Origin: Candidatus Poribacteria bacterium
Lineage (GTDB): Bacteria > Poribacteria > WGA-4E > WGA-3G
Reading direction: 5' to 3'
Length of the DNA: 64,000 nucleotides
Assembly: GCA_965214095.1 (NCBI GenBank)
Contig: OZ243938.1
Span: 1,856,001-1,920,000 of the forward strand
Part shown: piece after piece, positions 1 through 64,000 of the stretch
Numbering within the stretch: the first letter of the stretch is position 1
Layout of the letters: each line of letters begins with the position of its first letter
The notes under the pieces: generated by a model
The model's database searches: none
Told to the model about the DNA's origin: nothing
The model's input: only the letters and a program-made list of their open reading frames with translations
Made by a program: the position numbers and the translations under genes

Positions 1-72
1 TTTACTTATACACCCCAACGTGTTGGGACAGTTACAGATTTGATGCCCCAACCTGTTAGAGATGATGTGTTA

Positions 73-408
73 TTATTGATCACCCGTATTAACACTTGCA
101 TTGTCATCCGCGGGTGCTGGACGGGCAGCTTCTATTGCTTCTTGTACATCAATTGTGTCTGGATTTACGTCAACACCGGGAAGTTTTGGGAGTAAAAGAA
201 AGAACATAAGCAACGCATAGATAACAAGTGATTCAATCAGAGCCAAACCGATAATCATCGCAGTTTGAATCTGACCTGCGGATTCCGGTTGACGTGCGAT
301 ACCTTCAAGGGCAGTACTTGTTGCGGCACCTTGTGCCCTTGAGGCAAAAATAACTGCGATTGGCAAACCTAAAGTTACACCAAATGCTAATACTGCTAAG
401 TAAATCAT
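73..408 (-). CDS. atpE: F1Fo ATP synthase subunit c with acidic C-terminal extension
   Basis: GIARQPE loop and LALIESLVIY helix; GGAGG RBS at 416-420 favours ATG at 408 over the ORF start at 453. Confidence 0.95.
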   Translation of the reverse strand: MIYLAVLAFGVTLGLPIAVIFASRAQGAATSTALEGIARQPESAGQIQTAMIIGLALIESLVIYALLMFFLLLPKLPGVDVNPDTIDVQEAIEAARPAPADDNASVNTGDQ

Positions 409-462
409 GAAATGTCCTCCTTGGACAGAAATAGGCAAGTTAACTCTTGCCACATAGATATT

Positions 463-1347
463 TTAATGATGCGCTTCATGCGCTTCGTCATGGTGCTCTA
501 AAAACAGCACGATATATATTGATGTTAAAAGCGTGAAAACAAACGCTTGTAAAAGACCGCCGAACATTGCAAAAAACACCATCGGCACCTGAACAGGTAT
601 CGGGAGGATGAAACCACCAACGGAGATAGCACCAAGTGCTGTAAGTTGAATAACAACTGATTTTTCACCAAAAATGTTACCAAATAGACGGATAGCAAGT
701 GAACCTGCTCGTGATAACTGTGCAACTAACTCAATTGGGAACATCAAAAAACCTAACCATGTAGGATTACCAATCAGATGTTTGAAATAACCGCCAAGAC
801 CATTTTCTTTGATAGCGATTATTTGAACACCGATTACTGCTGTTATACCGAGGGCGAGGGTTGTATTTAAATCTGCGGTTGGGGCTTGAAAACCTGGAAT
901 TAGTCCGATATAGTTGAGTGAGAGAATGAAAATGAAAAATGAACCAACGAAAGGGAGATATTTTTTACCATCTTCACCCAATATGCCACCAAAGAAATCT
1001 ATAATGCCACCAACAAACACTTCTAATAACGTTTGTCCGTTTCCTTCGGGAATCCGCTTCAATTTCCGGGTGACTAAAAAGAAAAATATGGATAGAAAAA
1101 TAACTACAAATAATGTGTTTGGGATTAAGTCCGGTTGATGCCATTTTCCCGGTTCAGGAAAAATTTCATTCGGTAATAACTGTGATATAGGAGAAAACCA
1201 AGAACGGTAACCGTAGTGGTGGATGGGGGCTTTTCCATGTTCATCAGCGTTGGATTCATCTGGTGATGCGTCCTCTGCTGCGAATGTCCCAGTCATTGCC
1301 AAAAGACTCACAGCAATGACCAAGCAAATAAACGATATTTTTTTCAT
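463..1347 (-). CDS. atpB: F1Fo ATP synthase subunit a with N-terminal signal-peptide-like segment
   Basis: PTADLNTT, SLAIRLFGNI and LQAFVFTLL motifs; directly upstream of atpE. Confidence 0.95.
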   Translation of the reverse strand: MKKISFICLVIAVSLLAMTGTFAAEDASPDESNADEHGKAPIHHYGYRSWFSPISQLLPNEIFPEPGKWHQPDLIPNTLFVVIFLSIFFFLVTRKLKRIPEGNGQTLLEVFVGGIIDFFGGILGEDGKKYLPFVGSFFIFILSLNYIGLIPGFQAPTADLNTTLALGITAVIGVQIIAIKENGLGGYFKHLIGNPTWLGFLMFPIELVAQLSRAGSLAIRLFGNIFGEKSVVIQLTALGAISVGGFILPIPVQVPMVFFAMFGGLLQAFVFTLLTSIYIVLFLEHHDEAHEAHH

Positions 1348-1401
1348 CTTTTATTGTCGACTTAGTTTAGATGTGGAATATATTTTTCATTCCTGTATAT
1401 G

Positions 1402-1809
1402 TTAAGGTTGATCAGAATCTTTTTTTCTAAGAATTGTTATCATTAATCCGACTGCTTTGAGAATAATCGCACCTTGTACTAAAACAATACCTCCGGCAAA
1501 TGCGTATATATTCATCCATTTCGTATTAAACAAAAAATAGAGAATCACACCGAGAACGGTATATTTGCCAAGTGCTATGAATCCAAGCAGATATTTTGTT
1601 TTCTGCGACTTTCCAGGACGCAGCAACCTACGTATCACAAATTCAATTGTCCAGAACAGACTAATACCAATTACGCTACCGATAAGAAAACTGGGGAGTG
1701 CGGCAAGTTTGAAACCTAACAATATACCGCCAATAACCACGGTGAGACAAATTGTCAAAATATAAACTTGTCGAATAAAACGGTCACCAAATTCAAGTGT
1801 GGGACCCAT
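1402..1809 (-). CDS. atpI: ATP synthase protein I (4-TM AtpI)
   Basis: 135 aa with four hydrophobic segments, immediately upstream of atpB. Confidence 0.75.
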   Translation of the reverse strand: MGPTLEFGDRFIRQVYILTICLTVVIGGILLGFKLAALPSFLIGSVIGISLFWTIEFVIRRLLRPGKSQKTKYLLGFIALGKYTVLGVILYFLFNTKWMNIYAFAGGIVLVQGAIILKAVGLMITILRKKDSDQP

Positions 1810-1829
1810 TTAAGTATGTGACTCCTTTG

Positions 1830-2498
1830 TCAAGATAACTGTGTTTCGTTTTCTAGTCTCAACGGGTTATTACCCTCTTTATTCTCTTGTAGACGTTGTT
1901 CAGCAAAACTACGTTTTTTCTTCAATCGTGCCCCTTCAATGATGACAACAACGATTCCAAGAGCTAACCCTATATTTCCACCGATTTCCGCGTTACCATA
2001 ATACTCACCAATCCATCTACCCACGAAATAACCAATACAAGAAGCGCATATAACCTTAAACCCGGGTGCTGCAATGTCATACATATTTGGGTGCGATGTT
2101 ATTTTTGGAGCACTAAATTTGCTGCCTAGCCACTCGCTAATAAAGTGACCGATGCAAATCACAACGATAAATGTGAGTCCAAGAAAGAAATCCATTGAAT
2201 TGAACAGGAACTTGATTAGGAAATAAAATAGGCAACCGAGGACTATATGTCTAACGAGAGAGAAAATGGTCAGAAAGTGCTTTTTCGACTTCGTTCTATC
2301 GGGAAAAGAAACCTTCCGAACTGCGAATTCAATAGACCAGAATAGAAAGAACCCAATTGTAATTTCACAGAGAAATATCGGGAGTGTAGAAGATCTACTT
2401 GACAACACTGCTTCAACTATAACAACTATTGTGAGACCATATATAAAGCGATAAGTGTTCTGAATAGACCGGTCTCCAAAATCCAAAACGATGCCCAT
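1830..2498 (-). CDS. Chimeric AtpI-like/AtpZ-like membrane protein
   Basis: N-half aligns by eye with 1402-1809 (DFGDR..LFWSIEFAVR..LGCLFYFL); C-half aligns with 2656-2955 (MYDIA..IGYFVGRWIG..GNA.IG); AAGGAG upstream of ATG 2498. Confidence 0.65.
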   Translation of the reverse strand: MGIVLDFGDRSIQNTYRFIYGLTIVVIVEAVLSSRSSTLPIFLCEITIGFFLFWSIEFAVRKVSFPDRTKSKKHFLTIFSLVRHIVLGCLFYFLIKFLFNSMDFFLGLTFIVVICIGHFISEWLGSKFSAPKITSHPNMYDIAAPGFKVICASCIGYFVGRWIGEYYGNAEIGGNIGLALGIVVVIIEGARLKKKRSFAEQRLQENKEGNNPLRLENETQLS

Positions 2499-2543
2499 TA
2501 TGAACGACTCCTTTACTACCACAATAACGATATTATACGAATT

Positions 2544-2633
2544 TATAGTGAAATGTAAAAAACTGAACAAACACCGGTTCGGTTAGGAAACCGAACCTAC
2601 CGTAGTGTGTAAATAATTATGGTTTTTACTATA
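2544..2633. repeat. Short TATAGT...ACTATA-bounded element containing a GTAG-type REP hairpin (2575-2602)
   Basis: Terminal TATAGTGAAA / TTTTACTATA; internal GGTTCGGTTAGGAAACCGAACCTACCG recurs elsewhere in the window. Confidence 0.6.
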
Positions 2634-2655
2634 AATTCTCCTGTTACCGGTTGTT

Positions 2656-2955
2656 TTAGACGCTTTCTCCTTTATCTTTTTGTTTTTGTTGTGCAGCATC
2701 ACGTTTCTGTTTTTCATTATGTTCCATCTGACGGTTCCAACGTGCTACTGAGCGGAACATCTCCAAGAAACCAGCTGTAACCCCAATGGCAAATCCTATG
2801 ATTGAACCGATATAAGCGTTGCCTAATTTGCCACCTATCCATTTGCCACCAAAATAACCGATGACAATCGCAAGAGCAAGCGTTATACCGATTGAAGCAA
2901 GGTCAAACATCCCTACATTTTCATGTTTGAATTGGTCTAACCGTCGTTTAAACAT
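2656..2955 (-). CDS. AtpZ/AtpI-family (ATPase gene 1) two-TM protein
   Basis: LASIGITLALAIVIGYFGGKWIG...IGFAIGVTAGF pattern; first gene of the atp operon. Confidence 0.75.
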   Translation of the reverse strand: MFKRRLDQFKHENVGMFDLASIGITLALAIVIGYFGGKWIGGKLGNAYIGSIIGFAIGVTAGFLEMFRSVARWNRQMEHNEKQKRDAAQQKQKDKGESV

Positions 2956-3017
2956 GACGGGTACTCCCAGAATGAAAGTGATGTTAGAACTGATTTCCTC
3001 CTTAAGCAACGACATAA

Positions 3018-3046
3018 ATTATACTACAAGATTACAGTAAATGCAA
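3018..3046 (-). promoter_or_regulatory. Sigma70-type promoter of the atp operon
   Basis: TTGCAT-N17-TATAAT on the minus strand ~60 bp upstream of ATG 2955. Confidence 0.55.
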
Positions 3047-3400
3047 GAAATTTGCCATATATAGGATATGTAATTATTTTGTGAAATGATGTATTATCTT
3101 GAAGCGTGGAATTCATCTCAATCAATACTAAATGTACTTGCTTATGGTATTTGGAGGGCTTACAATTCCCTTGCCACAGAGGATAATAGTTTAGAGACAA
3201 ATTGCAAGTGGAACAGAAAAGTAATATAACGCAATAAGTAGTTTTGGGATTTTGCATTTTTTCAAGAATTTTGCAATTTGGTTTGTTTTTCAAAGACAAT
3301 AGTATAACTATATTAAAGCAATTTTCTTACCTATTTAGGTTCATCTTTATCACTACGTGGAATCCTAAAAATATCTCTAATTATATCTAGTGTTTTAGAG

Positions 3401-4845
3401 CAATACCTTCGCCAAAATTAGTTGAATAAAATGGGTTTTTGTCTTATAGTTTTACACTATATAACAAAAAAGGACAAAAACCCATGTCAGAAATTATAGC
3501 ACTTTTTTCAGTTCTTAATCTATCTATATCTAAAACAGCGATCCGTCAGTTATGTCAAGTTGTCCTTGCACTGCTTGCGATGACAGGACGGATCACCATG
3601 TTAAATATCTCTCGTTGGACTTCAAAAGGAGGTAGTTACCGCACTATTCAACGCTTTTTCAATACGGTGTTGCCTTGGTCGGCAATGTGCTGGACGTTTT
3701 TTCGCACACACTTGCTTGATCCTGATAGTGTTCATATCTTAGTAGGCGACGAAGTCGTTAGAAACAAAGATGGCAAATGCACCTATGGTTTATCGCGCTT
3801 TTTTTCTTCATTGCATGGGAAAAGCATTCCCGGTTTATCGTTTTTAGCCATATCCTTAGTCAGTGTTCCTCGGCGGCGTTCCTACCCGATGACTATTGAA
3901 CAAATCGTTCGGTGTGAAACAACTTCAAATCCTGGTGCTTCTCCGACTGAAAAGTCAGACAACACCCAGACAAAACAATCTATACGCGGGCGTCCAAAAG
4001 GGAACCGAAACAAAAATAAAAGGGATGTCGTCCTCAGTGATACTTTGAAACAACTTCAAACGATACTCAAAGAGGTGCTACACCTCATTGATAACTTGAT
4101 ACCCATCCGTTATTTTGTCCTGGATGGATATTTTGGGAATAATAACATTTTACAAATGGTCCATCAATGTGGTCTCCATCTTATTTCAAAACTGCGTGCC
4201 GATGCTGCATTGTATCTTCCCCCGACGACCTCTTACAAGCGCAGACGCCTCGCAATCTATGGAGAACGGATACATCCGCATAAGATTGATGAAAAGAACG
4301 CTGTTTGGACACAAACAGTGGACAACCTGAGAACCGATGTGTATCAAATGGAACTACGCCACAAAAAGTTCCCCGACCCATTGAATGTCGTTTGTATCAA
4401 AAAAACAAACCTATCCACGAAACAGCAGGCACACGTCTTATTGTTCAGTTCTGATTTAGCACTTGACGCAGAAAAAATGATAGACTATTATTCACTCCGT
4501 TTTCAAATCGAGTTCAACTTTCGTGATGCCAAACAACATTGGGGTCTGCAAGGTTTCATGAATGTCAACAAAACCCCTGTGAACAATGCGGCAAATCTGT
4601 CAATGTTTATGGTAAATGTCAGTGCAAAACTCATGGAAAAGGACAGATGTCAGAATCCCGAATATAGTGTATTAGATCTTAAATCGCACTACCGAGGTCT
4701 GAAATATGTGCAGGAAATATTAAAAGGACTTCCGCAGAAACCTGAACCTATTGTTATTCAGCAAATCATTGGCCGTCTGAGTTCAATAGGTGCTATTCAC
4801 AACACGCAAGCCAATCTTAATCCTGGATAATTGGCGAAGGTATTG
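3401..4845 (+). mobile_element. Insertion sequence, IS701/IS4-like DDE family
   Basis: Perfect 15-bp terminal IRs CAATACCTTCGCCAA (3401-3415) / TTGGCGAAGGTATTG (4831-4845) around a transposase; no target duplication visible. Confidence 0.85.
3484..4830 (+). CDS. DDE transposase
   Basis: VGDE, LDGYFG and YSLRFQIEFNFRDAKQ (YREK-like) motifs; ORF open from 3439, likely ATG 3484. Confidence 0.9.
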   Translation: MSEIIALFSVLNLSISKTAIRQLCQVVLALLAMTGRITMLNISRWTSKGGSYRTIQRFFNTVLPWSAMCWTFFRTHLLDPDSVHILVGDEVVRNKDGKCTYGLSRFFSSLHGKSIPGLSFLAISLVSVPRRRSYPMTIEQIVRCETTSNPGASPTEKSDNTQTKQSIRGRPKGNRNKNKRDVVLSDTLKQLQTILKEVLHLIDNLIPIRYFVLDGYFGNNNILQMVHQCGLHLISKLRADAALYLPPTTSYKRRRLAIYGERIHPHKIDEKNAVWTQTVDNLRTDVYQMELRHKKFPDPLNVVCIKKTNLSTKQQAHVLLFSSDLALDAEKMIDYYSLRFQIEFNFRDAKQHWGLQGFMNVNKTPVNNAANLSMFMVNVSAKLMEKDRCQNPEYSVLDLKSHYRGLKYVQEILKGLPQKPEPIVIQQIIGRLSSIGAIHNTQANLNPG

Positions 4846-5778
4846 GTATCCCTAACCCGTTTGAGATCTTTGTCTATTCGATTTCCATAGGTATGATGTG
4901 CCTCGTCAGAAAAAACACCTAAATTCGGTAGACTTACAATTTTCTCAAGTCGATGGTTCTCTTCTAATTCCGCCTGTTTTTCTTTCTGTTCTTTTTCATT
5001 TTTTCTCTTAAACTCCTGGAATAGATTATTTTTTTCTTCGTATTTTTTCGCAAAATGATTTTTTCAGTGTTCGTGATGATGATATTGAAGACGCTACCGC
5101 GTTGAACGGGCATATCTTTTGCCGCTACTGGTGCGAATTTTCGGTTTCCCATAAATTCCTGATATAGACTCGGTGGTAGAATCGTATCGTAAGGAACGTC
5201 ACTGATTTTGCGCAGACTTCCAATGATAGTTGTTCCGGGTGCAAAGACAAGTGCGTTTTTCATAAAATCGCTGTCAGGATAACGGAACGCCATTGCGAAT
5301 TCGGTTGCGATCATTGTTCCGATGAGTGTCGTCTTACCTGTGCCCATTGCAAGTGCGAAAATATAACTCGGATACTTCAACGACACAGCCTCATGAACCG
5401 GATTAATTCGCTTCTGCTTAACAAATGCTTGATCATTTTTTACACGTTCCAGAACCGATTCAATGTCTGGCACCCACTGTAACTCGCCAGCACTCATAGG
5501 AATACCCAACGCTTCGCAAAATACTGCGATATCACCACTGTAGTAATGCTTGTATAGTTCTACAATATGCGGTGTATTTCTCAGCAGTCGTAATACCAGT
5601 AGATTTCTAATGCGTAGAATTGTGGTTCTCGCAGATATTTGAGCTGCCCTTCCTCAGGTGAATTGCTATCAAACTGCCAATTCAGTATTTCTCCGATGAG
5701 TGGATATTCGGAACACGAGTATCCCGATTTACGCCATTTCTCTGTATCGTTCCGAAGTTTTTCATACAAGTGTTCCAT
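4846..5778 (-). pseudogene. Type III restriction-like Res subunit / DEAH helicase, frameshifted and truncated by the IS
   Basis: Fragments LREPQFYALE (5581-5778), ALAMGTGKT Walker A (4964-5509) and, in another frame, VFSDEAHHTYG just before the IS end. Confidence 0.8.
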
Positions 5779-5802
5779 ATAAGTCTATCTCCTTGTTTAT
5801 GA

Positions 5803-6984
5803 TCATATTTTTTGAATAAAGCCTTCTATCTGTTTACCTACTCGATCTATAACCCATGATTCATTTATAGGAATATTAAAAGCCCAGATTAGTTGATGAA
5901 TTAATTCTTCAACAATGTCTATCAATTTGTCAGAATTATTGAAATCACGTGGCATGCATTGCGTAGACGCATAAACTTCCATATCAGAACACACTGGACC
6001 ATCCGGTATATTTTCTGTGATTTTTTGTGCATATAATAACCTTTCATCAGGATCATAGAGTTGTATTCGTATGACATTCTGCAACCTTGCTGACACCTCA
6101 ATATTCCCTACATATTCACATTTCTCGTAGAGTCTTTTTGCCTGATATATTAGAACACTAATGGTACGAATAAAATCACAATAATTAACAGCTACACCAA
6201 TAAGTTCATGATGCACATTTGATTGCTGATGCTCAGGTAATACACTTCTATGATAGACAATACCATATTCATTTAATTCAAAAAATATGTTGTCATTTCT
6301 AACATTAGCGACTCCGCCTGCGACCTTTCTGGGTGGGTATGTCACACGCTCAAGTAACTCATAAATCTCCGATGTTGTAATCACAGGACGATACGGGTAT
6401 ACAGGCTGTGCAATGACCGTTAGACTCGGCTTTTTTTGTACACTGAAACGTTTTGCCCTTTCTTCAATACGATCCAATATTTGCTTCGCATTCTCCTGTG
6501 AATCCTCACGACGTTTGAACATATACGCAATTCTGTTCATATCTGCAAGGTCATAAGGTTCTGTAATGCTACCCGTGCGAATATAGGTTCTTTTTGAGTT
6601 TTGAATCGCATGCGGGGCTTGAATACTTTCATCGACACGAACTATGACGACTATGTTAGTAGAATTAGGAACATCAACGATTTTTATTTCTGGTATAACG
6701 GCAGGATAAATTCCCTCAAGTGAACTCTGCTGAATTCGCTCCTCAAATCCAGGTACGTTGGGTATACCCTTAATAGGAAAAATAACTTGGTTCTTTGTTT
6801 GTTCGGATTCAACTCCTATTAAAAATATTCCCCCGAAGGTATTTGCAAAAGCCGACACCATTTTTGGTATGTGTTTTTTTGCGTCTATTTGCCTTTTATA
6901 CTCAACCCGTACTCCTTCTGGTTGCTCTCTACAAAAAGTGTTGATATCTTCAAATGTGATTTCATCTAATGATTTTGTAAACAT
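5803..6984 (-). CDS. Schlafen/AlbA_2 domain protein
   Basis: EGVRVEYK, VSAFANTFGGIFLIGV and YIRTGS motifs. Confidence 0.85.
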   Translation of the reverse strand: MFTKSLDEITFEDINTFCREQPEGVRVEYKRQIDAKKHIPKMVSAFANTFGGIFLIGVESEQTKNQVIFPIKGIPNVPGFEERIQQSSLEGIYPAVIPEIKIVDVPNSTNIVVIVRVDESIQAPHAIQNSKRTYIRTGSITEPYDLADMNRIAYMFKRREDSQENAKQILDRIEERAKRFSVQKKPSLTVIAQPVYPYRPVITTSEIYELLERVTYPPRKVAGGVANVRNDNIFFELNEYGIVYHRSVLPEHQQSNVHHELIGVAVNYCDFIRTISVLIYQAKRLYEKCEYVGNIEVSARLQNVIRIQLYDPDERLLYAQKITENIPDGPVCSDMEVYASTQCMPRDFNNSDKLIDIVEELIHQLIWAFNIPINESWVIDRVGKQIEGFIQKI

Positions 6985-7019
6985 ACTATAACTTCCTCCA
7001 TCAAAAGCATATCAGACAC

Positions 7020-7409
7020 CTACGATTCATCAGGATTTTCCTGTGGTAGCATTTTATCCACACGACTGCGTATATCTGTTTCGCGCATCTGAATTTCTTT
7101 GTCGACTAACACCCCGTAGTCTACCCACCTTCGAATTAGACTTTCCAACGTTTCCATTGCCTCTTCAATTTTGGCAATTTCTGTTTCTTGTGATTTTTCT
7201 AAAGATTCTGATTTAAATGGTCTGAGTTCTTCAAATTTTGGTGAAAGATTTAAACCTAAACTTTCCACTAATTTCACGCTGTTAGTTAAATTCCTGACAT
7301 CGCCTTGCACTTGTCCTTTTATCCGATTCAGCACAGATTGGAATTCTTTTCGTGCCTCAATGTATTCGTTCCGCAAATCTACTCTATCATCGTTATTCAT
7401 TGTTTCCAT
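7020..7409 (-). CDS. Hypothetical alpha-helical/coiled-coil protein
   Basis: 129-aa charged helical ORF with GGAAGG near the start; co-oriented with neighbours. Confidence 0.6.
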   Translation of the reverse strand: METMNNDDRVDLRNEYIEARKEFQSVLNRIKGQVQGDVRNLTNSVKLVESLGLNLSPKFEELRPFKSESLEKSQETEIAKIEEAMETLESLIRRWVDYGVLVDKEIQMRETDIRSRVDKMLPQENPDES

Positions 7410-7826
7410 CCTTCCATTTTTTATTTATATGATAAACTCACCCACGCACAAACTATTTCCGCAGCAATTATTTTTCGGTCCAAAGACAAACTGTGCATAT
7501 TCACTATGTAACAAGTAAATTACTTGGCACTTTAGCACATCATTGCCACACGGATGGATAGGGTCGGTTTGCGAGGTATTCAACGCTAATCCTTGGCATG
7601 AGGTTATAATCAATCAACGGCTTTAGCAAGTTTGACTCCAATGTGTGCAGTGAACGGTTGCCGATTAGAAAATGAGATACCTTATTTGTCGCTTCCATAT
7701 AATGAGGGTATTTGTACTGCTTGTGACATGTTGGCTCTTTCTATCCTTTTTCAACGATAGTTTTGATATTTCCGTGTGAATTCTTTTCTAAACCGGCCAA
7801 GTTGACCAACGAGTTTATTTAACACT

Positions 7827-8792
7827 TCATTTTTGATACAGAAAAACCAAAACATTAGAACCAAGACCCCGTTTATGGGTTCCAGGTAAAATTATTGCTT
7901 CAACGTAGACTTCAATGTTTTGATTTGAAGAATTGATGGTAACAGGACCTTGATATGGAAACCGAGTTTCAGATACTTTGTAGATTGGAGATGATTCCTC
8001 AATTGATTTGTATTTAGGTATGTAAGTGGAGAAGTTTTTTGTTGGAAAAAAATACTGAACTCGTAACTTTTTCAGCGGTGGTTCCCAATGAAAATCATTA
8101 AACAACTTTAATTGATTCTTTTCTTGTTCAATTTTATCTATTTCTGTAGGTTTGTGACTGTAAGACAGGACCATCATAGCGCAAGACTCAAGACTTGTTG
8201 TAATCATACGAATAGATGTTGCTTCTATAGAGGTTTCATACCTTCTTGAAAGTTCTTGCAGAGATTTTAATGATACACCCATTCCTTTAACATCCAAATC
8301 AAATTCAGGTGTAGGCATGATAATTTCACTTGCTCCGAGATCACACAAAAACTCTACCTCATTTTGAGGATCGAATTGACCACTCCGGTGGCGTGCCTTG
8401 TACTGGTCTTGATAACCGGGGAATAAAGTATGAGCAATTTCATGAGCTATTGAAAAGTTTTGCCGTGCTTTAGGTTTCTTTGGGTTGTATCGGATTACCA
8501 TCCTCCCATTCTCTGCGGGGTGGAGTTCCGCGTCTTCACTATGTGTTAATTCATCAGATTTCTCACACGGGATTCCCAATATAGATGCAAGAACTTGTGG
8601 ATTGAAAGGCGGCCCATCCCATGATATACCCTTAGCTTCAGCAATATCCCTAGCTTCAGCAAGCTTTTCCTGGGCTAATTTCCGGATAATTTGTTCCGGA
8701 TCTTGAGAAATGTCTGAATAACATTCTATGAGTCGCACAACTGAATTATGAGAATAATACTTCTTACCAACTTTAATAATATTATGTTTCAT
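7827..8792 (-). CDS. ImmA/IrrE-family metallopeptidase (CapP-like)
   Basis: RQNFSIAHEIAH zincin motif and E.LCD.GASEIIMP; ATG 8792 overlaps the HTH stop (ATGA). Confidence 0.9.
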   Translation of the reverse strand: MKHNIIKVGKKYYSHNSVVRLIECYSDISQDPEQIIRKLAQEKLAEARDIAEAKGISWDGPPFNPQVLASILGIPCEKSDELTHSEDAELHPAENGRMVIRYNPKKPKARQNFSIAHEIAHTLFPGYQDQYKARHRSGQFDPQNEVEFLCDLGASEIIMPTPEFDLDVKGMGVSLKSLQELSRRYETSIEATSIRMITTSLESCAMMVLSYSHKPTEIDKIEQEKNQLKLFNDFHWEPPLKKLRVQYFFPTKNFSTYIPKYKSIEESSPIYKVSETRFPYQGPVTINSSNQNIEVYVEAIILPGTHKRGLGSNVLVFLYQK

Positions 8793-9193
8793 TGTCTCTT
8801 CATCACATATCGGATCGATGTCAGAATATGCTCCCAATCATCAACAGTCTTTGGTTGGTTACCTCTATACCGAATATTCATTAGCATTCGCACATCCTCC
8901 CTTTGAATATCAAGTTCTTTTCCTCGTGTATTAATAAATTTGCGTAATACATCCGGAATATCTTCATCTTCAAAGTCTTCCGCATAAACGCGCACAGGCT
9001 GGTCAAGGAGATCTGCAATAGTTATACCAAGTGCCGAAGCAATTTTAAGCAGTATCTCAGCTGAAGGTTGCTTACTCAGACTGTTTTCAAGCTGTGATAA
9101 ATAAGCTTTAGAGACATCAGCTTTTTCAGCCAACTGGTTTAGAGAAAATCCTTCTTTTTCCCGGAGTTTTTTGATCTTTTGACCTAGAAGCAT
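8789..9193 (-). CDS. XRE-family HTH regulator (CapH-like)
   Basis: LGQKIKKLREKEGFSLNQLAEKADVSKAYLSQLE HTH; C-terminal IRYRGNQPKTVDDW; paired with IrrE peptidase, divergent from the defence operon. Confidence 0.9.
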   Translation of the reverse strand: MLLGQKIKKLREKEGFSLNQLAEKADVSKAYLSQLENSLSKQPSAEILLKIASALGITIADLLDQPVRVYAEDFEDEDIPDVLRKFINTRGKELDIQREDVRMLMNIRYRGNQPKTVDDWEHILTSIRYVMKRQ

Positions 9194-9242
9194 GTGAATT
9201 TCCTTCTTATTTTATGTTTATCTTATTATTTTACACGAATTT

Positions 9243-9312
9243 GTTCGTTATTACAAACTTTTCTTGACAAATGGGTTTGTTATAGCGTATAATAGTATTC
9301 GTAAAATAGAAC
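9243..9312 (+). promoter_or_regulatory. Consensus sigma70 promoter overlapped by three imperfect palindromic operator-like boxes
   Basis: TTGACA (9264-9269) N18 TATAAT (9288-9293); boxes GTTCG-N6-CAAAC 9243-9258, GTTTG-N6-CGTAT 9275-9290, ATTCG-N6-AGAAC 9297-9312. Confidence 0.65.
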
Positions 9313-9341
9313 ACCTGTATGGTTATTGAGTGATGTAATAT

Positions 9342-10484
9342 ATGAAAACGAATTCCGAAAATGGAGGAAAAGTTTTGCACAAATTAACAATTTACCCGTT
9401 GGGAAACGCTGATTGTTGCTTAATTGATCTTGAAAATGGTCAAAAGATACTAATAGACTACGCCAACGTAGGTAATTCAGAGGACGATGATGATTTACGG
9501 ATTGATTTACCTAAAGCACTAGGTGAAGATCTTGAGGATACAGACAAGGATTTTTTTGATATAGTGGCATTTACACATGCAGACGAAGATCACATTAAGG
9601 GGTTTTCTGAGTTCTTCTATCTGGAACACGCACAAAAGTATCAGAGCGATGATAGGTTTAAAATCAATACACTTTGGGTCCCCGCAGCAATCATTCTTGA
9701 AAAATCACCTTCCACAGATGACCATAAAATTTTACGGGCAGAAGCACGGCACCGACTGAAAGAGGGATCTGGAATTCGTGTCTTTTCTAAACCTGAAGCT
9801 TTAGAGGAATGGCTGGAAGAGCAAGATTTGAGGTTAGAAGATCGAGAGGAACTAATCACGCACGCTGGAGTAACCGTCCCTGGATACAAAAAGTCATCAG
9901 AGGGTGTTGAATTTTTCGTACACGCGCCTTTTTCTGATAGCATTGAGGATGATGTAATTGAGAGGAACGATGCAGCACTTGTAGTTCAAGCCACTTTTCA
10001 ATGTGAAAATGTTGAAACTCAATTGATTCTAGGGTCAGATATTACTCATGAAGTCTGGAATGATATTGTCCGAGTAACGCAACATTACAATCGAGATGAC
10101 CGGTTGAAATGGGACATATTTAAAATCTCACATCATAGTAGTTACACAGCACTGAGCGATACAAAAGGGACAACGAAAACTACCCCTGTGGAAAAAGTTA
10201 AATGGCTATTTGAACAAGGGCACGATAAGGCAATATTAGTTTCAACGAGCGATCCGATTCCATCGGAAGATACAACTCAACCACCACATCGGCAAGCATC
10301 AAACTATTATAAAGACGTTGTTAAGAAAATTGACGGTGAATTTAAGGTGACAATGGAACACCCGAAAAAATCCGAACCTAAACCACTTGCCATTACTATT
10401 GACAGTTCAAAAGCAACAATAGTGAAACGAAGTACAGGCGGTACTAATAATATTACTAAGCAACGTTCTCCAAGATTTGGATAA
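9342..10484 (+). CDS. Metallo-beta-lactamase-fold hydrolase (ComEC/Rec2-like) with flexible tail ending RFG
   Basis: GNADC, LIDY, THADEDHIKG, GSD and KISHHSS motifs; probable TTG start at 9375 after GGAGG. Confidence 0.85.
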   Translation: MKTNSENGGKVLHKLTIYPLGNADCCLIDLENGQKILIDYANVGNSEDDDDLRIDLPKALGEDLEDTDKDFFDIVAFTHADEDHIKGFSEFFYLEHAQKYQSDDRFKINTLWVPAAIILEKSPSTDDHKILRAEARHRLKEGSGIRVFSKPEALEEWLEEQDLRLEDREELITHAGVTVPGYKKSSEGVEFFVHAPFSDSIEDDVIERNDAALVVQATFQCENVETQLILGSDITHEVWNDIVRVTQHYNRDDRLKWDIFKISHHSSYTALSDTKGTTKTTPVEKVKWLFEQGHDKAILVSTSDPIPSEDTTQPPHRQASNYYKDVVKKIDGEFKVTMEHPKKSEPKPLAITIDSSKATIVKRSTGGTNNITKQRSPRFG

Positions 10485-12729
10485 TATTTCTATGAAACAA
10501 GAATTCTGTAAAATTGATGGCGAAGTTGTTTCTATTGATGATGTTAATATATCAAAAGCAAAGGACTTCGCCAATTCAGTCATATCTTCGACTTTCGCAC
10601 ATTTTATTGAGTGTAGACGAACAAATGCTAATAATGAGATCATCGTTTTCAACGCTGAAGTCGAAATTGGTCAAAAGACCGTATACGACATAAAACCTCT
10701 TGAAAGAATCGCGGTTGAGTTTGATGTATCTGATAACTTCATGCCAGAAGTGTTAGCACTCCGTAAGAACTTTCCCTCCGTGCCACATATTAATCTACGA
10801 TCTAGAGAATTTCCAAGAAGTTTGTGCGTAACAGAACTTCCATACAGTGAGTTAAAACTGCAATGGACTGGAATAACTTTTGTTGAAGACATTAGAAGAT
10901 GGTTGGCAGAAGCAGCCAAAGATACTCTTCATGCTGAAGACCAACCCTTAGAGCCACTACTTGGGACGGCAAAAGATATTATCGTTCTTCCATACGATTT
11001 GTTCACAAGAGGCAGCATTTCTGAGCCACTGATTATTCCCATAGAAAATAAAATAAACGGACGCAGTATATATATTGCAGAACGTCACGTTGATATAGAC
11101 CAGAATCCATTAAAATATGTTGCAACTGGCTTCCTAAGCGACTGCTTAACCCATGGCATTATTAGTAAGGAACCAGCGAATCTGTACGAATTACACCAGT
11201 TTTTAGAATGTGGTAATCTCGATCTATTAAAGGAGATACAACAGCGTTTACACAAGTGGAGAAATGACATAAGAGCAGACGATATCTTATCTGCAAAGCT
11301 AATCCTGATTGTAGAACTACCGAAATCAAGGTACAGAAATACCTCACAGGAAACCACCGAGTACAAAGCTTTTTTAATTCAGAAATCGATAGAGGAAATT
11401 GGTTGCGAACTTGGTTTGTGGACAGCACATGATGGTTATGCTGTCCCGATTCTCGGTATCAATCAGCTTGAGAAAGGTGATACCATTTCAGTAGACATGC
11501 TTAATCCTGTCTTCTCACTTTCAAGTGAATTTGCTGCTCAACTTAATGGTTTTTCTTCAAGATCTAATACAAAAATAACTGCAGTTGGTTTAGGTGCTCT
11601 TGGTTCACAGGTTTTTATGAACATGGTTCGAGCTGGTCAAGGTCAGTGGACATTGGTTGACAAAGACATCTTGCTTCCGCACAATCTCTCTCGTCATGCC
11701 CTTGACGGTTTTTCTATTGGTTTCCCTAAAGTTCACGGTCTCGCTGTAAAAGCGAATAAAACAGTAGACGGGAATCCAATTGCTGACTGGATAGCTGCTG
11801 ATGTAATAAATCCTTCAGAATCTCAAGAAAACCTGCAAAAAATGAATGGAGCATTTAGCACGGCTGAAATTATCTTAGATGCTTCGGCTTCGGTACAAGT
11901 TGCACGATATTTAGTTTATAATGTTGATTCATCAGCTCGACGAATATCGATATTTCTGAACCCGCAAGGAGCAGATGTCACCTTATTAGCGGAAGATATA
12001 CAACGGAGCGCCACACTTGACTCTATAGAGATGCAATACTACCGACACCTTATAAATAATGACTATTTGGCAGATCATCTAAAGAGGAATGGTGAACGTA
12101 TTCGTTATGCGACTTCATGTCGTGATGTTAGCTATACTATTCCACAAGATTTTGTAGCACTGCAAGCCGCAATATGTAGTCGCGCAGTCCATCAATTAAC
12201 GTCTAATGATCAGGCGTTTCTGTCAATATGGCGAACTGACGAAGAACAATTCAGCGTGAAAAAATACTCATTCACTGTGAAAAAAACTATTAATTCTCAA
12301 AAAGGTGAATGGACATTATGTACCGATGAGGGATTCATCAAAAAAGTTCACGATGAACGTGAAAAGAAACTTCCAAACGAAACAGGAGGTGTGTTGGTTG
12401 GATCGTATGATATGCAGCGGAAAATCGTCTATGTTGTCGATTGTCTACCTTCTCCCTCAGATAGCGAAGAATGGCCAACTCACTATATTCGCGGCTGTCA
12501 AGGGTTACGTTCGCGAATAGAAGAAATACAGCAGATCACAGAAAACCAATTAAGATATGTTGGTGAATGGCATTCTCATCCACCGGACTGTAGTGTTAAA
12601 CCAAGCCAAGATGATCGAAAAGGCTTCAAGTGGATATCACATTATATGAAGCAGGATGGTTTACCACCTTTGTTGCTCATTGTAGGTGATACCGAAAAAT
12701 ATGCATTTTACCTAGAAGAAATTGGTTAA
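10477..12729 (+). CDS. Prokaryotic E2 - E1 (ThiF) - JAB fusion (Cap2/Cap3-like)
   Basis: E2 PHIN...SLC; E1 GLGALGS, DKDILLPHNLSRH, DASAS, candidate catalytic TSC; JAB ETGGVLVG and GEWHSHP..PSQDD. Confidence 0.9.
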   Translation: MDNISMKQEFCKIDGEVVSIDDVNISKAKDFANSVISSTFAHFIECRRTNANNEIIVFNAEVEIGQKTVYDIKPLERIAVEFDVSDNFMPEVLALRKNFPSVPHINLRSREFPRSLCVTELPYSELKLQWTGITFVEDIRRWLAEAAKDTLHAEDQPLEPLLGTAKDIIVLPYDLFTRGSISEPLIIPIENKINGRSIYIAERHVDIDQNPLKYVATGFLSDCLTHGIISKEPANLYELHQFLECGNLDLLKEIQQRLHKWRNDIRADDILSAKLILIVELPKSRYRNTSQETTEYKAFLIQKSIEEIGCELGLWTAHDGYAVPILGINQLEKGDTISVDMLNPVFSLSSEFAAQLNGFSSRSNTKITAVGLGALGSQVFMNMVRAGQGQWTLVDKDILLPHNLSRHALDGFSIGFPKVHGLAVKANKTVDGNPIADWIAADVINPSESQENLQKMNGAFSTAEIILDASASVQVARYLVYNVDSSARRISIFLNPQGADVTLLAEDIQRSATLDSIEMQYYRHLINNDYLADHLKRNGERIRYATSCRDVSYTIPQDFVALQAAICSRAVHQLTSNDQAFLSIWRTDEEQFSVKKYSFTVKKTINSQKGEWTLCTDEGFIKKVHDEREKKLPNETGGVLVGSYDMQRKIVYVVDCLPSPSDSEEWPTHYIRGCQGLRSRIEEIQQITENQLRYVGEWHSHPPDCSVKPSQDDRKGFKWISHYMKQDGLPPLLLIVGDTEKYAFYLEEIG

Positions 12730-13903
12730 CATTAAAATGGAATGTAAAACGTCAGAAAATGATTTGAAAATAGGAATAGCCTTATCAGGTGGAGGCGTTA
12801 GAGCTTCTGTTTTTCACTTGGGGGTTCTTGGTAGACTTGCAGAGGACAAACTCTTGGAGAATATTACGCGCATTTCAACTGTATCTGGAGGAACACTTGT
12901 AACAGGGATGATTTTCTCAATCACAGGATACAAATGGCCGACCAGTGAGTTTTTTCTTCAGCAATGTCTTATCCAGGCGCGCGACTATTTTACTAAAAAA
13001 GATATTCAAACCAAGGCATTCGTTTGGGGTATTCGCAAACCGCTCTCTCTTATTCAAAAAAGAGCGAATTTAATTTCCAAAAGCATTCAAGATTGTTGGA
13101 ATATCTCAGGAAACCTTAATGACCTCCCGCTCCAACCCCGATGGACTATAAACGCCACTACGTATGAATCAGGCAAAAACTGGCGTTTTATCCCGCAGCG
13201 TAGGATGGGTGATTATATCATAAATCATGTCAAAAACCCAAATATTCTTTTAGCCGATGCAATGGCTGCCTCAGCGGCTTATCCGGGATTAATTGGTCCA
13301 CTTACCTTAGATACGCGAAAATACAGCTGGTATGAGTATGAAGGTAAAACGCAAATTCAAACTCAACCGAAATTCAAGAAACTTCACCTTTGGGATGGAG
13401 GGCTCTACGAAAATTTAGGAGTAGAACCTCTCTTCAAAATTGGAGAAAAACACAAATATCACGATGATTGTAATTTTTTGGTTGTAAGTGATGCTTCTAA
13501 TCCTATCGGCAGCAAAAGGCATACTGGGATGTTTTGGAAAAGTGCAATTCGACTTATTGACATTTCAATGGACCAAGTTAGAAGTCTAAGAACCCGCTCT
13601 CTGATAAATCACTTTGAAAATAATGTAAATTCGGGCGTTTACTTCAAAATAGGGAATACTGGGCGTAAAATATTAGAAGCAGTGGAAACAAACGTTAATA
13701 TAATTGATAAGTTAACAGAAAATAGTTTGTCACCAAGAGATGCACATTTGGCAGAAAATTTTGAAACTACCCTAAGGAAACTATCAGTAGACGAATATGA
13801 CTTACTATATCAACATGGTTGGGAGGTTGCAAACTTCACACTTCAGGCACGATGCCCAAATCTTTTCCAAAACATGTTTTGGAAACCCAACTTCTTAGTT
13901 TGA
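12722..13903 (+). CDS. Patatin-like phospholipase
   Basis: LSGGGVRA oxyanion loop, STVSGG nucleophile elbow, ASAAYP, LWDGG; start overlaps upstream gene by 8 bp. Confidence 0.9.
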   Translation: MVNIKMECKTSENDLKIGIALSGGGVRASVFHLGVLGRLAEDKLLENITRISTVSGGTLVTGMIFSITGYKWPTSEFFLQQCLIQARDYFTKKDIQTKAFVWGIRKPLSLIQKRANLISKSIQDCWNISGNLNDLPLQPRWTINATTYESGKNWRFIPQRRMGDYIINHVKNPNILLADAMAASAAYPGLIGPLTLDTRKYSWYEYEGKTQIQTQPKFKKLHLWDGGLYENLGVEPLFKIGEKHKYHDDCNFLVVSDASNPIGSKRHTGMFWKSAIRLIDISMDQVRSLRTRSLINHFENNVNSGVYFKIGNTGRKILEAVETNVNIIDKLTENSLSPRDAHLAENFETTLRKLSVDEYDLLYQHGWEVANFTLQARCPNLFQNMFWKPNFLV

Positions 13904-14204
13904 CCTTCAGTTTCACCGCCATTCCAGCCCACCCATCAGACAAACGAAACATCGGTATTTCCACGAAATTATGCAGGACAACTTGATTTGGAAGCACAAA
14001 CCTACCAGCAGAGTAAACAATCGTATCGGAACAGATTTAACAATGTTTTACCGAGTATGGTAAAGTTTAGAATTAAAGGGTATTGGTTAAATAATGATGC
14101 GGTAATTAGTGGGTACCCTCTGAACCGCTCTGCATCACATTTCAATGAGAGTAGAGTTAATGATAACATTTATGACAAAAATCGTCAATCAAACTGATAA
14201 ACTG

Positions 14205-14355
14205 GGGCGTGTAGAGTTTTTGGTATGAATATCACAGTAACCATTGTATTGCGGGTCTCCGTGCCCCGCAATTGATGGGAGGAAAGATGGCGGGGCACGG
14301 AGACCTCGCAATACAATGGATGGTCCGAAGTTAGAGCCAAGAACTTTACACACTC
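14205..14355. mobile_element. IS256-like MITE copy 1 with internal hairpin
   Basis: 21-bp imperfect IRs (GGGCGTGTAGAGTT.../...AACTTTACACACTC); 8-bp flanking repeat ATAAACTG/ACAAACTG. Confidence 0.7.
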
Positions 14356-14632
14356 ACAAACTGATTTTGTTTGACAGATGTAGCTAAAACCTACCCTTAT
14401 TGAAAACAAACTCGCTGCTCTATAGAGGACAACATGAAGAATAGCCCAAGATGTCAACACACTCACTCTGTCAGAAACGGGTTCGTCAAAACGAAACAAC
14501 GCTATAAATGCAAAAACTACTGTTATCAATAGACGCGCACAACACCACGGGGAAACCACAAGCACAGAAAACTCTTACCGTTCTCTTAAATTGCCACGGC
14601 ATCTCAATGAATGCTATCTCAAAATTTATCGG

Positions 14633-14745
14633 AATTAGTCGTTTTGGGATTAAGCATACTTATGAAAAGGCTTTAGAGACTTTTCATAAGTATGTAGCAT
14701 AAATATAGGTTTATAGTAATTTTTCAAATCCCAAAACGACTAATT
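14633..14745. mobile_element. Small MITE with perfect 19-bp IRs
   Basis: AATTAGTCGTTTTGGGATT / AATCCCAAAACGACTAATT; internal 15-bp hairpin CATACTTATGAAAAG/CTTTTCATAAGTATG. Confidence 0.7.
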
Positions 14746-15139
14746 GCGAAACTTATTAGATGCAACGTAACAACTTTGCTTCAATGGATACGCACATTTG
14801 CTAAAAAACAGACACCGAAACAAACACTCACACCCGGCACCACCGTCTGCTTGAAACTTGATGAGATGTGGCACAATATTGGGAACAAGAAAAACAAACT
14901 CTGAATATGGAAGGCACTTGACAGAAACATAGGATACCTCATTGAATGGAAATGTGGTGGTCGTGATAGACAAACCCTTGAAAAACTCACAGCAAGGATC
15001 TCACCCCTCAATGCTAAGATATATTACACAGACAAATGGCAGGTCTATGCGTTGGTTCTACCTGCTGCAAGACATGTTCAGGATAAAGCGGAGACGCATC
15101 GCATTGAACGCGACAATGGTCAAATGCGCCACTAGTTCG

Positions 15140-15326
15140 GGGTGTGTAAAGTTATTGGCATTAACTTCGGACCATCCATTGTCTTGCCAAATCAACGGTA
15201 TGAATGCGCTTATGGCATTCCCCGGGTCTCCGTACCCCGGTATCTTCAATCTACCAACAAGGGCGGGGCACGGAGACCCCGTAAGACAATGACTGATGAG
15301 ATGTGTGCCAAAAACTTTACACACTC
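15140..15326. mobile_element. IS256-like MITE copy 2 (inverted relative to copy 1), interrupting insB
   Basis: IRs GGGTGTGTAAAGTTATTGGCA / TGCCAAAAACTTTACACACTC; perfect 9-bp duplication ACTAGTTCG. Confidence 0.8.
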
Positions 15327-15635
15327 ACTAGTTCGGACGCTTCAAGCTCAAGTCCATTATTGTTTCCAAAAGCATAGAAATGGTGAATTTGACGATTGCT
15401 TGGTCCACACGATTGCATGTCAATGGCAACGTGTTTGACATTTTAAAACTCGGCGGAGTAGAAAACATGAATATCATTATTTAAACAATACCTTCTAGGA
15501 TTAATTAGACACTCTGCATCAAGCGAGGTTAAGAAACCGCCAAATCAACGGTATGAATGCTATTTAGCATTCTCTGTCTCCGTAGCGATGAAAGTATCTA
15601 TTTATTTTGAGTATTATATTACTATAAGCTTTATC

Positions 15636-17063
15636 TTACTTAACCAAAACTACCCAATGCGATTTTGTGGGTGGAGATAACGTTATGCTATCACTGAACG
15701 GAATTTTCTGTTCTTTTTTCCATTCGGCTTTTCGGATATTTAGCCATCTGATTGAAATTGTATCAGCATCTGTCTTTTCAACAGCACTAAGGTGCAACTC
15801 AACCGACCCTCCTTTAGGAAAATAGACCGCATATTCCTTTCCAAGGTTAACAAAGGCATAAGCTTCGTTTTCTTCTCTGTTGGAGAGCAGGTGATTGTGG
15901 GGATGACTCTTAAACACATCCATTTCGTCTGTGATCATTCGCATACTCTTGATATTCGCTTGCGACAGTTTGCTTAATCCGAGTCCATTAGGCGGACGGT
16001 GAGACCGCGCTGATGCGCATCCACCAAAGATATTTCGCCAGAATCGCGCCAACCCATCTTGTGTCTTACCATATTTCCCGGTGTCAGCACCGTAAATCTT
16101 AACATTATTGATGGGACGTAACGGTGAAAGATTTACTCTATATTGTTGTGCATTATCCCAATGTGTCTGGCCTCTTTGAGTGTTATTTTGTGATATATCA
16201 CAAAACGAATATATCTCTGGATGATCCTTTGTATTTCGATGTTGCCTATGATTTATTTCCCACGGATTCCACATTTCAGTCGTTTCAACACCGCGTCCAA
16301 CCTCTGCTGCTCGACTCTTGATGTAAGTTGACCAGTATTCACCCCATGCAGGCGTAACTGCAGTCTCATTGTCCATACAGTAGAGTATGTGTCCATAAGG
16401 TAGTGTCTCTGAAAGAAGCTTATCCACATATTTTTGTTGATATTTTAGGACAATTTCCTGATTGTTCTTTTTCGGCACAGACCAGAAGAAGTTATTTTCC
16501 GCTGCACTTGGATGACTGTCAACAACAGTGGGTAACTCTGTTTCCTCTGTGGTGTAATTGCTATTATTTTTCGGATTAAATGGATTGACATCCCAATAAT
16601 CTCTGTAATAGTTGAAAGTTGCCCACACTTCAATCTGAACGATAATATCCAACTCGTGAGTCCATTTGATGAAGTTACCAAAACGTGTCCAAAATTCATT
16701 GCTCCACTGATTTAAGTCATACAGATCACCGACTTTTTTAAAGGGAGGCACATCGACTGCCTCAGTCCATCCCATCGTAGACCTAACATAGTTTCCACCG
16801 ACAGACTTCAATAATTCAAGATGCTCTTTGAGATTCGGTATCTGAAACAGATTGTCATCAACTGAACCACCGAGTAGCAGCACAGGTTCGCCTTTATATT
16901 GCCAGTAACGCGGATTATCTTTATAAATCTGGATTCTGTTTTTCTCCATCTCTATATCCTCGTTGGCTTCGGCATCTGAATCCGCTGTTATGCAAACAGA
17001 CATGAATAGCAGTTGAGACAATACAAATATGCTAACTAAGAGTGGTCGGCACAGACATTTCAT
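15636..17063 (-). CDS. Secreted glycoside-hydrolase-like TIM-barrel protein with small C-terminal beta domain (paralogue B)
   Basis: Signal peptide; GGNYVRSTM, YCMDNET, C-terminal YAVYFPKGG..WLN..HWVVLV; likely ATG 17063. Confidence 0.65.
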   Translation of the reverse strand: MKCLCRPLLVSIFVLSQLLFMSVCITADSDAEANEDIEMEKNRIQIYKDNPRYWQYKGEPVLLLGGSVDDNLFQIPNLKEHLELLKSVGGNYVRSTMGWTEAVDVPPFKKVGDLYDLNQWSNEFWTRFGNFIKWTHELDIIVQIEVWATFNYYRDYWDVNPFNPKNNSNYTTEETELPTVVDSHPSAAENNFFWSVPKKNNQEIVLKYQQKYVDKLLSETLPYGHILYCMDNETAVTPAWGEYWSTYIKSRAAEVGRGVETTEMWNPWEINHRQHRNTKDHPEIYSFCDISQNNTQRGQTHWDNAQQYRVNLSPLRPINNVKIYGADTGKYGKTQDGLARFWRNIFGGCASARSHRPPNGLGLSKLSQANIKSMRMITDEMDVFKSHPHNHLLSNREENEAYAFVNLGKEYAVYFPKGGSVELHLSAVEKTDADTISIRWLNIRKAEWKKEQKIPFSDSITLSPPTKSHWVVLVK

Positions 17064-17090
17064 TAGATTGTCTCTCAAATTTGAATACAT

Positions 17091-18527
17091 CTATTTCACT
17101 TGAACCAAAACTGTCCAATGGACTTCGGTCGGTGCACTTAGCGTGATACTATCACTATAGGGAATTTCCGATTCTATTTTCCATTCGCTTTTATTGATGT
17201 TTAACCATCTGATTTTCACATTTTTAGCATCTTCCTGCTTACCAACACTCAGGTTAAGATCAACCAAACCACCTTTTGGAAAATAGACAGCATATTCCTT
17301 TCCAGGATTGGCAATCGTATATGCTTCGTTATCTTCTCGATTAGATAGCAGTTCATTGTTAGGTTCGCATGTAAAGATGTCCATTTCGTCAGTAATCATA
17401 CGCATACTCTTGAGATGTGGTTGTGCAACTTTGCTCAAACCGACTCCGCTATCCGGACGGTGAAACCGTGCTGATGCGAATCCGCCAAAGATGTTTCGCC
17501 AGAACCTTTCCAGTCCATCTCTTGTACTACCGAATCGTCCACCATTAGCACCGTAAATCTTAATATTGTTGATAGGACGTATCGGAGATAGTTCTGCGCG
17601 TATTTTCTGTGCATTATCCCAATGCTTTTGACGTTTTTGGTGGTTATTCTGCGATATATCACAGAAGGAATAGGTTTCTGGGTGGTCAAAAGTCGCTTTA
17701 TGTTTCTCGTCAGACAAGTCCCACGGATCCCACATCTCAGTGGTTTCAACAACGCGACCCGCATCAGTTGCCTTTTTCTTGATATAAGTTGACCAGTATT
17801 CACCCCAGGAAGCTGTAACAGCCGTCTCGTTGTCCATGCAATAGAGTATATGTCCATACTGAAGTGTCTCCTCAAGAAGCTTATCCACAAACTTTTCCTG
17901 ATATTTCAATACTATCTCTTGATTCCGTTCTTTAGGAACTGACCAGAAAAAGTTGTTCTTCGCTGCAACAGGATGGTCTTTGACAACAGTAGGTAATCCC
18001 GATTCTTCCACGGTGTAATTGCTGTTATTGATAGGGTTGAAAGGATTCACAGCCCACGGTTCGCGGTAATAGTTGAAAGTTGCCCACACCTCAATCTGCA
18101 CAATAATATCCATCTCGTGTGTCCACTTAATAAAGTCACGAAAACGCTTCCAGAATTCATCGTTCCACTGATTTAAGTCATATTTGTCGCCGACTATTTT
18201 GTGCGGTGGCACATCACCTTCATCGACCCAACTCATCGTAGACCGCACATAATTACCACCGACAGACTTCAATAACTCCAGATGTTCTCTCAGATTCGGT
18301 ATCTGGAATAGGTTATCTTCAACTGAACCACCAATTAGCAGGATGGGTTCACCCTTATACTGCCAATAACGCGGATTATCTTTGTAAATCTGTATCCTAT
18401 CTTTTTCCATTTCTACATCCTTCTTGGCTTGGGTATCCCATGCTACTATGGAGCAAACGGATACGAATATTAACAGAAACAACACAAGTTTGCCGATAGG
18501 CATGTGTTGACTGTATCGGCTTTTCAT
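17091..18527 (-). CDS. Secreted glycoside-hydrolase-like protein (paralogue A)
   Basis: Highly similar to 15636-17063 along the full length; signal peptide. Confidence 0.65.
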   Translation of the reverse strand: MKSRYSQHMPIGKLVLFLLIFVSVCSIVAWDTQAKKDVEMEKDRIQIYKDNPRYWQYKGEPILLIGGSVEDNLFQIPNLREHLELLKSVGGNYVRSTMSWVDEGDVPPHKIVGDKYDLNQWNDEFWKRFRDFIKWTHEMDIIVQIEVWATFNYYREPWAVNPFNPINNSNYTVEESGLPTVVKDHPVAAKNNFFWSVPKERNQEIVLKYQEKFVDKLLEETLQYGHILYCMDNETAVTASWGEYWSTYIKKKATDAGRVVETTEMWDPWDLSDEKHKATFDHPETYSFCDISQNNHQKRQKHWDNAQKIRAELSPIRPINNIKIYGANGGRFGSTRDGLERFWRNIFGGFASARFHRPDSGVGLSKVAQPHLKSMRMITDEMDIFTCEPNNELLSNREDNEAYTIANPGKEYAVYFPKGGLVDLNLSVGKQEDAKNVKIRWLNINKSEWKIESEIPYSDSITLSAPTEVHWTVLVQVK

Positions 18528-18651
18528 GGTATTGCCCCCTGAACAGAAAGGTTATTATACGAGAAATACATCCAGCAGCATATATTATAACATGCAATTC
18601 AGAACAGATTACCAACCCCTTTAATTGCGGCACACGGATATCCGTGAAAGA

Positions 18652-20643
18652 CTAAAATGCACGTATAACTTTTGCAACGAAACGTTGGGTAAATTCTGAT
18701 GCATTCGGATCACCAAGGATGATAAAAAAGTCTGTACCAGCATAACCAGATCGACGTAACGCGAAATAGATATTCAGATTATTTGCTTGCCAAATTAAAC
18801 GGCTTCCAATACTTAAGGCAGGTGTGAAGTCATAGCCGAGTGTTAGAATCTGTTGGTAACGTCTCTCAAAATGCCATTGTATACTGGAGGAAAGTCCTGC
18901 TGTTATTCCATAAATACGAAGATTCAGGTTTCCACTAACACGATGTATCCGCTCATCCGCACGTTCACCCCAACTATAACCAACACTAACATTGTTAAAC
19001 TGATCCGAGGAACGGGCTTTTAATCTGATGTTAATTACACTATCAGTGAATTCTTGGAATCGTCCGCCATACCAACCCACAGAAAACCCATAGTCACTAT
19101 GTGTCGAGAAGTTTGAAAAGACAGAGATGTCACGCTGAAACACCTCACCATCATAATTGTTAGCCGCGATTCCATTTGCACCAATGAAAACACTACGGAT
19201 GAATCCCTGTCGCCATTCGTTTGAGATAATGCCTTCTATGCCTCCGCCACGAAGACCGGTGAACGGTTGATATCCGAGGTCATTTACGAAATCTGGATCC
19301 ACAGAATACCCGAATAACACTGATTGAAATAGCGAACCGTTGTATCTTAAATACACATTTCCGGTTCTACCATCTGATTCACCTTTCCAACTTTGAGTGA
19401 AGCTGGATTCCGCTGAAAACTTACCGCGTCTTACACTCCCTGAAAGATGACCTACACTGTTTATATCCGTGTTGGGACGATGGTGTGATAGGAACCCCCC
19501 GATAATGTGAGAAGTTGCCGTTATGGATTGTTTCGCACGTAGAATAAAGTTCTGATTGTTGCGATGATATGTCCCTAACGTGCCGACTGAGGTGTGTTTT
19601 CCTAATTTTCCAAAGAGTTTTAACCCTCCATCCATATCCATTATCCTGCGTGAATAGAAAAGGGTTCCAAGATGGTAGACATTTCCACCTTCGGAGAAAA
19701 ACGGACGACGGTCATCCACATAACGTTCACTGTAAGAGAAGTCAATGCTTTCCACAGATTGCTCAATGTTATCAAAATCTGGATTTGCTGTCCCGATAAG
19801 ACGTAGTTGTGGCGTAATCTCATAGCGTAGGTCTCCACCTGCACGAGCCGTATATTTCCTGTCATCCAGTGCTGTTTCACTGATACCGCCAATCAGATAT
19901 GGCAGGAACTTTAACTCACGTTGTCGCTTCGGTGGTAACACATCAATCCAGTGTCCATCGTTTTCTCGAAATTCTCGAACACCTAAATTACACCACCATG
20001 ATCGCTCTCCGGTTCGTTGTTGAAATCTATCAAGATTGATACCCATCCGAATAGGTTGTGTTGTATCAGGATAATCCAAAATCTGCCATGGGATTTGCAT
20101 CTCTACAACCCAACCGTCATCCACAATCTTGGCTGCAGCATTCCAAAGTCCAATCCATTCGCTCTTTGCCGCACGTCCGGTGGCGAGATGCGCGTATTTT
20201 GTGCCAATTGGATTGGTCATGAAGAAATTTCTATCAGAAAATTGATGTGTGTGGAATGGGTCAAGACTAAAAGAAACCCAATCATCTCCTCCAATTCCCG
20301 TTTGATCCTTTGTTTGACGCGCTACAATTTTATCTGGCATATCATCATATAGATGAAGTCCAACATAGATGGCTGCGTCATCATAAACGAGCCAACCGAT
20401 AGATTGATTCTTTGCTGGTTTTTCAGTGCGTTGGTCGGTGAATCCGATGGCTTGTGGAGCATCTTGCCAACAAGCATCATTGAGCACACCATCAATGGTG
20501 GGGACGTGTTCTATTTTGACTGCGGAAAGTTCTTTCTGGACGGTTTGTGTGGTTTGTTCTGCCGTAGTTAGCAAGTTTATGTGTAATATTAGCAATAGTG
20601 TGATGAATAATAATTGTGTGTATTTATTCTGTAGTATGTTCAA
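18652..20643 (-). CDS. CBM9-like sugar-binding domain + outer-membrane beta-barrel (DUF5916-like)
   Basis: PTIDGVLNDACW..DDGWVVEMQIPW domain, TANPDF..E.RPFF.EG motif, C-terminal F; GGAGG before TTG 20643. Confidence 0.75.
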   Translation of the reverse strand: MNILQNKYTQLLFITLLLILHINLLTTAEQTTQTVQKELSAVKIEHVPTIDGVLNDACWQDAPQAIGFTDQRTEKPAKNQSIGWLVYDDAAIYVGLHLYDDMPDKIVARQTKDQTGIGGDDWVSFSLDPFHTHQFSDRNFFMTNPIGTKYAHLATGRAAKSEWIGLWNAAAKIVDDGWVVEMQIPWQILDYPDTTQPIRMGINLDRFQQRTGERSWWCNLGVREFRENDGHWIDVLPPKRQRELKFLPYLIGGISETALDDRKYTARAGGDLRYEITPQLRLIGTANPDFDNIEQSVESIDFSYSERYVDDRRPFFSEGGNVYHLGTLFYSRRIMDMDGGLKLFGKLGKHTSVGTLGTYHRNNQNFILRAKQSITATSHIIGGFLSHHRPNTDINSVGHLSGSVRRGKFSAESSFTQSWKGESDGRTGNVYLRYNGSLFQSVLFGYSVDPDFVNDLGYQPFTGLRGGGIEGIISNEWRQGFIRSVFIGANGIAANNYDGEVFQRDISVFSNFSTHSDYGFSVGWYGGRFQEFTDSVINIRLKARSSDQFNNVSVGYSWGERADERIHRVSGNLNLRIYGITAGLSSSIQWHFERRYQQILTLGYDFTPALSIGSRLIWQANNLNIYFALRRSGYAGTDFFIILGDPNASEFTQRFVAKVIRAF

Positions 20644-20670
20644 TTTGTGTCCTCCATGATGTATGTACTC

Positions 20671-20706
20671 AAAAAATGCCGAATGCACAAAACAGCATTC
20701 GGCATT
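20671..20706 (-). terminator. Rho-independent terminator after ECF gene 1
   Basis: 12-bp stem AATGCCGAATGC/GCATTCGGCATT followed by a T-run on the minus strand. Confidence 0.6.
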
Positions 20707-20721
20707 AAAACTAAGTGTTTC

Positions 20722-22422
20722 TTACTTCTGTCCCAAAACCTTCAGAAATTCCGGATCATCCCAAACATCCGAAAATTCAGAAGTCTCAAGGAAAGACGGG
20801 TAATAGGAATCCTGATAATTATAAGAAGCAACCGCATATTTACCTTGCGCAATCTTTAAATAATGCAAAGTCTTCTCGCGATCTTTCTCAGATGCCCAAA
20901 TACTCAATGCCAGCATGAAATAACTATACTCATTATAATTTCCCAAATCTACAGCAACTTGGAGAAACCGTTTCGCTTCAACATACTTCTGTGACCATAC
21001 CAGACAACACCCAACATCGTGAACCGCCCAAATGAGTTCATAAGTATTTACAGGAAGATTCAAATCCAGTTTCTTCAACTCTAATTCCAAGAACGTGTTC
21101 AATTCCGTATAGACCTGACTAAAACGATCCCAATCTTCCTGTTCTTTATATAACAACAGACGATTCGTACACTTAGCTAACCAGAATCTAAAATAGGTTT
21201 TCCAACCCGGTTTTCCCAAAGCACTTTCCAACTTGTCTAATTCAATTAGTGCTTCTTCTATCCTGTTATATTTTCGTAATATTTCTGCTCCAAATTGCAG
21301 AAAATCACAACGGCTATACTTACTCACTTCAGGATTCTCTAAGCGTTCAGAGGCATCTCTATAAAGTTTTATCCAATCATCAATACGACCTTCTGTCGTC
21401 CAACATCCAGAAGTATTAAGATTAGAAACAATCCTCAAAACATATTTTTCCGCATGCTTGCATGCCCAATGGTAAAGACGCGTCTGTTCGTCTATGGCTT
21501 CTCGTTTTCTACCACAAAATGCAAGACTATGCACTAACGACTTATGCGACCAGTAACGTTCAGTTTCATCCGATACGTCTTCCATATATTTGTTGAGTAG
21601 AACTACCCGTTTTTCCTGACCAAGTTTGCCCATATAAGGGTATATATCATCAACCAAGAGATGTGCCAACTCAGATGTGATTTCGCCTTTGAGGGCAGTA
21701 TCAATTTCCATGTCCGCTTCTTTAAGTATATCGTCTCTGGATGTTGGATCAGAATTTATCTGTTCCTTGAATGAATTGAACTTGCTGTGAATTTCCTCTA
21801 TTTGATTCATTATGTTCTCCTTCAGATTATCTGATAATTGGAAATGACCGAAGTACTCTTGTACCAAGAACATTTGATCTGTTTGTAGACGTTTTCGTGC
21901 ACGTTGCAGGCGACTTGTAATTGTATTTACCGATACTCCCATGAATTCACTGATCTCTTTCGTTGACATTTCATCAAGATAGTAAAATGTTACAATTTCG
22001 CGTTCATTATCGGGAAGTGTTTCCAGTAGCTTATTTACAAGTTCATGGGAATACTCAGTTCTCTCTATCACTCGCTGTTCTGACATATATTGTGTATAAT
22101 AGGATTCTTCTATTTCTTCCAGATGTGTGTTTTCCAAGGATTGCATCACTGGCTTTTGTTTACGTATCCAATCAATGCAAAGCCGATCTGCAATGACATG
22201 GAGCCAACCAGCAAATTGATTTGGATCTTTGAGTGTTGATAATTTTTTGTATGCCTTAAGAAACGTATCTTGCACAATCTCTTCAGCATAGTGAAAATCC
22301 TGAATCTTCCGCCATGCATGTGCATGAACGCTTTTTTGATACTTGTCGACCAAAATGCCAAACGCAGTGTCGTCACCCGATAAGACTTTCCTTATGAGTT
22401 CAACATCGTCTTCTTTTGCCAC
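20722..22422 (-). CDS. ECF sigma factor fused to ~360-aa TPR-like domain (paralogue 1)
   Basis: AEEIVQDTFLKAY, FAGWL, EISEFMGVSVNTITSRLQRARKRL; helical C-domain ending EFSDVWDDPEFLKVLG. Confidence 0.9.
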   Translation of the reverse strand: MAKEDDVELIRKVLSGDDTAFGILVDKYQKSVHAHAWRKIQDFHYAEEIVQDTFLKAYKKLSTLKDPNQFAGWLHVIADRLCIDWIRKQKPVMQSLENTHLEEIEESYYTQYMSEQRVIERTEYSHELVNKLLETLPDNEREIVTFYYLDEMSTKEISEFMGVSVNTITSRLQRARKRLQTDQMFLVQEYFGHFQLSDNLKENIMNQIEEIHSKFNSFKEQINSDPTSRDDILKEADMEIDTALKGEITSELAHLLVDDIYPYMGKLGQEKRVVLLNKYMEDVSDETERYWSHKSLVHSLAFCGRKREAIDEQTRLYHWACKHAEKYVLRIVSNLNTSGCWTTEGRIDDWIKLYRDASERLENPEVSKYSRCDFLQFGAEILRKYNRIEEALIELDKLESALGKPGWKTYFRFWLAKCTNRLLLYKEQEDWDRFSQVYTELNTFLELELKKLDLNLPVNTYELIWAVHDVGCCLVWSQKYVEAKRFLQVAVDLGNYNEYSYFMLALSIWASEKDREKTLHYLKIAQGKYAVASYNYQDSYYPSFLETSEFSDVWDDPEFLKVLGQK

Positions 22423-22466
22423 AGACTTCCTCCTTTTGGAATAGATTTATCTTTTTATTATTTAAT

Positions 22467-22493
22467 GACGAATTTTTTATCAGAAAACGTGCA
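22467..22493 (-). promoter_or_regulatory. Putative ECF autoregulatory promoter TGCAC-N18-CGTC
   Basis: Same motif at 24604-24630 upstream of paralogue 2. Confidence 0.5.
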
Positions 22494-22600
22494 TTATACT
22501 AAAATTTATTGGATTATAGAGAATGTCCACAAATATGAAAAAATAAAATTGCAACAATTATTGACAATACATACTCTGAAAACGGGGATGATTACGACTT

Positions 22601-22832
22601 TATAGTGAAATGTAAAAACACGTTCACACTCCCCGGTAGATGCGGTTTCCTAACCAATGCAGAATGCCATACGGGAATGCCTAAAGAAGCATGCGCGTGT
22701 GACATGCTCCATGATTCATACCGTTGATTTGGCGCATTCTGCCTGACTATGAGACTGAACTGGATCCTACGCGAGAACCTCTATGAAAGTATTTGGCACA
22801 AAGTAGGTTCAGTTAGGAAACCGAACCTACCG
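22601..22832. repeat. Composite REPIN (two inverted GTAG-type REPs, conserved spacer, internal insertion)
   Basis: CGGTAGATGCGGTTTCCTAACC ... GGTTCAGTTAGGAAACCGAACCTACCG; spacer GAGAACCTCTATGAA..ATTTGGCACAAA shared with the 25044 and 27208 copies. Confidence 0.7.
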
Positions 22833-22863
22833 TCACGGGGAAACTGCATTAACCAATGATTGA

Positions 22864-24561
22864 TTACTTACCCAAAACCTTCAGAAATTCTGGATCATCC
22901 CAAACATCCGAAAATTCTGGCATCTCAAGGAAAGTAGGATAGAAAGAATCCGGATAATTAAGGGTACGATCCACGAACTTGTCCTGAGCGATCTTCAAAT
23001 ACTTTAAAGTCTTCTTACGATCATTCTCAGATGCCCAGATACTCACTGCAAGCATGAAACAACTATGTTCATTCCAATCTTCCAAATCGACAGCGATTTG
23101 TAGAAACCGTTTTGCCTTGTTATACTTCTTTGACCATACCAAACAACACCCTATATTATGAGAAGCACAAAAAAACTCGTATTTATTTAGCGGAAAGTTT
23201 GCATCCAGTTTTTTCAACTCCAATCTCAAATAAGTCTTAAGTTCCGCATAGACTTGATTAAAACTAGTCCAATCTCCGAGTTTACTATACAACAGTAATC
23301 GGTTCGTTCTCGCAGCTAACCAGAATCTAAAATAGTTATCCCAACCGGGTTCGTCCATAGCACGTTCCAACTTTTCTATCTCAAGAAGTGCGTCATCAAA
23401 ACGGTCATTAACTCGTAATACCTCAGCACCGATTTTTAGGAATTTGCAACGAGAGTAGTCACTCACCTCTGGTTTTTCAAGATGTTCAGATGCCTCATTA
23501 TAAAGTTGAAGCCAATCATCAATACGTCCTTCAGCTTTCCAACATTTAGCAGTGTTTAAATTGGAAATAATCCTCAAAACATATTTTTCTGCATGTTTGC
23601 AAGCCCAATGATAAAAACGTGTTTGTTCCTCAATAGCCTCGCTATTATTCCCAAGAATTGCCAGAGCATTGACTAACGACTTATGTGCCCAGAAACATTC
23701 TGTATCATCTTCTAAATCATCCATATACTTACGGAGTAAGGGCACACGTTTTTCTATACCCGGTTTACCCATATACGGGTATATCCCATCAACCGCAAGA
23801 TGCACCAACTCAGATGTGACACCGTCCTTGAGTACAGCGTCAATCTCACTGTCTGCTTCCTTAACGATATCCTCTCTTGATGCAGGATCGGACTTCATCT
23901 GTTCCATGTATGAATTGAACTTGTTGCGAATTTCTTCTAAATGACTCATGATGTTCTCCTTCAGATTATTTGTTGATAATAAATGACCAAAGAATTCTTG
24001 ATCCAAGTGTCCTTGATCTGTTTGTAGACGTTTGCGCGCTCGTTGGAGTCTGCTCGTGATTGTATTCACCGATACCCCCATGAATTCACCAATCTCTTTC
24101 GTTGACATTTCGTCAAGATAGTAGAGTGTTACGACCTTGCGTTCATTCTCTGGCAAACTTTCCAGAAGTTTCTGGACAAGTTCATGGGAATACTCAGTTC
24201 TCTTTATCATTTGCTGTTCTGACCTGTAATGTGAATAAGAGGATTCCTCAATTTCCTCCAAACGTACGCTTTCTAAAGATTGCACCTCAGGTTTTTTCTT
24301 TCGTAACCAATCAATGCAAAGATGATTTGCAATGGTATGAATCCATCCAGCAAATTGATTTGGATTTTTGAGTGTCGGTAGTTTGTTGTATGCCTTAAGA
24401 AAGGTGTCTTGCATAATATCTTCCGCATAGTGGAAATCACGAATTTTCCGCCATGCAAGGGAATGAATGCTCTCTTGATATTTTTCGACCAAGATGTTAA
24501 ACGCAGAGTCATCACCCGATAAGATTTTGCGAATCAAAACTACATCGTCATCTCTTTTCAT
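22864..24561 (-). CDS. ECF sigma factor fused to TPR-like domain (paralogue 2)
   Basis: Same motifs; closely similar to paralogue 1. Confidence 0.9.
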   Translation of the reverse strand: MKRDDDVVLIRKILSGDDSAFNILVEKYQESIHSLAWRKIRDFHYAEDIMQDTFLKAYNKLPTLKNPNQFAGWIHTIANHLCIDWLRKKKPEVQSLESVRLEEIEESSYSHYRSEQQMIKRTEYSHELVQKLLESLPENERKVVTLYYLDEMSTKEIGEFMGVSVNTITSRLQRARKRLQTDQGHLDQEFFGHLLSTNNLKENIMSHLEEIRNKFNSYMEQMKSDPASREDIVKEADSEIDAVLKDGVTSELVHLAVDGIYPYMGKPGIEKRVPLLRKYMDDLEDDTECFWAHKSLVNALAILGNNSEAIEEQTRFYHWACKHAEKYVLRIISNLNTAKCWKAEGRIDDWLQLYNEASEHLEKPEVSDYSRCKFLKIGAEVLRVNDRFDDALLEIEKLERAMDEPGWDNYFRFWLAARTNRLLLYSKLGDWTSFNQVYAELKTYLRLELKKLDANFPLNKYEFFCASHNIGCCLVWSKKYNKAKRFLQIAVDLEDWNEHSCFMLAVSIWASENDRKKTLKYLKIAQDKFVDRTLNYPDSFYPTFLEMPEFSDVWDDPEFLKVLGK

Positions 24562-24659
24562 GAGACATCCTCCTATTACAAACTATTTGTCCCTTATATA
24601 AATGACGAAACTTTGATCAGCAAACGTGCAATATGACAAAAATTTATTGACTTATTATA

Positions 24660-24932
24660 CTATAGTTTGGACAGTTTTTTGAGGACTTGAACGGTGCTCT
24701 GGACAAGGAGCATCACAGTCATCATACCTATTTCTTGAATGATACACCTGTCGCCCCGCTGGGGCTTGCATTGGTCGTGGCACATTTTTCTATACACATT
24801 CCGCCCGCTGGGGCTGCTCATTTTGATGTTTTCACACTTTTTCATCAAAGTATTATCCTATCCAAAACTCACAATATATTGCAAATGCCAGCAATATCAG
24901 TATGTAACCAAGAGAAATTGTCCAAACTATAG
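24660..24932. mobile_element. 273-bp MITE with 8-bp target duplication
   Basis: IRs CTATAGTTTGGACA / TGTCCAAACTATAG; TTATTATA duplicated at 24652-24659 and 24933-24940; two internal CCCGCTGGGGCT-containing repeats. Confidence 0.85.
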
Positions 24933-24975
24933 TTATTATAGAGAATGTCCACAAATATGGAAAATAGAATTACAC

Positions 24976-25205
24976 TAAATTGATGCCTATCGTGCGGTAA
25001 AGGCACCGCACGATAAGCATCAATTTAGCGTCCTTCCAGGGCAGGTAGGTTCGGTTTCCTAACCGAGCCGAATCTTCCCACGAAAACCTTTATGAATGCC
25101 CTTGGCACAAATCAGGTTCGGTTAGGAAACCGAACCTACCGACATGGGATAATAGCGTAATTCTACTTAAATTGATACCTATGGTGCGGTAAAGGCACCG
25201 CACCA
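24976..25205. repeat. REP cluster: long hairpin, REPIN (25044-25141) and second hairpin
   Basis: CTAAATTGATGC..GTGCGGTAAAGGCACCGCAC..GCATCAATTTAG hairpin, repeated at 25168-25205; inverted REP pair between them. Confidence 0.75.
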
Positions 25206-25222
25206 CCGAAGCTGCTGGCATG

Positions 25223-26917
25223 CTATTGCCCAAGAACTTTCAGAAATTCTGGATCATCCCAAACGTCCGAGAATTCAGGTGTTTCAAGAAAGGCAGGATA
25301 GTACCTATCTTCATTCCAATAGTCTAGAATATAGTCCGATGCAAGTTTTAAATTTTGCAACGTCTTTTCCCGATCCTTCTCGGTCTCCCAGATTGCCACA
25401 GCGAGCATAAAGTAAGCCCAATCGTTTTTGTTCTGTAAATCAAGAGAGATCTGTAGAAAACGTTTTGCATCCTCATACTTCTTGACCCACACCAGACAAC
25501 AACCAACATCGTGAGCAGCCCATATAAGATCACTAACATTTACAGGATAACCAGCCTTATGTTTTTCTACTTCAAGTTCAACAAACCTTTGGAGATCCGC
25601 ATGCACTTGATCGAAACGATCCCAGTCCTCCTGTTTTCCGTAAATTCGCAGTCTATTCGTTCTCACTGCCAACCAGAACCGAAAATAATGTTCCCAATCT
25701 TGGTTTTTGTTAGCACTTTCCAATTTTTCTAAACCAAGAAGTGCCTCATCAAAACGGTCAAAGGAACGTAATACTTCTGACCCGATTTGCAGGAAATCGC
25801 AACGTGAGAAGTCACTTACTTCAGAATTATCTAAACGTTGAGAGGCTTCACCGTGAAGTTGCATCCATTCATCAATACGGCCTTCCTGTTTCCAACAGTC
25901 AATAATTGTCAAATTAGAAAGTGCTTCCAACACATATTTATCCGACATGTGCTTGCAAGCCCAGCGGTAAAGACGTATCTGCTCTTCGATCGCCTCTCCG
26001 TTTCTTTCCAGGGCAGGGAAACTATGAACTATCCGATGTTGCGACCAGAAACGTTCCGTATCATCTGCTGCAACATCTTGATACCTACGGAGTAAAGCAA
26101 TCCGTTTTTCCATGCCAACTTTGCCCATGTGCGGGTATATATCATCAACTACAAGATGGACCAGCTCAGGTGTGAGTTCACCCTTGAGTGCCGATTCTAT
26201 CTCAACATCAACTTCCCTAAGAACATCTTCACTCTTAAGAATATCTCCATCTGAGAGAGGGAAAGATTCCACATACTCCATATATGTAGCGAACTTGCTA
26301 CGAATGTCTTCCATTTTTCCTAACATAATTATTTCTCCTTGATGATCAGCCACATTATAAAAAATCGTGTGTTCCTCACTTTGTAACCGCTTACGTGCAC
26401 GGTGGAGCCGACTCTTTACCGTGTTCGGTGAAACCCCCATAGTTCTACTGATATCTTCACATGTCATTTCTTTCAGATAGTGAAGTGAAACAGTGGTACG
26501 TTCACTAGCGGGTAACTTTTGAAGGAGGTGTTTGACAACTTCACATTGCCTTTCACTCACAATTTCTCTTTGCTGATTTTCGTGATACTGTGTATAAGCC
26601 AATTCCTCTAATTCCTCTGCGGGCATCTCATCTAAAGATTGCGTTGGAATTCTCTTTTTTTCAAACCAAGCGAAACAGTGCCGCGCCGCTATTACATAAA
26701 GCCATCCTACAAAACTATCCTGATTTTTCAAGGTATGGAGTTTCTGATAAACCCGGAGGAATATATCTTGTGTGATTTCTTCAGCGATGTGGTAGTCACC
26801 GATTTTCCGCCAAACATAAGTGTGAATTGGCTTTTGGTGTTTTCGCACAAGCGTATTGAAAGCAGATTGGTCACCTTTCAATATACGTTGAATCAATTGT
26901 GCATCATCGTTTTTCAT
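25223..26917 (-). CDS. ECF sigma factor fused to TPR-like domain (paralogue 3)
   Basis: AEEITQDIFLRVY, MGVSPNTVKSRLHRARKRL; same C-terminal EFSDVWDDPEFLKVLG. Confidence 0.9.
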   Translation of the reverse strand: MKNDDAQLIQRILKGDQSAFNTLVRKHQKPIHTYVWRKIGDYHIAEEITQDIFLRVYQKLHTLKNQDSFVGWLYVIAARHCFAWFEKKRIPTQSLDEMPAEELEELAYTQYHENQQREIVSERQCEVVKHLLQKLPASERTTVSLHYLKEMTCEDISRTMGVSPNTVKSRLHRARKRLQSEEHTIFYNVADHQGEIIMLGKMEDIRSKFATYMEYVESFPLSDGDILKSEDVLREVDVEIESALKGELTPELVHLVVDDIYPHMGKVGMEKRIALLRRYQDVAADDTERFWSQHRIVHSFPALERNGEAIEEQIRLYRWACKHMSDKYVLEALSNLTIIDCWKQEGRIDEWMQLHGEASQRLDNSEVSDFSRCDFLQIGSEVLRSFDRFDEALLGLEKLESANKNQDWEHYFRFWLAVRTNRLRIYGKQEDWDRFDQVHADLQRFVELEVEKHKAGYPVNVSDLIWAAHDVGCCLVWVKKYEDAKRFLQISLDLQNKNDWAYFMLAVAIWETEKDREKTLQNLKLASDYILDYWNEDRYYPAFLETPEFSDVWDDPEFLKVLGQ

Positions 26918-27088
26918 GCTTCAGCTCCAAAACATTTTGTCATTCATAATGTTAAGATAGGTAGTAGAAGCGGCGGGGTTGCATAAAATGCAAAAATCAG
27001 GAAAAATATGGAATTATGGTAAGAAAATATGAGGATGGTTCATAAGTCACCATTGTCCGATATTCATTAAAAGTAGTAGGCACGCTCA

Positions 27089-27348
27089 TGAAGATTAAGA
27101 AATAAATTGGGTAATTTCCTTGAGATGTCTGTCAGCATACGCGTTAGGTATGCTGAATTGGTTGGGAAACCGCACCATAAGCGTCAATTTAGCATCCTTC
27201 CAAGTACCGGTAGGTTCGGTTTCCTAACCGAACCGGTTTTGTGCCAAATACCTTCATAGAGGTTCTCGCATAGGTTCCGTGCGGTTAGGAAACCGCACCT
27301 ACCGGGTTTGAGAAAATGAGAATTACCCGTTTAATAAATTAATCTTCA
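27089..27348. mobile_element. TG...CA MITE inserted into the loop of a REP, itself containing a REPIN (27208-27304)
   Basis: IRs TGAAGATTAA..GGGTAATT / AATTACCC..TTAATCTTCA; flanks GGCACGC-TCA | TCC-GCGTGCC. Confidence 0.7.
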
Positions 27349-27444
27349 TCCGCGTGCCGCACCCTTAACTCTGATGGAGTACAGGAAACTGATTTGTCAA
27401 ACTCATGTTCTTGAAAGTATTATGCGAAATGTTTTGAATGATTA

Positions 27445-28082
27445 TTAGAGCACAATCTCTTTATGCGTAATGCTGGAATGAAATTCACGGATACTGTCAA
27501 CACATCTGAGCAGCATTTCATCGCTGAGTGCGAACACCTCAGAAAATGTCCATGTGCTTTCAACCGTGTCAAGAATTCGTTGATTTGGTAAGACAATAAC
27601 TGAATCTGCATTTTCTTGAAGTTTCTGCAATCCCAGTTCTGCATTTTCAATGCACTGTTCACTCTCAAAATTAAAGGGTAAAGTGACAATAGCAACAGTA
27701 AAAACTCCTTGCTCTCGCGAAAGAGATGCAATCACAGGTGATGCACCTGTCCCTGTCCCACCACCCAAACCGGCTATGACAAAAAAATATCTGCGTCTTT
27801 CACAATTTGCTGGAGTTTGTCATAGTTCTCCTCAGCAGCTAATCTGCCTCTTATCGGATATCCCAGACAACCAACACCTTGTGTGGTATTAACACCGATT
27901 TGTACCGGTTTTGCATAGTCGCATTTTTCGAGTGCTTGTTGATCAGTATTAACAACGTAGCATTCAATGTCAGTCATACCTGCTTCTGTCATCCGTTTAA
28001 CAGCATTGCCTCCCGCACAACCAACACCGATAACTTTGATTATGTCGCGTGTGTTTTTGGATTCATCTTTATTAGATGTCAT
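27445..28082 (-). pseudogene. FtsZ-like protein, GTPase domain only, with a frameshift in a T7 run at 27781-27787
   Basis: IKVIGVGCAGGNAV, NTDQQAL, GGGTGTG tubulin signature, VTLPFNFE; split over two frames; no C-terminal domain. Confidence 0.8.
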
Positions 28083-28294
28083 AACTACACCTTCAATGAT
28101 TGAACCCAAATGTATTAAGCAAAAGTGCCAGAGATATTCTTAATTAACGTGAGTTCGGTATATTTGTTGTAGGATGGGTTGAGGCACGAAACCCAATTTC
28201 TTTCTTTGATAGCGGGTTACATGTTGTGTTGCGTGCCTCAAGCCAACCTACAATTTACGTCATTTTGCTTATGCCGATCTCACACTGAAGTAAC

Positions 28295-29110
28295 TCATTT
28301 CGGTTCTAAATATTTTAGTGGACTTTCAACAATGTATTTACCAGACGCTTCAAGAAAGTGCTGGACAAGATAGACATGTCCTCCACCAATAATCAACAGA
28401 ATTCGTTCATTATTAGACTCTGTTATCCGTGTCAGGTTGACAAAGATTTTGAGATTGCGCGTATACCATTGATGTCCAACCCAATTCGCACCAGGATATT
28501 GTTCTCCTAATCCAATCTGTGCCATCTGCAAGTATAGCCGATGTTCAGCACTTCTACCTTCCGGTTGATTGCCGCGTATGAACATGTCAATAAGTGGTTC
28601 ATATTCCTTTGGTTCTATCCAGACTCTACCGTCTTCCTGTTCATTAAATTCTACATCCTCACCAGAATAAAAGTCCTCTACACTGGATAAAAGGTGTTCT
28701 TGATTATGTTCATTTGCGAACTTATCAATATCCAACAAATTGGAGTCAAAATCTTCTGGAAAAAACGGGTCTTGTTTTGGAAAATAATCAACACAGAAAA
28801 TCTTTGAGTGTCCCATCTGTTTTGCTAACCGAAAACCGAGTTGGTCACCTTCACCCCGTTCAAGTTCGTAAGTGCCGTTAAGATAGCCTTGATAGTTCTC
28901 TTGTGCTTCAGCGTCAAATCTCTGGTCTATTTCAAGTGCAACTTTTGTAGGACGAAACGGTTTGAGTGCCTCAACCATTTGTTCTATCTCACTTTGCCGT
29001 TTAGGTGAAAGCACATCATCCATTCTGTAATTGTATGCGTCCAATCCAGGATTAGCAAAGTGTCCACTCCCAAGTATTATGATTGTTGGTTTTGTTTTAT
29101 CTTGCATCAA
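28295..29110 (-). CDS. DUF5694-like protein (paralogue B)
   Basis: ILGSGHFANPG..RQSEI..FRPTKVALE..WYTRNLKIF..IIGGGH. Confidence 0.75.
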   Translation of the reverse strand: MMQDKTKPTIIILGSGHFANPGLDAYNYRMDDVLSPKRQSEIEQMVEALKPFRPTKVALEIDQRFDAEAQENYQGYLNGTYELERGEGDQLGFRLAKQMGHSKIFCVDYFPKQDPFFPEDFDSNLLDIDKFANEHNQEHLLSSVEDFYSGEDVEFNEQEDGRVWIEPKEYEPLIDMFIRGNQPEGRSAEHRLYLQMAQIGLGEQYPGANWVGHQWYTRNLKIFVNLTRITESNNERILLIIGGGHVYLVQHFLEASGKYIVESPLKYLEPK

Positions 29111-29913
29111 TTTATATCCTCCGATTTTATATATTTTAGTGGACTTTCAATGATATAATCCCCTGAATCCTCAAGAAATTGCTGAAGCAGAAAGACAAGT
29201 CCAGCACCGATTATCACAAGTATCCTATCCTCAGTAGATTCTGTGATGCGCGTCAGGTTGACAAAGACTTTAAGATTTCGTGGATACCAGTGATTTCCAA
29301 CCCAATTCGCACCAGGATATTGATTTCTTATGCCGACTTGGGACATCCGCAAGTATGACTGATGATCAGCGCGCCTTCCTTCAGGTTGATTATACCGTAT
29401 ATACATGTCTATGATTGATTCGTACTTTTTAGGTTCAATCCAGACTCTTCCATCCTCCTCTTGGTGTGTTTTTCCTTCGGGAATATCAAAATCCTCCATT
29501 TTAGGAAGAAGGTGTTCTTGGTTATTTTCCATGGCGAATTTGTCTATATCTATCAAATTTCGGTCAAGGTCTTCTGGGAAGAATGGGTCATGCTCAGGAG
29601 AAAAATCTACACAATATACTTTTGAATGTCCCATCTCCTTTGCCAAACGATAGCCTATCTGATCATGTTCCCAACGTTTGAGATCATACGTACCATCAAC
29701 ATAATCTTGATAGTTAACATTAATTTCAGGTGCAAACCTTTGATCTGCTTGAAGTGCAACTTTGGTAGGGCGAAATTCTTTGAGTTGTGATACCAATAGT
29801 TTGATTTCACTTTGCCGTTTAGGGGCAAGTACATCATCCATTCTTATATTGAATGCATCCTTACCGGGATTTGCTAAATGTCCGCTGCCGAGTATCATGA
29901 TTGTCGGTTTCAT
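29107..29913 (-). CDS. DUF5694-like protein (paralogue A)
   Basis: Same motifs; ATGA overlaps with both neighbours. Confidence 0.75.
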   Translation of the reverse strand: MKPTIMILGSGHLANPGKDAFNIRMDDVLAPKRQSEIKLLVSQLKEFRPTKVALQADQRFAPEINVNYQDYVDGTYDLKRWEHDQIGYRLAKEMGHSKVYCVDFSPEHDPFFPEDLDRNLIDIDKFAMENNQEHLLPKMEDFDIPEGKTHQEEDGRVWIEPKKYESIIDMYIRYNQPEGRRADHQSYLRMSQVGIRNQYPGANWVGNHWYPRNLKVFVNLTRITESTEDRILVIIGAGLVFLLQQFLEDSGDYIIESPLKYIKSEDIN

Positions 29914-30446
29914 ACTTCTGTCTCCTCCATTAATCGATTTAATATCTCGCGCAATTGTTCACGAGCACGGAATAACATTGATTTAACACTGTTTTCAGGA
30001 CGTTTCAATTCCTCTGCGATTTGTTTGTAACTCATTTCCTCAAATTCTCGCATGATGATTGTTGATCGCATGGCAGGTGGTAATTCTTCAATCGCTTGCC
30101 GCACTAACTGCTTAAGTTCCAGTTTGATAGCAATTTCATCTGGGGTTGGATTTGTCTGGTATGAATAAGAATGCAGTAGCATTTCAAGTGTTTCACCCTC
30201 TTCCTCATCTAAATGCACCTGAAACTTACGGCGTTTGAGTTGGTTGAAACAGAGATTTTGGACACATTTCAGCATCCATGAGTGGGCTGTTTCCACCCTT
30301 AATGTTGTGCGATGTTCCCATGCTTTTATGAAGGTTTCTTGTGCCATGTCTTTTGCATCTTCACTGTTTTTGAGTAGATAAAAAGCATGACGATATACTT
30401 TATCTTGATGTTTTCGGATTAGTTCAAGGAATTTGTCTTCTGTCAT
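29910..30446 (-). CDS. ECF sigma factor
   Basis: DAKDMAQETFIKAW, MSYKQIAEEL..VKSMLFRARE; GGAG before ATG 30446. Confidence 0.9.
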   Translation of the reverse strand: MTEDKFLELIRKHQDKVYRHAFYLLKNSEDAKDMAQETFIKAWEHRTTLRVETAHSWMLKCVQNLCFNQLKRRKFQVHLDEEEGETLEMLLHSYSYQTNPTPDEIAIKLELKQLVRQAIEELPPAMRSTIIMREFEEMSYKQIAEELKRPENSVKSMLFRAREQLREILNRLMEETEV

Positions 30447-30474
30447 TTGTAACTCCGTGCGATTTGAGTTAACG

Positions 30475-30504
30475 CTACTACAAACAAGATGCAGAATTGT
30501 TGCA
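30475..30504 (-). promoter_or_regulatory. Putative ECF promoter TGCAAC-N16-TGTAGTA
   Basis: Near-identical motif at 35693-35721 upstream of the paralogous ECF gene. Confidence 0.55.
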
Positions 30505-30535
30505 TCTTTTTTCATATTAGTGAAATTTATATTAT

Positions 30536-30638
30536 TATAGTAGATTTTGAAATTACTTGAACACTCTGCATCGGCGAGGTTAGGAAACCTCGCCTACCGT
30601 GGGTCGAAAGTGTCAACTTATATTTATAATTCACTATG
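30536..30638. repeat. TATAGT-bounded element with REP hairpin (30572-30599)
   Basis: GGCGAGGTTAGGAAACCTCGCCTACCG hairpin; ACACTCTGCATC leader shared with the copy near 15508-15540. Confidence 0.6.
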
Positions 30639-30650
30639 AGTCCAATTAAG

Positions 30651-30685
30651 CAAAACAAAAAACCCTATCTTTTTGGGATAGGGTT
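30651..30685 (-). terminator. Rho-independent terminator
   Basis: AACCCTATC/GATAGGGTT stem followed by a T-rich run on the minus strand. Confidence 0.65.
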
Positions 30686-30776
30686 ATATTGTAGTTAGGA
30701 TATGTGAAGATCCATAAAGTGTCTGTGATATTCTGACAGCTTTCATATCGGTTGAAAGCGGACTCCTCAACAACTT

Positions 30777-31298
30777 TTAATCTGGAAACGAGTATTCCCA
30801 TCTTCTGGTTGTGCCATTATACCGACTAAAAGCACTTTGTAAACTTATGGACGAATCCAGTTCAATCTGATAGACATGATTGTGATTTCCTCTGTCAAAA
30901 TTTCCATCACCGTTAAACCGGACGATGAGATGAACTGAATTTGAACTATTCTCGTTTATAGAGTCAATCTTGGTACAAGTCAGTTTGACTGAAATACCTG
31001 GTTCCTCAGAATCAAATAATATTGTCTTTTTAAAATCCTGTGTAACGTTGTATACTTTTTCGCTATTGTGTATGATGGCTGTATTACCGAAGTTGTCCTT
31101 CTCCTCTCTGTAATCGGTCGAAATAAGCAGTTTGAATGCTGCACCTTTGGGGACATCTAACGACACGGTAGCACTTTCAGGTATATCTTTATCGGGGAAA
31201 ATCATTCCGCGTTCCGTTTCAGCACAACCCATAAGAAAAGGTACTGTAAACAGAGAAACGAAAACGGTAAGTCTTAAAATCCGATTCAATTTTTTCAT
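30777..31298 (-). CDS. Hypothetical lipoprotein
   Basis: Signal peptide with LMGC lipobox; AAGGAG RBS. Confidence 0.7.
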   Translation of the reverse strand: MKKLNRILRLTVFVSLFTVPFLMGCAETERGMIFPDKDIPESATVSLDVPKGAAFKLLISTDYREEKDNFGNTAIIHNSEKVYNVTQDFKKTILFDSEEPGISVKLTCTKIDSINENSSNSVHLIVRFNGDGNFDRGNHNHVYQIELDSSISLQSAFSRYNGTTRRWEYSFPD

Positions 31299-31356
31299 TG
31301 TACTCTCCTTTCAATTTCAAATTAGATGATTATCCTATATTTTCGTATCAATGAGA

Positions 31357-33849
31357 TTAAAATGTGCGGGACCATTTGAAATTGGCTTGATATTCTCTAT
31401 TCCTCTCAAGTGCCCTTGCGAAGTTCCATCTGAAGATACCGAGCTGGAATCCGACACCGAGGTTAACCTTCGGGTAAATATCTTTGATTTCATCCAAATT
31501 CATCCATGTTTGTCCTATGTCTACAAATGGGACGACATAAATGCCGTGTGCTAAGGTATGCACATACTCCATATTGAATAGGAACCCGTGGTTTCCTACA
31601 AATTCGTAGAGCGAGTATCCGCGTAAAGTTCCATCAAAACCCAACACAAATTGACGTTGGTAAGGCAGCATATACGAAGTAGATGCAAGTGCAACTTTTA
31701 GTCGTGTATCAATACGATCATCTCCAATTGGGTGATAGTTTCGAAGGTGTACCACAAAGCGAGTGAAATCAAACGTAGAACCCATAGCAGAGTTTGAATG
31801 CTCAACAAGGAAAGTGTTATACCACTCACTTGTATTCCTTCGGTTACCCAAGTCGTATCTTACGCCAATGTTTTCGCGAGTGTCAAAATCGTATTTTAGG
31901 GTGATGCTATGCATTCTGCCATCATATATAGGAGAATTAGGTCTTAAATCTGTGCCTAAGTGGTATCTTGACGTTCCGATACTGAAGTATGAGGTGCTAT
32001 CTTCCCATATACTTTCATGTTCTTCCAATAGCAGTGATAGACCGAGCGTATGCTTTAACGATGCATGCTGCCATTGCAATCCCATCACGCCACCTTTTCT
32101 TGTATAATAGTCTTGAAAATCAGCATCAAAGAACGCTCTCAAAAACTGTTCGCTACCAGCCAACAAGAGATCTCTGTCTCTGGCAGATGTTAATCTATGA
32201 ATTTGGAAACTATAAGTAAGACTTGACTCCTTACCGAATTTAATGCCACCACCAAGGCGGTAATTGGGGGTTTCTGTCCGAAGTGCATAACTCATTGTGC
32301 CATATACGAAGGGTTGTGGTGATAATCCAGTGCCTATACCGATTGGTGTATTACTTGCTTCTATATTTCGGTGGATTGTTTCACCGGACCTATCAAAAAA
32401 GTATGGATCAGAATTCCACCGTGTTCCGAGTTCAAATCCACCACCGAGCCTCAGACCATCAATAGGATTTAACCCACTGGAATTCGTAATACGAAAGAAA
32501 TCCCTGTTTGTAGGAGAACCGTCTTTACCACGAGTGAAAACGCCTGATGCATTGTATTTACCTTTCTCAATTACCTCTAACATTCCCTGCAAGCGGGAAG
32601 CCTTTTGAGGTGGTATAACCCGAATCCAATTACCATCGTTTTTGTATTGTTTTTCAACACCTATATTTGACCACCAAGAATTTTCACCTGTCCGCTGCTG
32701 TCTCCTGTTGAAGTTAATCCCCATTTGAATCGGTTCGGAAGTAACTGGATAGTCTAACACCTTCCAAGGAATTTCCATCTCTACGACCCATCCATCATCA
32801 ACGGTATTCGCAGCGACATTTAATTGGTCTGCCTTCATCTGGTTTACCACTAGAGATCTCTTTGGATCTGATGCAAATTGCACATATTTCTTCCCCAGCG
32901 GATTTACCATAAACAGAGTCCTGTGTGTTGGTTTATGGGTTTGAAATGGGTCAATGCTGAAGCAGACCATGTCCTCGTTCACAAATTGTAAATGATCTTT
33001 AGTCCGGTGTCTTTTGATTCTTTCTGGATCAGAATCGAGCATTTTCCAAGCAACAAAGATCGATTTGTCTGTGTAGACAATTTTAACTGTCGTCTGGTCT
33101 TTGACCGGTTTCTCAGTGCCTTCGTGCGTGAACCTATCGGCTTGCGGTGCGGTTTTCCAGCATTCATCATCAAATTTGCCATCAATCTTTGGTGGTTTAC
33201 CGGTTTTGACAGCGAGAATCTCTTTTTGAACGGTATCTCTTTTTGCCTTTGGTTCAACACCTGACTTCAGAGTGTCTTCAAGATCAATGTCTGTCATACC
33301 GAACTTGCTTAAGTTGCCAAGCAATTCAGTAATCTTATCTGGAGCGATTTCACCGACAATGTTTATAAGGGTTACTTCATCAGGATCATGAGATGCGATA
33401 ATTACAAAGATCCCGTAAGCCACATCTTCATCAAACAACAATCTGATTTCAACCATACCATCTTTGTCTTTGGTTTTGTGCTCTTCCTTGACTCTTACGA
33501 GGACTTCCCACTTATCTTCCTTCAGTATATTCTGGTAATACTTAATCATTCCTAATTCGGATTCACCATATTCATTATAGGTGCGAAGATAGATGCCGTC
33601 AATCATCCCAATTAGTCCTGCTACCTCTGGCTTGGTACTGACGGATTTAGTCACCAAATTAATAAGTCTGTCCGTTAGATTAACTTCAACATGTGCTTCC
33701 ATTTCATCCAGATAGTCAAACGGGATGAGTCCTTTTTTCGTCTGTTGTTTTGGCTGTTTTTCTTGTGCTAATACTTGATGGATTGGCACAATCCATAATG
33801 CTAAACAGAATACCGCAAACAACAGTGTTAGGGTTCTTTTGAGTTCCAT
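31357..33849 (-). CDS. DUF4252-like + CBM9-like + Omp85/BamA-TamA-like beta-barrel fusion
   Basis: N-domain VEVNL..TLINIVGEI; mid PKIDGKFDDECW..DDGWVVEMEIPW; C-terminal LRGY, PFVDIG, terminal F. Confidence 0.7.
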   Translation of the reverse strand: MELKRTLTLLFAVFCLALWIVPIHQVLAQEKQPKQQTKKGLIPFDYLDEMEAHVEVNLTDRLINLVTKSVSTKPEVAGLIGMIDGIYLRTYNEYGESELGMIKYYQNILKEDKWEVLVRVKEEHKTKDKDGMVEIRLLFDEDVAYGIFVIIASHDPDEVTLINIVGEIAPDKITELLGNLSKFGMTDIDLEDTLKSGVEPKAKRDTVQKEILAVKTGKPPKIDGKFDDECWKTAPQADRFTHEGTEKPVKDQTTVKIVYTDKSIFVAWKMLDSDPERIKRHRTKDHLQFVNEDMVCFSIDPFQTHKPTHRTLFMVNPLGKKYVQFASDPKRSLVVNQMKADQLNVAANTVDDGWVVEMEIPWKVLDYPVTSEPIQMGINFNRRQQRTGENSWWSNIGVEKQYKNDGNWIRVIPPQKASRLQGMLEVIEKGKYNASGVFTRGKDGSPTNRDFFRITNSSGLNPIDGLRLGGGFELGTRWNSDPYFFDRSGETIHRNIEASNTPIGIGTGLSPQPFVYGTMSYALRTETPNYRLGGGIKFGKESSLTYSFQIHRLTSARDRDLLLAGSEQFLRAFFDADFQDYYTRKGGVMGLQWQHASLKHTLGLSLLLEEHESIWEDSTSYFSIGTSRYHLGTDLRPNSPIYDGRMHSITLKYDFDTRENIGVRYDLGNRRNTSEWYNTFLVEHSNSAMGSTFDFTRFVVHLRNYHPIGDDRIDTRLKVALASTSYMLPYQRQFVLGFDGTLRGYSLYEFVGNHGFLFNMEYVHTLAHGIYVVPFVDIGQTWMNLDEIKDIYPKVNLGVGFQLGIFRWNFARALERNREYQANFKWSRTF

Positions 33850-33915
33850 GGTGTAATTCTCCTTTTATAATACCTCATTGGACAAGAGTATTTATGTGTG
33901 TGGAATGCCTCTTGT

Positions 33916-34458
33916 TCACTTTTTAATTCCAAACTTTCCATCAATCTTGATGTCCTTTAAGAACTCAGGATTGGATTCCAAAATTTTTCCAAACAGTATG
34001 CCAAGTTTTTGAAAATCAATCTCACCCCATACGTTCACAAAAGTAGTATTCTGTTTATCCGTAAAGGATACGAAAATGCCGTTGACAACACCTGGTGTCT
34101 CAGCGTAAAGTAGGCAGACGCGGAGTTCGTCCTTGACCTTAACAATGTGCTCCCAGTCCTCTGTTTTGAGAATTTCTTGGTAACGACTTTTCATTTTAGT
34201 TAAGTCACTGGACTCATTATCATAACTGCGAATGAAAACACCTTCTATCATCTCCGCATACTCTGACAAAACTGGTTCGTTTACTGTGAATTTGATAAAG
34301 AGATTGAAAAAGGATTGGTCTAAGTTAACTTCAATCGTTGGGGTTGCGTCATCAGGCATGTACATATCTATTTTGCCACGAATTGCCTCGGTTTCTGCTA
34401 TACCGTTGCCAAGAAAGCATAAAGCGACTAATAGGACAGCAAGGGTAAATCGTTTCAT
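33916..34458 (-). CDS. DUF4252-like periplasmic protein
   Basis: Signal peptide; IEVNL..WEHIVKVKD..FVNVWGEID; typical ECF/anti-sigma/DUF4252 context. Confidence 0.7.
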   Translation of the reverse strand: MKRFTLAVLLVALCFLGNGIAETEAIRGKIDMYMPDDATPTIEVNLDQSFFNLFIKFTVNEPVLSEYAEMIEGVFIRSYDNESSDLTKMKSRYQEILKTEDWEHIVKVKDELRVCLLYAETPGVVNGIFVSFTDKQNTTFVNVWGEIDFQKLGILFGKILESNPEFLKDIKIDGKFGIKK

Positions 34459-35126
34459 TGTGTATTTCCTCCTAGAATTTGATTGTTCTGTTGTATAGGA
34501 TTATTTGACTTAATTGTATCTGACTCTTGGTAATTTTCTGAACCAGTTAAGATGTTGAGAACACCCAGACTCTGTTGAATTGCAGGTGAGATATCCTTTG
34601 TCGGTTTTAGTGCGCGACGTGGTGCATCGTCAACGTTGAGTGATGTAAAACTATCGTTTACTGCCAGACTTGTTTTACGAACAGCAGATTGCATCTTACT
34701 CATTGCATATTGAAAGTCACTTTTTGCTTGTTCTACTTCGACATACCTTTGATATTGGTGAACACCGAATAACATAAGGCAGATAAGAGCAACCATTGCA
34801 CTTACACGCAGCAATGGTGAACGTAAGTATTCCAAAACGGTAGAAAATTGAAAGAATCGATGTAACCAACCTTCGCTTTTAGGATTTGCGCGAACATAAG
34901 TTGTAACCTCTCTTAGAATTTCAGGAGGTGATGTAGGCTTTGGCAAGTCATCTAAAACCGTATCAATCGTTTGTGCTAAATGCAGTTCGTGTTGACATTT
35001 GTTACATGTGGTGAGATGCGATGTAATAGCAGATTCGGTTTGGTCATCCAATTCACCCATGATATATTCTTCCAATAGTGTTTGGAAGTCTTTACATGTT
35101 CTGCCGTGTGATGCTTTTTGTGTCAT
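34455..35126 (-). CDS. zf-HC2 transmembrane anti-sigma factor
   Basis: HLTTCNKC motif, single TM, directly after ECF sigma. Confidence 0.85.
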   Translation of the reverse strand: MTQKASHGRTCKDFQTLLEEYIMGELDDQTESAITSHLTTCNKCQHELHLAQTIDTVLDDLPKPTSPPEILREVTTYVRANPKSEGWLHRFFQFSTVLEYLRSPLLRVSAMVALICLMLFGVHQYQRYVEVEQAKSDFQYAMSKMQSAVRKTSLAVNDSFTSLNVDDAPRRALKPTKDISPAIQQSLGVLNILTGSENYQESDTIKSNNPIQQNNQILGGNTQ

Positions 35127-35129
35127 CGG

Positions 35130-35663
35130 TTATGTCTCCATGAGGCCGCTCAATATCTCGCGTAATTTTTTACGAGCACGAAATACGGTTGATTTCACAC
35201 TATTTTCAGGTTGTTTTACTATCACTGCGATCTCCTTGTAACTCATCTCCTCTAATTCACGCATTATAACTATAGATCTCATAGAAGCCGGCAATTCTCC
35301 AATTGCGCGATGTACCAACTGCTTGGTTTCATGCATAATCGTAATCTCCTCCGGGGATGGACTTGACTTGTTTTCTTGTGTCTTTAGTAGCATGCCAAAC
35401 GTATCACCTTCATCATCTTCTTCTGATAAATGGACCTGAAACTTTCTGCGTTTTATTAGGTTAAAACAGAGATTTCGTGTGCATTTCAGCAACCATGCGT
35501 GAACAGTTTTTTGTCTTAATTTTTTCCGATGTTGCCATGCTTTGATAAAGGTCTCTTGTGTCATATCTTTTGCGTCTTCAGTGTTTTTGAGTAGATAGAG
35601 TGCATGCCGATAGATTCCATCTTGATGTTTGCGAACTAGTTCAAGGAATTCGTCTTCAGTCAT
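35130..35663 (-). CDS. ECF sigma factor
   Basis: DAKDMTQETFIKAW, MSYKEIA..VKSTVFRARKKL; GGAGGTG before ATG 35663. Confidence 0.9.
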   Translation of the reverse strand: MTEDEFLELVRKHQDGIYRHALYLLKNTEDAKDMTQETFIKAWQHRKKLRQKTVHAWLLKCTRNLCFNLIKRRKFQVHLSEEDDEGDTFGMLLKTQENKSSPSPEEITIMHETKQLVHRAIGELPASMRSIVIMRELEEMSYKEIAVIVKQPENSVKSTVFRARKKLREILSGLMET

Positions 35664-35832
35664 GTCATCACCTCCGCACTTGAGGTTAATGGTACTACAA
35701 TCAAGATGCAAATCGGTTGCACCTTTCTTGTCTTTTTTGGTAATAACCCAAAAAAGAAATACCTCAATACCGATTAATGGGATTATATCACATTAATCTG
35801 ATACTGAGGTCATTGCATAATATTACTACGAT

Positions 35833-37278
35833 TTACACGAGAGTGGGTAGAAGTGACGGCAGGATACCGATGAGGATAATCCCAACTGCAGCGAGTGTCA
35901 GTCCGATAACTAAGGTTGATGGGTATGGGTTGAATTCCAATTCTTCTTCCGGTTCACGCATATACATGGTTACGACAACTCGGAGATAATAGAACGCTGA
36001 AATCGCAGTGTTGAGAGCACCGACAATGACGAGTAAGTAGAGTTCTGCACTGATAGCAGATTTGAAGAGATACAATTTCCCGATAAATCCAGCAGTTGGT
36101 GGGAAACCAGCAAGTGATAAAAGCATAGTCGTCATGAATATAGCAAGTAGCGGTTTACGGAATCCGAGTCCTGCGTAATCAGAAATCATGAGGTTCTCAC
36201 CATCAGCAGTTCTTGCCAAGATAACAGCACCAAATGCACCGATATTCATTACACAGTAGACGAGGAGATAAAACATCGCGCCTGATTTACCATCAGCGTT
36301 TGCTGCTGCTAAACCTACCATCACATAACCTGCGTGTGCAATACTTGAATATGCAAGCATGCGTTTGATGTTCGTTTGTGCAATAGCAATTATGTTTCCA
36401 ACTGACATTGTTAGCATTGCTAAAAGCACGATAACACCCGTTGCTTGATCGGGTAGCTTTGGCAGTGCGTCAATGAAAATCGTGAGAAATGCAGCGAAGC
36501 CAGCTGCTTTTGGACCTGCAGAAATGAAGGCAGCAATTGTAGTGGGTGCTCCTTCATATACATCGGGTGCCCATTGATGGAAAGGAACAATCGCAACCTT
36601 AAATCCAAACCCAACGATAAGCAAGAACATTCCTGCTAATAACAGTGGTGAAGATGAAAGCGGAGTTGATTGATTGTCAGTGGAGAGTTTTGAAATGATT
36701 TCTGGTATATTCGTTGTCCCTGCAGCACCATATATCAAGGCAATTCCATATAGGAAGAATGCACTTGCGAACGCACCGAGTAGTAGATATTTCATGCCTG
36801 CTTCGCTTGATGCTGGACTGTCTCGGAAATATCCCGCTAACACATACAATGATAACGACATCAGTTCCAAACCGAGGAAAACAATAATCAGTTCATTCCC
36901 TGCAGCCATTAACATCATACCGAGTGTTGAAAGTAGAATTAGAAGGTAGTATGGTCCCTGTTTTTTGTCATCTTTTCCTAAATAACTAATTGAGATTAGA
37001 GCAACTAATATCGTTGAAACGAGGAATATGATATTAAAAAAGAGAGAATAACCATTTATCCTAAACATTTCGTTGAACTGGGTTTGCTCTGTTCCTGCTT
37101 GTAGCAAATTAATGGATGACCACAAGGCGATCCCCGACCCGACGATTGTCATCCATCCCAATGTCTTTTTTGAAATTGAATCAATCATGTCAAAGACAAG
37201 GACGATTAACAACGTTGCAACGATGATAAGTTGTGGCATTAAAAGAGACCAATTAATATCAGGTATCTCTACTGGCAT
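35833..37278 (-). CDS. nuoN: NADH-quinone oxidoreductase subunit N
   Basis: GLELMSL, EAGMKY, FHQWAPDVYEGAP, KRMLAYSSIAHAGY. Confidence 0.95.
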   Translation of the reverse strand: MPVEIPDINWSLLMPQLIIVATLLIVLVFDMIDSISKKTLGWMTIVGSGIALWSSINLLQAGTEQTQFNEMFRINGYSLFFNIIFLVSTILVALISISYLGKDDKKQGPYYLLILLSTLGMMLMAAGNELIIVFLGLELMSLSLYVLAGYFRDSPASSEAGMKYLLLGAFASAFFLYGIALIYGAAGTTNIPEIISKLSTDNQSTPLSSSPLLLAGMFLLIVGFGFKVAIVPFHQWAPDVYEGAPTTIAAFISAGPKAAGFAAFLTIFIDALPKLPDQATGVIVLLAMLTMSVGNIIAIAQTNIKRMLAYSSIAHAGYVMVGLAAANADGKSGAMFYLLVYCVMNIGAFGAVILARTADGENLMISDYAGLGFRKPLLAIFMTTMLLSLAGFPPTAGFIGKLYLFKSAISAELYLLVIVGALNTAISAFYYLRVVVTMYMREPEEELEFNPYPSTLVIGLTLAAVGIILIGILPSLLPTLV

Positions 37279-37350
37279 TCAAAACCTCCGTTATAAAACT
37301 CCGAAATCTCAATAAATTTAGTGTAATTCATTAGACGTAGTTTATGTTTT

Positions 37351-38844
37351 CTATCGTAAGAACACAAATGTAACGACTACAAAAAGAGGGAACAAAATTG
37401 CGACAGACCAGATCATATATCCAAAGAAACTTGGCATGCGTATTCCGCTCTGTTCAGCGATTGATTTTACCATAAAATTCGGTGCGTTACCGATGTAGGT
37501 ATTCGCTCCCATGAACACCGCTCCAACAGAGATACCGGTTAGCAATCGGACGAACTCCAAGTGTTGCGGATCAGTCAATTGTCCTGAAAGGATTTGTGGT
37601 ACAACTGCTTCGGTAAGGTGTAATTTACCGAGTGCAGTATTGAAGAATGTCAAATAAGTTGGTGCGTTGTCTAAGAAACTGGACAAGATACCGGTAATCC
37701 AGAAATAGTGCGATGGTTCTTGTATTGCAGCGATCAATCCGCTGAGTGCTCCATTTTCTCCTGCCTTTAGTATAGCAAGCGCGGGAATAATTGTTATAAA
37801 TATCCCAGCGAAGACTTTTGCAACTTCTTCAATGGGTTCCCATGAAAACTCATTAGTTTGTCGTAATTCCCCTTTGAAGGGTGTAAATACGAGAGATAAC
37901 ACCCCCATTAAAACAATCAATAGTTCACGCGTGATATTTTGCCATTCCACATGCACACCGAGGATATTGACTTCACCCCATTTGACAGAGCCACTCATTA
38001 GGACAGCACCGACGATTCCAAGTAGGAAAACGAGGTTGAAAAGTCCATCTATACGAATCGGTTCATTTGTACCATCATCTGGAACAACGCCACCTTCCCG
38101 TTTAAACATAAACGTGTCAAATATAAAGAACAAAACGATCAATATCGCGCTAATAAATAGCATATGCGGCAACAGTGCTGTGGTAGTCCAGAAGAATGGC
38201 ACGCCGCGTAAAAATCCGAGGAATAACGGTGGGTCTCCCAATGGTGTTAACGAACCGCCAATGTTGCTGACAAGAAATATGAAAAAGACAATGAGATGTA
38301 CCTTATTCTTTCTATACGCATTTGCTTTGATTAATGGCCGGATAAGGAGCATTGACGCACCAGTTGTTCCGACCCACGATGCGATGACAGTACCGATGAG
38401 CAATAGAACAGTATTGACTAGCGGTGTGCCGCGTAACGTCCCGCGCACAAGGATTCCACCTGCGACTGTGAATAATCCCCATAACAGTATGATGAACGGG
38501 ATATAGTCTAACAAGTAAATGTGAAGAATATCATAGAAAGCCTGCCCTTTGAAAGCAATGAGATATGGAACTGAAAAGATTAATGCCCATGCTAACGACA
38601 TCTTCCCACCGTGATGCACGAGAAAATGGGAATCGAAAACAAGTGGTAAAATTGCGATTGATAGAAGGATGCCGACAAAAGGAATAATGCTCCAGAGAGG
38701 TAAATCTTTTCCATCCACGCCATGACCATGGTGTGCTGCTTCACCGTTATTTGTCTCATCAGCAGCGAAGATATCCATTGAAACGGATAATGTCAGTGCT
38801 AAAATTAAGCATAGAATTATCGTAAACGCGATTTTTGATTTCAC
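37351..38844 (-). CDS. Putative Na+/H+ antiporter (IT superfamily)
   Basis: SNIGGSLTPLGDPPLFLG, SSFLDNAPTY, TYIGNAPNFMVK; GTG overlaps the nuoM TAG. Confidence 0.8.
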   Translation of the reverse strand: MKSKIAFTIILCLILALTLSVSMDIFAADETNNGEAAHHGHGVDGKDLPLWSIIPFVGILLSIAILPLVFDSHFLVHHGGKMSLAWALIFSVPYLIAFKGQAFYDILHIYLLDYIPFIILLWGLFTVAGGILVRGTLRGTPLVNTVLLLIGTVIASWVGTTGASMLLIRPLIKANAYRKNKVHLIVFFIFLVSNIGGSLTPLGDPPLFLGFLRGVPFFWTTTALLPHMLFISAILIVLFFIFDTFMFKREGGVVPDDGTNEPIRIDGLFNLVFLLGIVGAVLMSGSVKWGEVNILGVHVEWQNITRELLIVLMGVLSLVFTPFKGELRQTNEFSWEPIEEVAKVFAGIFITIIPALAILKAGENGALSGLIAAIQEPSHYFWITGILSSFLDNAPTYLTFFNTALGKLHLTEAVVPQILSGQLTDPQHLEFVRLLTGISVGAVFMGANTYIGNAPNFMVKSIAEQSGIRMPSFFGYMIWSVAILFPLFVVVTFVFLR

Positions 38845-40430
38845 TACTTTGTCAGTGCCTCCTCATCAATTTTCTCCAACTTTGCCGTTTCTATTTCCAA
38901 AACAACATTGTCTTGTGTTTCTTCGTGGTATTTGAGTTGTCCAACTTCAGGTGTATCATCCTTCACCTTGACTTTTGCGGTGACCGCGTCTACAGAAGGT
39001 TTCATCGGATCTAAGAACGTATTCGGATACACACCAATCCATACAATGAACAGCAGTATCGGTAGGAGTACAGCGAGTTCACGCGGATTTAGGTCAGACA
39101 AAGCGTCATTGGTACTATCCGGTGTGCCAAACATGACGCGTTGGTACATCCAAAGCATATAAACTGCTGCCAAAATCACACCCGATGTTGCGAAGACTAC
39201 ATACCATCTTGAAAAAGCATTTTCAACAAAACTACCGAGTAGAATCTTGAATTCTCCGACAAATCCATTAAGTCCGGGTAATCCGATGGATGAGAGTGTA
39301 ACAATCAGGAAGATGGTCGCAAAGATAGGCATTCTCTTTGCCAATCCTCCGAAATCAACAATCATACGGCTATGTCTGCGTTCATATATCATACCTACTA
39401 ATAGGAACAACGCTCCTGTACTTAACCCGTGATTTATCATTTGCAGAACACTTCCCTGGATGCCAGTACCACTCTGTGAAAAAAGACCTAATACAACAAA
39501 ACCGAGGTGACTCACACTTGAGTATGCGACAAGCTTTTTCAAGTCCGGTTGCACCATTGCGACTAATGCTCCATAGATTATACCAATAACGGCAAGCGGG
39601 ACTACCCACGATGTTGCATCTGCTGCTGCTTGTGGGAAAAGTGGAAGACAGAATCGTACTATTCCATACGTTCCCATTTTGAGCAAGACACCTGCCAGGA
39701 TGACACTTCCTACTGTGGGTGCTTCAACGTGTGCATCCGGTAGCCATGTATGGAATGGGAAGATAGGCACTTTAATTGCGAATGCGATGAAAAATGCAAG
39801 GAATAATAAATTTGCATGATCAAATGGTCCTTCCGCTGCTAAGAGTTGGACAAGATCAAAACTATTACCGTTTTGGAAGTAGAGTGCTAAAATGCCAACT
39901 AACATCAATGCACTGCCAGCCATAGTATACAGCACAAATTTTATCGTAGCATAAATCCGGCGTTCTCCACCCCATATACCGATGAGGAAATACATCGGGA
40001 TCAACATTGCCTCCCAGAACACGAAAAACAGGAGTAGGTCTAATGCACAAAAGACACCCAACATGCCTGTTTCCAGTGCAAGGAGCGACATCATGAATCC
40101 GCTCAAACCCTTTTCAACCGAATTCCATGCGGCGAGGATACATATTGGTGTGAGGAAAGTGGTAAGTATAACTAACCACAGGGAAATACCGTCAATGCCG
40201 ATGTGATAACTTGCCCCTATACCGGGTATCCAATCATAATTTTCATCTAGTTGGAATAGACCTTCCGTTGCTGTTGCATCATATCCAGTATAGAGTCCTA
40301 TTGAGATACCGAATGTTAGCAGACTTATGAGAAGTGCGATCCATTTAATAGTAGATGCACCTAATCCTCTTAGCAATGCTATCGCTATTACACCGAGCAG
40401 TGGTAAGAAAATAACTATTGAAAGTAGCAA
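38844..40430 (-). CDS. nuoM: NADH-quinone oxidoreductase subunit M
   Basis: FWEAMLIPMY, HTWLPDAHVEAPT, LLKMGTYG. Confidence 0.95.
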   Translation of the reverse strand: MLLSIVIFLPLLGVIAIALLRGLGASTIKWIALLISLLTFGISIGLYTGYDATATEGLFQLDENYDWIPGIGASYHIGIDGISLWLVILTTFLTPICILAAWNSVEKGLSGFMMSLLALETGMLGVFCALDLLLFFVFWEAMLIPMYFLIGIWGGERRIYATIKFVLYTMAGSALMLVGILALYFQNGNSFDLVQLLAAEGPFDHANLLFLAFFIAFAIKVPIFPFHTWLPDAHVEAPTVGSVILAGVLLKMGTYGIVRFCLPLFPQAAADATSWVVPLAVIGIIYGALVAMVQPDLKKLVAYSSVSHLGFVVLGLFSQSGTGIQGSVLQMINHGLSTGALFLLVGMIYERRHSRMIVDFGGLAKRMPIFATIFLIVTLSSIGLPGLNGFVGEFKILLGSFVENAFSRWYVVFATSGVILAAVYMLWMYQRVMFGTPDSTNDALSDLNPRELAVLLPILLFIVWIGVYPNTFLDPMKPSVDAVTAKVKVKDDTPEVGQLKYHEETQDNVVLEIETAKLEKIDEEALTK

Positions 40431-40570
40431 AAATATCTCCTTTAAAAGAGTAACTATAAAATAATGAAATTTTGTCCTATTGTCTGCGCGAGATAAAAAC
40501 CCACCTATTTGTTAATTACCAAAATTGAATTATTGCCATTCATTTGTAAGTATCGCATACAAACCACATA

Positions 40571-40993
40571 TTATCTTCTTCTAAAGACTTTTGATGTGAA
40601 ACACCCTGAAAGCAATCCAAAATGGAAAAAATAGTTCTTTAATTCGCAGCGGCGTTTTGAAAACCCATTTTGAGGCATTTTGTGTTGCCACGAATATTTC
40701 AACTTACGATTGAACTTTGAGATTTCCTCAGATGATTTTTCATAGTTGTCTAAAATCCATGTCCCCAGTTTGACATCGTTGGTGAGTCTGACTGCTGCAT
40801 CTTGGAATACCTCTTCTGAGGTTCCGAGGAATGCTAAGATTTCTCTATCTTGTTCAGAATTTGCACCATATTTATAACTTCCGATTTCTCCAGAATGAGC
40901 AGCCCGGGCTTTATCCGTCAATCTTGCAACTCCACAGATACCTGCAACTTCTTTATTGATCATATCTCGCGGTTTAAAATGATTCTTCTTCAT
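40571..40993 (-). CDS. DUF5069-like protein
   Basis: PR..GICGVARLTDKARA..GEIGSYKYG..D..LAFLG pattern. Confidence 0.65.
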   Translation of the reverse strand: MKKNHFKPRDMINKEVAGICGVARLTDKARAAHSGEIGSYKYGANSEQDREILAFLGTSEEVFQDAAVRLTNDVKLGTWILDNYEKSSEEISKFNRKLKYSWQHKMPQNGFSKRRCELKNYFFHFGLLSGCFTSKVFRRR

Positions 40994-41035
40994 TTTTCTC
41001 CCGTTAGCAACTCTCTAAAAAAGAAGGATTTCGTA

Positions 41036-42187
41036 TCATTGGAATACTCTATTATATGTATGATGTTTTCCTAACAATAGTCTGAAATATGTGTCAAGTT
41101 CAGTATCTGTCTGTTCCTTCTCTATCGGTTCAATCTGAAAGTATTTTTCCAAATATGGATGATGTCTAATGGTATCACTGATGAAACACTGTTTATGCTG
41201 CTTAAAAAGTTCGTCATCAATTGGAACATCACAGTTCCCAAAATAAAATGGAAGTCTGTGAATGTTTCTTTTGAACACATCTACATAGGCGTAATAATCC
41301 AGTTTTGTTTTATCTATTACAATTGTGTTGCTGCTATGGTTTTGAATAAAAGTGCGATTCCTTTTTAATGCATTAATATCCCGCATCGTCCAGAAAAACA
41401 ACGACTCATCAGATATCGGTTTATGTTGCTTACTCGGATATTTTCTGATATAACTTGTAATATAATCAAAATCGTTCAGACAGAAACGCTTCTTTTCAAC
41501 TGTTCTAAATTGGAATGAACGGATATAATCGTAATCCATTCCTTCTGTATCCCGCTGATAAAAGGCAATGATAATCGGAAAAGGCGTGTGTTTAGCTGAT
41601 TCGGGGAATTCTCCGCTGCTAATCAGAATGCCATCTATCAGTTTATAATTTGTAGTAAACTCCTTTAAATGTCTGAAATTGGTCTGCTTAATCAAGTACG
41701 ACAGTGGATGCAACACATATATAAGTTCTGCTTCAAGTTTATTATAGGAACGGAGAAATGAAATTCCTAAGTCCCGACTTGCTATATCTTCATCTACTTC
41801 AAATTCAACCTGCTTTATCTTATGACGTATCAGTGATGTTCTATCGTTATAGGGTGGATTTCCTACGACAATCAATTTTGTGGACTGATGTGGAATCCCG
41901 AATTTCTCCCTTGAAACGTTGTGTAAGGCGTTTGTCCAAAAGAATTGGACTTTTTCTGTGTTCTTTTTTGCTACATCTATTGCGTCTTCGTCTATATCAC
42001 ATCCGATTGTCTTTAACTGTCCTCTATTTTTTAAAAAATCTCCGTACCCGCAAGCACTGTCAATTATGGTAGTCTGTGAATCTATGTGTGGTTCAATTAA
42101 CTCCCATGCCAGTTCCACAAATTTAGGAGGCGTGTAGTAACTTCCCAAGTTGACTCTATCTTCATACGCTAAATGTTCCTGACTCAT
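41036..42187 (-). CDS. N6-adenine DNA methyltransferase (gamma-type), orphan
   Basis: GSYYTP, IDSACGYGDFL (motif I), VGNPPY (motif IV). Confidence 0.85.
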   Translation of the reverse strand: MSQEHLAYEDRVNLGSYYTPPKFVELAWELIEPHIDSQTTIIDSACGYGDFLKNRGQLKTIGCDIDEDAIDVAKKNTEKVQFFWTNALHNVSREKFGIPHQSTKLIVVGNPPYNDRTSLIRHKIKQVEFEVDEDIASRDLGISFLRSYNKLEAELIYVLHPLSYLIKQTNFRHLKEFTTNYKLIDGILISSGEFPESAKHTPFPIIIAFYQRDTEGMDYDYIRSFQFRTVEKKRFCLNDFDYITSYIRKYPSKQHKPISDESLFFWTMRDINALKRNRTFIQNHSSNTIVIDKTKLDYYAYVDVFKRNIHRLPFYFGNCDVPIDDELFKQHKQCFISDTIRHHPYLEKYFQIEPIEKEQTDTELDTYFRLLLGKHHTYNRVFQ

Positions 42188-42229
42188 TTTTTGCCAATTG
42201 AATCCTTTTGAATTACTCCTAAGATTACA

Positions 42230-44122
42230 CTAAGTAAAGAACAGATAGTATGCAAGAAAGACTACGATACCAATAACCATTGATACAATATAGACTTGAA
42301 CGTGTCCGGTTTGTAGTCTGCGTAACAATCCACCTATTGCTCTGATGAGTGCGGCGACACCGTTGACAATTCCGTCAATAATACCACTATCAAACAGTTT
42401 CCATAACAAGAAATGAGAAACGTTTTTGATTGGCTGAACGATGAATGTATTGTATATCTCATCAACATAGAACTTGTTAGCAACAAGCCTTTGTAATGCG
42501 TTTGTAGGTTCTGCTGAAGGCACACGATTTTTATAACGTGTCCATGCATAAGCGATTCCGAGTATACCAACAATCGACGAAATAATCATAAACGGAATGG
42601 CACTACCTAATGCTTCACCGTGTTCAACTTTAAAACCTGATACTTTCTCCGTAAAGTGATGGAACCAACTATCATGTCCACCTACGCCTAATAGTAAACC
42701 GATAATTGCTGATGGAATTGCGAGAATAGCAAGCGGAACCCACATTACTGCGGGTGATTCATGGAGATGTGATTCTACTTCAGGATCTACACGAGATTCT
42801 CCGTAAAATGTCACAAAGATTAAACGGAACATGTAAAATGCTGTCAGGAATGCCGTTGCCAATCCGATGATATATATTATTTTTGAACTTCCCCACGCGC
42901 TGTGTAAGATCTCGTCTTTACTCCAAAATCCACTTAGGAATGGCGCGCCTGCAATTGCCAAAGCACCAACCAAAAATGTGATATGTGTAATCGGCAGTTT
43001 TTTTCGTAAACCACCCATTTTCCGTATGTCTAATTCATTTGCCATCGCGTGCATCACACTGCCAGCAGTTAGGAACATGAGTCCTTTGAAGAATGCGTGT
43101 GTCACTAAGTGGAAAATGCCAGATGCATACGCACCAACACCAACACCGACAAACATATATCCGAGTTGACTTACAGTAGAATAGGCAAGAATCCGTTTTA
43201 TATCGTTTTGTTTGAGTGCTATAATTGCAGCAAACAGAGCGGTTAACACACCAATCCAGGCGACAACGACTCCTGTTCCTGCGATGTTGTAAAGCACAGC
43301 GGAACGCGCTATCATATAGACACCTGCAGTAACCATAGTCGCGGCGTGTATTAATGCGCTAACGGGAGTTGGACCTTCCATTGCGTCTGGTAGCCATACA
43401 TAAAGAGGGATCTGTGCAGATTTGCCGATTGCACCAACGAAGAGAAGCATAGTAGCAACAGCGAGCGTGCTTACACCAAAAATCTTATCAAAATTATCAG
43501 CTTGAGCATTTTCAAAAATGGGTATGAAGTCCAGTGTACTGAATGCTGCAAACAAGGTGAACATTCCCAATAGGAAACCGAAATCGCCTATCCTATTGAC
43601 AATAAATGCCTTTTTTCCTGCATCCGTAGCAGATTGTTTCTCATACCAGAATCCGATTAATAAGTAAGAACACAATCCAACACCTTCCCATCCGACAAAC
43701 ATCATCAGGTAGTTGTTGCCAAGAACGAGAATTAGCATTGCGAATACAAACAGATTGAGGTAGGCAAAATAACGGGTATATCCTTCGTCTCCGTGCATAT
43801 AACCAATGGAGTATACGTGGATGAGAAACCCGACACCTGTAATAACCAGAAGCATTACGGTTGTCAAGGCATCAACGTGGAATCCGATACTAACATAATC
43901 TGAGATCCATGAATATAAGATCCCCGCTTCTCCCTCAAGCGTATTCCCAGCATCTACTGAGACGAATGCTATAATGGAACAAATTAAGGAAACAAGCACA
44001 GCAAGTGCACCAATTCCACCGCTTAACTTCTCTTTTCCTTTTAACCATTTGCCAAACAATCCGTTAATCAGAAACCCGACAAGTGGCGAAATTAATAGGA
44101 CAATTATTAAATCTCTTGGCAT
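42230..44122 (-). CDS. nuoL: NADH-quinone oxidoreductase subunit L
   Basis: GWEGVGLCSY, WLPDAMEGPTPVSALIHAATMV. Confidence 0.95.
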   Translation of the reverse strand: MPRDLIIVLLISPLVGFLINGLFGKWLKGKEKLSGGIGALAVLVSLICSIIAFVSVDAGNTLEGEAGILYSWISDYVSIGFHVDALTTVMLLVITGVGFLIHVYSIGYMHGDEGYTRYFAYLNLFVFAMLILVLGNNYLMMFVGWEGVGLCSYLLIGFWYEKQSATDAGKKAFIVNRIGDFGFLLGMFTLFAAFSTLDFIPIFENAQADNFDKIFGVSTLAVATMLLFVGAIGKSAQIPLYVWLPDAMEGPTPVSALIHAATMVTAGVYMIARSAVLYNIAGTGVVVAWIGVLTALFAAIIALKQNDIKRILAYSTVSQLGYMFVGVGVGAYASGIFHLVTHAFFKGLMFLTAGSVMHAMANELDIRKMGGLRKKLPITHITFLVGALAIAGAPFLSGFWSKDEILHSAWGSSKIIYIIGLATAFLTAFYMFRLIFVTFYGESRVDPEVESHLHESPAVMWVPLAILAIPSAIIGLLLGVGGHDSWFHHFTEKVSGFKVEHGEALGSAIPFMIISSIVGILGIAYAWTRYKNRVPSAEPTNALQRLVANKFYVDEIYNTFIVQPIKNVSHFLLWKLFDSGIIDGIVNGVAALIRAIGGLLRRLQTGHVQVYIVSMVIGIVVFLAYYLFFT

Positions 44123-44125
44123 ACT

Positions 44126-44425
44126 TTATCCTTTTAGCGAATTTACTTCATCCACATTAATTGTTTCACGATGTTTGAAAACACTCACAATAATTGCTAA
44201 TCCGATGGCGACTTCTGCAGCAGCAACAGCCATCACGAAAAAGACGAACAACTGTCCATCTGGATCACCAAGACTACGACTGATTGCCACAAAGGCAAGG
44301 TTCGCTGCGTTTAACATTAGTTCAATACACATAAAGATGATAATTGCGTTTCTACGGATGAGAACGCCAATAACACCTATTGTGAACAGAAGTGCACTTA
44401 AGACAAGATAATATTCTAATGACAT
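44126..44425 (-). CDS. nuoK: NADH-quinone oxidoreductase subunit K
   Basis: [18 protein letters not shown]. Confidence 0.95.
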
Positions 44426-44435
44426 AAAATAGTTT

Positions 44436-44511
44436 TCAGTTGTCAGTTATCAGTTGTCAAAGAAGGGTCGTCAGAAAAGCGATTGATAGCCGATAACTGC
44501 TGACTAATGAC
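44436..44511. repeat. Inverted heptamer arrays (TCAGTTR)n
   Basis: TCAGTTG TCAGTTA TCAGTTG TCA followed by degenerate complementary TGATAGC CGATAAC TGCTGAC. Confidence 0.5.
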
Positions 44512-44547
44512 TCCTTAGTAGTTGTGGCACTATACCCAAAACCATAG

Positions 44548-45096
44548 TTAACTTTCTGTTTGATTATCACGTTTTACCAAGACAATAACACCTATCAACG
44601 CTGCCAACAAAATAAGCGAGGTAACTTCAAAAGGCAAGAGGTATTCAGTAAACAGAAGTTCACCAATATCATAAGTTTCAATTGGATTATTTGCGAGGGC
44701 AGTTGCTTTCTCCATTGCATCCGCAGATCCGACCTCAGTATCAGTGAATGCATTGACAGCAATGAAGATGCCTTGTGCTGCCAACAGTATCCCTAAGACG
44801 ACAGCAACGCCTTTCAGTTTGCCTGTGAGTGCTCCCTGTGCAGAGAGTGTGCCAAGGTTCAGCAGCATAATCACAAAGAGGAACAGCACCATAATTGCGC
44901 CAGCGTAAACTATCACTTGAACAGCAGCTACGAAGTGCGCGCCTAAAAGCACAAACAGTCCTGCTTGTGCGAAAAAAGTTACGATAAGTGAAAGTGCACT
45001 GTAAATCGGGTGTCGAAAGGAGATGACAGAAATCGCACCGATTAACGATACTGCACCAAATATGAAAAATAGAATCATTTCTGCGGTCATTGGCAT
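44548..45096 (-). CDS. nuoJ: NADH-quinone oxidoreductase subunit J
   Basis: QVIVYAGAIMVLFLFVIM, YLLPFE. Confidence 0.95.
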   Translation of the reverse strand: MPMTAEMILFFIFGAVSLIGAISVISFRHPIYSALSLIVTFFAQAGLFVLLGAHFVAAVQVIVYAGAIMVLFLFVIMLLNLGTLSAQGALTGKLKGVAVVLGILLAAQGIFIAVNAFTDTEVGSADAMEKATALANNPIETYDIGELLFTEYLLPFEVTSLILLAALIGVIVLVKRDNQTES

Positions 45097-45101
45097 TTCT
45101 C

Positions 45102-46304
45102 CTATTCTACTGCGTCTAACCCGCGAAGCGGTGCTGCATCAGGTATTGCCTGTGTTGAAGATTTGCTGTTATTGTCCAAGGCAAGAATGCCTGCAACGAT
45201 AGCAACGACGATGAACGCTGCCACTACGTTCCCGATTCCTATCCAAAGACGATTCCCGTTAGTCATAACCCACAAAGTTCCGGTTACTACGATTGATGTC
45301 AACGCAACAGGTAATAGGAATTTCCAACCGAAGTTCATCAGTTGGTCATAACGGAAACGTGGAAGTGTCCAACGGACCCAAATAAATATAAACAGGAAAA
45401 TCCCTGTCTTGATAAAGAAGATAGCAAACGAGATAAGTCCAGCAAGTATGGACCCTTCTCCACCTATGTTTTCCAATCCGAAGAAGTGCCATCCACCTAA
45501 GAATAGCGTTACAACCACTGCAGACCCGACAATCATATTCATATATTCTGCCATAAAGAAGATGGCAAATTTCATACTGCTATATTCGGTATGATAACCC
45601 GCGACAAGTTCTTGTTCCGCTTCAGCGAGGTCAAACGGTAGTCGGTTTGTTTCGGCAAACATTGCTGTTGTAAATGCGAGGAAAGCAGGGAAGTGTATCA
45701 GGAAGTTCCATTCCCACATGTTTGATCCCTGTTCTTTAGCAATTGTGCGTAGACTGAGAGACTCGGAAAGCATCAGCACACCGATAATTGCCAAACCGAG
45801 TGTCAATTCGTAGCTTATCATTTGTGCAGATGAACGTAAACCACCTAAAAGCGAGTATTTGTTATTTGAAGCCCACGCACCGATAACCACACCGTAAACA
45901 CCGAGAGAGGCTATCGCTAAGATATACAGAATGCCGACGTTAATGTCTGCAATCTGTAGAGATATAGGATCATCAAGTCCGGCTATCAAGATATCGCCTC
46001 CGAAAGGCACTACAGCAATGGTGATCATCGCTGGAATTAAGAGCATAGCGGGGGCAAGTACGTAGAGTGGCTTATCAACGTGATTTGGGATAAGGTCTTC
46101 TTTAAATAGGAACTTAATACCATCTGCGATAGGTTGGAGGAGTCCTTGCGGTCCGACTCGATTCGGTCCGAGGCGATCCTGCATCCACCCACTAACTCTG
46201 CGTTCTGACCAAATCATCGCCATGACACCGATAACCAACAGATGTGCAATGAAGAGTACTTTTATGATTGGAATAATAATCTGTTCTAATATGTTTATTT
46301 CCAT
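45102..46304 (-). CDS. nuoH: NADH-quinone oxidoreductase subunit H
   Basis: QDRLGPNRVGP, AETNRLPFDL.EAE.EL, PRFRYDQLM. Confidence 0.95.
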   Translation of the reverse strand: MEINILEQIIIPIIKVLFIAHLLVIGVMAMIWSERRVSGWMQDRLGPNRVGPQGLLQPIADGIKFLFKEDLIPNHVDKPLYVLAPAMLLIPAMITIAVVPFGGDILIAGLDDPISLQIADINVGILYILAIASLGVYGVVIGAWASNNKYSLLGGLRSSAQMISYELTLGLAIIGVLMLSESLSLRTIAKEQGSNMWEWNFLIHFPAFLAFTTAMFAETNRLPFDLAEAEQELVAGYHTEYSSMKFAIFFMAEYMNMIVGSAVVVTLFLGGWHFFGLENIGGEGSILAGLISFAIFFIKTGIFLFIFIWVRWTLPRFRYDQLMNFGWKFLLPVALTSIVVTGTLWVMTNGNRLWIGIGNVVAAFIVVAIVAGILALDNNSKSSTQAIPDAAPLRGLDAVE

Positions 46305-46338
46305 GAATTCTCCTTCTTGATGACGCGCATTATTGAAG

Positions 46339-47997
46339 TTACGCTAACTTAATCCCCGCATCTCCAATATTCTGATGTGTTGCGTCACCGTAACCCTCTA
46401 CATTCTCTGAAATAGCTATGGCAACTTCACCCGCGAAGTGGTAGTCAATTTCTCCATCCAACTGTTTGGCAAGTTGCTGTATAATTTCCCAATCAACTTG
46501 TGCTTCGCCGGGTGGGTCAATTGCTTTGCGAATCCGTTGTACCCATCCGGTAGAATTCGTGAATGTGCCATCTTTTTCAGCGAAAGTTGTGCCTGGAAGT
46601 ACAACATCGGCTAATTCCGTAACCGCTGATGGTAGCACATCTTGCACAATGAGAAATTCAACCTTTTCTAACGCTTCTCTTTCAGCATCCTCAAGTGAAC
46701 GGTCAGGTGCGCCGTTAACGAGATAGACAACTTTTGCGTCTGCGACTTTTTCCCAGAGTACATCCCCTTCTAAAACGACGTTGCCGTTTGCAGAACCGAG
46801 TATTGTTCGCGCACCTGCTGTGTTTGGGTTCTTGTCCGCTTCAATGGTAAATTGCGGGAATTTGTGCTCTTCACCGGGTTGCTGACCAAAGAGTCCTAAT
46901 TGGGTGGTCTTCAGCACATCGTGTGCGAATTGTTGTAGGACATAATTATCTTCGTTTGTGCCTTGTGCTGAACCGATAACAACAATGTCGTCTGCTTCAG
47001 CTTCCGATAATTTTTCAGTAATCAGCGTAAGTGCATCTGACCACTGTGTTGTCGTATGTTCACCATCAACCTTTTTTAGCGGCAGTTGGAGTCTGTCATC
47101 ACTATTGACATAATGATATCCAAGTCGACCATCATCACACATCCAATGTTGGTTTATGTCTCCATGAAAACGGGGTTTAATACGATAGAGTCCATCTGTT
47201 TTATACTCAACCGTGACATTACATCCGACACTACATCCTGAACAGATGCTATTTGCCTTTTCCATAAACCACGGACGAGATTTGAACAAGAAATCTTTGC
47301 TAATCAAAGCACCGACTGGACAGATATCAACAACATTTCCTGCGAGTTTGTTGTCTAGTAACTGAATGGGAGTTCCCTCATGGCTTCGTGGAATATCAAT
47401 CTCATCGTGTGAACCGCGATTGATTAGACCGAGTTCTCCGCTCCCCGAAACTTCATCACAGAATCGGATACACCGTGTGCAGACAATACAACGTGTTGAA
47501 TAGAGCAGAATATCTGGACCTAAGTCTTTCTTTGGTGGAACGTTTTTGACTTCTATGTAACGGCTTTTATCATGTCCATGCCGATAACTAAAGTCTTGCA
47601 AATCGCATTCACCTGCTTGATCACAGACGGGACAGTCAAGTGGATGATGTACGAGTAGAAATTCAAGGATATCCTCTCGCGCCTTAATGACACGAGGACT
47701 ATCAGTTTGTACAATTGCGTCATACTTTTCGTCCAGTTTTCTTTCCGGTGGAGCAGATCGGACAGACGTTGTGCATCCTGTTGCTAATTGTCGTATGGGA
47801 ACAGCGGGTGTGCCTGGTGGTGCCCCTGGCGGTGGCGCGTAGGTCTCAATGAGACACATGCGGCAGTTTGCAGGACGACTCAAGCCAGGATGATAGCAAT
47901 AGTGCGGCACCTCAATGCCGTGTTGCTTTGCTGCTTCAACTATATTCGTTCCATCTTCAACCTCTATTTCAAGGTCGTTCAGTTTAATAAATGCCAT
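46339..47997 (-). CDS. nuoG: NADH-quinone oxidoreductase subunit G (short form)
   Basis: CYHP..CRMC, HPLDCPVCDQAGEC, CIVCTRC, CSGCSVGC Fe-S motifs. Confidence 0.9.
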   Translation of the reverse strand: MAFIKLNDLEIEVEDGTNIVEAAKQHGIEVPHYCYHPGLSRPANCRMCLIETYAPPPGAPPGTPAVPIRQLATGCTTSVRSAPPERKLDEKYDAIVQTDSPRVIKAREDILEFLLVHHPLDCPVCDQAGECDLQDFSYRHGHDKSRYIEVKNVPPKKDLGPDILLYSTRCIVCTRCIRFCDEVSGSGELGLINRGSHDEIDIPRSHEGTPIQLLDNKLAGNVVDICPVGALISKDFLFKSRPWFMEKANSICSGCSVGCNVTVEYKTDGLYRIKPRFHGDINQHWMCDDGRLGYHYVNSDDRLQLPLKKVDGEHTTTQWSDALTLITEKLSEAEADDIVVIGSAQGTNEDNYVLQQFAHDVLKTTQLGLFGQQPGEEHKFPQFTIEADKNPNTAGARTILGSANGNVVLEGDVLWEKVADAKVVYLVNGAPDRSLEDAEREALEKVEFLIVQDVLPSAVTELADVVLPGTTFAEKDGTFTNSTGWVQRIRKAIDPPGEAQVDWEIIQQLAKQLDGEIDYHFAGEVAIAISENVEGYGDATHQNIGDAGIKLA

Positions 47998-48023
47998 AAA
48001 TATTACTCCAATGGCTTTCGGTT

Positions 48024-49517
48024 TCAGTCTTCAGTCGTTTCTTGTAATTCAGAGAACTCTTTCGGTATAAACCGTTGCTGGTAAGCGTAATTTTCCTCTG
48101 GTGGTACTGTCGCTTCAGCAACAGGTAGTGTAACGAGTTTGTTTTCTCGGATAGCTGCTTCAAATTCAGGTCTGAACTTACGCATATAACTCACTGCGGG
48201 CCACGATACAGCGATACCAAAGACGCAGATAGTGTTCCATGTCATCGTATCTACATTCGCAATGTTGTTCGCGACGTTTTCGAGTAGGTCAAGGTCTTCG
48301 TAGATTTCCTCTGTTTCCCCAGTATCTCCCCACCTACCGCTTTCGGTGACACCAAATTTTGGTCGTGTGATAGTTGTTTGCCTACCCTCTCCATCAGCGA
48401 TGCGTTGGACAATATCACGTACCCACGGTGTACCCCATCGGCACGGTGTGCATTGTCCACACGATTCATGTGCGTAGAATTTCATGATATTAAGCAGACA
48501 ATCAACGATATTTCGCGTTTCATTCATCACAATGATGCCACCCGAACCGAGCATCGATTTCGCAAGTGTGAGGGATGTAAAATCAAGACGTGTATCTAAT
48601 TCGTAATGTGTCAAGATTGGTGCGGAACTTCCGCCAGGAATTACTGCTTTTACTTCTTCACCCCGTAAACCGCCTGCTACTTCAATGAGTTCAGTGCATG
48701 TCAAGCCGAGTTCCAATTCATAAACACCCGGTTCGTTGACATCACCACTGATACAGTAAAGTTTTGTGCCTGTATTCGGATCGGGTTTTGGTGGGTCAAA
48801 TCGACCGTCACCATACGTCGGTCCCATCTGTGTGTACCATTCCACACCGTTGCCAACGATGAAGGGTAGGTTACACAAAGTTTCTACATTCTGCACGACG
48901 GTAGGTTTCATAAACACACCTTCAACAGCAGGGAAAGGTGGTTTATTGCGGGGTTGTCCACGTTTGCCTTCCAACGATTCAATCAATCCTGTCTCTTCAC
49001 CACAGATGTACGCACCTGCTCCCGGATGTGTGTAGATGTTAATATTTAATCCTGTGCCGCGGACATTCTCCCCAAGGTAACCTTGTTCGTAAGCTTCTTT
49101 GAGTGCGGCATCCAACATCTTTTTACCAAGTGTGAACTCACCACGAATGTAGACATAAGTGGTCTCAATACCCATCGCATAACAGCAAATCAGGATGCCT
49201 TCAATGAGCAAATGTGGATTCTTTTCCAAGACATAACGATTACTGAATGTTCCAGGTTCACTCTCGTCGGCATTGCAACAGAGGTAACGCGGTTCAATAT
49301 CTTTGGGGACAAAACTCCATTTTAACCCCGTAGAAAAACCGGCACCACCTCTACCCTTCAATCCAGAATCCATCACCATTTTAGCGATGTCGTCTGGTTG
49401 ATATTCGGCAATTGCCTTTTCAAAACGGGTGTAACCTTCATGTTGTCTATAGACATCAAAGGTATTTATATTCGGTACATCCAGATGCTCGTAGAGAATC
49501 CGTTTTTCTTGAACCAT
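48024..49517 (-). CDS. nuoF: NADH-quinone oxidoreductase subunit F
   Basis: GRGGAGF, NADESEPGT, GAGAYICGEET, ESCGQCTPCR. Confidence 0.95.
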   Translation of the reverse strand: MVQEKRILYEHLDVPNINTFDVYRQHEGYTRFEKAIAEYQPDDIAKMVMDSGLKGRGGAGFSTGLKWSFVPKDIEPRYLCCNADESEPGTFSNRYVLEKNPHLLIEGILICCYAMGIETTYVYIRGEFTLGKKMLDAALKEAYEQGYLGENVRGTGLNINIYTHPGAGAYICGEETGLIESLEGKRGQPRNKPPFPAVEGVFMKPTVVQNVETLCNLPFIVGNGVEWYTQMGPTYGDGRFDPPKPDPNTGTKLYCISGDVNEPGVYELELGLTCTELIEVAGGLRGEEVKAVIPGGSSAPILTHYELDTRLDFTSLTLAKSMLGSGGIIVMNETRNIVDCLLNIMKFYAHESCGQCTPCRWGTPWVRDIVQRIADGEGRQTTITRPKFGVTESGRWGDTGETEEIYEDLDLLENVANNIANVDTMTWNTICVFGIAVSWPAVSYMRKFRPEFEAAIRENKLVTLPVAEATVPPEENYAYQQRFIPKEFSELQETTED

Positions 49518-49557
49518 AATTTTCCTCTACATATTGTCTACTTTAGTATAGAAAGTT

Positions 49558-50082
49558 TTAGTTTGCAAGTTCTGCTAAAATTTCATCAACTTTTTCGGGT
49601 GTCAAATTCTTATATAAATCGTCATTTACCATGATAACGGGAGCGACATCACATGAAGCAAGACATTCTACCTTCATTAAAGTGAACTTACCATCATCAG
49701 TTGTTCCTTTTGCCAGATTTGTTTCCGATGCCACGTCTGTCCCGAGTTTTGTTTTGAGATGATCCAAAACTACCTTACAGTCGCGGAGGGCACAAGGTAA
49801 CGTATGACAGATACGTATTACATATTCACCCACCGGTTCCTCAAAGAACATCGGATAGAAGGTCACCACATCCTTTACCTTCATGACAGTGACCTCCAAC
49901 AGTTCTGCCACATACCGCATCACAGCAGGGGTGATATAACCCTCTTGCTGTTGTGCAAGGTGGAGTGTTGGTAGCATTGCTGCTTCTTTTACAGGGTATC
50001 GACCAATCAGTTCGTCAAATACTTGTTTGTTTTCTTCGTTAAACTGAAATGGTGTTTCAATTTGTATTATTTCATCTGACAT
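49558..50082 (-). CDS. nuoE: NADH-quinone oxidoreductase subunit E
   Basis: VVTFY, CHTLPC, ECLASC. Confidence 0.95.
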   Translation of the reverse strand: MSDEIIQIETPFQFNEENKQVFDELIGRYPVKEAAMLPTLHLAQQQEGYITPAVMRYVAELLEVTVMKVKDVVTFYPMFFEEPVGEYVIRICHTLPCALRDCKVVLDHLKTKLGTDVASETNLAKGTTDDGKFTLMKVECLASCDVAPVIMVNDDLYKNLTPEKVDEILAELAN

Positions 50083-50197
50083 CTATGTTTTCCTTTTCTT
50101 GACTATCAGCGGTTCCACAACATTTAACTTGCTGCTACGAATGCTTCTTGTCCATTTTATGTCTCTAATCTCCCAAATAACGGAGTTCTACTACTTT

Positions 50198-50416
50198 TCA
50201 TAATAACCATTTAAGTATCTTGCGAAATACTTTACTAAAAGGATTATCCCATATCATATCCAATCCCCACTGGATGAAGAGGACAAGTAATAGGATCACA
50301 CAAAGTCCAGAAGCACGAATCAAACTTTCTTGCCATGTAAGCTTAGATTTTAGAATTAACCTTGGAAACCAATGAAAGTAACCCCATATTACTAAAAATA
50401 TGAGAATTTTATCCAT
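50198..50416 (-). CDS. Small hypothetical membrane protein
   Basis: 72 aa, two hydrophobic segments, GAGG before ATG. Confidence 0.5.
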   Translation of the reverse strand: MDKILIFLVIWGYFHWFPRLILKSKLTWQESLIRASGLCVILLLVLFIQWGLDMIWDNPFSKVFRKILKWLL

Positions 50417-50610
50417 CTGTCGCCTCGTTAAGGTACATTCTAATCCTTTTTAAGGAAAATCATTTGATTCTAATAGTCCTTGAGCAGGTGTATAGGTAAA
50501 TACTGTTGAAATCGGAAAAATCACTATTACCATCAATATTCTAAACCAAACATTTTTAATCATGAGCATCATCCTTATTCTATCCGAACTCATCATTTTA
50601 TTCAAAACTG

Positions 50611-50817
50611 CTACAATTCGTTTTCTTCAATGCCACTGAATTTCATCAGATTTCTCTGTAACCCACGTTTAAGTGCCTTATTCCCGTGCACAGGCACGGA
50701 AATCCGGACCGGAACTCCATCTTTACCATAAATGTGGTGGCTGCCTTTAATTCGCTTTAACTCCCAATTGTGCTTTTCTAATAAACGGCAAAACGCTTTA
50801 CCGGTTAACACTTTCAA
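50611..50817 (-). CDS. hicA: HicA-family toxin
   Basis: KGSHHIY..VPVHG..L..G motif. Confidence 0.9.
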
Positions 50818-51017
50818 ACAGCTATCTCCATCACTCTATCATTTTCTGTTATTTTTATAGTGTTAACATCTACAGATAAACATCCCTCAATTGCTTCATA
50901 AATGTTTTCAAGCAATTCTTCAAAGGTGTCACCTTGTGTGGCACAACCGGCGATTGATGGCACTTCTGCCCAATATCCGCCTTCTTCAGCTTCGTGAATA
51001 ACAACCTTTAGTTTCAT
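50814..51017 (-). CDS. hicB: HicB-family antitoxin (short, no DNA-binding domain)
   Basis: [29 protein letters not shown]; likely ATG 51017. Confidence 0.9.
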
Positions 51018-51068
51018 ACTATTTAACTCCACTCATTCAAAGTTATTTTATCTGTAGTTGACAGCAGA

Positions 51069-51458
51069 TTAACTGCTTGCTGTCAAACGAGTAATTTCTT
51101 CTAAGTCTTTTTCATAAGTACTATCACTGGAGAACTCCATCACGAAATCAGGTGCTTTCCCTTCCTCCCATGTTTTATACGTTTTACGTAGTTTTGGGTT
51201 TATACCAAAACAGACGAGCACATCTGGAGATATACATATACGTGGATCTCCCTCTCTGTAATACATCATTATATCGCCTGAGATATAGACTTCTGGGTTC
51301 TGTTCAAAATGTGCCTCAAGTGCCTGCAGCGTCCACATTAGTAATCGTCTATGGTAATCGCTTGCAGCCATGGGTTTTCCATCTTCTTCGGGATAATGGA
51401 TCGCATCGTGTGTAGGAACAAAAGGGATAGAGGAGTCTTCTGTATAAGTGCGTGCCAT
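51069..51458 (-). pseudogene. Uma2-family endonuclease, C-terminally truncated
   Basis: YPEEDGKPMA..H, ISPDVLV, GKAPDFVMEFSS; ends shortly after this motif. Confidence 0.7.
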
Positions 51459-51521
51459 TCTGTTTCTCCTTCAACAAAGGTTTTAATACTTTCGTTCCTA
51501 TTTCCCATCTTCATTCATGAG

Positions 51522-51887
51522 TTAGTATTTTCCCCAAAACTGAATTCGGTTTTTCTCTGGATCTCTAATGTCAAAACACGCAAGACCGTCCTCATTTTCC
51601 AAAGGTCTCAATCGCAACCCTTTTGATTTCAATTCTTGATGAACACCCCTCACACTTTCAACGTGAAGAACGACCTTCTGTCTACCTTCGTTCGGTTTGC
51701 TTGCACTGTGAAGACATAGTTTACATTCACCAGTGTTAAACCGAAAAAACCGATGTTCAGGAAAAGGCTGGTCTTCGTCTGGTGTTAATCCAACAACATC
51801 TCTATAAAATGCGATAACAGACTTCATGTCTTTCACAAAAAGGATGATGCCGCCAAGATACATGGTTATCTGTTCCCTTATTTTCAT
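51522..51887 (-). CDS. VOC/glyoxalase family protein
   Basis: FVKDM..FYRDVVGL, IRDPEKNRIQF. Confidence 0.85.
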   Translation of the reverse strand: MKIREQITMYLGGIILFVKDMKSVIAFYRDVVGLTPDEDQPFPEHRFFRFNTGECKLCLHSASKPNEGRQKVVLHVESVRGVHQELKSKGLRLRPLENEDGLACFDIRDPEKNRIQFWGKY

Positions 51888-51910
51888 AGAAGGATGTTGT
51901 GCTAAAGAGG

Positions 51911-53107
51911 TTACCTATCCAACTCCCCGGCAATAACATTCAAACTACCTAAAACAGCAACAGTATCCGATACCATACCACCCTCCAACATGTGTGGGAG
52001 TGCTTGAAAATGAAAGAAACTCGGTGGACGAATCCGAATCCGATATCCTGTGCCGCTACCATCGCTTACAATATAGAACCCTAATTCTCCATTAGGCGAT
52101 TCTGTCGCACAATAATGATCTCCCTGAGGCGGCTGCACACCGTGTCCATCCATCACAATTTTAAAATGATGGATCAATCCTTCTATATGTCCATACGCAT
52201 CCGATTTGTCTGGCATCATGACTTTGTTGTCTTCAAGACTGAATGGACCTTCAGGTAGGTTATCAAGTGCTTGTCCAACAATACCGCAGCTTTGAATCAT
52301 CTCTTCCATACGAACCAGATACCGATCATATACATCACCGTTTGTCCCGACTGGCACATCAAATTTGAATTTTTCATAAGAAGAATACGGTTCAGCTTTG
52401 CGTAGGTCGTGGGAAACACCTGTTGCACGCAGATTGGGACCGGTCAAGCCATAATTGATCGCATCTTCTGGAGATATGGCTCCGACTCCCTTTGTTCTAT
52501 CCATCCATATCCGGTTGCGTGTTAACAGTGTATGAGTTTCTTTCAACGCTTTTGGAAAATTCGTGATGAAATCTCGTGCGTCATTTTCAAAACCATCATA
52601 AAGGTCGCGAAACACTCCACCCACACGTGTATAACTCGTTGTCAACCGCGCGCCAGTAGTTTTTTCAAAGATGCTGTAAAGTTTTTCGCGTTCTCTGAAA
52701 CTATAGAGGAAGACTGAAAATGCACCTAAATCAAGCGCAGCAGTTCCAAGCCAAAGCAGATGGTCAGCCAGTCGAGAAAGTTCAGCCATCAAAATACGAA
52801 TATATTGACACCGTTCCGGCACTTCAATTCCCAGCAACTGTTCCACAGCAAGCACATAACCAAAATTATTAGATAATGGCGATAGATAATTCATCCGGTC
52901 AGTTACAACGATAAACTGGTTATAATCCAAGTGTTCACCAAGTTTTTCAAAACCGGTATGTAAGTAGCCTGCATGAGGTGTCGCCTTCAAGATGGTTTCA
53001 CCATCAAGTTCTAATACAATCCGTAGGGTGCCGTGCGTTGCAGGATGTTGCGGTCCGAAACTGAGAACCATCTTCTCACCTGTTGTGCGTTCCATCCCAC
53101 CTTGCAT
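51911..53107 (-). CDS. nuoD: NADH-quinone oxidoreductase subunit D
   Basis: GPQHPATHGTLR, GYLHTGFEK, C-terminal GELDR; AAGGAG before ATG 53107. Confidence 0.95.
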   Translation of the reverse strand: MQGGMERTTGEKMVLSFGPQHPATHGTLRIVLELDGETILKATPHAGYLHTGFEKLGEHLDYNQFIVVTDRMNYLSPLSNNFGYVLAVEQLLGIEVPERCQYIRILMAELSRLADHLLWLGTAALDLGAFSVFLYSFREREKLYSIFEKTTGARLTTSYTRVGGVFRDLYDGFENDARDFITNFPKALKETHTLLTRNRIWMDRTKGVGAISPEDAINYGLTGPNLRATGVSHDLRKAEPYSSYEKFKFDVPVGTNGDVYDRYLVRMEEMIQSCGIVGQALDNLPEGPFSLEDNKVMMPDKSDAYGHIEGLIHHFKIVMDGHGVQPPQGDHYCATESPNGELGFYIVSDGSGTGYRIRIRPPSFFHFQALPHMLEGGMVSDTVAVLGSLNVIAGELDR

Positions 53108-53132
53108 AGATAACTCCTTCTTTAAAATTGAC

Positions 53133-53297
53133 TTACGGTTTTCTGTTGTTGCGTTGTTGATATTCATTGTTGCGTTGTTGATATTCATTGTTGCGTTGTT
53201 GATATTTTTTCTGAATAAAACCTAAAACCCAACATACGCCACCTATCCAAACACAAGCGAAAAAAGCCAAAATAATTGCTCCACCAAAAATATCCAT
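53133..53297 (-). CDS. Unannotated 54-aa single-TM peptide with (YQQRNNE)x3 tail
   Basis: Hand translation MDIFGGAIILAFFACVWIGGVCWVLGFIQKKYQQRNNEYQQRNNEYQQRNNRKP*. Confidence 0.4.
   Translation of the reverse strand: MDIFGGAIILAFFACVWIGGVCWVLGFIQKKYQQRNNEYQQRNNEYQQRNNRKP
53146..53206. repeat. 21-bp tandem repeat, ~2.9 copies
   Basis: TTGTTGCGTTGTTGATATTCA repeated exactly. Confidence 0.9.
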
Positions 53298-53470
53298 AAT
53301 CTTCACTCAATGCTTTCAACACCATTCGCCGCATATCACACTATTCACAAGTAAACGAGCCACCAAAATACATAGACTGCCCGATAACCAAGCACGACAT
53401 TTTGCAGGTTCTCAAGGTTCTGTTTTTCATTTATCTGATAACACTTAGTAGTTCGCACTTTCCAGTTGTG

Positions 53471-54019
53471 TTAGGCATTCTGCTTATCGAAATTGAAACT
53501 TTCGCGTTCACCACGTCCACGTAGCGGATAATCCTTTCGGAGTGGATGTCCTTCAAAATCATCTGGCATTAAAATACGACGTAGATCAGGATGTCCTTCA
53601 AAGTCTATTCCGAACATATCATAAGTTTCGCGTTCTAACCAGTTGGCAGCTTTCCATAACTCCGTCACCGATTGGATTTTTAAATCTTTTTCAGACACAG
53701 GCACTTTGACACGTATACGTGAAGTTTCCCCTTCAAAAGTATATAACTGATAAACGACCATGAATCTGGCATAGTCATACTGCATCAATTCTGATTCTAA
53801 TTGGGAATTGTCAACAGCAGTGACATCAACAAGGAATGAATATGCAAGGTCTGTTTTTAAATATTCTAACAGTGTATAACTATTTTCTTTGTTGACAACA
53901 ACGAACACATCGTCGCTTGTATCAGAATCTGCCAAAAGTGCGTCTGAAAACTTTTCGCGAAGTTTTTCAAGAACAAGCGGCTGCGATTCTTCGGTAATTT
54001 CTTCTTTTTCTTCATTCAT
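53471..54019 (-). CDS. nuoC: NADH-quinone oxidoreductase subunit C
   Basis: [34 protein letters not shown]. Confidence 0.95.
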
Positions 54020-54539
54020 TATAAGCGACCTCAGAACCTTTAGGCAATTCGCCTTTATGGATTTGCCGTTGCACTTGCATCACTGCATCAATCAAGTCTT
54101 CAGGTCTTGGTGGACATCCAGGAATATAGACATCAACTGGCAGAAATTGGTCAACACCTTGAATTAAGGTATAGGTGTCAAAAACGCCTCCGCAGGAAGC
54201 ACATGCCCCCATTGAGATAACCCATTTAGGTTCTGGCATTTGATCATATATCCTTTTCAGCACAGGCATCATTTTGATAGAAATCCGTCCTGATACAATG
54301 AGCAGGTCTGATTGACGCGGAGAGAATCGGATTGCCTCGGACCCGAATCGCGACAGGTCATATTTGGAAGCCAAGGTTGCCATCATTTCTATAGCACAGC
54401 ATGCGGTACCAAACGGCATTGGCCACAATGAATTTTTACGTCCCCAGTTGACAACTTTGTCAATAGTCGTTGTGATGATATTACCATCAGTTCGCTCGGT
54501 GCTTGAACCGCTTTGTATATTGGTATTGGCTAATCCCAT
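54012..54539 (-). CDS. nuoB: NADH-quinone oxidoreductase subunit B
   Basis: [22 protein letters not shown]; GGAGG before ATG 54539. Confidence 0.95.
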
Positions 54540-54898
54540 GTTAAGCCTCCTTTTTTCCAAGCGTAAACGTAACCCAGTAAGAGAATACCGATAAATACCA
54601 GCATCTCAACTAAAATAAATGTTCCATTTGTTTCAGACATCTTCTTAAAGACCACTGCCCATGGATAGAGAAAGACGACTTCAATATCAAAAATAATAAA
54701 GAGCATCGCGATAAGGTCAAACCGGATGGAGAATCTTTGTCTTGCATCACCGACCGGTTGCACACCAGATTCGTAGACAGAAAGTTTGACACGGTTGGGT
54801 TTTTTGGGACCAAGAAGGTGGGTAAGCGAAAGATTCACAGCTGCAAACAAGACTGCAAATATCACTAAAAACACTATCGGAAGATAATCTATTAACAT
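54530..54898 (-). CDS. nuoA: NADH-quinone oxidoreductase subunit A
   Basis: [27 protein letters not shown]. Confidence 0.95.
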
Positions 54899-55033
54899 TG
54901 ATTAAATCTATTAAGCCTCCAGCAACAGAAGAATTATACCCCTTAATTTACATTGGTAGCGGTTGTAATTCTGGTGTTGCCAATTCTATGATTTTCGTAC
55001 AAATTACAAGTAAATTTGTAAAACGTGCTTATA

Positions 55034-55061
55034 ATTTTACATATTCAGATAAAAGTGTCAA
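55034..55061 (-). promoter_or_regulatory. Possible sigma70 promoter of the nuo operon
   Basis: TTGACA-N16-TAAAAT on the minus strand. Confidence 0.45.
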
Positions 55062-55127
55062 GTATTTTTCAAGAAATAATACGATTTTTTTGAAATATAG
55101 TTGAAAAAATGTGAAACAATTCACACA

Positions 55128-55769
55128 TCAAGGTGATAATCTTTCAATTTCCCAGTTGCCGTTGTCATTTAATGTATAACGAATCCTATCATGTAGACGA
55201 CTTGGACATCCTTGCCAGAATTCAAACATACTTGGTATAAGTCTATATCCACCCCAATGCGGCGGACGTGGAATATCTTTATCAGCATAAACTAATTTCG
55301 CATGTTCAAAGTTATCCTCTAGATGTTCGCGTCTGGGAATAACGATGCTTTGACGTTCAGACCACACAGCAAGTTTACTATCAATTGGTCGACTAGCAAA
55401 ATATGCGTCTGATTCAGCGGATGTCATCTTCTCAACTGTGCCGTTGCATCTCACCTGCCGATCCAGTTCCCGCCAATAGAAAACAAGCGCGGCATGCGGA
55501 TTCTTCGCCAATTCTAAACCTTTTTGGCTATCATAGTCTGTATAGAAACAGAAACCGTTTGCATCAGACCCTCTGAGAACAACCATCCGTGCAGAAGGGA
55601 TACCATCTGTCGTGGCAGTAGCAAGCGTCATTGCATCTGGCAGGTCAATCTTTGCATCGATTGCCTCACTAAACCACTTATCAAATTGCTCAAATGGATT
55701 TTTGGCAACACTACTTTCAGTCAATTCAGCATGTGAATGATATTCTCTACGGAGTTCGTCAGTTTTCAT
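55128..55769 (-). CDS. pdxH: Pyridoxamine 5'-phosphate oxidase
   Basis: MTLAT, RQVR, YFASRP, WGGY, EFWQG..RLHDR. Confidence 0.95.
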   Translation of the reverse strand: MKTDELRREYHSHAELTESSVAKNPFEQFDKWFSEAIDAKIDLPDAMTLATATTDGIPSARMVVLRGSDANGFCFYTDYDSQKGLELAKNPHAALVFYWRELDRQVRCNGTVEKMTSAESDAYFASRPIDSKLAVWSERQSIVIPRREHLEDNFEHAKLVYADKDIPRPPHWGGYRLIPSMFEFWQGCPSRLHDRIRYTLNDNGNWEIERLSP

Positions 55770-55770
55770 G

Positions 55771-57279
55771 TTATTTTTTCCAGTAATTCGGTGAAAAGAG
55801 GATAAGCACGGTATAGATTTCCAATCGTCCCAGCAACATGCAGAAAGTTAGAATAAATTTTCCCAGAGTTGGAATATGAGCATAGTTATCAATCGGACCG
55901 ACATCTCCGAGACCAGGACCGATGTTTCCCATCGTAGCAATTGTACATCCTGCAGCAGTAATCAAATCTAATCCCAAAGTCGCCATAATACATGTTACAA
56001 TAGCAAAAATGCCGATGAAGAAAAAGAAGAATCCGAGTACATGTGTAAGTACTTCAGGAGGAACAACTCTCTCATTGACACGAACAGGCAGCACTGCATG
56101 TGGAAATATCAACCGTTTTATTTCTGCGCCACTTTGACGGATCAGGAGTAAGAACCGCATCTGCTTCATTCCACCACCTGTTGACCCTGCACACCCTCCA
56201 TAAAACATGAGTGTAATAAGGATAAACTGTGATAATGCAGGCCACATCTCAAAATCTGATGTGCCGTAACCTGTAGTTGAAGTAATGGACATAACTTGGA
56301 ATGCAGCGTGTCGGATTGCATCTCCAACAGAATTGAAGGGGACTTCACCATCAACGTTTGCAAATGTGACAATGTTCCAAGATACAAGCGTAATGGTGAC
56401 AAGGATCACGACACAATAGAATCGGAATTCAGTATCTTTGAAGTAACTTTTGACATTACCGCGTAGGGCTCGATAGTGTAAAGCAAAATTAGTCCCCGCA
56501 AGGAACATAAATACTATGATGACGATTTCAATATAGACGCTATCGTAATGTGCAATACTGCCATTTTTCGTTGAGAACCCGCCAGTAGCCATTGTGCCAA
56601 ATGTATGGCAGAGCGCATCAAAGAGAGTCATGTCCCCAAGCCAGAGCAGTAACGTTTCAAGGACTGATAACAGGATATACACTCCCCACAGCAATTTTGC
56701 TGTTTGTGCGATACGCGGTGTGAGTCTGTCTGTTTGTGGACCCGGTGCTTCTGCACGAAATAGCTGCATCCCACCAACACCAAGCATTGGAAGTATTGCC
56801 ACTGCTAATACAACAATACCCATACCACCGAGCCAATGGCTGAAGCTGCGCCAAAAAAGCATTGCCTTGGAAAGATGTTCGATCTCTGTCAATACTGTTG
56901 CACCAGTCGTTGAAAAACCGGACATGGATTCAAAATAACAGTAGGCGAATTCATCCAAAGTGGAACGACCGTCTGCAGCAAAGACATCAGCGAAAAGATA
57001 GGGAAATGAACCGAAAAGCGCGACAACCACCCACCCTAACGTGACAATGGCAAACCCTTCCCGTATAGCGAGTTCTGGTTCTATCGGTTTTATCGTGAAA
57101 CGGAGAATCAAACCGACAGTGAATGTTATTACGGTAGCGTAAACGAAGGCAAATAAATTAGAGTCACCAGCGTCTGGATTGAAATAATAGTATGCCGCAA
57201 TGCATAATGGCAACAGCATTGTGCCTGAAAGACAGATTAACAGATTGCCAAGTGTGTGAAAAATGAGTTTCCGACTCAT
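55771..57279 (-). CDS. trkH: Trk potassium uptake membrane protein
   Basis: SGFSTTGAT, ATGGFS, TTGY, GNIGPG selectivity-filter repeats. Confidence 0.95.
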   Translation of the reverse strand: MSRKLIFHTLGNLLICLSGTMLLPLCIAAYYYFNPDAGDSNLFAFVYATVITFTVGLILRFTIKPIEPELAIREGFAIVTLGWVVVALFGSFPYLFADVFAADGRSTLDEFAYCYFESMSGFSTTGATVLTEIEHLSKAMLFWRSFSHWLGGMGIVVLAVAILPMLGVGGMQLFRAEAPGPQTDRLTPRIAQTAKLLWGVYILLSVLETLLLWLGDMTLFDALCHTFGTMATGGFSTKNGSIAHYDSVYIEIVIIVFMFLAGTNFALHYRALRGNVKSYFKDTEFRFYCVVILVTITLVSWNIVTFANVDGEVPFNSVGDAIRHAAFQVMSITSTTGYGTSDFEMWPALSQFILITLMFYGGCAGSTGGGMKQMRFLLLIRQSGAEIKRLIFPHAVLPVRVNERVVPPEVLTHVLGFFFFFIGIFAIVTCIMATLGLDLITAAGCTIATMGNIGPGLGDVGPIDNYAHIPTLGKFILTFCMLLGRLEIYTVLILFSPNYWKK

Positions 57280-57329
57280 AATAGGTGGTACACGCTAACT
57301 GTTGTAGGATTTGAGTGATGTAAAAGACA

Positions 57330-58703
57330 TTACGCTCTTCGTGCTGCAAACATATCTTCAACAACCGGTATTGCTTCGGGCATGCTGAAAACAATGACGC
57401 GGTCCGCAGGTTGAATGACGGTTTCACCATGTGGAATGATAAGGTTTTCGCGACGGAGTATTGCTCCAATAAACGCGTTTTCAGGAAATTTAATTTTCAT
57501 TGATCCAATTTCCTTATGTGCAATTTTCGCGTTTACTCCTGTGATGATTTCAATGACTTCTGCATCAATTTCGTGTAGTACTGCAACTGATACAATATTG
57601 CCACGTCGAATAAGCTTCAGAAGGTTGCTAACTACCGATAAGTGTCGGCTGACTGCACCATCCAAACGGGGAATTCTCGCAAGCAATGGAAGATAGCGCG
57701 GTTGTTGAATTAAGGCAAGTGCACGTTGTGCCCCGTGTTCCTTAGCTGTCATGCATGCCATAATATCGTTTTCATCATCACCGGTCACCGAAACAAATCC
57801 ATTTACATTTTCAACACCGGCTTCCTCCAACAATTTCAATTGCAGAAAATCGCCACCAAGAACAGTTGTACGTTTCAAGGACTGGGATGCCAGTTCAGCA
57901 AGGTTTTCGTCAGATTCAATAAGTTTCACATCAGTGCCATTTCCTTCAAGCACACGCGCCAGTTCAATACCGATAGCACTGGCACCAACTATGATGACCC
58001 GGTCAAGATGTGCGTTTATTATAATGCCGAACAACCGAAATAACTGCTCCATAGCGAATCCACTTCCAATAACAAAAACATCATCACCCTGCATGAGAAC
58101 ATCGTTGCCTTTAGGAATTATTATGTTGGGTGCAGTACGTCTCTTGATTGCTGCAAATCGAATATCAGAGAGAACACCCTTCTTATCCAATTCTGCAAGA
58201 GATTTTCCGATAAATGGATTCCGTTGTTTAATGCGGAAAGCAGCGAGTTGTATTCTGCCATCTTCAAATTCAACGATTTCTCGTGCTTCGGGTGTTTTTA
58301 AAAGACGTATAAATTCCTCAACACACAAGTGTTCGGGGTTTACGAGGAGATTTATGCCGAAATCTTGTGGGGTGAGACCACTTTCTTCAGAAAAGTAGTG
58401 TGGATTTGAAACGCGTGCGATTTTGGTTTCTACACCATACCGGTCAGCAATTTGACAGGCAAGCATATTAATCTCATCGCTGTTGGTCACGGCGATGATA
58501 AGTTCTGCCTCATTGATTCCTGCATCTTTGAGCAGAACGGGTGATGCTCCTGGACCGCAAAGCGTTTGTAAATCTAACTGTTCATTGACGCGTTGACAAG
58601 CATCTTCGGATTCGTCAATTAACACGACATCGTTGTCATCTACAGTAAGTAATTTGGCAGTATGAAATCCGACTTCTCCTGCCCCTATGATAATTGCTTT
58701 CAT
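57330..58703 (-). CDS. trkA: Trk potassium uptake regulatory protein (double RCK)
   Basis: IIGAGEVG and IVGASAIG Rossmann motifs, 457 aa. Confidence 0.95.
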   Translation of the reverse strand: MKAIIIGAGEVGFHTAKLLTVDDNDVVLIDESEDACQRVNEQLDLQTLCGPGASPVLLKDAGINEAELIIAVTNSDEINMLACQIADRYGVETKIARVSNPHYFSEESGLTPQDFGINLLVNPEHLCVEEFIRLLKTPEAREIVEFEDGRIQLAAFRIKQRNPFIGKSLAELDKKGVLSDIRFAAIKRRTAPNIIIPKGNDVLMQGDDVFVIGSGFAMEQLFRLFGIIINAHLDRVIIVGASAIGIELARVLEGNGTDVKLIESDENLAELASQSLKRTTVLGGDFLQLKLLEEAGVENVNGFVSVTGDDENDIMACMTAKEHGAQRALALIQQPRYLPLLARIPRLDGAVSRHLSVVSNLLKLIRRGNIVSVAVLHEIDAEVIEIITGVNAKIAHKEIGSMKIKFPENAFIGAILRRENLIIPHGETVIQPADRVIVFSMPEAIPVVEDMFAARRA

Positions 58704-58751
58704 TTGTTTATGGTATATGTTATGTCTATTTTGAAAGAATTATGATAATTC

Positions 58752-61628
58752 TTATTGGTATTGTGTTAATGGAGGACAACTACACATAAGGTTTCTGTCA
58801 CCGTGAACTTCGTTTATTCGTGCGACTGCAGGCCAAAATTTAGTTTGGCGGACCCAAGGTTGTGGAAATGCGGCTTTTTCTCGCGTATATGGATGGTCCC
58901 AGTCAGTTTGTGTAACGGATTGAACAGTATGTGGTGCGTTTTTTAGGACATTGTCTTCTTTATCTGCAGTGCCATTTTCTAATTCCGCTATCTCCTCGCG
59001 AATAGATATGAGGGCAGAACAGAAACGATCCAATTCTGCTTTTGATTCGCTTTCGGTCGGTTCAATCATCATCGTTCCCAGAACCGGCCAAGACACTGTA
59101 GGAGCGTGAAAACCGTAGTCCATAAGTCGTTTAGCGATATCTGTCACTTCTATTCCTGCGGTTTTCTTAAAGTCACGTAAATCAATGATACATTCATGCG
59201 CGACCAATCCGTTCTTACCCGTATATAGGACAGGATAGTGAGATTCCAGTTGTTTGGCAATATAATTCGCATTAAGGATTGCAGCTTCTGTAGCAGATTT
59301 TAATCCAGATGAATCCATCATAGCGACATAAGCCCAAGAAATAGGCAGGATGCCTGGACTTCCCCACGGTGCAGCGGATACAGGACCGATACCGTTATCA
59401 CCGCCAACTGAGACAATTGGGTGATTCGGTAAGAAATCGGTAAGATGTGCTGATACGCCTATTGGACCCATTCCAGGTCCACCACCACCGTGTGGTATAC
59501 AGAAGGTCTTATGTAAATTAAGATGACACACATCCGCGCCAAGATCGGCAGGACGACTTAATCCAACAAGGGCGTTGAGATTCGCGCCATCCATATAAAC
59601 CTGTCCTCCGTGTTCATGAACTATATTGCATATCTCACGAATTTGTTCCTCAAATACACCGTGTGTTGATGGGTATGTCACCATAGCCGCTGCAAGTGTT
59701 TCACGATTTTCCTGTGCTTTCTCTTTTAAATCATCAAGGTCAATGTTGCCTTCAGTATCACAAGCAACGACAACGACTTGCATACCTGCCATCACAGCAC
59801 TTGCAGGATTAGTACCGTGTGCAGATGTTGGGATTAAGCAGACATCCCGATGTGAATCGTTTCGACTTTGGTGGTATTTCCGTATAACCAAGAGTCCTGC
59901 ATATTCCCCTTGTGACCCCGCATTCGGTTGCAATGAGATAGCACTATATCCCGTTATCTCTGCCAACCACGTCTCCAACTGTTCAAATAAAAGGTGGTAA
60001 CCTTGTGCTTGATCAATCGGAGCAAAGGGATGCAACCCGCCAAATTCTTGCCATGTGACAGGCACCATCTCTGTTGTCGCATTGAGTTTCATTGTGCAGG
60101 AACCAAGAGGTATCATTGCATTAACAAGGGAGAGGTCTTTGCTTTGAAGTCTGTGGATATATCTGAGCATCTCCGTTTCAGAATGATAACTATTAAAGAC
60201 TGGATGGGTGAGACATACGGATGTTCGGCACAGTTCAGAGGGTATTTCATAAGATTTAGTTGCTCCATTGCCAGTTGCATGTTCATTGAAAACTTGTATC
60301 AAGTCTTCAATATCAGTCTGTGTAGTCGTTTCGTCTAATGATATACCCACGTGCGTAGAGTCAATTTTACGGAGATTTATCTGTCTTTTATAGGCTGAAT
60401 TTAGTAATTGTTCAGAACCTATTGTGCCAACATCAACACAAAGTGTATCAAAACAGGGATCATCACCTGTTTTATAACCGATATGTTCAAGTTCAGACCG
60501 TAATGTGCATGTTTGCGTATGGACATTTTCAGCGATTTCTCTTAATCCTTGGGGACCGTGATAAACAGCATACATCCCAGCCATAACAGCCAGTAGAACT
60601 TGTGCGGTACATATATTACTTGTGGCTTTTTCACGACGGATGTGCTGTTCACGCGTTTGGAGTGCTAATCGTATTGCAGGTTCACCGTTGGCATCATGAG
60701 ACACACCTGCAATACGTCCGGGAATGCTCCGTTTGAGTTCATCATGTGTGGAGAGAAATGCAGCATGGGGACCGCCATATCCGAGTGGAACGCCAAACCT
60801 TTGCGAGTTTCCGATGACGATATCTGCACCGAATTCACCGGGAGGCTTGAAAAGCATAAGTGCTAATAAGTCAGTTGCGACAACAAATAATCCACCAGCG
60901 GCATGCACCTGTTCAGCAAATTGATGATAGTCATAAATCGCACCGTCTGTGGCAGGATATTGCACGATTGCACCTAAAATAGGTGTATCAAAATCTACAG
61001 TCCTATGGTCTCCGATAAGCAGTTCAATACCGAGGGGTTCAGCACGGGTTTGTAAAACAGCAATGGTTTGTGGATGGCAGGTTTCTGAAACAAAAAACTT
61101 GCGACTGATTTCTTGCGGAACATTTGCATAACACATTGTCATTGCTTCAGCAGCTGCAGTCGCCTCATCAAGCAAGGATGCATTTGCAATGGGAAGTCCG
61201 GTTAAATCAATAACCATTGTTTGGAAGTTAAGTAACGCTTCCAATCGTCCTTGTGAAATTTCGGCTTGATATGGGGTGTATTGTGTATACCAACCAGGAT
61301 TTTCAAGGATGTTCCTTTGTATAACCGGTGGAACGTGGCAGTTATAATACCCCATGCCGATATAGGAACGGAAGACCTTATTTTGAGAAGCAAGATGTTT
61401 AAGGACATCAAGTGCTTCGTATTCTGAAAGACCTTGCGAATTTGTGTTCTTACCACAAATATCTAAACGCAACGGTGATGCCATACGAATGTCTGCTGGC
61501 ACAACGTCTTCAATGAAATCGTCCATTGAATTATATCCGAGTGTTTCCAGCATCTGATCTATATCTTCAGAACGAGGACCGATGTGCCGATTTGAAAAGG
61601 TAGAGGAAAGATTTTCTTTATCAAGCAT
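58752..61628 (-). CDS. gcvP: Glycine dehydrogenase (P protein)
   Basis: [31 protein letters not shown]; likely ATG 61628 overlapping the gcvH stop. Confidence 0.97.
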
Positions 61629-62007
61629 GCTCCGCCTCAACATAAGCATTATACTGATCGGCATCAAAGAGTGCATCAAGCTCGCTGGGATCAGTCATCT
61701 TGATTTTGAGAAACCATCCATCATCATAAGGCGAATCATTCACTTGTTCGGGAGCATCAAGGAGGGATTCGTTTACCTCAATCACTTCGCCACTCACAGG
61801 AGAATAGAGGTCAAATGCTGCTTTGACAGATTCTATCACCCCCAGTTCTGTTTTATGTGTTAGTTCAGTGCCAACATCTGGCAATTCGACGAAGACAATA
61901 TCTTGTATTTCGGATTGGGCATAGTCTGTGATGCCGATAGTGGCGATATCGTCTTCTTGCCTAACCCACTCATGGCTTTCCATGTATCTTAAATTTTCTG
62001 GAATCAT
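61621..62007 (-). CDS. gcvH: Glycine cleavage system H protein
   Basis: SHEW, GITDYAQ, IESVKAA lipoyl-lysine motif. Confidence 0.97.
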
Positions 62008-62119
62008 CAAATTTTCCTTCACGTTTTTCTAATAATTAATGAAAATATTACCTTCAAATTGCTCAAAAGGCTACGGTTTATATTAGACATTATTCTGATT
62101 CTCACCTATTACGATAATA

Positions 62120-63799
62120 TCATTCTCCAATCTGCATAGCACGTTTGATTTCCAAATCATCAAAAGCTTGTCCATTTTTGTCTGTAATCCGCAGATAAAA
62201 TCCCCAACCTTCTTTCTCCTCACACACCTTAACGAGGATACTGTTCGGACCTTTCTTAAGAGTTACGGGAAAAATATATCTGTCTATTATAGCTTTATGC
62301 GTTTCTGTATGTGCATATACTTCTACCCCGTTTAGCCAGACTTTTCCCTGATCGTCGCTATCAAAACGGAATTGTACTTCCCTTTCATCAGGTGAAGTAA
62401 CGGTTGTCCATGCATAGGCAACACGCCAATCAACATCTTTCCCAAACCTGATATTGCCATCCAATTTATCGTCTGAACATTTCTGCCAACCCACCTTACC
62501 ATCTATGGTGTCATATTTTACAGTTGTGTCAATGTGTGTTGCATCTTCAGGAATATATGCAGTATCAAAACCGATTTTATCTATATTATCAAATGGACCT
62601 AGGACTACCCATGAGTCTTCCGTAATTAAACCCGTTTTTTGAATATGTTCACCTGCTTTGTCAAGCATACCTTTATCACGGTAATACTCGGCGATGCTAA
62701 GGTTAGCATCTAAATTATGTGGGTCAAGTCTAATTGCTTCAGTGAAATCTTCAAACGCTGCTTTATATTTTTTTAGTTTAAGATTTATCTTACCGCGTGC
62801 TTTGTATGTTTCACCGTTGTTGCGGTCAAGTTTTATGCTTTTAGAATAATCGTCTTTTGCACCTTTATAGTCTCCAATGTGGTTCTTTGTGCTGCCACGA
62901 GCATTGTATGCAAGAAAATTCTCTGGATCAAGTTTTATTGCTTGATTATAGTCTTCAATTGCGTCTTTATGGTTACCGACCACATCCTTGGCAACGCCAC
63001 GATTCAAGAAAAAGAGGTCGGCTCTTGGATTTAACTGAATTGCCTTATCTAAATGTAATATTGCTTCGTTATATTCCTTGGAATTGAATTTAAGTCCTGC
63101 CAGACTATAGTAATGATCAGCACGAATTACTTCTCGCTGGTGCCACTGTTGCAAGGCTTCCGCTTTAGTATCTGTAAGTAGAGCCTTAAGCGTGTTAGAA
63201 GAAATTGCATAACTGTAAGACATATAATTCGCGGTTGCCACGCCAACGACATTACCTATGCTGTTTAGAATAGGACCGCCACTATTTCCATAAGAAACAT
63301 CAACTGTCATCCGTAACCATTTATTGTTCTTCTGAATGCTATGTATAGTCCCCTTGGTTACTTTGTAATTAGTAGCTGGAAATCCTACTGCATAAATAGG
63401 CTCACCGCTTTGGACTCTATCACTATTCCCAAGAGGAAGTGGTGTGCCTTCACCTGAAATTCTTAGGATAACAAGGTCATTCTTGATATCAAACGCGGTT
63501 ACACCTACAATTTTCCAAACTTCTTCATTGTCATTTAGTTTTGCGAAATAGAGACCTGGTTGTGATACAACGTGAATGTTGGTAACGATCCTATCTTTGC
63601 CAACAAAAAAACCTGTCCCAACTCCAAGACCCGAAAAGTTCCCGCCAACTATACGCACTGTAGATGCTTTTGCCTTTTCGGATATTGAGTCAGTTTCCGT
63701 TAACTCCTCCGATTTTTCAAAAGTTTCCTGTGCATATGAGAATGAGAGAAATACCGCCAGAACCAACAAGCAGAATAAAATTTTTGTGTAATGTCTCAT
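62120..63799 (-). CDS. Secreted trypsin-like serine protease with TPR array and C-terminal beta domain
   Basis: Signal peptide; GTGFF..TNIHV, DLVIL, GNSGGP; TPR repeats; W.VLGPF...SDD..KVWLNG domain. Confidence 0.85.
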   Translation of the reverse strand: MRHYTKILFCLLVLAVFLSFSYAQETFEKSEELTETDSISEKAKASTVRIVGGNFSGLGVGTGFFVGKDRIVTNIHVVSQPGLYFAKLNDNEEVWKIVGVTAFDIKNDLVILRISGEGTPLPLGNSDRVQSGEPIYAVGFPATNYKVTKGTIHSIQKNNKWLRMTVDVSYGNSGGPILNSIGNVVGVATANYMSYSYAISSNTLKALLTDTKAEALQQWHQREVIRADHYYSLAGLKFNSKEYNEAILHLDKAIQLNPRADLFFLNRGVAKDVVGNHKDAIEDYNQAIKLDPENFLAYNARGSTKNHIGDYKGAKDDYSKSIKLDRNNGETYKARGKINLKLKKYKAAFEDFTEAIRLDPHNLDANLSIAEYYRDKGMLDKAGEHIQKTGLITEDSWVVLGPFDNIDKIGFDTAYIPEDATHIDTTVKYDTIDGKVGWQKCSDDKLDGNIRFGKDVDWRVAYAWTTVTSPDEREVQFRFDSDDQGKVWLNGVEVYAHTETHKAIIDRYIFPVTLKKGPNSILVKVCEEKEGWGFYLRITDKNGQAFDDLEIKRAMQIGE

Positions 63800-64000
63800 T
63801 TTCCCACCTCCGGGTCTATCTCTTTTGCCTTCTCAAAGTCAACTTTCGCTGCTGCATGTTGACCAAGTGCTTCCTTTGCTTTCCCACGATTGTGGTATGC
63901 TATAGCATAATTGGGGTTAAGTTCAATCGCCTTATCGTAGTCAGCGATTGCACCGACATAGTCCTTTTGATCAGTCTTTGCATGTCCGCGGCCATTGTAA
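63796..64000 (-). CDS. TPR protein, C-terminal fragment (runs off the window)
   Basis: Hand translation YNGRGHAK..AIADYDKAIELNPNYAIAYHNRG..; stop overlaps the next ATG. Confidence 0.8.
   Translation of the reverse strand, partial: YNGRGHAKTDQKDYVGAIADYDKAIELNPNYAIAYHNRGKAKEALGQHAAAKVDFEKAKEIDPEVGK

Follow-up and report, generated by a model that had tools for sequence, protein, structure and literature searches.

A 6A-MBL-type operon with a patatin gene in third place and a divergent CapH/CapP-like pair in a strain-specific island of a Poribacteria-like genome

The window (the whole 64,000-nt stretch of DNA that was analysed) holds five intact genes at positions 7827–13903, two on the minus strand and three on the plus strand, and a check of the open reading frame coordinates returned the layout that a preliminary description of this DNA had given, namely three overlapping plus-strand genes divergent from a minus-strand pair. 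The plus-strand genes code for an MBL-fold metallo-hydrolase, an E2-E1-JAB protein and a patatin-like phospholipase, and both junctions between them are 8-nt overlaps (10477–10484 in the case of MBL and E2-E1-JAB). The operon is carried by a strain-specific island of ~13.1 kb (2545–15628), recognized by comparison with two genomes of 94–96% nucleotide identity (G091 and G093), in which the atp block and the glycan-gene block that flank the island lie 441–444 bp apart. A multi-copy IS (3401–4846) and a Schlafen/AlbA_2 gene (5803–6984), both placed by Pfam context, as well as a repeat-rich non-coding stretch (about 13904–15635) are also found inside the island. There is no cyclase in the operon or in its own genome, as neither SMODS nor DncV was matched among the five operon genes and the five flanking ORFs scanned alongside, and SMODS (PF18144) was not found in the genome (94.47% complete).

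The first plus-strand gene (9342–10484) matches the NCBIfam model for the MBL-fold metallo-hydrolase of the 6A-MBL system (NF058524, 6A-MBL_enzyme) with 403.9 bits at a cut-off of 220, over profile positions 2–345 of 346, and has no Pfam domain match. Its true start is more likely the TTG at 9375, which lies 7 nt after a GGAGG (9363–9367) and fits the relatives starting with MHKLTF. H79, D83, H84, D233, H264, H265 and the terminal G380 are invariant in an alignment of 32 sequences (A2). The C-terminus reads ...SPRFG in the window and ...PR(A/F/Y/M)G in the family; all 32 aligned relatives keep the glycine, and short additions past it were seen in an E. coli plasmid copy and among the ORFs printed, where 4 of 24 from genome loci and 4 of 14 from metagenomes have them. 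The AF2 model has a pLDDT of 89.6, falling below 50 at residues 364–380, a predicted disordered tail. By analogy with Cap2 substrates, G380 is presumed to be the E1 substrate and to become adenylated. The nearest solved fold is the MBL domain of ComEC (9ic4, E 1.4e-12), no solved structure of the MBL of 6A-MBL was found by sequence search, and the nearest PADLOC HMMs are LmuA, Avs1a and RTasMBL, which represent MBL proteins from the Lamassu, Avs1 and DRT systems that are usually taken as effectors. Since the MBL fold is that of hydrolases, with a nuclease domain (ComEC) as the closest solved match and effector-type proteins behind the nearest defence HMMs, the MBL may itself kill. Both resemblances favour a reading of the operon as two parallel effectors, in which the MBL would be a ComEC-like nuclease or phosphodiesterase killer primed by Cap2_3 conjugation, while the patatin would be triggered separately and merely be co-transcribed, with no relay from one to the other; we consider this rather unlikely, for reasons that lie in the neighbouring genes and in the wider family.

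The second plus-strand gene (10477–12729) encodes a triple-module E2-E1-JAB protein of 750 aa, a Cap2-Cap3 fusion (cap2_3), which reaches 632.3 bits against NF058523 (6A-MBL_cap2_3) at a cut-off of 320. Pfam places Prok-E2_A at residues 53–178, ThiF at 363–478 and Prok-JAB at 621–737, the PADLOC profiles give 92.6 bits for E1-E2 and 89.2 bits for JAB, and weak matches exist to the solved Cap2 7to3 (by sequence) and to the NCBIfam Cap3. The E2 cysteine C117, the E1 cysteine C548, the JAB residues E635, H699, H701, S710 and D713, and the three glycines (G371, G373 and G376) of the adenylation-site GxGxxG at 371–376 are invariant in 32 sequences (alignment A4), and the order of MBL followed by cap2_3 is the same in all 25 MBL-seeded loci with a tblastn cap2_3 homologue. 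As both NCBIfam equivalogs are matched far above their cut-offs and the catalytic residues are invariant, the core is very probably 6A-MBL, the system to which the preliminary description had already assigned it.

The third gene (12722–13903), an accessory one, encodes a patatin-like phospholipase of 393 aa (Pfam Patatin, 59.4 bits). An alignment of 33 sequences (A3) keeps G24-G25-x-R27, S55 (within TVSGG) and D225-G-G without exception, and from these residues the protein is predicted to be a lipase; the model shows a confident patatin fold (AF2 pLDDT 89.7), with PlpD, AbCapV (TM 0.5), CapE and potato patatin as the nearest folds. The catalytic motifs that had been described as intact-looking in the MBL, E2, E1, JAB and patatin are thus all invariant in alignments of 32–33 sequences. 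The patatin matches 0 PADLOC families and no NCBIfam model, and has no recognizable ligand-sensing domain. Neither the HMMs nor a BLASTP comparison with the patatin of a CBASS locus in the sister genome G079 (E 0.028) mark it as CapV-like; the G079 protein itself scores 342 bits on the PADLOC library. The MBL and E2-E1-JAB genes, by comparison, are already catalogued as 6A-MBL ('6A_MBL' in lists of defence systems).

The patatin could be a stand-alone gene or system that happens to lie beside a two-gene 6A-MBL in a defence island. Among the informative patatin-seeded metagenome loci, a 6A core is present in 21/35 and lacking in 14/35, a 58%-identical copy in G143 sits beside EPSP synthase with the 6A core on a different contig, and the operon itself lies in a mosaic island with an IS, all of which would fit chance neighbours. 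Against this, linkage to the 6A core climbs with patatin similarity (1/6 below 35% identity, 10/18 at 35–40%, and 10/11 at ≥ 40%), and the best five plasmid patatin matches all adjoin a 6A core. Overlaps of start and stop recur in many lineages, with cap2_3 and patatin sharing 4–14 nt in L025, L043, L049, L053, L054, L058 and L063 and 4 nt on Bradyrhizobium and Phaeobacter plasmids, and a simple scan for promoter-like and terminator-like sites found none from cap2_3 to the start of the patatin. The adjacency also survives changes of order and orientation: in L046, L047, L048 and L051 the patatin precedes the MBL, and in L027 and L041 it is convergent. We thus consider chance neighbourhood quite improbable and the patatin, with good confidence, an integrated member of the operon, in agreement with the earlier suggestion that it would recur at homologous loci.

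Directly after E2-E1-JAB, 8 of the 23 informative MBL-seeded genome loci have a patatin and 14 a predicted membrane protein, and the last has a second MBL with a membrane protein behind it; the membrane proteins in this slot are predicted to be multi-pass. With third genes of these two kinds in 22/23 loci, and a membrane protein behind the second MBL in the remaining one, the survey suggests that the output is at the membrane. When the patatin is mapped as a label onto the MBL tree, at least 7 changes are required, at least 4 of which are forced by well-supported branches, and the clade of the window MBL (SH-aLRT 99) also holds three loci with a membrane protein and a second MBL. This latter pair, PDC-M48 (the membrane protein M48A and the MBL-fold M48B), stands directly behind cap2_3 in L001, L002 and L004, which are the closest Poribacteria cores, and in L022 as well. 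PADLOC lists PDC-M48A/B as a candidate system in its own right, so adjoining modules can be autonomous, a further point for chance neighbours. It resembles the window operon in joining a ComEC-like, defence-type MBL to a membrane-directed partner; it is, however, absent from the window, where the patatin fills the slot, and M48B-type MBLs lack the Gly tail. On the E. coli plasmid pKMi029_1, cap2_3 is not followed by an effector gene, and only a 172-aa protein with 2 TM segments lies beside a WYL gene. The same locus adjoins umuD and a SOS-response peptidase gene, and the remaining enterobacterial matches look similar (29% identity, residues 45–740), judged from their listing alone. No description of the third gene was found in the 6A-MBL literature that was read, outside of which lies van den Berg 2024, reportedly the study in which 6A-MBL was tested.

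For the reading as parallel effectors, the survey cuts both ways. The third gene differs among closely related cores, the inspected E. coli plasmid locus has no gene after cap2_3, and 6A-MBL comprises two proteins in NCBIfam and is 'usually two genes' in the account of operon type '6a' by Iyer, Burroughs & Aravind (2006). A membrane-directed gene nevertheless follows cap2_3 in 23/23 informative environmental loci (once behind a second MBL). In addition, a patatin without a regulator would be expected to be toxic, which also counts against this reading.

The minus-strand pair consists of a CapP-like IrrE/M78 zinc peptidase (7827–8837) and a CapH-like XRE-family HTH repressor of 134 aa (8789–9193). 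The former carries a HEIAH motif and matches Pfam Peptidase_M78 (53.3 bits) and PADLOC capP (86 bits, E 6.7e-25), the latter HTH_3 (59.4 bits) and PADLOC capH (54.1 bits, E 6.3e-15), which bears out the CapH/CapP-like character proposed for the pair. For CapP, the ATG at 8792 is the more likely start; it overlaps the CapH stop as ATGA and yields a protein of 321 aa, the length of the G079 orthologue. In protein sequence, CapP shows 85% identity to this orthologue, which flanks a CBASS, and CapH shows 79% identity to its orthologue in G079 and 87% to that in G089. An HTH repressor and a HExxH M78/IrrE peptidase thus adjoin each other and diverge from a cargo operon, as in CapH/CapP-type pairs. 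CapH and the MBL share an intergenic region of 148 bp, within which lies a control region (9226–9311, plus strand) made up of a sigma-70-like promoter and the imperfect inverted repeats I1–I3. The promoter has TTGACA at 9264, an 18-nt spacer and TATAAT ending at 9293 (12/12 consensus match), and the repeats, which flank and overlap it, are putative CapH operators. Promoter and repeats are kept at the G079 CBASS locus, and the similarity stops ~28 nt before the MBL ATG. There, a CapP/CapH cassette of 87% nucleotide identity, together with the promoter, occupies the same hotspot in front of a patatin, a SMODS protein and a SEC-C protein. One CapH/CapP promoter cassette with either a CBASS or a 6A operon as cargo at one chromosomal hotspot amounts to a clean cargo exchange behind a fixed DNA-damage switch. 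Judging by the family and by the cassette upstream of the CBASS, CapH would repress the strong promoter at 9264–9293, and CapP, stimulated by ssDNA, would cleave CapH and so derepress the operon. The arrangement is that of the CapH/CapP switch (Lau et al. 2022; Calloji et al. 2026, both preprints): the genes for an HTH repressor and an M78/IrrE peptidase point away from the cargo operon and have a promoter region in common with it. It differs in that the cargo is 6A-MBL with a patatin. As only 2/24 informative genome loci have CapH/CapP by tblastn, the pair is not a fixed part of the 6A system.

The operon resembles type II CBASS with a patatin in its E2-E1 and JAB homologues, in the C-terminal tail of its presumed substrate enzyme and in a patatin-fold effector gene; both have optional CapH/CapP or WYL regulators, the ones found upstream of 6A loci, and in both close relatives exchange effector genes. 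Unlike type II CBASS, it has an MBL-fold hydrolase in place of the CD-NTase, Cap2 and Cap3 are fused, and its patatin fails the CBASS phospholipase HMMs, so that only the fold is common to both. A second link comes from the C-terminal AGS_C domain in 5 of the 10 longer MBL-family members scanned, which is 48–54% identical to the AGS_C of 423–436-aa ORFs in four Bacteroidota genomes. Three of these ORFs were scanned; each encodes a SMODS-AGS_C protein, and two of them lie next to SLATT effectors. According to the available text of a bioRxiv preprint (10.1101/2023.05.21.541620), AGS-C is otherwise reported on type I CD-NTases and Pycsar cyclases, where it sits at the same end as in these MBL-family members, whereas the window MBL bears a Gly tail and no AGS_C. 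The three AGS_C-bearing members with printed sequence lack the Gly tail, and on these members tail and AGS_C exclude each other, as in CBASS. In its available part, a preprint of the Corbett laboratory (PMC11601596) groups 'Type II CBASS/Pycsar/MBL' as pathways conjugating 'their respective signaling enzymes'. The MBL family thus has both known kinds of C-terminal regulation of CBASS/Pycsar signal synthases, which makes signal generation or relay by the MBL a direct question for the bench.

Taken as architecture, the Gly tail, the AGS-C fusions, the swappable effector neighbours and the CBASS cassette of the sister genome support the earlier placement of the MBL in the cyclase slot of a CBASS-like system, and the AGS_C fusions and the Cap2/3 tail, which set it among signal-making enzymes, argue against parallel effectors. 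The explanation that we favour, at a little short of an even chance, is a three-gene anti-phage form of 6A-MBL (MBL, cap2_3 and patatin) that would be switched on by DNA damage through the divergent CapH/CapP pair and is carried by the 13-kb strain-specific island of this Poribacteria-like genome. All steps of its proposed working are drawn by analogy. As in type II CBASS Cap2/Cap3, E1 would adenylate the terminal glycine of the MBL, which would pass via E1 Cys548 and E2 Cys117 to a target, and the JAB domain would trim or reverse the conjugation. Going by the gene arrangement, the MBL could be the regulated upstream enzyme in the CD-NTase position, its product or its conjugated state turning on the patatin, as the preliminary description had suggested, and the patatin would degrade membrane phospholipid and abort the infection; we put forward this order, with the MBL ahead of the patatin, only tentatively, as somewhat more doubtful than not. 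A broader proposal, which we regard as rather unlikely, would make the 6A-type MBL a new upstream enzyme of a cyclase-free CBASS-like relay, regulated like CD-NTases and Pycsar cyclases through a Cap2/Cap3-type conjugation tail or a fused AGS-C, whose hydrolytic product or conjugated state would switch on exchangeable membrane-attacking effectors (patatins or small multi-pass membrane proteins) upon infection. Were it true, the window operon would be a compact natural example for finding the signal; were the MBL only a nuclease effector, what remained would be an ordinary subtype carrying two effectors. No description of the 6A-MBL mechanism was found in the literature that was read.

A role other than primarily anti-phage can also be considered, with the operon as a module of mobile DNA that is induced by DNA damage and serves stress, addiction or competition between elements, and that would, for instance, kill the host or remodel its lipids when the element is disturbed. 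CapH/CapP-type switches also control prophages and ICEs according to the available text of the Lau 2022 preprint, cap2_3 relatives occur in 288 plasmid records (133 of them conjugative), a search of 50,697 phage records gave no match, and the SOS-related neighbours of the locus on the E. coli plasmid were mentioned above. We think this very unlikely, considering that NCBIfam names both core proteins (NF058524 and NF058523), the only two in its 6A-MBL, 'anti-phage', that the passages available from citing papers list 6A-MBL among jumbo-phage defences and as experimentally confirmed, and that the system has regulators, effectors and hotspot in common with CBASS.

As a defence form, the operon is like 6A-MBL in its adjoining, overlapping MBL and E2-E1-JAB genes, with catalytic residues and C-terminal Gly conserved, and unlike it in the added patatin, whose start overlaps the cap2_3 stop, and in the divergent CapH/CapP. 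The idea that the five-gene architecture is undescribed went too far: the Lau 2022 preprint has CapH/CapP upstream of a Methylobacterium '6a' system (with no patatin named in the available text), and the same five-gene layout is present on the Phaeobacter plasmid CP104102.1 and in the sister genome G089. MBL, E2-E1-JAB and patatin also occur together on a plasmid of Gluconobacter oxydans 621H, a species in the '6a' list of Iyer 2006. Given this '6a' association and the Phaeobacter, G089 and Gluconobacter examples, the patatin-bearing form is an unnamed widespread subtype and not a one-off.

The five intact open reading frames claimed in the preliminary description were all present, spanning positions 7827-13903. 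On the minus strand lie a CapP-like M78/IrrE peptidase (7827-8837; capP model, 86 bits), whose most likely start, ATG 8792, forms an ATGA overlap with the stop of the adjacent gene, and a CapH-like XRE-type HTH protein of 134 aa (8789-9193; capH model, 54.1 bits). The plus strand carries an MBL-fold protein (9342-10484; probable start TTG 9375, preceded by GGAGG), a 750 aa E2-E1-JAB triple-module protein (cap2_3, 10477-12729), and a patatin of 393 aa (12722-13903), with 8-nt overlaps at both junctions. The 6A-MBL identity of the core is secure, with NCBIfam scores of 403.9 bits for 'anti-phage 6A-MBL system MBL-fold protein' (cut-off 220) and 632.3 bits for '6A-MBL system cap2_3 protein' (cut-off 320), while the patatin matched the general Pfam family alone (59.4 bits). 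Gene assignments were concordant across Pfam, PADLOC, and NCBIfam, and the expected catalytic residues were all invariant in alignments of the MBL, cap2_3, and patatin with their relatives. Searched by sequence against solved structures, neither the MBL nor the patatin had an informative match, and cap2_3 had only weak Cap2 and MoeB matches. No cyclase was found in the operon or in its own genome (94.47% complete). The promoter agrees with sigma-70 at 12/12 positions. Across the region, promoter-like sites are not in excess (22 vs. 23.7 in shuffles).

Much of this arrangement is not new. The '6a' operon type corresponds to row 6a in Table 1 of Iyer et al. 2006, and excerpts of later papers, which cite van den Berg 2024, count 6A-MBL among the confirmed phage defences. 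In the Lau 2022 preprint, the '6a' system of Methylobacterium oxalidis is described with CapH/CapP-like genes upstream, the gene set being CapP, CapH, a hypothetical protein, a metallohydrolase, E2-E1-JAB, and a second hypothetical protein. Taken together, these sources mean that the core, the switch, and the association between the two are already known. The five-gene architecture as a whole had been proposed as possibly undescribed, which overstates its novelty. The literature searched did not describe 6A-MBL together with a patatin (supplementary tables, e.g., Lau 2022 Table S1, may list such operons), but three- and five-gene layouts are already in public records. For instance, plasmid CP104102.1 of Phaeobacter sp. 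G2 has ImmA/IrrE and HTH genes divergent from DUF2188, MBL, 'ThiF', and patatin genes, i.e., the architecture initially proposed. The more interesting product is the general pattern, in which a patatin or a membrane protein follows cap2_3 and the MBL bears either AGS_C or a tail, as it makes the question of the role of the 6A MBL directly testable.

In order to define what follows cap2_3, one genome per species was scanned with the MBL as seed, resulting in 27 loci, the nearest of which were Candidatus Poribacteria MAGs (75-81% identity). Loci with at least 1.3 kb beyond cap2_3 were considered informative (n = 23), and in all 23 the immediate neighbour was one of three kinds. A patatin of the same family as in the window came next in 8 of them (L011, L013, L017, L020, L021, L025, and L027 by tblastn, L026 by clustering). 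In 14 others it was a small protein in which 2-4 hydrophobic segments are of membrane length, and in one (L008) a second MBL with a membrane protein of this sort behind it. Two of the membrane-protein types match PADLOC models, one being Csx27-like and the other PDC-M48A. The candidate system PDC-M48, which pairs a 3-TM protein with a second MBL-fold protein (PDC-M48A/B scores of 189.9 and 545.3 bits), lies directly after cap2_3 in L001 (10350-11951), L002 (10468-12060), L004 (10357-12006), and L022 (10813-12475), and was also present at L116, L118, and L119. Among the Poribacteria 6A-MBL loci most closely related to that of the window, it stands where the window has the patatin. In L020 (8151-11581), cap2_3 is in two ORFs (186 and 566 aa) separated by approximately 1.2 kb with two minus-strand ORFs, probably an insertion into the gene; the patatin lies downstream of the split (12140-14029).

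The reciprocal survey used the patatin as seed in metagenomes, and the best 80 loci were kept. The 6A core was present in 21 of these, all of them within the set of 35 loci for which both flanks were informative, and its frequency there followed patatin identity: 10/11 at ≥ 40%, 10/18 at 35-40%, and 1/6 below 35%. Gene order was variable (the patatin precedes the MBL in L046, L047, L048, and L051, and is convergent in L027 and L041), and start/stop overlaps were recurrent in the patatin loci of relatives. The recurrence of the patatin beside homologous cores, on which the preliminary description depended, was thereby confirmed. Given its translational coupling, its recurrence in both search directions, and a linkage kept through rearrangement, the patatin very probably works as part of the operon. 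A complex prediction for the MBL and the patatin scored 0.01 (mark, 0.32) and carries no weight for or against binding. Of the 59 metagenome loci without a 6A core, 15 (two of them near-identical) had an MBL-fold gene of the defence type within the flanking sequence available, and all five such proteins scanned matched LmuA, Avs1a, or PDC-M48B models; other patatin relatives were plainly solitary, beside RlmL, sulfatase, or EPSP synthase genes. An apparent cap2_3-patatin fusion of 1167 aa (L036, 3676-7179) was rejected, as its JAB part is in a different frame and the joint is an Arg/Pro-rich read-through; the contig is high in GC, and a frameshift or misassembly is indicated.

Relatives of cap2_3 were found in 288 plasmid records. 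No MBL relative was found in 50,697 phage records. The patatin adjoins the core on plasmids of G. oxydans 621H, Magnetospirillum, Sphaerotilus, and Agrobacterium, as well as on a Bradyrhizobium plasmid in the order WYL, MBL, cap2_3, patatin; Polaromonas pPNAP01 carries a second MBL together with a 3-TM protein. The enterobacterial conjugative-plasmid form, inspected in E. coli (NZ_CP147110.1, 2183-7112), comprises only WYL, MBL, and cap2_3, with a 172-aa, 2-TM protein adjoining the WYL gene and an MBL ending in PRAG plus four residues. At the listing level, many further enterobacterial plasmid matches resemble this copy, whose locus is also adjoined by umuD and an SOS-response peptidase gene. 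Within the phylum (176 genomes), cap2_3 was above the cut-off in 6 genomes and the patatin in 4. The sister genome G089 has all five genes as in the window, divided between two contig ends, and three further genomes of the phylum (G105, G108, G143) have MBL-cap2_3-PDC-M48, the last one with an additional solitary patatin elsewhere.

The MBL phylogeny comprised 31 rows, and loci without downstream information (L003, L005, L009, L012) or with a mis-sized MBL ORF (L008, L011, L013, L020, L021, L024, L025) were excluded. On this tree the patatin label must change at least 7 times, and well-supported branches force at least 4 of these changes; as the metagenome rows were patatin-seeded, the spread of this label is meaningful and its frequency is not. 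The window MBL falls in a clade (SH-aLRT 99) with three Poribacteria loci carrying a membrane protein and a second MBL of the PDC-M48 type.

The C-terminus of the MBL family reads ...PR[A/F/Y/M]G, a minority having a few extra residues beyond the glycine, which is invariant in the alignment of relatives (G380 in the window). Residues 364-380 are disordered in the AF2 model (pLDDT 89.6), and a disordered, Gly-ended tail is a known trait of Cap2 substrates. By analogy we infer that the MBL would be a conjugation substrate, its chemistry included. When 1.84 billion representatives were searched with a profile of the family, 337 clusters matched at E ≤ 1e-30. Ten longer family members were scanned, five of which carry a C-terminal AGS_C domain (P0014, P0019, P0047, P0060, P0120) and one a SEC-C motif; the Gly tail (...PRAG) was absent from all three AGS_C fusions whose sequences were read. 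The SEC-C motif lies in the C-terminal extension of P0058 (660 aa), where a stretch resembling the prokaryotic E2 active-site region was also noticed by eye. According to an excerpt of a preprint (bioRxiv 10.1101/2023.05.21.541620), AGS-C occurs on approximately 40% of type I CBASS CD-NTases and on Pycsar cyclases, whereas the other CBASS types lack it. Four Bacteroidota genomes encode ORFs of 423-436 aa whose AGS_C shares 48-54% identity with the domain in P0019; the three of these ORFs that were scanned are all SMODS-AGS_C, two of them adjoined by SLATT effectors. The full MBL-AGS_C fusion was not found on plasmids (none of 402 matching records cover ≥ 80% of P0019), and only MBL-only or AGS_C-only matches were obtained in five locus-linked genomes, 401 genomes from the phylum of genome G176, and 401 from the order of genome G495.

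The C-terminal, regulator, and neighbour data thus give the MBL family three features in common with the CBASS/Pycsar signal synthases: both alternative C-terminal regulators (tail and AGS_C), the upstream regulators CapH/CapP and WYL, and exchangeable membrane-directed neighbours. By this analogy, the MBL may act upstream of the patatin as a regulated enzyme in the cyclase position, the patatin being the membrane-lytic output, a reading we favour only tentatively. In fold, the MBL most resembles the MBL nuclease domain of ComEC and next the Pce phosphocholine esterase, and the ComEC likeness, together with the hydrolase chemistry and the effector-type HMM neighbours, argues against an upstream role. 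The chief alternative, which we rate as somewhat less likely, makes the MBL a nuclease-type effector in its own right, with the patatin acting in parallel. Three further points count against placing the MBL upstream: no gene follows cap2_3 in the E. coli plasmid copy that was inspected, some patatin relatives stand alone, and the patatin has no recognisable sensor domain.

The operon is part of a 13.1 kb strain-specific insertion (2545-15628) between the atp and glycan-gene blocks; in the two nearest genomes, G091 and G093 (94-96% nucleotide identity), these blocks lie only 441-444 bp from each other. The insertion also contains a multi-copy IS (3401-4846; DDE_5 transposase ORF 3439-4830), of which the genomes of the genus hold many copies at 73-98% identity. 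In the interval from the IS to CapP, a Schlafen/AlbA_2-domain gene (5803-6984, minus strand; 64.8 bits, no PADLOC model) and two small minus-strand ORFs without a confident family (7020-7409, no PADLOC model; 4964-5509, marginal PADLOC Cas5 match, 17.9 bits) may be another defence-island gene set. The patatin is followed by a repeat-rich non-coding stretch (~14200-15330) with paired repeats (46-nt arms, 91% complementary, 14308-14353 and 15142-15187), copies of the GGCGGGGCACGGAGACC-type repeat, and spurious ORFs sharing the peptide LALTSDHPL, which looks like REP/MITE-type elements. No tRNA genes, as possible integration sites, were found in positions 1-30000.

At the same hotspot, the sister genome G079 (C46, 1097-5642) has a CapP/CapH pair 87% identical at the nucleotide level to positions 7824-9314 of the window, with the same promoter and inverted repeats. 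Homology ends approximately 28 nt ahead of the first cargo gene, and the cargo is a type I-like CBASS, whose 315-aa patatin scores 342 bits on the CBASS phospholipase model and is accompanied by a SMODS CD-NTase and a protein with a SEC-C motif. Beyond CapP, this genome carries an N6/N4 methylase and a ResIII helicase.

Follow-up and report, generated by a model that had tools for sequence, protein, structure and literature searches.

The window analysed here, a 64,000-nucleotide stretch of DNA from an uncultivated lineage whose closest records are Candidatus Poribacteria MAGs, carries between positions 7827 and 13903 a locus whose gene content marks it as a 6A-MBL anti-phage system, accompanied by the regulators CapH and CapP and extended by a patatin gene. 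On the minus strand lie the genes for a putative regulator, a CapP-like M78/IrrE metallopeptidase (7827..8837; Pfam Peptidase_M78, 3e-14; PADLOC capP, 6.7e-25), and for a CapH-like HTH repressor that is divergent from the MBL operon (8789..9193; Pfam HTH_3, 3.5e-16; PADLOC capH, 1.4e-14), i.e., a divergent HTH repressor paired with an M78/IrrE-type metallopeptidase upstream of an immune operon. An association of CapH/CapP with 6a systems has been reported in the Lau 2022 preprint. The intergenic region between CapH and the MBL operon holds a promoter-like site with an overlapping inverted repeat (9241..9293, plus strand). The promoter (9264-9293) reads TTGACA-18-TATAAT, with all 12 of 12 consensus letters, and the arms of the 18-nt repeat (9241-9258 and 9275-9292), which overlap it, are 78% complementary; this repeat is a candidate CapH operator.

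The operon itself, on the plus strand, consists of genes for an MBL-fold enzyme of 380 aa (9342..10484), an E2-E1-JAB triple-module protein of 745 aa, also labelled “cap2_3” (10492..12729), and a patatin-like phospholipase of 393 aa (12722..13903), a probable membrane effector. The MBL stop codon is separated by 7 nt from the ATG of the E2-E1-JAB gene at 10492, upstream of which there is an in-frame TTG at 10477, and the patatin gene starts either with TTG at 12722, in an 8-nt overlap with the upstream stop, or with an alternative ATG at 12737, 7 nt beyond it. Besides these genes, the ORF list for 9342-13903 holds only ORFs nested in other frames, which agrees with an earlier sequence-only reading of the window that found no ubiquitin-like gene in the operon. 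No nucleotidyltransferase (CD-NTase, cGAS/DncV-like) was found among the operon proteins with Pfam, PADLOC and NCBIfam, and no sulfur-transfer genes were found in the operon from the ORF list and Pfam. The system is present as a single copy in the genome.

The MBL protein matches the NCBIfam model NF058524 (“6A-MBL_enzyme”) over residues 18-356, scoring 403.9 bits where the cut-off is 220, is matched by the PADLOC MBL-type models LmuA, RTasMBL and Avs1a, and has no Pfam match. Its AF2 model (mean pLDDT 91.7) shows the MBL alpha-beta/beta-alpha fold rather than a beta-grasp fold, and the top PDB matches in Foldseek are MBL enzymes, led by the ComEC beta-lactamase-like domain 9ic4 (E 1.9e-15). 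An Atlas search for a hidden beta-grasp domain with residues 284-380 returned unnamed clusters only. The metal motif, of the HxDxDH type, comprises H79-A-D81-E-D83-H84 together with H194, D233 and H264/H265, all in invariant or near-invariant alignment columns. The protein is a ComEC-like hydrolase that probably acts on a nucleic acid or a phosphodiester.

The E2-E1-JAB gene comes immediately after the MBL gene in all 26 related loci for which downstream DNA is available. The sequence-only reading had described the downstream protein as a fused E1-JAB; ThiF and JAB domains do share one chain, but the E2 domain had been overlooked, the order of Pfam domains being Prok-E2_A (48-173), ThiF (358-473) and Prok-JAB (616-732). 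The protein scores 632.3 bits with NF058523 (cut-off 320) and matches the PADLOC E1-E2 and JAB models at 4.8e-27 and 4.6e-26, respectively; its JAB domain resembles Cap3, with a match to NF050170 at 4.8e-8 that is below the cut-off of that model. Judged in alignments of 22 and 84 sequences, the catalytic residues are invariant in all three modules: Cys112 in the E2 domain, which also has an H99-x-N101 motif, GxGxxG (G366/G368/G371), D390, R401 and Cys543 in the E1 domain (about residues 350 to 600), and the JAMM residues E630, H694, H696, S705 and D708 in the JAB domain. The AF2 model (pLDDT 89.7) has a low-confidence loop at residues 536-545 around Cys543, and its top Foldseek match is Cap2 in complex with a CD-NTase (7to3_A, E 3.8e-26, 647 columns). 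ThiF, MoeB, MccB and PaaA are among the proteins to which the E1 domain is related by structure and sequence.

For the third gene, assignment as a patatin comes from the Pfam match (Patatin, 7.3e-16) and from the motifs GGGxR, S-G-G and D-G-G read from the translation, the Ser lying in a T-V-S-G-G elbow. A search by sequence against solved structures found nothing at E values up to 0.01, neither PADLOC nor NCBIfam assigned it to a family, and the Atlas matches were all generic patatin clusters. In seven related loci a homologue lies after E2-E1-JAB in the same orientation, in one it is on the opposite strand, and another is found 3' of E2-E1-JAB on pGOX1 of Gluconobacter. In other loci small membrane proteins with 2-4 TM segments stand beside the pair instead. 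A patatin or membrane-protein gene accompanies the MBL/E2-E1-JAB pair in 23 of the 23 related genome loci, a count that applies to the window's own branch only, because the plasmid copies of E. coli and Xanthomonas, at 22-24% identity, yielded neither a patatin nor a homologue of the TM-protein queries. As no related genome locus examined lacks a third gene beside the pair, defining 6A-MBL by two genes may be incomplete. Near the same plasmid copies lie ORFs that are hydrophobic by a crude hydropathy rule.

The MBL ORF at 9342-10484 has the C-terminus ...STGGTNNITKQRSPRFG, and nucleotides 10400-10484 encode its residues from about 354 to 380 plus the stop codon. The protein ends in ...IVKRSTGGTNNITKQRSPRFG before TAA at 10482-10484, the codons of P377-R378-F379-G380 occupying 10470-10481. 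The sequence-only reading had singled out this end as a disordered, low-complexity tail closing in R-F-G and as a candidate handle for ubiquitin-like conjugation. The ending was confirmed in the 380-aa ORF, which closes with P-R-F-G directly before the stop, and the disorder was borne out as a prediction, with AF2 pLDDT <50 over residues 364-380 (10431..10481, plus strand), the flexible stretch that is proposed here as the adenylation and conjugation handle.

Conservation of the terminal Gly, named beforehand as a point on which that proposal depended, was found among the best 120 of 2783 MBL homologues: 93 have a terminal Gly, 92 have R-x-G at the very end, and a further 23 have R-x-G followed by 1-9 unconserved residues. 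The motif is absent from four of the 120, of which two seem truncated, one looks frameshifted and one has PKAGQ. In 115 sequences reaching down to 27% identity, conservation of both R378 and G380 is 90% or more, the penultimate residue is Phe in the window's protein vs Ala in most homologues, and the E. coli and Xanthomonas plasmid copies still read APRAG. At greater depth, 91 representatives of 50%-identity clusters span the C-terminal region: R-x-G is terminal in 33 and another Gly in 13, an extension follows R-x-G in 28, and in 17 the last 45 residues contain no R-x-G. Four relatives of 480-510 aa that carry an additional domain at the C-terminus (P0124, P0151, P0161 and P0184) belong to the last group; a fifth relative of this size, P0141, was scored as R-x-G with a 21-residue extension, probably by chance. 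The ending is also specific to this enzyme, as none of 10 second, neighbouring MBL proteins and none of eight patatins ends in Gly, and among 196 other ORFs of at least 200 aa in related loci 28 end in Gly and two in R-x-G. The Gly-ended tail is thus far beyond chance. Conservation acts on the peptide, because the tail codons vary synonymously across 27 genes, with six codons for Arg and four each for Gly, Ala and Pro.

All predictions of the proposal that were open to computational checking were borne out. Conjugation of MBL through Gly380 by the E2-E1-JAB protein is likely because the R-x-G end is conserved, its codons vary synonymously, the motif is specific to this MBL, the tail is flexible and the catalytic residues of the neighbouring protein are invariant; we put the probability at roughly three in four. 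According to this mechanism, the MBL hydrolase is synthesised with a flexible tail of 17 residues that closes in P-R-F-G, and the E1 domain of the neighbouring protein would adenylate the carboxylate of Gly380. MBL would then be held as a thioester, first on Cys543 of the E1 domain and subsequently on Cys112 of the E2 domain, before being ligated to an amine of a target, probably a lysine, and the fused JAB domain could reverse the linkage. In homologues with 1-9 residues past the Gly, roughly one fifth of the close ones, JAB would have to trim the pro-form first. Conjugation may prime or localise the MBL enzyme, and the patatin, or elsewhere the small membrane protein, may execute membrane damage. 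Gene content, family membership, the conserved and specific tail, intact catalytic residues and a Cap2-like fold are what the data show; the chemistry at every step, the target and what MBL and the patatin do are inferred, with Cap2 and the CD-NTases as the model. It is possible, if doubtful, that in this branch of 6A-MBL the MBL enzyme is not the killer but a conjugation-primed upstream enzyme and that the membrane-directed third gene encodes the true effector, which would be switched on either by the product or activity of MBL or by Atg8-like attachment of R-F-G through an Atg7/Atg3-like E2-E1.

A complex prediction for E2-E1 (residues 1-600) with MBL gave a score of 0.60, compared with 0.01 for the best of three controls; at least 82% of contacts are shared between the runs, and the partner pLDDT is at least 85. 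Of 80 solved complexes 58 reach the mark for this score, as do two of 110 mismatched pairs, counts that hold only roughly because custom alignments were used, and passing scores of 0.60 or less were obtained for only seven of the 80 solved complexes and for both passing mismatches. Part of the score may also reflect likeness, since a solved Cap2-CD-NTase complex exists. The score stands clear of the controls, but no interface was reported, and the tail, which the sequence-only reading had suggested modelling in the E1 site, was not seen there. As a prediction, the result gives weak support to an association of the two proteins.

Among the competing explanations, the one that survives best holds that E1 adenylates the MBL C-terminus and then thiocarboxylates or otherwise modifies it, as in ThiF-ThiS or MccB-MccA, with no transfer to a target. 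The presence of ThiF, MoeB, MccB and PaaA among the relatives of the E1 domain fits this, and so does the conserved terminal Gly, which sulfur carriers have as well. Yet an E2 domain with invariant Cys112 and H99-x-N101 is fused to the E1 domain, the E2-linker-E1 architecture is closest to that of the conjugating enzyme Cap2, and the operon is devoid of sulfur-transfer genes, all of which makes such a terminal modification improbable. Slightly less probable again is a tail that serves merely as a pro-peptide processed by JAB or as an autoinhibitory or degron element, so that MBL is regulated by cleavage or binding in place of conjugation. The invariant JAB residues and the unconserved extensions of the 23 homologues, which call for processing, would suit such a tail, but the 92 that stop exactly at Gly, the window's own protein included, leave nothing to cleave, AF2 does not dock the tail on the MBL core, and there would be no explanation for the invariance of the adenylation site and of both catalytic cysteines.

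That MBL is instead the target of a modifier encoded elsewhere, with a tail unrelated to E1, is very improbable: it has in its favour only that no target is known, and against it stand the single copy of the system in the genome, the lack of any gene for a beta-grasp or other small modifier, whether in the operon or next to the pair in those related loci that were examined, and the location of the conserved feature at the C-terminal carboxylate, the group activated by E1 enzymes. A nucleotide-level constraint on the end of the gene from translational coupling (a ribosome-binding site or stop-start overlap) was rejected as the least probable cause, for although the MBL stop lies 7 nt before the downstream start or overlaps it in most loci, the codons vary synonymously and the motif is kept both at the stop and up to 9 codons ahead of it.

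Conjugation through Gly380 therefore remains the preferred reading, and the comparative data sharpen it. The handle is now defined as a flexible tail ending in P-R-x-G in which Arg and Gly are at least 90% conserved, and about one fifth of the close homologues appear to be pro-forms requiring trimming, which would give the fused JAB domain a role in maturation besides that of an eraser. After digestion with trypsin, modified lysines would keep two residues of the tail, Phe-Gly here, which adds about +204.09 Da, and Ala-Gly in most homologues, so that targets would be directly findable by mass spectrometry.

The idea of conjugation has been published before, drawn from the analogy of Cap2 and the CD-NTases. 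The available part of PMC10097602 describes the C-terminal Gly of cGAS as forming a thioester with Cap2 and the conjugates as being cleaved by Cap3, and a 2024 preprint (PMC11601596) asserts a Cap2-type mechanism for “MBL pathways” too; the Ledvina 2022 preprint nowhere mentions MBL, lactamase, Pycsar or hydrolase. Experiments on the C-terminus of the MBL protein of 6A-MBL were not found in the literature searched, the scope of which lay outside van den Berg 2024, the final Ledvina 2023, Ye 2026, Chambers 2024 and supplements, the last of which may carry tail logos or tables of operons. The possible novelty is modest: the strict P-R-x-G motif, the pro-peptide-like extensions and the patatin or membrane-protein third gene.

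As a system, the locus is an ordinary member of a known defence family from an uncultivated lineage. It matches type 6a of Iyer, Burroughs and Aravind (2006), described in the available part of that paper as mostly two-gene, and it shares with 6A-MBL systems the MBL-fold protein immediately followed by E2-E1-JAB, both passing curated equivalog cut-offs, as well as the CapH/CapP association reported for 6a systems. It differs in the tightly coupled patatin as third cistron, a component for which NCBIfam has no model. Protection against phages has been attributed to a Pseudomonas aeruginosa 6A-MBL system by van den Berg et al. (2024), as cited in reviews, and an anti-phage role of the window's copy is expected from family membership. 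The distribution of 6A-MBL is patchy, like that of defence systems, with occurrences in 6 of 151 genomes of the phylum and in 243 plasmid records.

With type II CBASS the locus has in common a Cap2-like E2-E1 fold, a Cap3-like JAB domain, a partner enzyme whose flexible tail has a conserved Gly at its C-terminus, a patatin that closes the operon (CBASS effectors include the patatin CapV) and the presence of CapH/CapP. In contrast to CBASS, the partner is an MBL hydrolase and not a CD-NTase, a single polypeptide joins the equivalents of Cap2 and Cap3, many homologues have extensions past the Gly, and the patatin matches no PADLOC model. The tail is also stricter (P-R-x-G, Arg at least 90% conserved) than that of CBASS, in which the last residue alone is conserved according to the available part of PMC10097602. 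On the doubtful reading that the third gene encodes the true effector, MBL would take the place of the nucleotide cyclase in a three-part, CBASS-like logic built on a hydrolase.

Likeness extends to ubiquitin and its relatives, since MBL combines an exposed C-terminal Gly, as in the R-G-G of ubiquitin and NEDD8 and the F-G of Atg8, with precursor forms in some members. In ubiquitin, an Arg stands two residues ahead of the C-terminal Gly, as it does here. Ubiquitin-like modifiers and the Bil/Bub systems likewise have precursors with short extensions for peptidase trimming, and a JAB peptidase is part of the system here. Unlike these modifiers, however, the modifier here would be a 380-aa MBL-fold enzyme rather than a beta-grasp protein, and the E1-E2 is of the Atg7/Cap2 type rather than the canonical BilD type of Bil/Bub.

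The ORF at 9342-10484 (+) encodes the 380-residue MBL-fold protein (MBL), whose C-terminus (...IVKRSTGGTNNITKQRSPRFG) is followed directly by a TAA stop codon. The sequence-only reading had described a low-complexity tail ending in R-F-G and an operon without a ubiquitin-like gene; both points are borne out, as the translated tail is rich in Ser, Thr, Gly and Asn and no small candidate ORF lies between the genes. The protein has no Pfam match and matches the PADLOC MBL-type models LmuA, RTasMBL and Avs1a, while the NCBIfam equivalog NF058524 (“anti-phage 6A-MBL system MBL-fold protein”) is hit with 403.9 bits against a cut-off of 220. An alignment of its homologues retains the metal motif H79-A-D81-E-D83-H84 together with H194, D233 and H264/H265, and among solved structures the beta-lactamase-like domains of ComEC come closest (sequence profile; Foldseek 9ic4, E 1.9e-15). 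This motif and the ComEC kinship make it probable that MBL actively hydrolyses nucleic acid or another phosphodiester. The AlphaFold2 model, computed from an alignment of 115 sequences, has a mean pLDDT of 91.7, and the tail is predicted to be flexible because pLDDT falls below 50 at residues 364-380.

The terminal Gly, proposed earlier as part of a conjugation handle, proved to be conserved. Among the best 120 of 2783 MBL homologues found at E ≤1e-5, 93 have a C-terminal Gly; R-x-G forms the very end in 92, is followed by 1-9 unconserved residues in 23, and in one the terminal Gly comes after PRAG plus an extension. The motif is absent from the remaining four (two apparently truncated, one frameshift-like, and one reading PKAGQ). 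In a deeper sample of 150 representatives of 50%-identity clusters, 59 were fragments short of the C-terminal region; the 91 scored comprised 33 ending in R-x-G, 13 ending in Gly without the Arg, 28 with R-x-G plus an extension (three of which, with extensions of at least 21 residues, are probably chance matches) and 17 with none of these tails. R378 and G380 are kept in at least 90% of the 115 aligned full-length sequences, at identities down to 27%. Ubiquitin ends in R-G-G, which the Arg at position -2 resembles. Plasmid-borne MBL proteins end in APRAG + RWR in Gluconobacter (48% identity to the window MBL), APRAG in Magnetospirillum (about 50%), PPRAG in Polaromonas (about 40%), APRAG + VSNQ in E. 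coli (about 24%), APRAG + SPR in Xanthomonas (about 22%) and PKTYG + K in Clostridium perfringens (about 25%).

The same end is found neither in second MBL proteins (Gly end in 0/10) nor in patatins (0/8) encoded beside 6A systems, and a Gly end occurs in 28, an R-x-G end in two, of the 196 other ORFs of at least 200 aa from these loci. The tail is well supported as a genuine feature. Several homologues depart from the usual layout. Duplicated ends in a related locus (L019, ...APRAGYTRAG) and in homologue P0121 (...APRAGRGPSRAG) resemble either a handle in tandem or a pro-form with R-A-G at its end once more. Five relatives of ~480-510 aa (P0124, P0141, P0151, P0161 and P0184) carry an extra C-terminal domain of ~130 aa and no R-x-G end, P0123 (725 aa) has an N-terminal extension of ~350 aa with the MBL still ending in APRAG, and P0200 is a 442-aa MBL fragment followed by a JAB-like motif.

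The next gene encodes the triple-module E2-E1-JAB protein (10492-12729 (+); 745 aa from the ATG at 10492). It had been read as a fusion of E1 and JAB; both domains are present, and the E2 domain had been overlooked, as Pfam places Prok-E2_A at 48-173, ThiF at 358-473 and Prok-JAB at 616-732. The NCBIfam model NF058523 (“6A-MBL system cap2_3 protein”) scores 632.3 bits against a cut-off of 320. In alignments of 22 and 84 sequences, H99, N101 and Cys112 of the E2, G366/G368/G371, D390, R401, K413, D463 and Cys543 of the E1, and E630, H694-S-H696, S705 and D708 of the JAB domain are invariant or nearly so. The AlphaFold2 model (pLDDT 89.7) has a sole low-confidence loop, at 536-545 around Cys543, as expected of a mobile catalytic loop. 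Among PDB structures it is closest to Cap2 of the Cap2-CdnD complex (7to3_A, E 3.8e-26, 647 columns); next come Cap2 E1 fragments with bound CD-NTase C-terminus, NEDD8 E1, BubCD and Atg7. The unusual fusion P0362 (1178 aa) joins E2-E1 to two methyltransferase domains recognised by Pfam and gives no JAB match.

When E2-E1 (residues 1-600) was folded with MBL, the pair scored 0.60 and the best of three controls 0.01, a verdict of “weak support”; the runs share at least 82% of contacts, with partner pLDDT at least 85. The mark is passed by 58/80 solved complexes and 2/110 mismatched pairs, only seven of the 80 and both passing mismatches scoring ≤0.60, counts that are only roughly valid here as our own alignments were the input. 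The solved Cap2-CD-NTase complex could lend its likeness to the score, and since no interface is reported, the prediction does not place the tail.

With the parts, the family membership, a conserved and specific handle and intact catalytic sites in place, we put the probability that MBL is conjugated via Gly380 at about 0.75. By analogy with Cap2/Cap3 and cGAS as described in passages of PMC10097602, Gly380 would be adenylated by the E1 domain, and MBL would be carried as a thioester on Cys543 and next on Cys112, ligated to an amine of a target and taken off again by the JAB domain. Chemistry at the MBL C-terminus that involves no transfer to a target is improbable. Roughly a fifth of close homologues carry extensions after the Gly, which imply a second JAB role in trimming pro-forms, and some of these extensions are simply the MBL reading frame continuing into the beginning of the gene that follows; that the tail is only processed, or autoinhibitory, seems slightly less probable still. 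It is very unlikely that MBL is instead the target of another modifier. The MBL stop lies 7 nt from the in-frame ATG of E2-E1-JAB, which is directly 3' of MBL in all 26 loci with downstream DNA (one further locus ends at MBL) and is split into two ORFs in two related loci; a nucleotide-level constraint on the conserved end is nevertheless barely credible, because the tail codons vary (six for Arg and four each for Gly, Ala and Pro across the window and 26 related loci), which argues for selection on the peptide rather than on a ribosome-binding site.

Besides the 6A pair, a third component recurs that is covered by no curated family. In the window it is a patatin-like phospholipase (12722-13903; Pfam 7.3e-16) whose gene overlaps that of E2-E1-JAB by 8 nt. 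Within the window's own branch (43-81% MBL identity), a patatin or a small transmembrane (TM) protein adjoins E2-E1-JAB in all 23 related loci with enough downstream DNA: a patatin homologue in eight (seven on the same strand, five of these overlapping the E2-E1-JAB stop or starting within 30 nt, and one convergent) and a small protein with 2-4 hydrophobic segments in 15 (six convergent). Next to the latter there is often a second MBL lacking the Gly tail; pairs of this kind (L001:9350-10951, L006:9534-11123, L008:9396-11153, L010:9519-11267) match PDC-M48 (A and B), a candidate system in PADLOC, or, weakly, Csx27, an accessory protein of CRISPR VI-B. A patatin and a second MBL occur together in two related loci. 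An overlapping patatin is also present in Gluconobacter pGOX1, an original 6a example, and in C. perfringens a homologous TM gene lies just upstream. Distant enterobacterial and Xanthomonas copies apparently have two genes and a WYL regulator, with only unrelated hydrophobic ORFs nearby. The recurrence of a membrane-directed partner suggests a candidate effector; MBL may itself be an effector or an upstream enzyme.

Upstream and divergent lie genes for a CapH-like HTH protein and a CapP-like M78 peptidase (Pfam, PADLOC). The CapH-MBL intergenic region contains, at 9241-9293, a TTGACA-18-TATAAT promoter matching the sigma-70 consensus at 12/12 positions, overlapped by an 18-nt imperfect inverted repeat that is a candidate CapH operator; following Lau et al., CapH/CapP would hold the operon off until DNA damage. 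L041 (E. coli) and L043 (Xanthomonas) are distant 6A-MBL copies carried by conjugative or mobilizable plasmids, and in both the place of CapH/CapP is taken by a divergent WYL-domain (CapW-like) regulator. Of the 243 plasmid records matching 6A-MBL, 119 come from Klebsiella. The stretch at 3439-6984 is defence-island-like. It encodes a DDE_5 transposase (3439-4830) and a Schlafen AlbA_2 protein (5803-6984), and two short minus-strand ORFs between them, 4964-5509 (which has a GTGKT Walker-A-like motif) and 5581-5778, resemble fragments of a larger gene for an ATPase or helicase next to the IS. Two tandem paralogous genes at 15636-18527 (-) encode proteins of ~480 aa, both bearing a hydrophobic, signal-like segment at the N-terminus.

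The locus belongs to the known 6A-MBL system. Operon type “6a” was defined by Iyer, Burroughs and Aravind (2006), and the Lau et al. preprint has CapH/CapP adjoining 6a systems and the triple-module protein as a homologue of Cap2; the anti-phage activity of “6A-MBL” in Pseudomonas aeruginosa is credited by reviews and later papers to van den Berg et al. 2024. Conjugation of MBL via its tail is the field's working model rather than a new proposal, since a passage of PMC11601596 already asserts it, citing Ledvina 2023, Jenson 2023 and van den Berg 2024 for the proposed tail role; the P-R-x-G motif, the pro-forms and the constant third gene may be modest additions. Compared with Type II CBASS, the 6A-MBL locus lacks the CD-NTase and combines the counterparts of Cap2 and Cap3 in a single chain, and its tail motif is stricter: the Arg at -2 is at least 90% conserved, whereas in Type II CBASS, as a passage of PMC10097602 puts it, “the penultimate residues vary”.

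Follow-up and report, generated by a model that had tools for sequence, protein, structure and literature searches.

In a 64,000-nucleotide stretch of the genome of a sponge-associated member of the Poribacteria (the window), we found three adjacent genes for ECF sigma factors fused to a TPR-like domain, each of which contains a potential second translation start at the domain boundary. Read on the minus strand, an AAGGAG hexamer is followed after 6 or 8 bases by an in-frame ATG behind sigma region 4 in all three genes, as the initial annotation had pointed out. Sequence comparison across the genus indicates that this internal Shine-Dalgarno (SD) sequence and ATG are due neither to chance nor to codon usage, and a selected internal start probably leads to the synthesis of a sigma-less TPR-like protein. 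A literature search returned no paper on internal SD sequences and ATG codons in sigma fusions of Poribacteria.

All three genes are located on the minus strand. Paralogue 1 (20722..22422) is an ORF with a GTG start for a protein of 566 aa, in which ECF sigma regions 2 and 4 are followed by the TPR-like C-terminal domain. Its internal SD (AAGGAG, codons K201-E202; 21817..21822) is separated by the spacer AACATA from the ATG at 21810-21808, and the proposed nested product, a sigma-less TPR-like protein of 362 aa, would be encoded by 20722..21810. Paralogue 2 (22864..24561; 565 aa, ATG start) and paralogue 3, which is of the clade B type (25223..26917; 564 aa, ATG start), were assigned as ECF sigma-TPR-like fusions from their ORFs and Pfam matches and are 69% and 55% identical to paralogue 1, respectively. 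Paralogue 2 contains the internal sequence AAGGAG-AACATC-ATG (23947..23961; AAGGAG at 23961-23956, ATG at 23949-23947) with a proposed nested product of 361 aa (22864-23949), and paralogue 3 contains AAGGAG-AAATAATT-ATG (26324..26340; AAGGAG at 26340-26335, ATG at 26326-26324) with a proposed nested product of 367 aa (25223-26326). The distance between the ATG and the end of the Sigma70_r4_2 match amounts to 25, 25, and 19 codons in paralogues 1, 2, and 3, respectively. The divergence of the linker noted initially was confirmed, with LKENIM being replaced by QGEIIM in paralogue 3, where the reading phase of the hexamer is shifted by one base (CAA GGA GAA). Each site lies within a longer ORF and combines an in-frame start with a suitably spaced SD, which is the arrangement of a nested in-frame gene, and its conservation exceeds that needed to maintain the protein sequence.

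The presence of regions 2 and 4 and the absence of region 3 place the sigma parts among the ECF (group 4) sigma-70 factors. Pfam models Sigma70_r2, Sigma70_r4_2, and Sigma70_ECF matched all three proteins (in paralogue 1, Sigma70_r2 at residues 24-90 and Sigma70_r4_2 at residues 128-179), and TIGR02937 scored 98 bits with paralogue 1 (a value of 88 was also obtained) at a cut-off of 42.9. None of the NCBIfam equivalog models reached its own cut-off with the sigma-TPR proteins. We also considered that the sigma part may be a decaying remnant and only the TPR gene real, which we rejected because the sigma part is well conserved among the homologues (44 invariant columns and a mean column identity of 74%), has an SD of its own, and is preceded by conserved motifs. 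As stated in the initial annotation, there is no neighbouring anti-sigma gene: the intergenic regions (22423-22863, 24562-25222, and 26918-27444) contain only short ORFs over repeats. An AF2 model of the full-length protein (pTM 0.61) shows low pLDDT values at linker residues 192-196 and gives no picture of a contact between the domain and the sigma part.

Promoter-like motifs were detected upstream of all three genes on the minus strand. The motif 5' of paralogue 1 (GCACGTTT..N..TTCGTCAT; 22465..22492) is shared by the upstream regions of most clade A homologues, a motif of the same type was recognised 5' of paralogue 2 (24602..24629) by conservation and a genome scan, and a distinct motif 5' of paralogue 3 (TGCAACC..N..CCTATCT; 26955..26983) is shared by the upstream regions of the clade B homologues listed in the comparison. 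In the organism's own genome, the strict GCACGTTT..N..TTCGTCAT pattern occurs upstream of paralogues 1 and 2 only, the strict motif of paralogue 3 has one further match, and looser forms give scattered matches. The motif 5' of paralogue 1 suggests an ECF-type autoregulation. A terminator-like hairpin with a stem of 12 pairs and a subsequent T run is present 3' of paralogue 1 (20675..20706, minus strand). Metatranscriptome contigs X1-X4 from relatives (roughly 93% alike, ranging from 90 to 99%) span the fusion points of genes 2 and 3 (e.g. X1 records 3 and 7); as assembled contigs, they are uninformative on starts, ends, strand, level, or translation, and their incomplete cover of gene 1 carries no meaning.

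The main evidence for selection on the internal start comes from 67 homologous ORFs (66 of full length and one truncated) found in 36 genomes of the genus, with 40 sequences in clade A and 26 in clade B and about 53% identity between the clades. AGGAG and ATG occur at one alignment column in 67 of 67 ORFs, which do not count as independent events because the sequences are related, and the comparison of columns within the alignment corrects for this kinship in part. The complete AAGGAG is present in 65 of the 67 homologues, with a spacer of 5, 6, or 8 bases before the ATG, and a 68th copy, identified by other means, reads AAGGAGAACGTCATG. The sigma-TPR fusion occurs in 35 of 36 other genomes of the genus.

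At the synonymous sites, where the initial annotation had suggested looking for conservation of the SD, the codons of the motif are frozen and their neighbours variable. Among the 40 clade A sequences, the lysine of the SD is the only one of 18 conserved lysine columns with 100% AAG and its glutamate the only one of 32 conserved glutamate columns with 100% GAG; synonymous changes are absent from just 22 of 254 degenerate conserved columns, and the flanking leucine, asparagine, and isoleucine codons vary. The K-G-D codons of the 26 clade B sequences are all invariant, including a glycine codon that reads GGA in 26 of 26 and represents the only 100% GGA column among 11 conserved glycine columns. 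The same hexamer is kept in different phases, encoding the peptide LKENIM in clade A and KGD(I)IM in clade B, within a linker that contains indels and is surrounded by saturated synonymous sites. The possibility raised initially that Lys/Gly-Glu codon usage explains the SD fails on the genome-wide numbers, since only 7.9% of 4777 K-E pairs are encoded as AAGGAG and AAAGGAGAT is used for 12% of the K-G-D triplets.

The context of the internal ATG also resembles that of a translation start. The 16S rRNA tail carries the canonical anti-SD (GGATCACCTCCTTTCT), GGAG has its maximum 10-12 bases 5' of the starts in this genome, and the internal spacing agrees with this peak. AAGGAG is depleted in coding DNA, where 1051 copies were observed compared to 1397-1454 in five synonymous permutations. 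Windows of 60 bases on the internal ATG have a mean folding energy of -4.8 kcal/mol, compared to -9.45 kcal/mol as the whole-gene average, and, compared with the other windows of the same gene, the ATG window falls into the 10% with the least structure in 41 and into the 25% with the least structure in 57 of 66 genes. The internal SD is at least as strong as the 5' SD: in clade B, the latter has 4 bases and the former 6-7 bases in 26 of 26 sequences. Of the 40 clade A sequences, 37 have GTG at the 5' start and all 40 have ATG at the internal one. The internal methionine lies in the first helix of the domain, and its neighbouring residues vary.

According to an AF2 model of the nested domain of paralogue 1 (pLDDT 92.1, pTM 0.87), the C-terminal domain is an all-helical, TPR-like solenoid, in which 19 helices form a superhelix of paired antiparallel helices. 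The VIA structural comparison matched the model to Pins (Z 17.2, rmsd 7.9 over 295 aligned residues), the TPR domain of LGN (Z 16.8), and Rap proteins (Z 13.6-14.9), and Foldseek gave a best E of 8e-4; middling Z values are usual among helical repeats, and the comparison defines the fold class only. Membrane anti-sigma factor DdvA appeared at rank 49 (Z 11.5) in the VIA comparison and was matched via its helical-repeat part. The label TPR given initially thus holds for the predicted fold and finds no counterpart in Pfam, where the window's own C-terminal domain matched no family at E <= 0.01 and no TPR model; NCBIfam likewise revealed no family on it, and there was no match to a recognised anti-sigma domain. 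The matches of its free-standing relatives to Pfam TPR models are weak, as exemplified by P0124 with TPR_12 (31.6 bits, cut-off 30.1).

These free-standing relatives contain 358-372 aa, and their alignment to the nested product begins at residues 10-16 of the relatives, so that their starts fall within about 10 residues of the internal methionine. Because none of nine free-standing relatives from other phyla has a sigma gene directly upstream, the domain does not appear to be a dedicated anti-sigma factor by ancestry. A complex prediction for sigma residues 1-190 and the TPR-like domain with separate alignments yielded a score of 0.00 against a mark of 0.32, an uncontrolled value that is uninformative on binding in either direction. 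In a metagenome scan with an alignment of P0143 and P0155, all 80 loci retained match the query up to residue ~195 only; because the search patterns derive from the sigma part and the matches end there, we regard these loci as generic ECF genes.

The internal SD and ATG are not restricted to the TPR-like fusions. Genome-wide, 38 of 54 matches to sigma region 4 are part of long fusions, with partners including a membrane-anchored BNR propeller, WD40, FtsZ, and beta-clamp, and 28 of these 38 fusions, with five kinds of partner, contain an SD and ATG at the join. In the equivalent stretch of 788 non-ECF control genes of at least 500 aa, a 6-base SD with an in-frame ATG was found in 0 of 788 and a 5-base SD with ATG in 13 of 788 cases. 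Several paralogues of the larger membrane-anchored family are devoid of the ATG (CTG, ATA, or ATT instead) or of the SD, which indicates that the internal signal is dispensable at least in that family. An argument from essentiality, by which the internal start must function if the clamp or FtsZ fusion is the sole dnaN or ftsZ gene, was rejected because two other beta-clamp and two other FtsZ genes exist.

The initial annotation had offered two interpretations, either the production of both the fusion and a free isoform of ~360 aa by each gene, or fossils of a sigma gene fused to a downstream gene. Since the free-standing relatives start at this very point, the site must originally have been the start of a gene, and the second interpretation is thereby supported as to the origin of the fusions. 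It would be another matter if the SD and ATG were now an unused leftover and only the full-length protein were made. We consider this improbable: the loss of ATG or SD from some copies of the membrane-anchored family is what decay predicts, but the fusion of the TPR-like genes had already taken place when clades A and B separated and the genus radiated, and the motif has nevertheless persisted in 67 of 67 homologues. It has done so next to saturated synonymous sites and linker indels, has outlived a change of phase and peptide, and consists of a hexamer otherwise selected against inside genes of this genome. A dead relic is therefore unsupported, given the genus-wide selection on the signal.

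The hexamer may instead be kept for another role in RNA or translation, such as a ribosome pause for folding of the sigma part or a regulator site, with the ATG coding for a structural methionine. Its position exactly on the domain boundary, at the pLDDT dip of residues 192-196, would fit a pause, and pausing at internal SD-like sequences has reportedly been proposed for E. coli and later disputed. However, a pause requires neither an in-frame ATG at start-like spacing nor low RNA structure nor a match to the N-terminus of the free-standing family, and the variation of the first-helix residues next to the methionine argues against a structural role, making this explanation highly improbable. 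We regard it as very improbable that the free domain is translated from an mRNA of its own, driven by a promoter within the sigma-coding region. Such a transcript would equally require the SD and ATG, and the clade B spacer reads TATAAT, but a -10 box in the spacer would place the RNA start behind the ATG, and the clade A spacers vary at synonymous sites. Moreover, a scan of region 20600-27100 for sigma-70 consensus promoters gave 16 sites compared to 18.2 +/- 4.1 expected, showing no excess, and just one of them lies close to a join, with its end on the ATG itself.

The dual-product interpretation is supported by the retention of both SD and ATG in all 67 homologues, the frozen synonymous sites, the phase change, the low RNA structure, and the SD strength, from which we infer the production of the free isoform. 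Initiation at the 5' start would yield the ECF sigma factor covalently joined to the TPR-like solenoid, and ribosomes binding to the conserved internal AAGGAG would initiate at the in-frame ATG and produce the TPR-like domain alone (361-367 aa), co-linear with the free-standing family members of other bacteria. This arrangement probably arose when the stop between a sigma gene and the TPR gene downstream of it was lost, with the ribosome binding site (RBS) of the latter being retained by selection. More tentatively, and with the balance tilted against it, the short product may be co-expressed to antagonise the fused sigma factor or to serve as its decoy, e.g. by competing for a ligand or partner that the TPR domain binds or via mixed assemblies, and would take the role of the co-transcribed anti-sigma factor of ordinary ECF systems. 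In sigma/anti-sigma operons, the SD of the second gene lies within the end of the first, and two products are made in a ratio set by two RBSs. The sigma-TPR genes share the embedding of the second SD in the coding sequence of the first product, but differ by the lack of an intervening stop, creating a covalent fusion as a third species, and by a partner without a recognised anti-sigma domain.

The domain layout resembles that of ECF42 as outlined in the accessible parts of PMC8999054 and PMC7826278, with an ECF core (sigma2 and sigma4) followed by a TPR-type interaction domain in one polypeptide and no anti-sigma gene nearby. The ECF42 extension comprises ~200 TPR-rich residues (PMC8999054, in part), compared to ~360 aa without a Pfam model here, and the likeness to these proteins from a Poribacteria lineage is one of domain layout. 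C-terminal ECF extensions are attributed in some cases to translational fusion with a partner gene, and ECF48, ECF52, and ECF53 are described as fused to membrane anti-sigma-like extensions and ECF57 to a WD40-like one (PMC8999054, in part). The latter groups match this genome's families of sigma factors with a membrane helix and BNR-type propeller or with WD40, which show the same internal SD and ATG; the three sigma-TPR genes lack a membrane helix, unlike ECF48, ECF52, and ECF53. For the four groups, the accessible text of PMC8999054 proposes proteolytic release and does not discuss an internal start, and a conserved internal RBS and start at the join, as found here, are not mentioned for extended ECFs in the accessible parts of PMC8999054 and PMC7826278. 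Nested genes are known from type I-D and other CRISPR complexes, whose small subunit is translated within the large-subunit gene (bioRxiv 10.1101/2020.04.18.045682, in part), and internal starts of E. coli were mapped by retapamulin ribosome profiling (bioRxiv 10.1101/520783, in part). As far as these texts go, a second in-frame start gives rise to a short product equal to the C-terminal part of the long one, as proposed here, and the CRISPR small subunit is also encoded by a separate gene in related systems, similar to the free-standing TPR relatives. These cases involve no sigma factor and come with protein evidence, whereas the sigma-TPR case is known from sequence alone.

ECF sigma factors with C-terminal extensions are currently treated as one-component regulators consisting of a single polypeptide. 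If the selected internal start is used as proposed, the regulatory unit would comprise two proteins whose ratio is determined by two RBSs, and this would change the modelling, annotation, and synthetic-biology use of ECF fusions, and nested starts in such fusions are wholly overlooked by automatic annotation. It is conceivable, although rather unlikely, that a general design of Poribacteria, so far undescribed for sigma factors, is involved, in which a self-associating or scaffold subunit (TPR solenoid, WD40 propellers, beta-clamp paralogue, FtsZ paralogue, or membrane-anchored BNR propeller) is attached to an ECF sigma factor and the nested start supplies the same subunit in untethered form. 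Mixed assemblies of tethered and free subunits would retain or release the sigma factor at a threshold set by the ratio of the initiation sites, and one ORF would replace a sigma/anti-sigma pair. Gene fusions may thus retain the downstream start as a working nested gene, here with five unrelated partner domains in one genome.

Three tandem genes on the minus strand code for ECF sigma factor fusions: paralogue 1 (20722-22422, 566 aa, GTG start), paralogue 2 (22864-24561, 565 aa) and paralogue 3 (25223-26917, 564 aa). Paralogues 2 and 3 are 69% and 55% identical to paralogue 1, respectively. Each protein contains the Pfam domains Sigma70_r2 (approximately residues 24-90) and Sigma70_r4_2 (approximately 128-179), and no Pfam family was matched by the remaining ~360 C-terminal residues. 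The NCBIfam model for the ECF superfamily, TIGR02937, recognised the N-terminal part with 98 and 88 bits (vs. a cut-off of 42.9); no equivalog model passed its cut-off, and nothing in NCBIfam matched the C-terminal part. The initial annotation had claimed that all three fusions carry an in-frame internal Shine-Dalgarno (SD) sequence and ATG at the domain join, that the hexamer of paralogue 3 lies in another codon phase, and that there is no anti-sigma gene nearby. Re-reading the minus strand recovered all three signals, namely AAGGAG-AACATA-ATG in gene 1 (ATG at 21810), AAGGAG-AACATC-ATG in gene 2 (ATG at 23949) and AAGGAG-AAATAATT-ATG in gene 3 (ATG at 26326), each in frame. The hexamer is indeed read as CAA GGA GAA (Q G E) in gene 3 vs. 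AAG GAG (K E) in genes 1 and 2, and a search of the spacers between the three genes for an anti-sigma-like ORF found none, in agreement with the third claim.

The C-terminal domain occurs in only three copies in the source genome (5.25 Mb, 4 contigs), which are paralogues 1-3. Among 36 further genomes of the genus, 35 carry one to four copies; the same query had no match in 24 genomes from three other families of the order. Close relatives are annotated as 'RNA polymerase sigma factor [Candidatus Poribacteria bacterium]'. We fetched the DNA for every full-length match and extracted 71 stop-to-stop ORFs of at least 450 aa from the loci, 67 of which proved homologous, 66 of them full length and one cut short at 464 aa. 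Because all 66 full-length homologues are uninterrupted sigma-domain fusions, the fusion itself is conserved. AGGAG followed by an ATG at the alignment column of the internal methionine (M205 in paralogues 1 and 2 and M198 in paralogue 3, each following an Ile) was present in all 67 homologues, the hexamer at the join being AAGGAG in 65 of them and GAGGAG in the remaining two. Clade A, to which paralogues 1 and 2 belong (41 sequences including the truncated copy), has the linker peptide L-K/E-E-N/D/T-I/M-M, with the hexamer read as AAG GAG at a distance of 6 bases from the ATG. Clade B (26 sequences including paralogue 3) has the peptide K/Q-G-D/E/A-(I)-I/M/L/K-M; its hexamer is shifted in phase by one base (A AAG GAG A) and precedes the ATG by 5 or 8 bases. 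Because the clades differ in both peptide and phase at the hexamer, one nucleotide motif underlies two different peptides. The linker directly upstream of the motif is variable, with a 7-residue indel between the clades. A further fused copy at locus L074, found by an independent route, shows the join AAGGAGAACGTCATG.

Genome-wide, lysine is encoded by AAG in 30% and glutamate by GAG in 25% of cases; AAGGAG accounts for 7.9% of 4777 K-E dipeptides and AAAGGAGAT for 12% of 221 K-G-D tripeptides. Columns were compared within one alignment, so that all of them share one tree. In clade A, the SD lysine is the sole column with 100% AAG among 18 conserved lysine columns and the SD glutamate the sole one with 100% GAG among 32 conserved glutamate columns, and synonymous changes are absent from 22 of 254 degenerate conserved columns. 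In clade B, where 37 of 290 columns lack synonymous changes, the SD glycine is the sole column with 100% GGA among 11 conserved glycine columns, and the K, G and D codons of the motif are all invariant. Conservation of the SD at synonymous sites across the family, which the initial annotation had named as a check, was thus found, the SD lysine and glutamate codons of clade A showing no synonymous change whereas the Leu, Asn and Ile codons next to them are free to vary.

The internal site also resembles a start site in other respects. The 3' end of the 16S rRNA in the source genome reads GGATCACCTCCTTTCT, and GGAG peaks 10-12 bases before the crude gene starts genome-wide, which is the distance of the internal SD of the fusions. 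Within coding DNA, AAGGAG is rarer than expected (1051 observed vs. 1397-1454 in five synonymous permutations). The mean folding energy of 60-base windows on the internal ATG is -4.8 kcal/mol vs. -9.45 for all windows of the same genes, and, ranked against the other windows of its gene, the ATG window is among the least-structured 10% in 41 of 66 cases and among the least-structured 25% in 57; given the relatedness of the sequences and the A/T-rich linker, this counts as support rather than independent proof. As an initiation site, the internal one at least equals its 5' counterpart. Of 40 clade A genes, 37 have GTG as the 5' start codon and all 40 have ATG as the internal one, with mean SD duplex energies of -10.5 (5') vs. 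-9.7 (internal). In clade B, the SD comprises 4 bases at the 5' site and 6-7 bases at the internal site in all 26 sequences, with duplex energies of -8.4 vs. -9.6.

Joins of this kind are frequent among the sigma fusions of the same genome. Sigma70_r4_2 was matched at 54 places, at 38 of which the frame stays open for at least 150 codons past region 4, and 28 of these long fusions contain an SD of at least 5 bases and an in-frame ATG within 80 codons, mostly exactly 5 codons past region 4 (AAGGAGGAAACAATG and variants). In an equivalent stretch of 788 non-ECF control genes of at least 500 aa, a 5-base SD with an in-frame ATG occurred in 13 and a 6-base SD in none, against 27 and 22, respectively, of 37 ECF fusions in the crude gene set; because the ECF stretch is somewhat longer than the control stretch and the fusions are paralogues, a Fisher test overstates this contrast. 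Pfam partners in the examples comprise a membrane helix with a BNR/sortilin-like propeller (about 1000 aa, the largest family), WD40 propellers, a complete DNA polymerase III beta-clamp and an FtsZ/tubulin protein. The genome has two further genes each for the clamp and for FtsZ, so the clamp and FtsZ fusions are extra paralogues. The sigma-clamp fusion (G000:C1:2353772-2355505; 273-2006 of locus L159) has all three Pfam clamp domains and the join GGAGGT-ATTGGA-ATG at about the point where the clamp match begins (residue 209). The sigma-FtsZ fusion (G000:C1:4552364-4554121; locus L157) joins an ECF-like sigma factor to an FtsZ/tubulin GTPase with FtsZ_C via AAGGAG-AACACA-ATG. The membrane-anchored family has about 26 copies, many clustered at G000:C1:3.229-3.286 Mb and others elsewhere. 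These copies combine an ECF sigma factor with 'KEE.MIREAL..FQ.SPNLTENIM', a single membrane helix and a BNR/sortilin-like domain of ~750 aa. The 'FQISPNLTENIM' of this family and the 'FQLSDNLKENIM' linker of paralogues 1-3 are homologous, with SD and ATG at the first of two methionines in the membrane-anchored family and at the second in paralogues 1-3. Several members of this family have CTG, ATA or ATT replacing the ATG, or lack the SD, which speaks against the signal being strictly required.

An AlphaFold model of the C-terminal part, based on a 69-row alignment, is all-helical with 19 helices (pLDDT 92.1, pTM 0.87). The nearest solved chains are TPR-type solenoids, with VIA-align Z scores of 17.2 for Pins (rmsd 7.9, 295 aligned), 16.8 for LGN, 13.6-14.9 for Rap proteins and 13.6 for MalT domain III, and the best Foldseek E-value was 8e-4. 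The domain is therefore predicted to be a TPR-type solenoid; on helical repeats, scores of this size give the fold class alone. A protein atlas placed it near TPR clusters, which serve as leads only. The full-length fusion model (pTM 0.61, low confidence at residues 90-121 and 192-196) was uninformative on docking. Searching 1.84 billion representatives with the 362-aa part yielded 101 relatives, including free-standing proteins of 358-372 aa (P0123, 40% identical; P0124, which reaches the TPR_12 cut-off in Pfam; P0125, P0127, P0130, P0138 and P0144). These align from their own residues 10-16 with residues 3-18 of the nested product, which places the internal methionine within about ten residues of the N-terminus of the free-standing family. 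Among ten longer relatives, eight are sigma fusions according to Pfam (P0121, P0136, P0143, P0155, P0172, P0175, P0187 and P0202), and the fused relatives include both close and distant sequences. None of nine free-standing loci (from Latescibacterota, Gemmatimonadota, Paenibacillus/Bacillus, Poribacteria and one uncultured bacterium) has a sigma gene directly upstream, and at one Poribacteria locus the free-standing gene is followed by a fused one. Because free-standing and fused relatives both exist, the domain is an autonomous module which was joined to ECF sigma factors. The free-standing Poribacteria paralogue (L071 2911-4086, L072 2842-3690, L074 2842-4017) itself has two candidate starts. 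The upstream ATG, with the SD GGGAG, adds a 30-residue hydrophobic leader (MNWKSIVTIF.GLF.CLITF...), and the second, with GAGGGAG, matches the nested start of the fusions in position; it may be another two-start gene with anchored and soluble forms.

Conserved promoter-like motifs precede the three genes at 22465-22492, 24602-24629 and 26955-26983. The form ATGCACGTTTTCT..TTTCGTCATT is conserved upstream of most clade A copies and TGCAACCC..CCTATCTTAAC upstream of clade B copies; strict forms occur in the source genome only before paralogues 1-3, plus one other match. These motifs would fit ECF-type autoregulation with two specificities and suggest distinct promoter recognition by clades A and B. 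The spacers separating paralogues 1-3 are filled by a palindromic repeat (core GGTTCGGTTTCCTAAC, partly as GGTTCGGTTAGGAAACCGAACC), which is found in the window at 22812, 25048, 25121, 27213 and 2582 and the core of which has 298 copies in the genome. In four metatranscriptome runs, the contig depth at 24940-25156 was 10-20 times that of its neighbours, as expected for an element of the REP or MITE type present in many copies. A broken FtsZ/tubulin-like gene (27445-28109, minus strand) directly upstream of paralogue 3 has two Tubulin-family matches in different frames, one containing 2 internal TGA stops (ORFs of 111 and 107 aa). Further upstream, a 4-base overlap links a stand-alone ECF sigma gene (29910-30515, 201 aa) to the first of two tandem DUF5694 genes (29107-29913 and 28295-29110, all on the minus strand); the region 28295-30515 looks like an operon with DUF5694 proteins in place of an anti-sigma factor.

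Taken as a dead relic of the fusion event, the SD and ATG would have no function, which is unlikely, since the motif was kept across the genus at saturated synonymous distance and even across a phase change. Invariant codons might also reflect a translational pause or another RNA-level role of the hexamer, but this would leave the ATG, its spacing, the open RNA and the match to the free-standing N-terminus unexplained, and we regard it as very improbable. Only a little less doubtful is an internal promoter giving the free domain from its own transcript; a sigma-70 consensus scan inside the genes found no excess of promoter-like sites (16 vs. 18.2 +/- 4.1 expected), and such a promoter, if present, would still yield the same free protein. 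A working nested start in the fusion genes is the reading we consider probable. The initial annotation had proposed that each gene makes both the full fusion and a free TPR-like isoform, which is supported in part; the conserved SD and ATG make the working start likely, and we infer the production of the short product from them.

Passages of PMC8999054 describe extended ECF factors as one-polypeptide systems and the TPR extension of ECF42 as needed for activity, acting via protein interaction, and C-terminal extensions and their origin by fusion are treated there and in PMC7826278 (Casas-Pastor et al. 2021). The full-length Poribacteria proteins would likewise be one-polypeptide ECF systems, and initiation at the conserved nested start would give a free TPR-like protein as well from the same mRNA. 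The free domain might compete with the tethered domain for a ligand or partner or form mixed assemblies, and sigma output would then be set by the ratio of the two initiation sites; its most likely role would be that of a co-expressed antagonist or buffer. The probable nested start of these Poribacteria fusions has no counterpart in the passages on extensions in PMC7826278 and PMC8999054. A full-text literature search retrieved no paper that connects fusions of ECF or sigma factors to internal starts of translation, and none dealing with ECF factors of Poribacteria. Precedents for nested starts are reported for the small subunits of CRISPR complexes (bioRxiv 10.1101/2020.04.18.045682) and from retapamulin profiling (bioRxiv 10.1101/520783). 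The proposed arrangement would combine two known kinds of genes, extended ECF sigma factors and nested in-frame genes.
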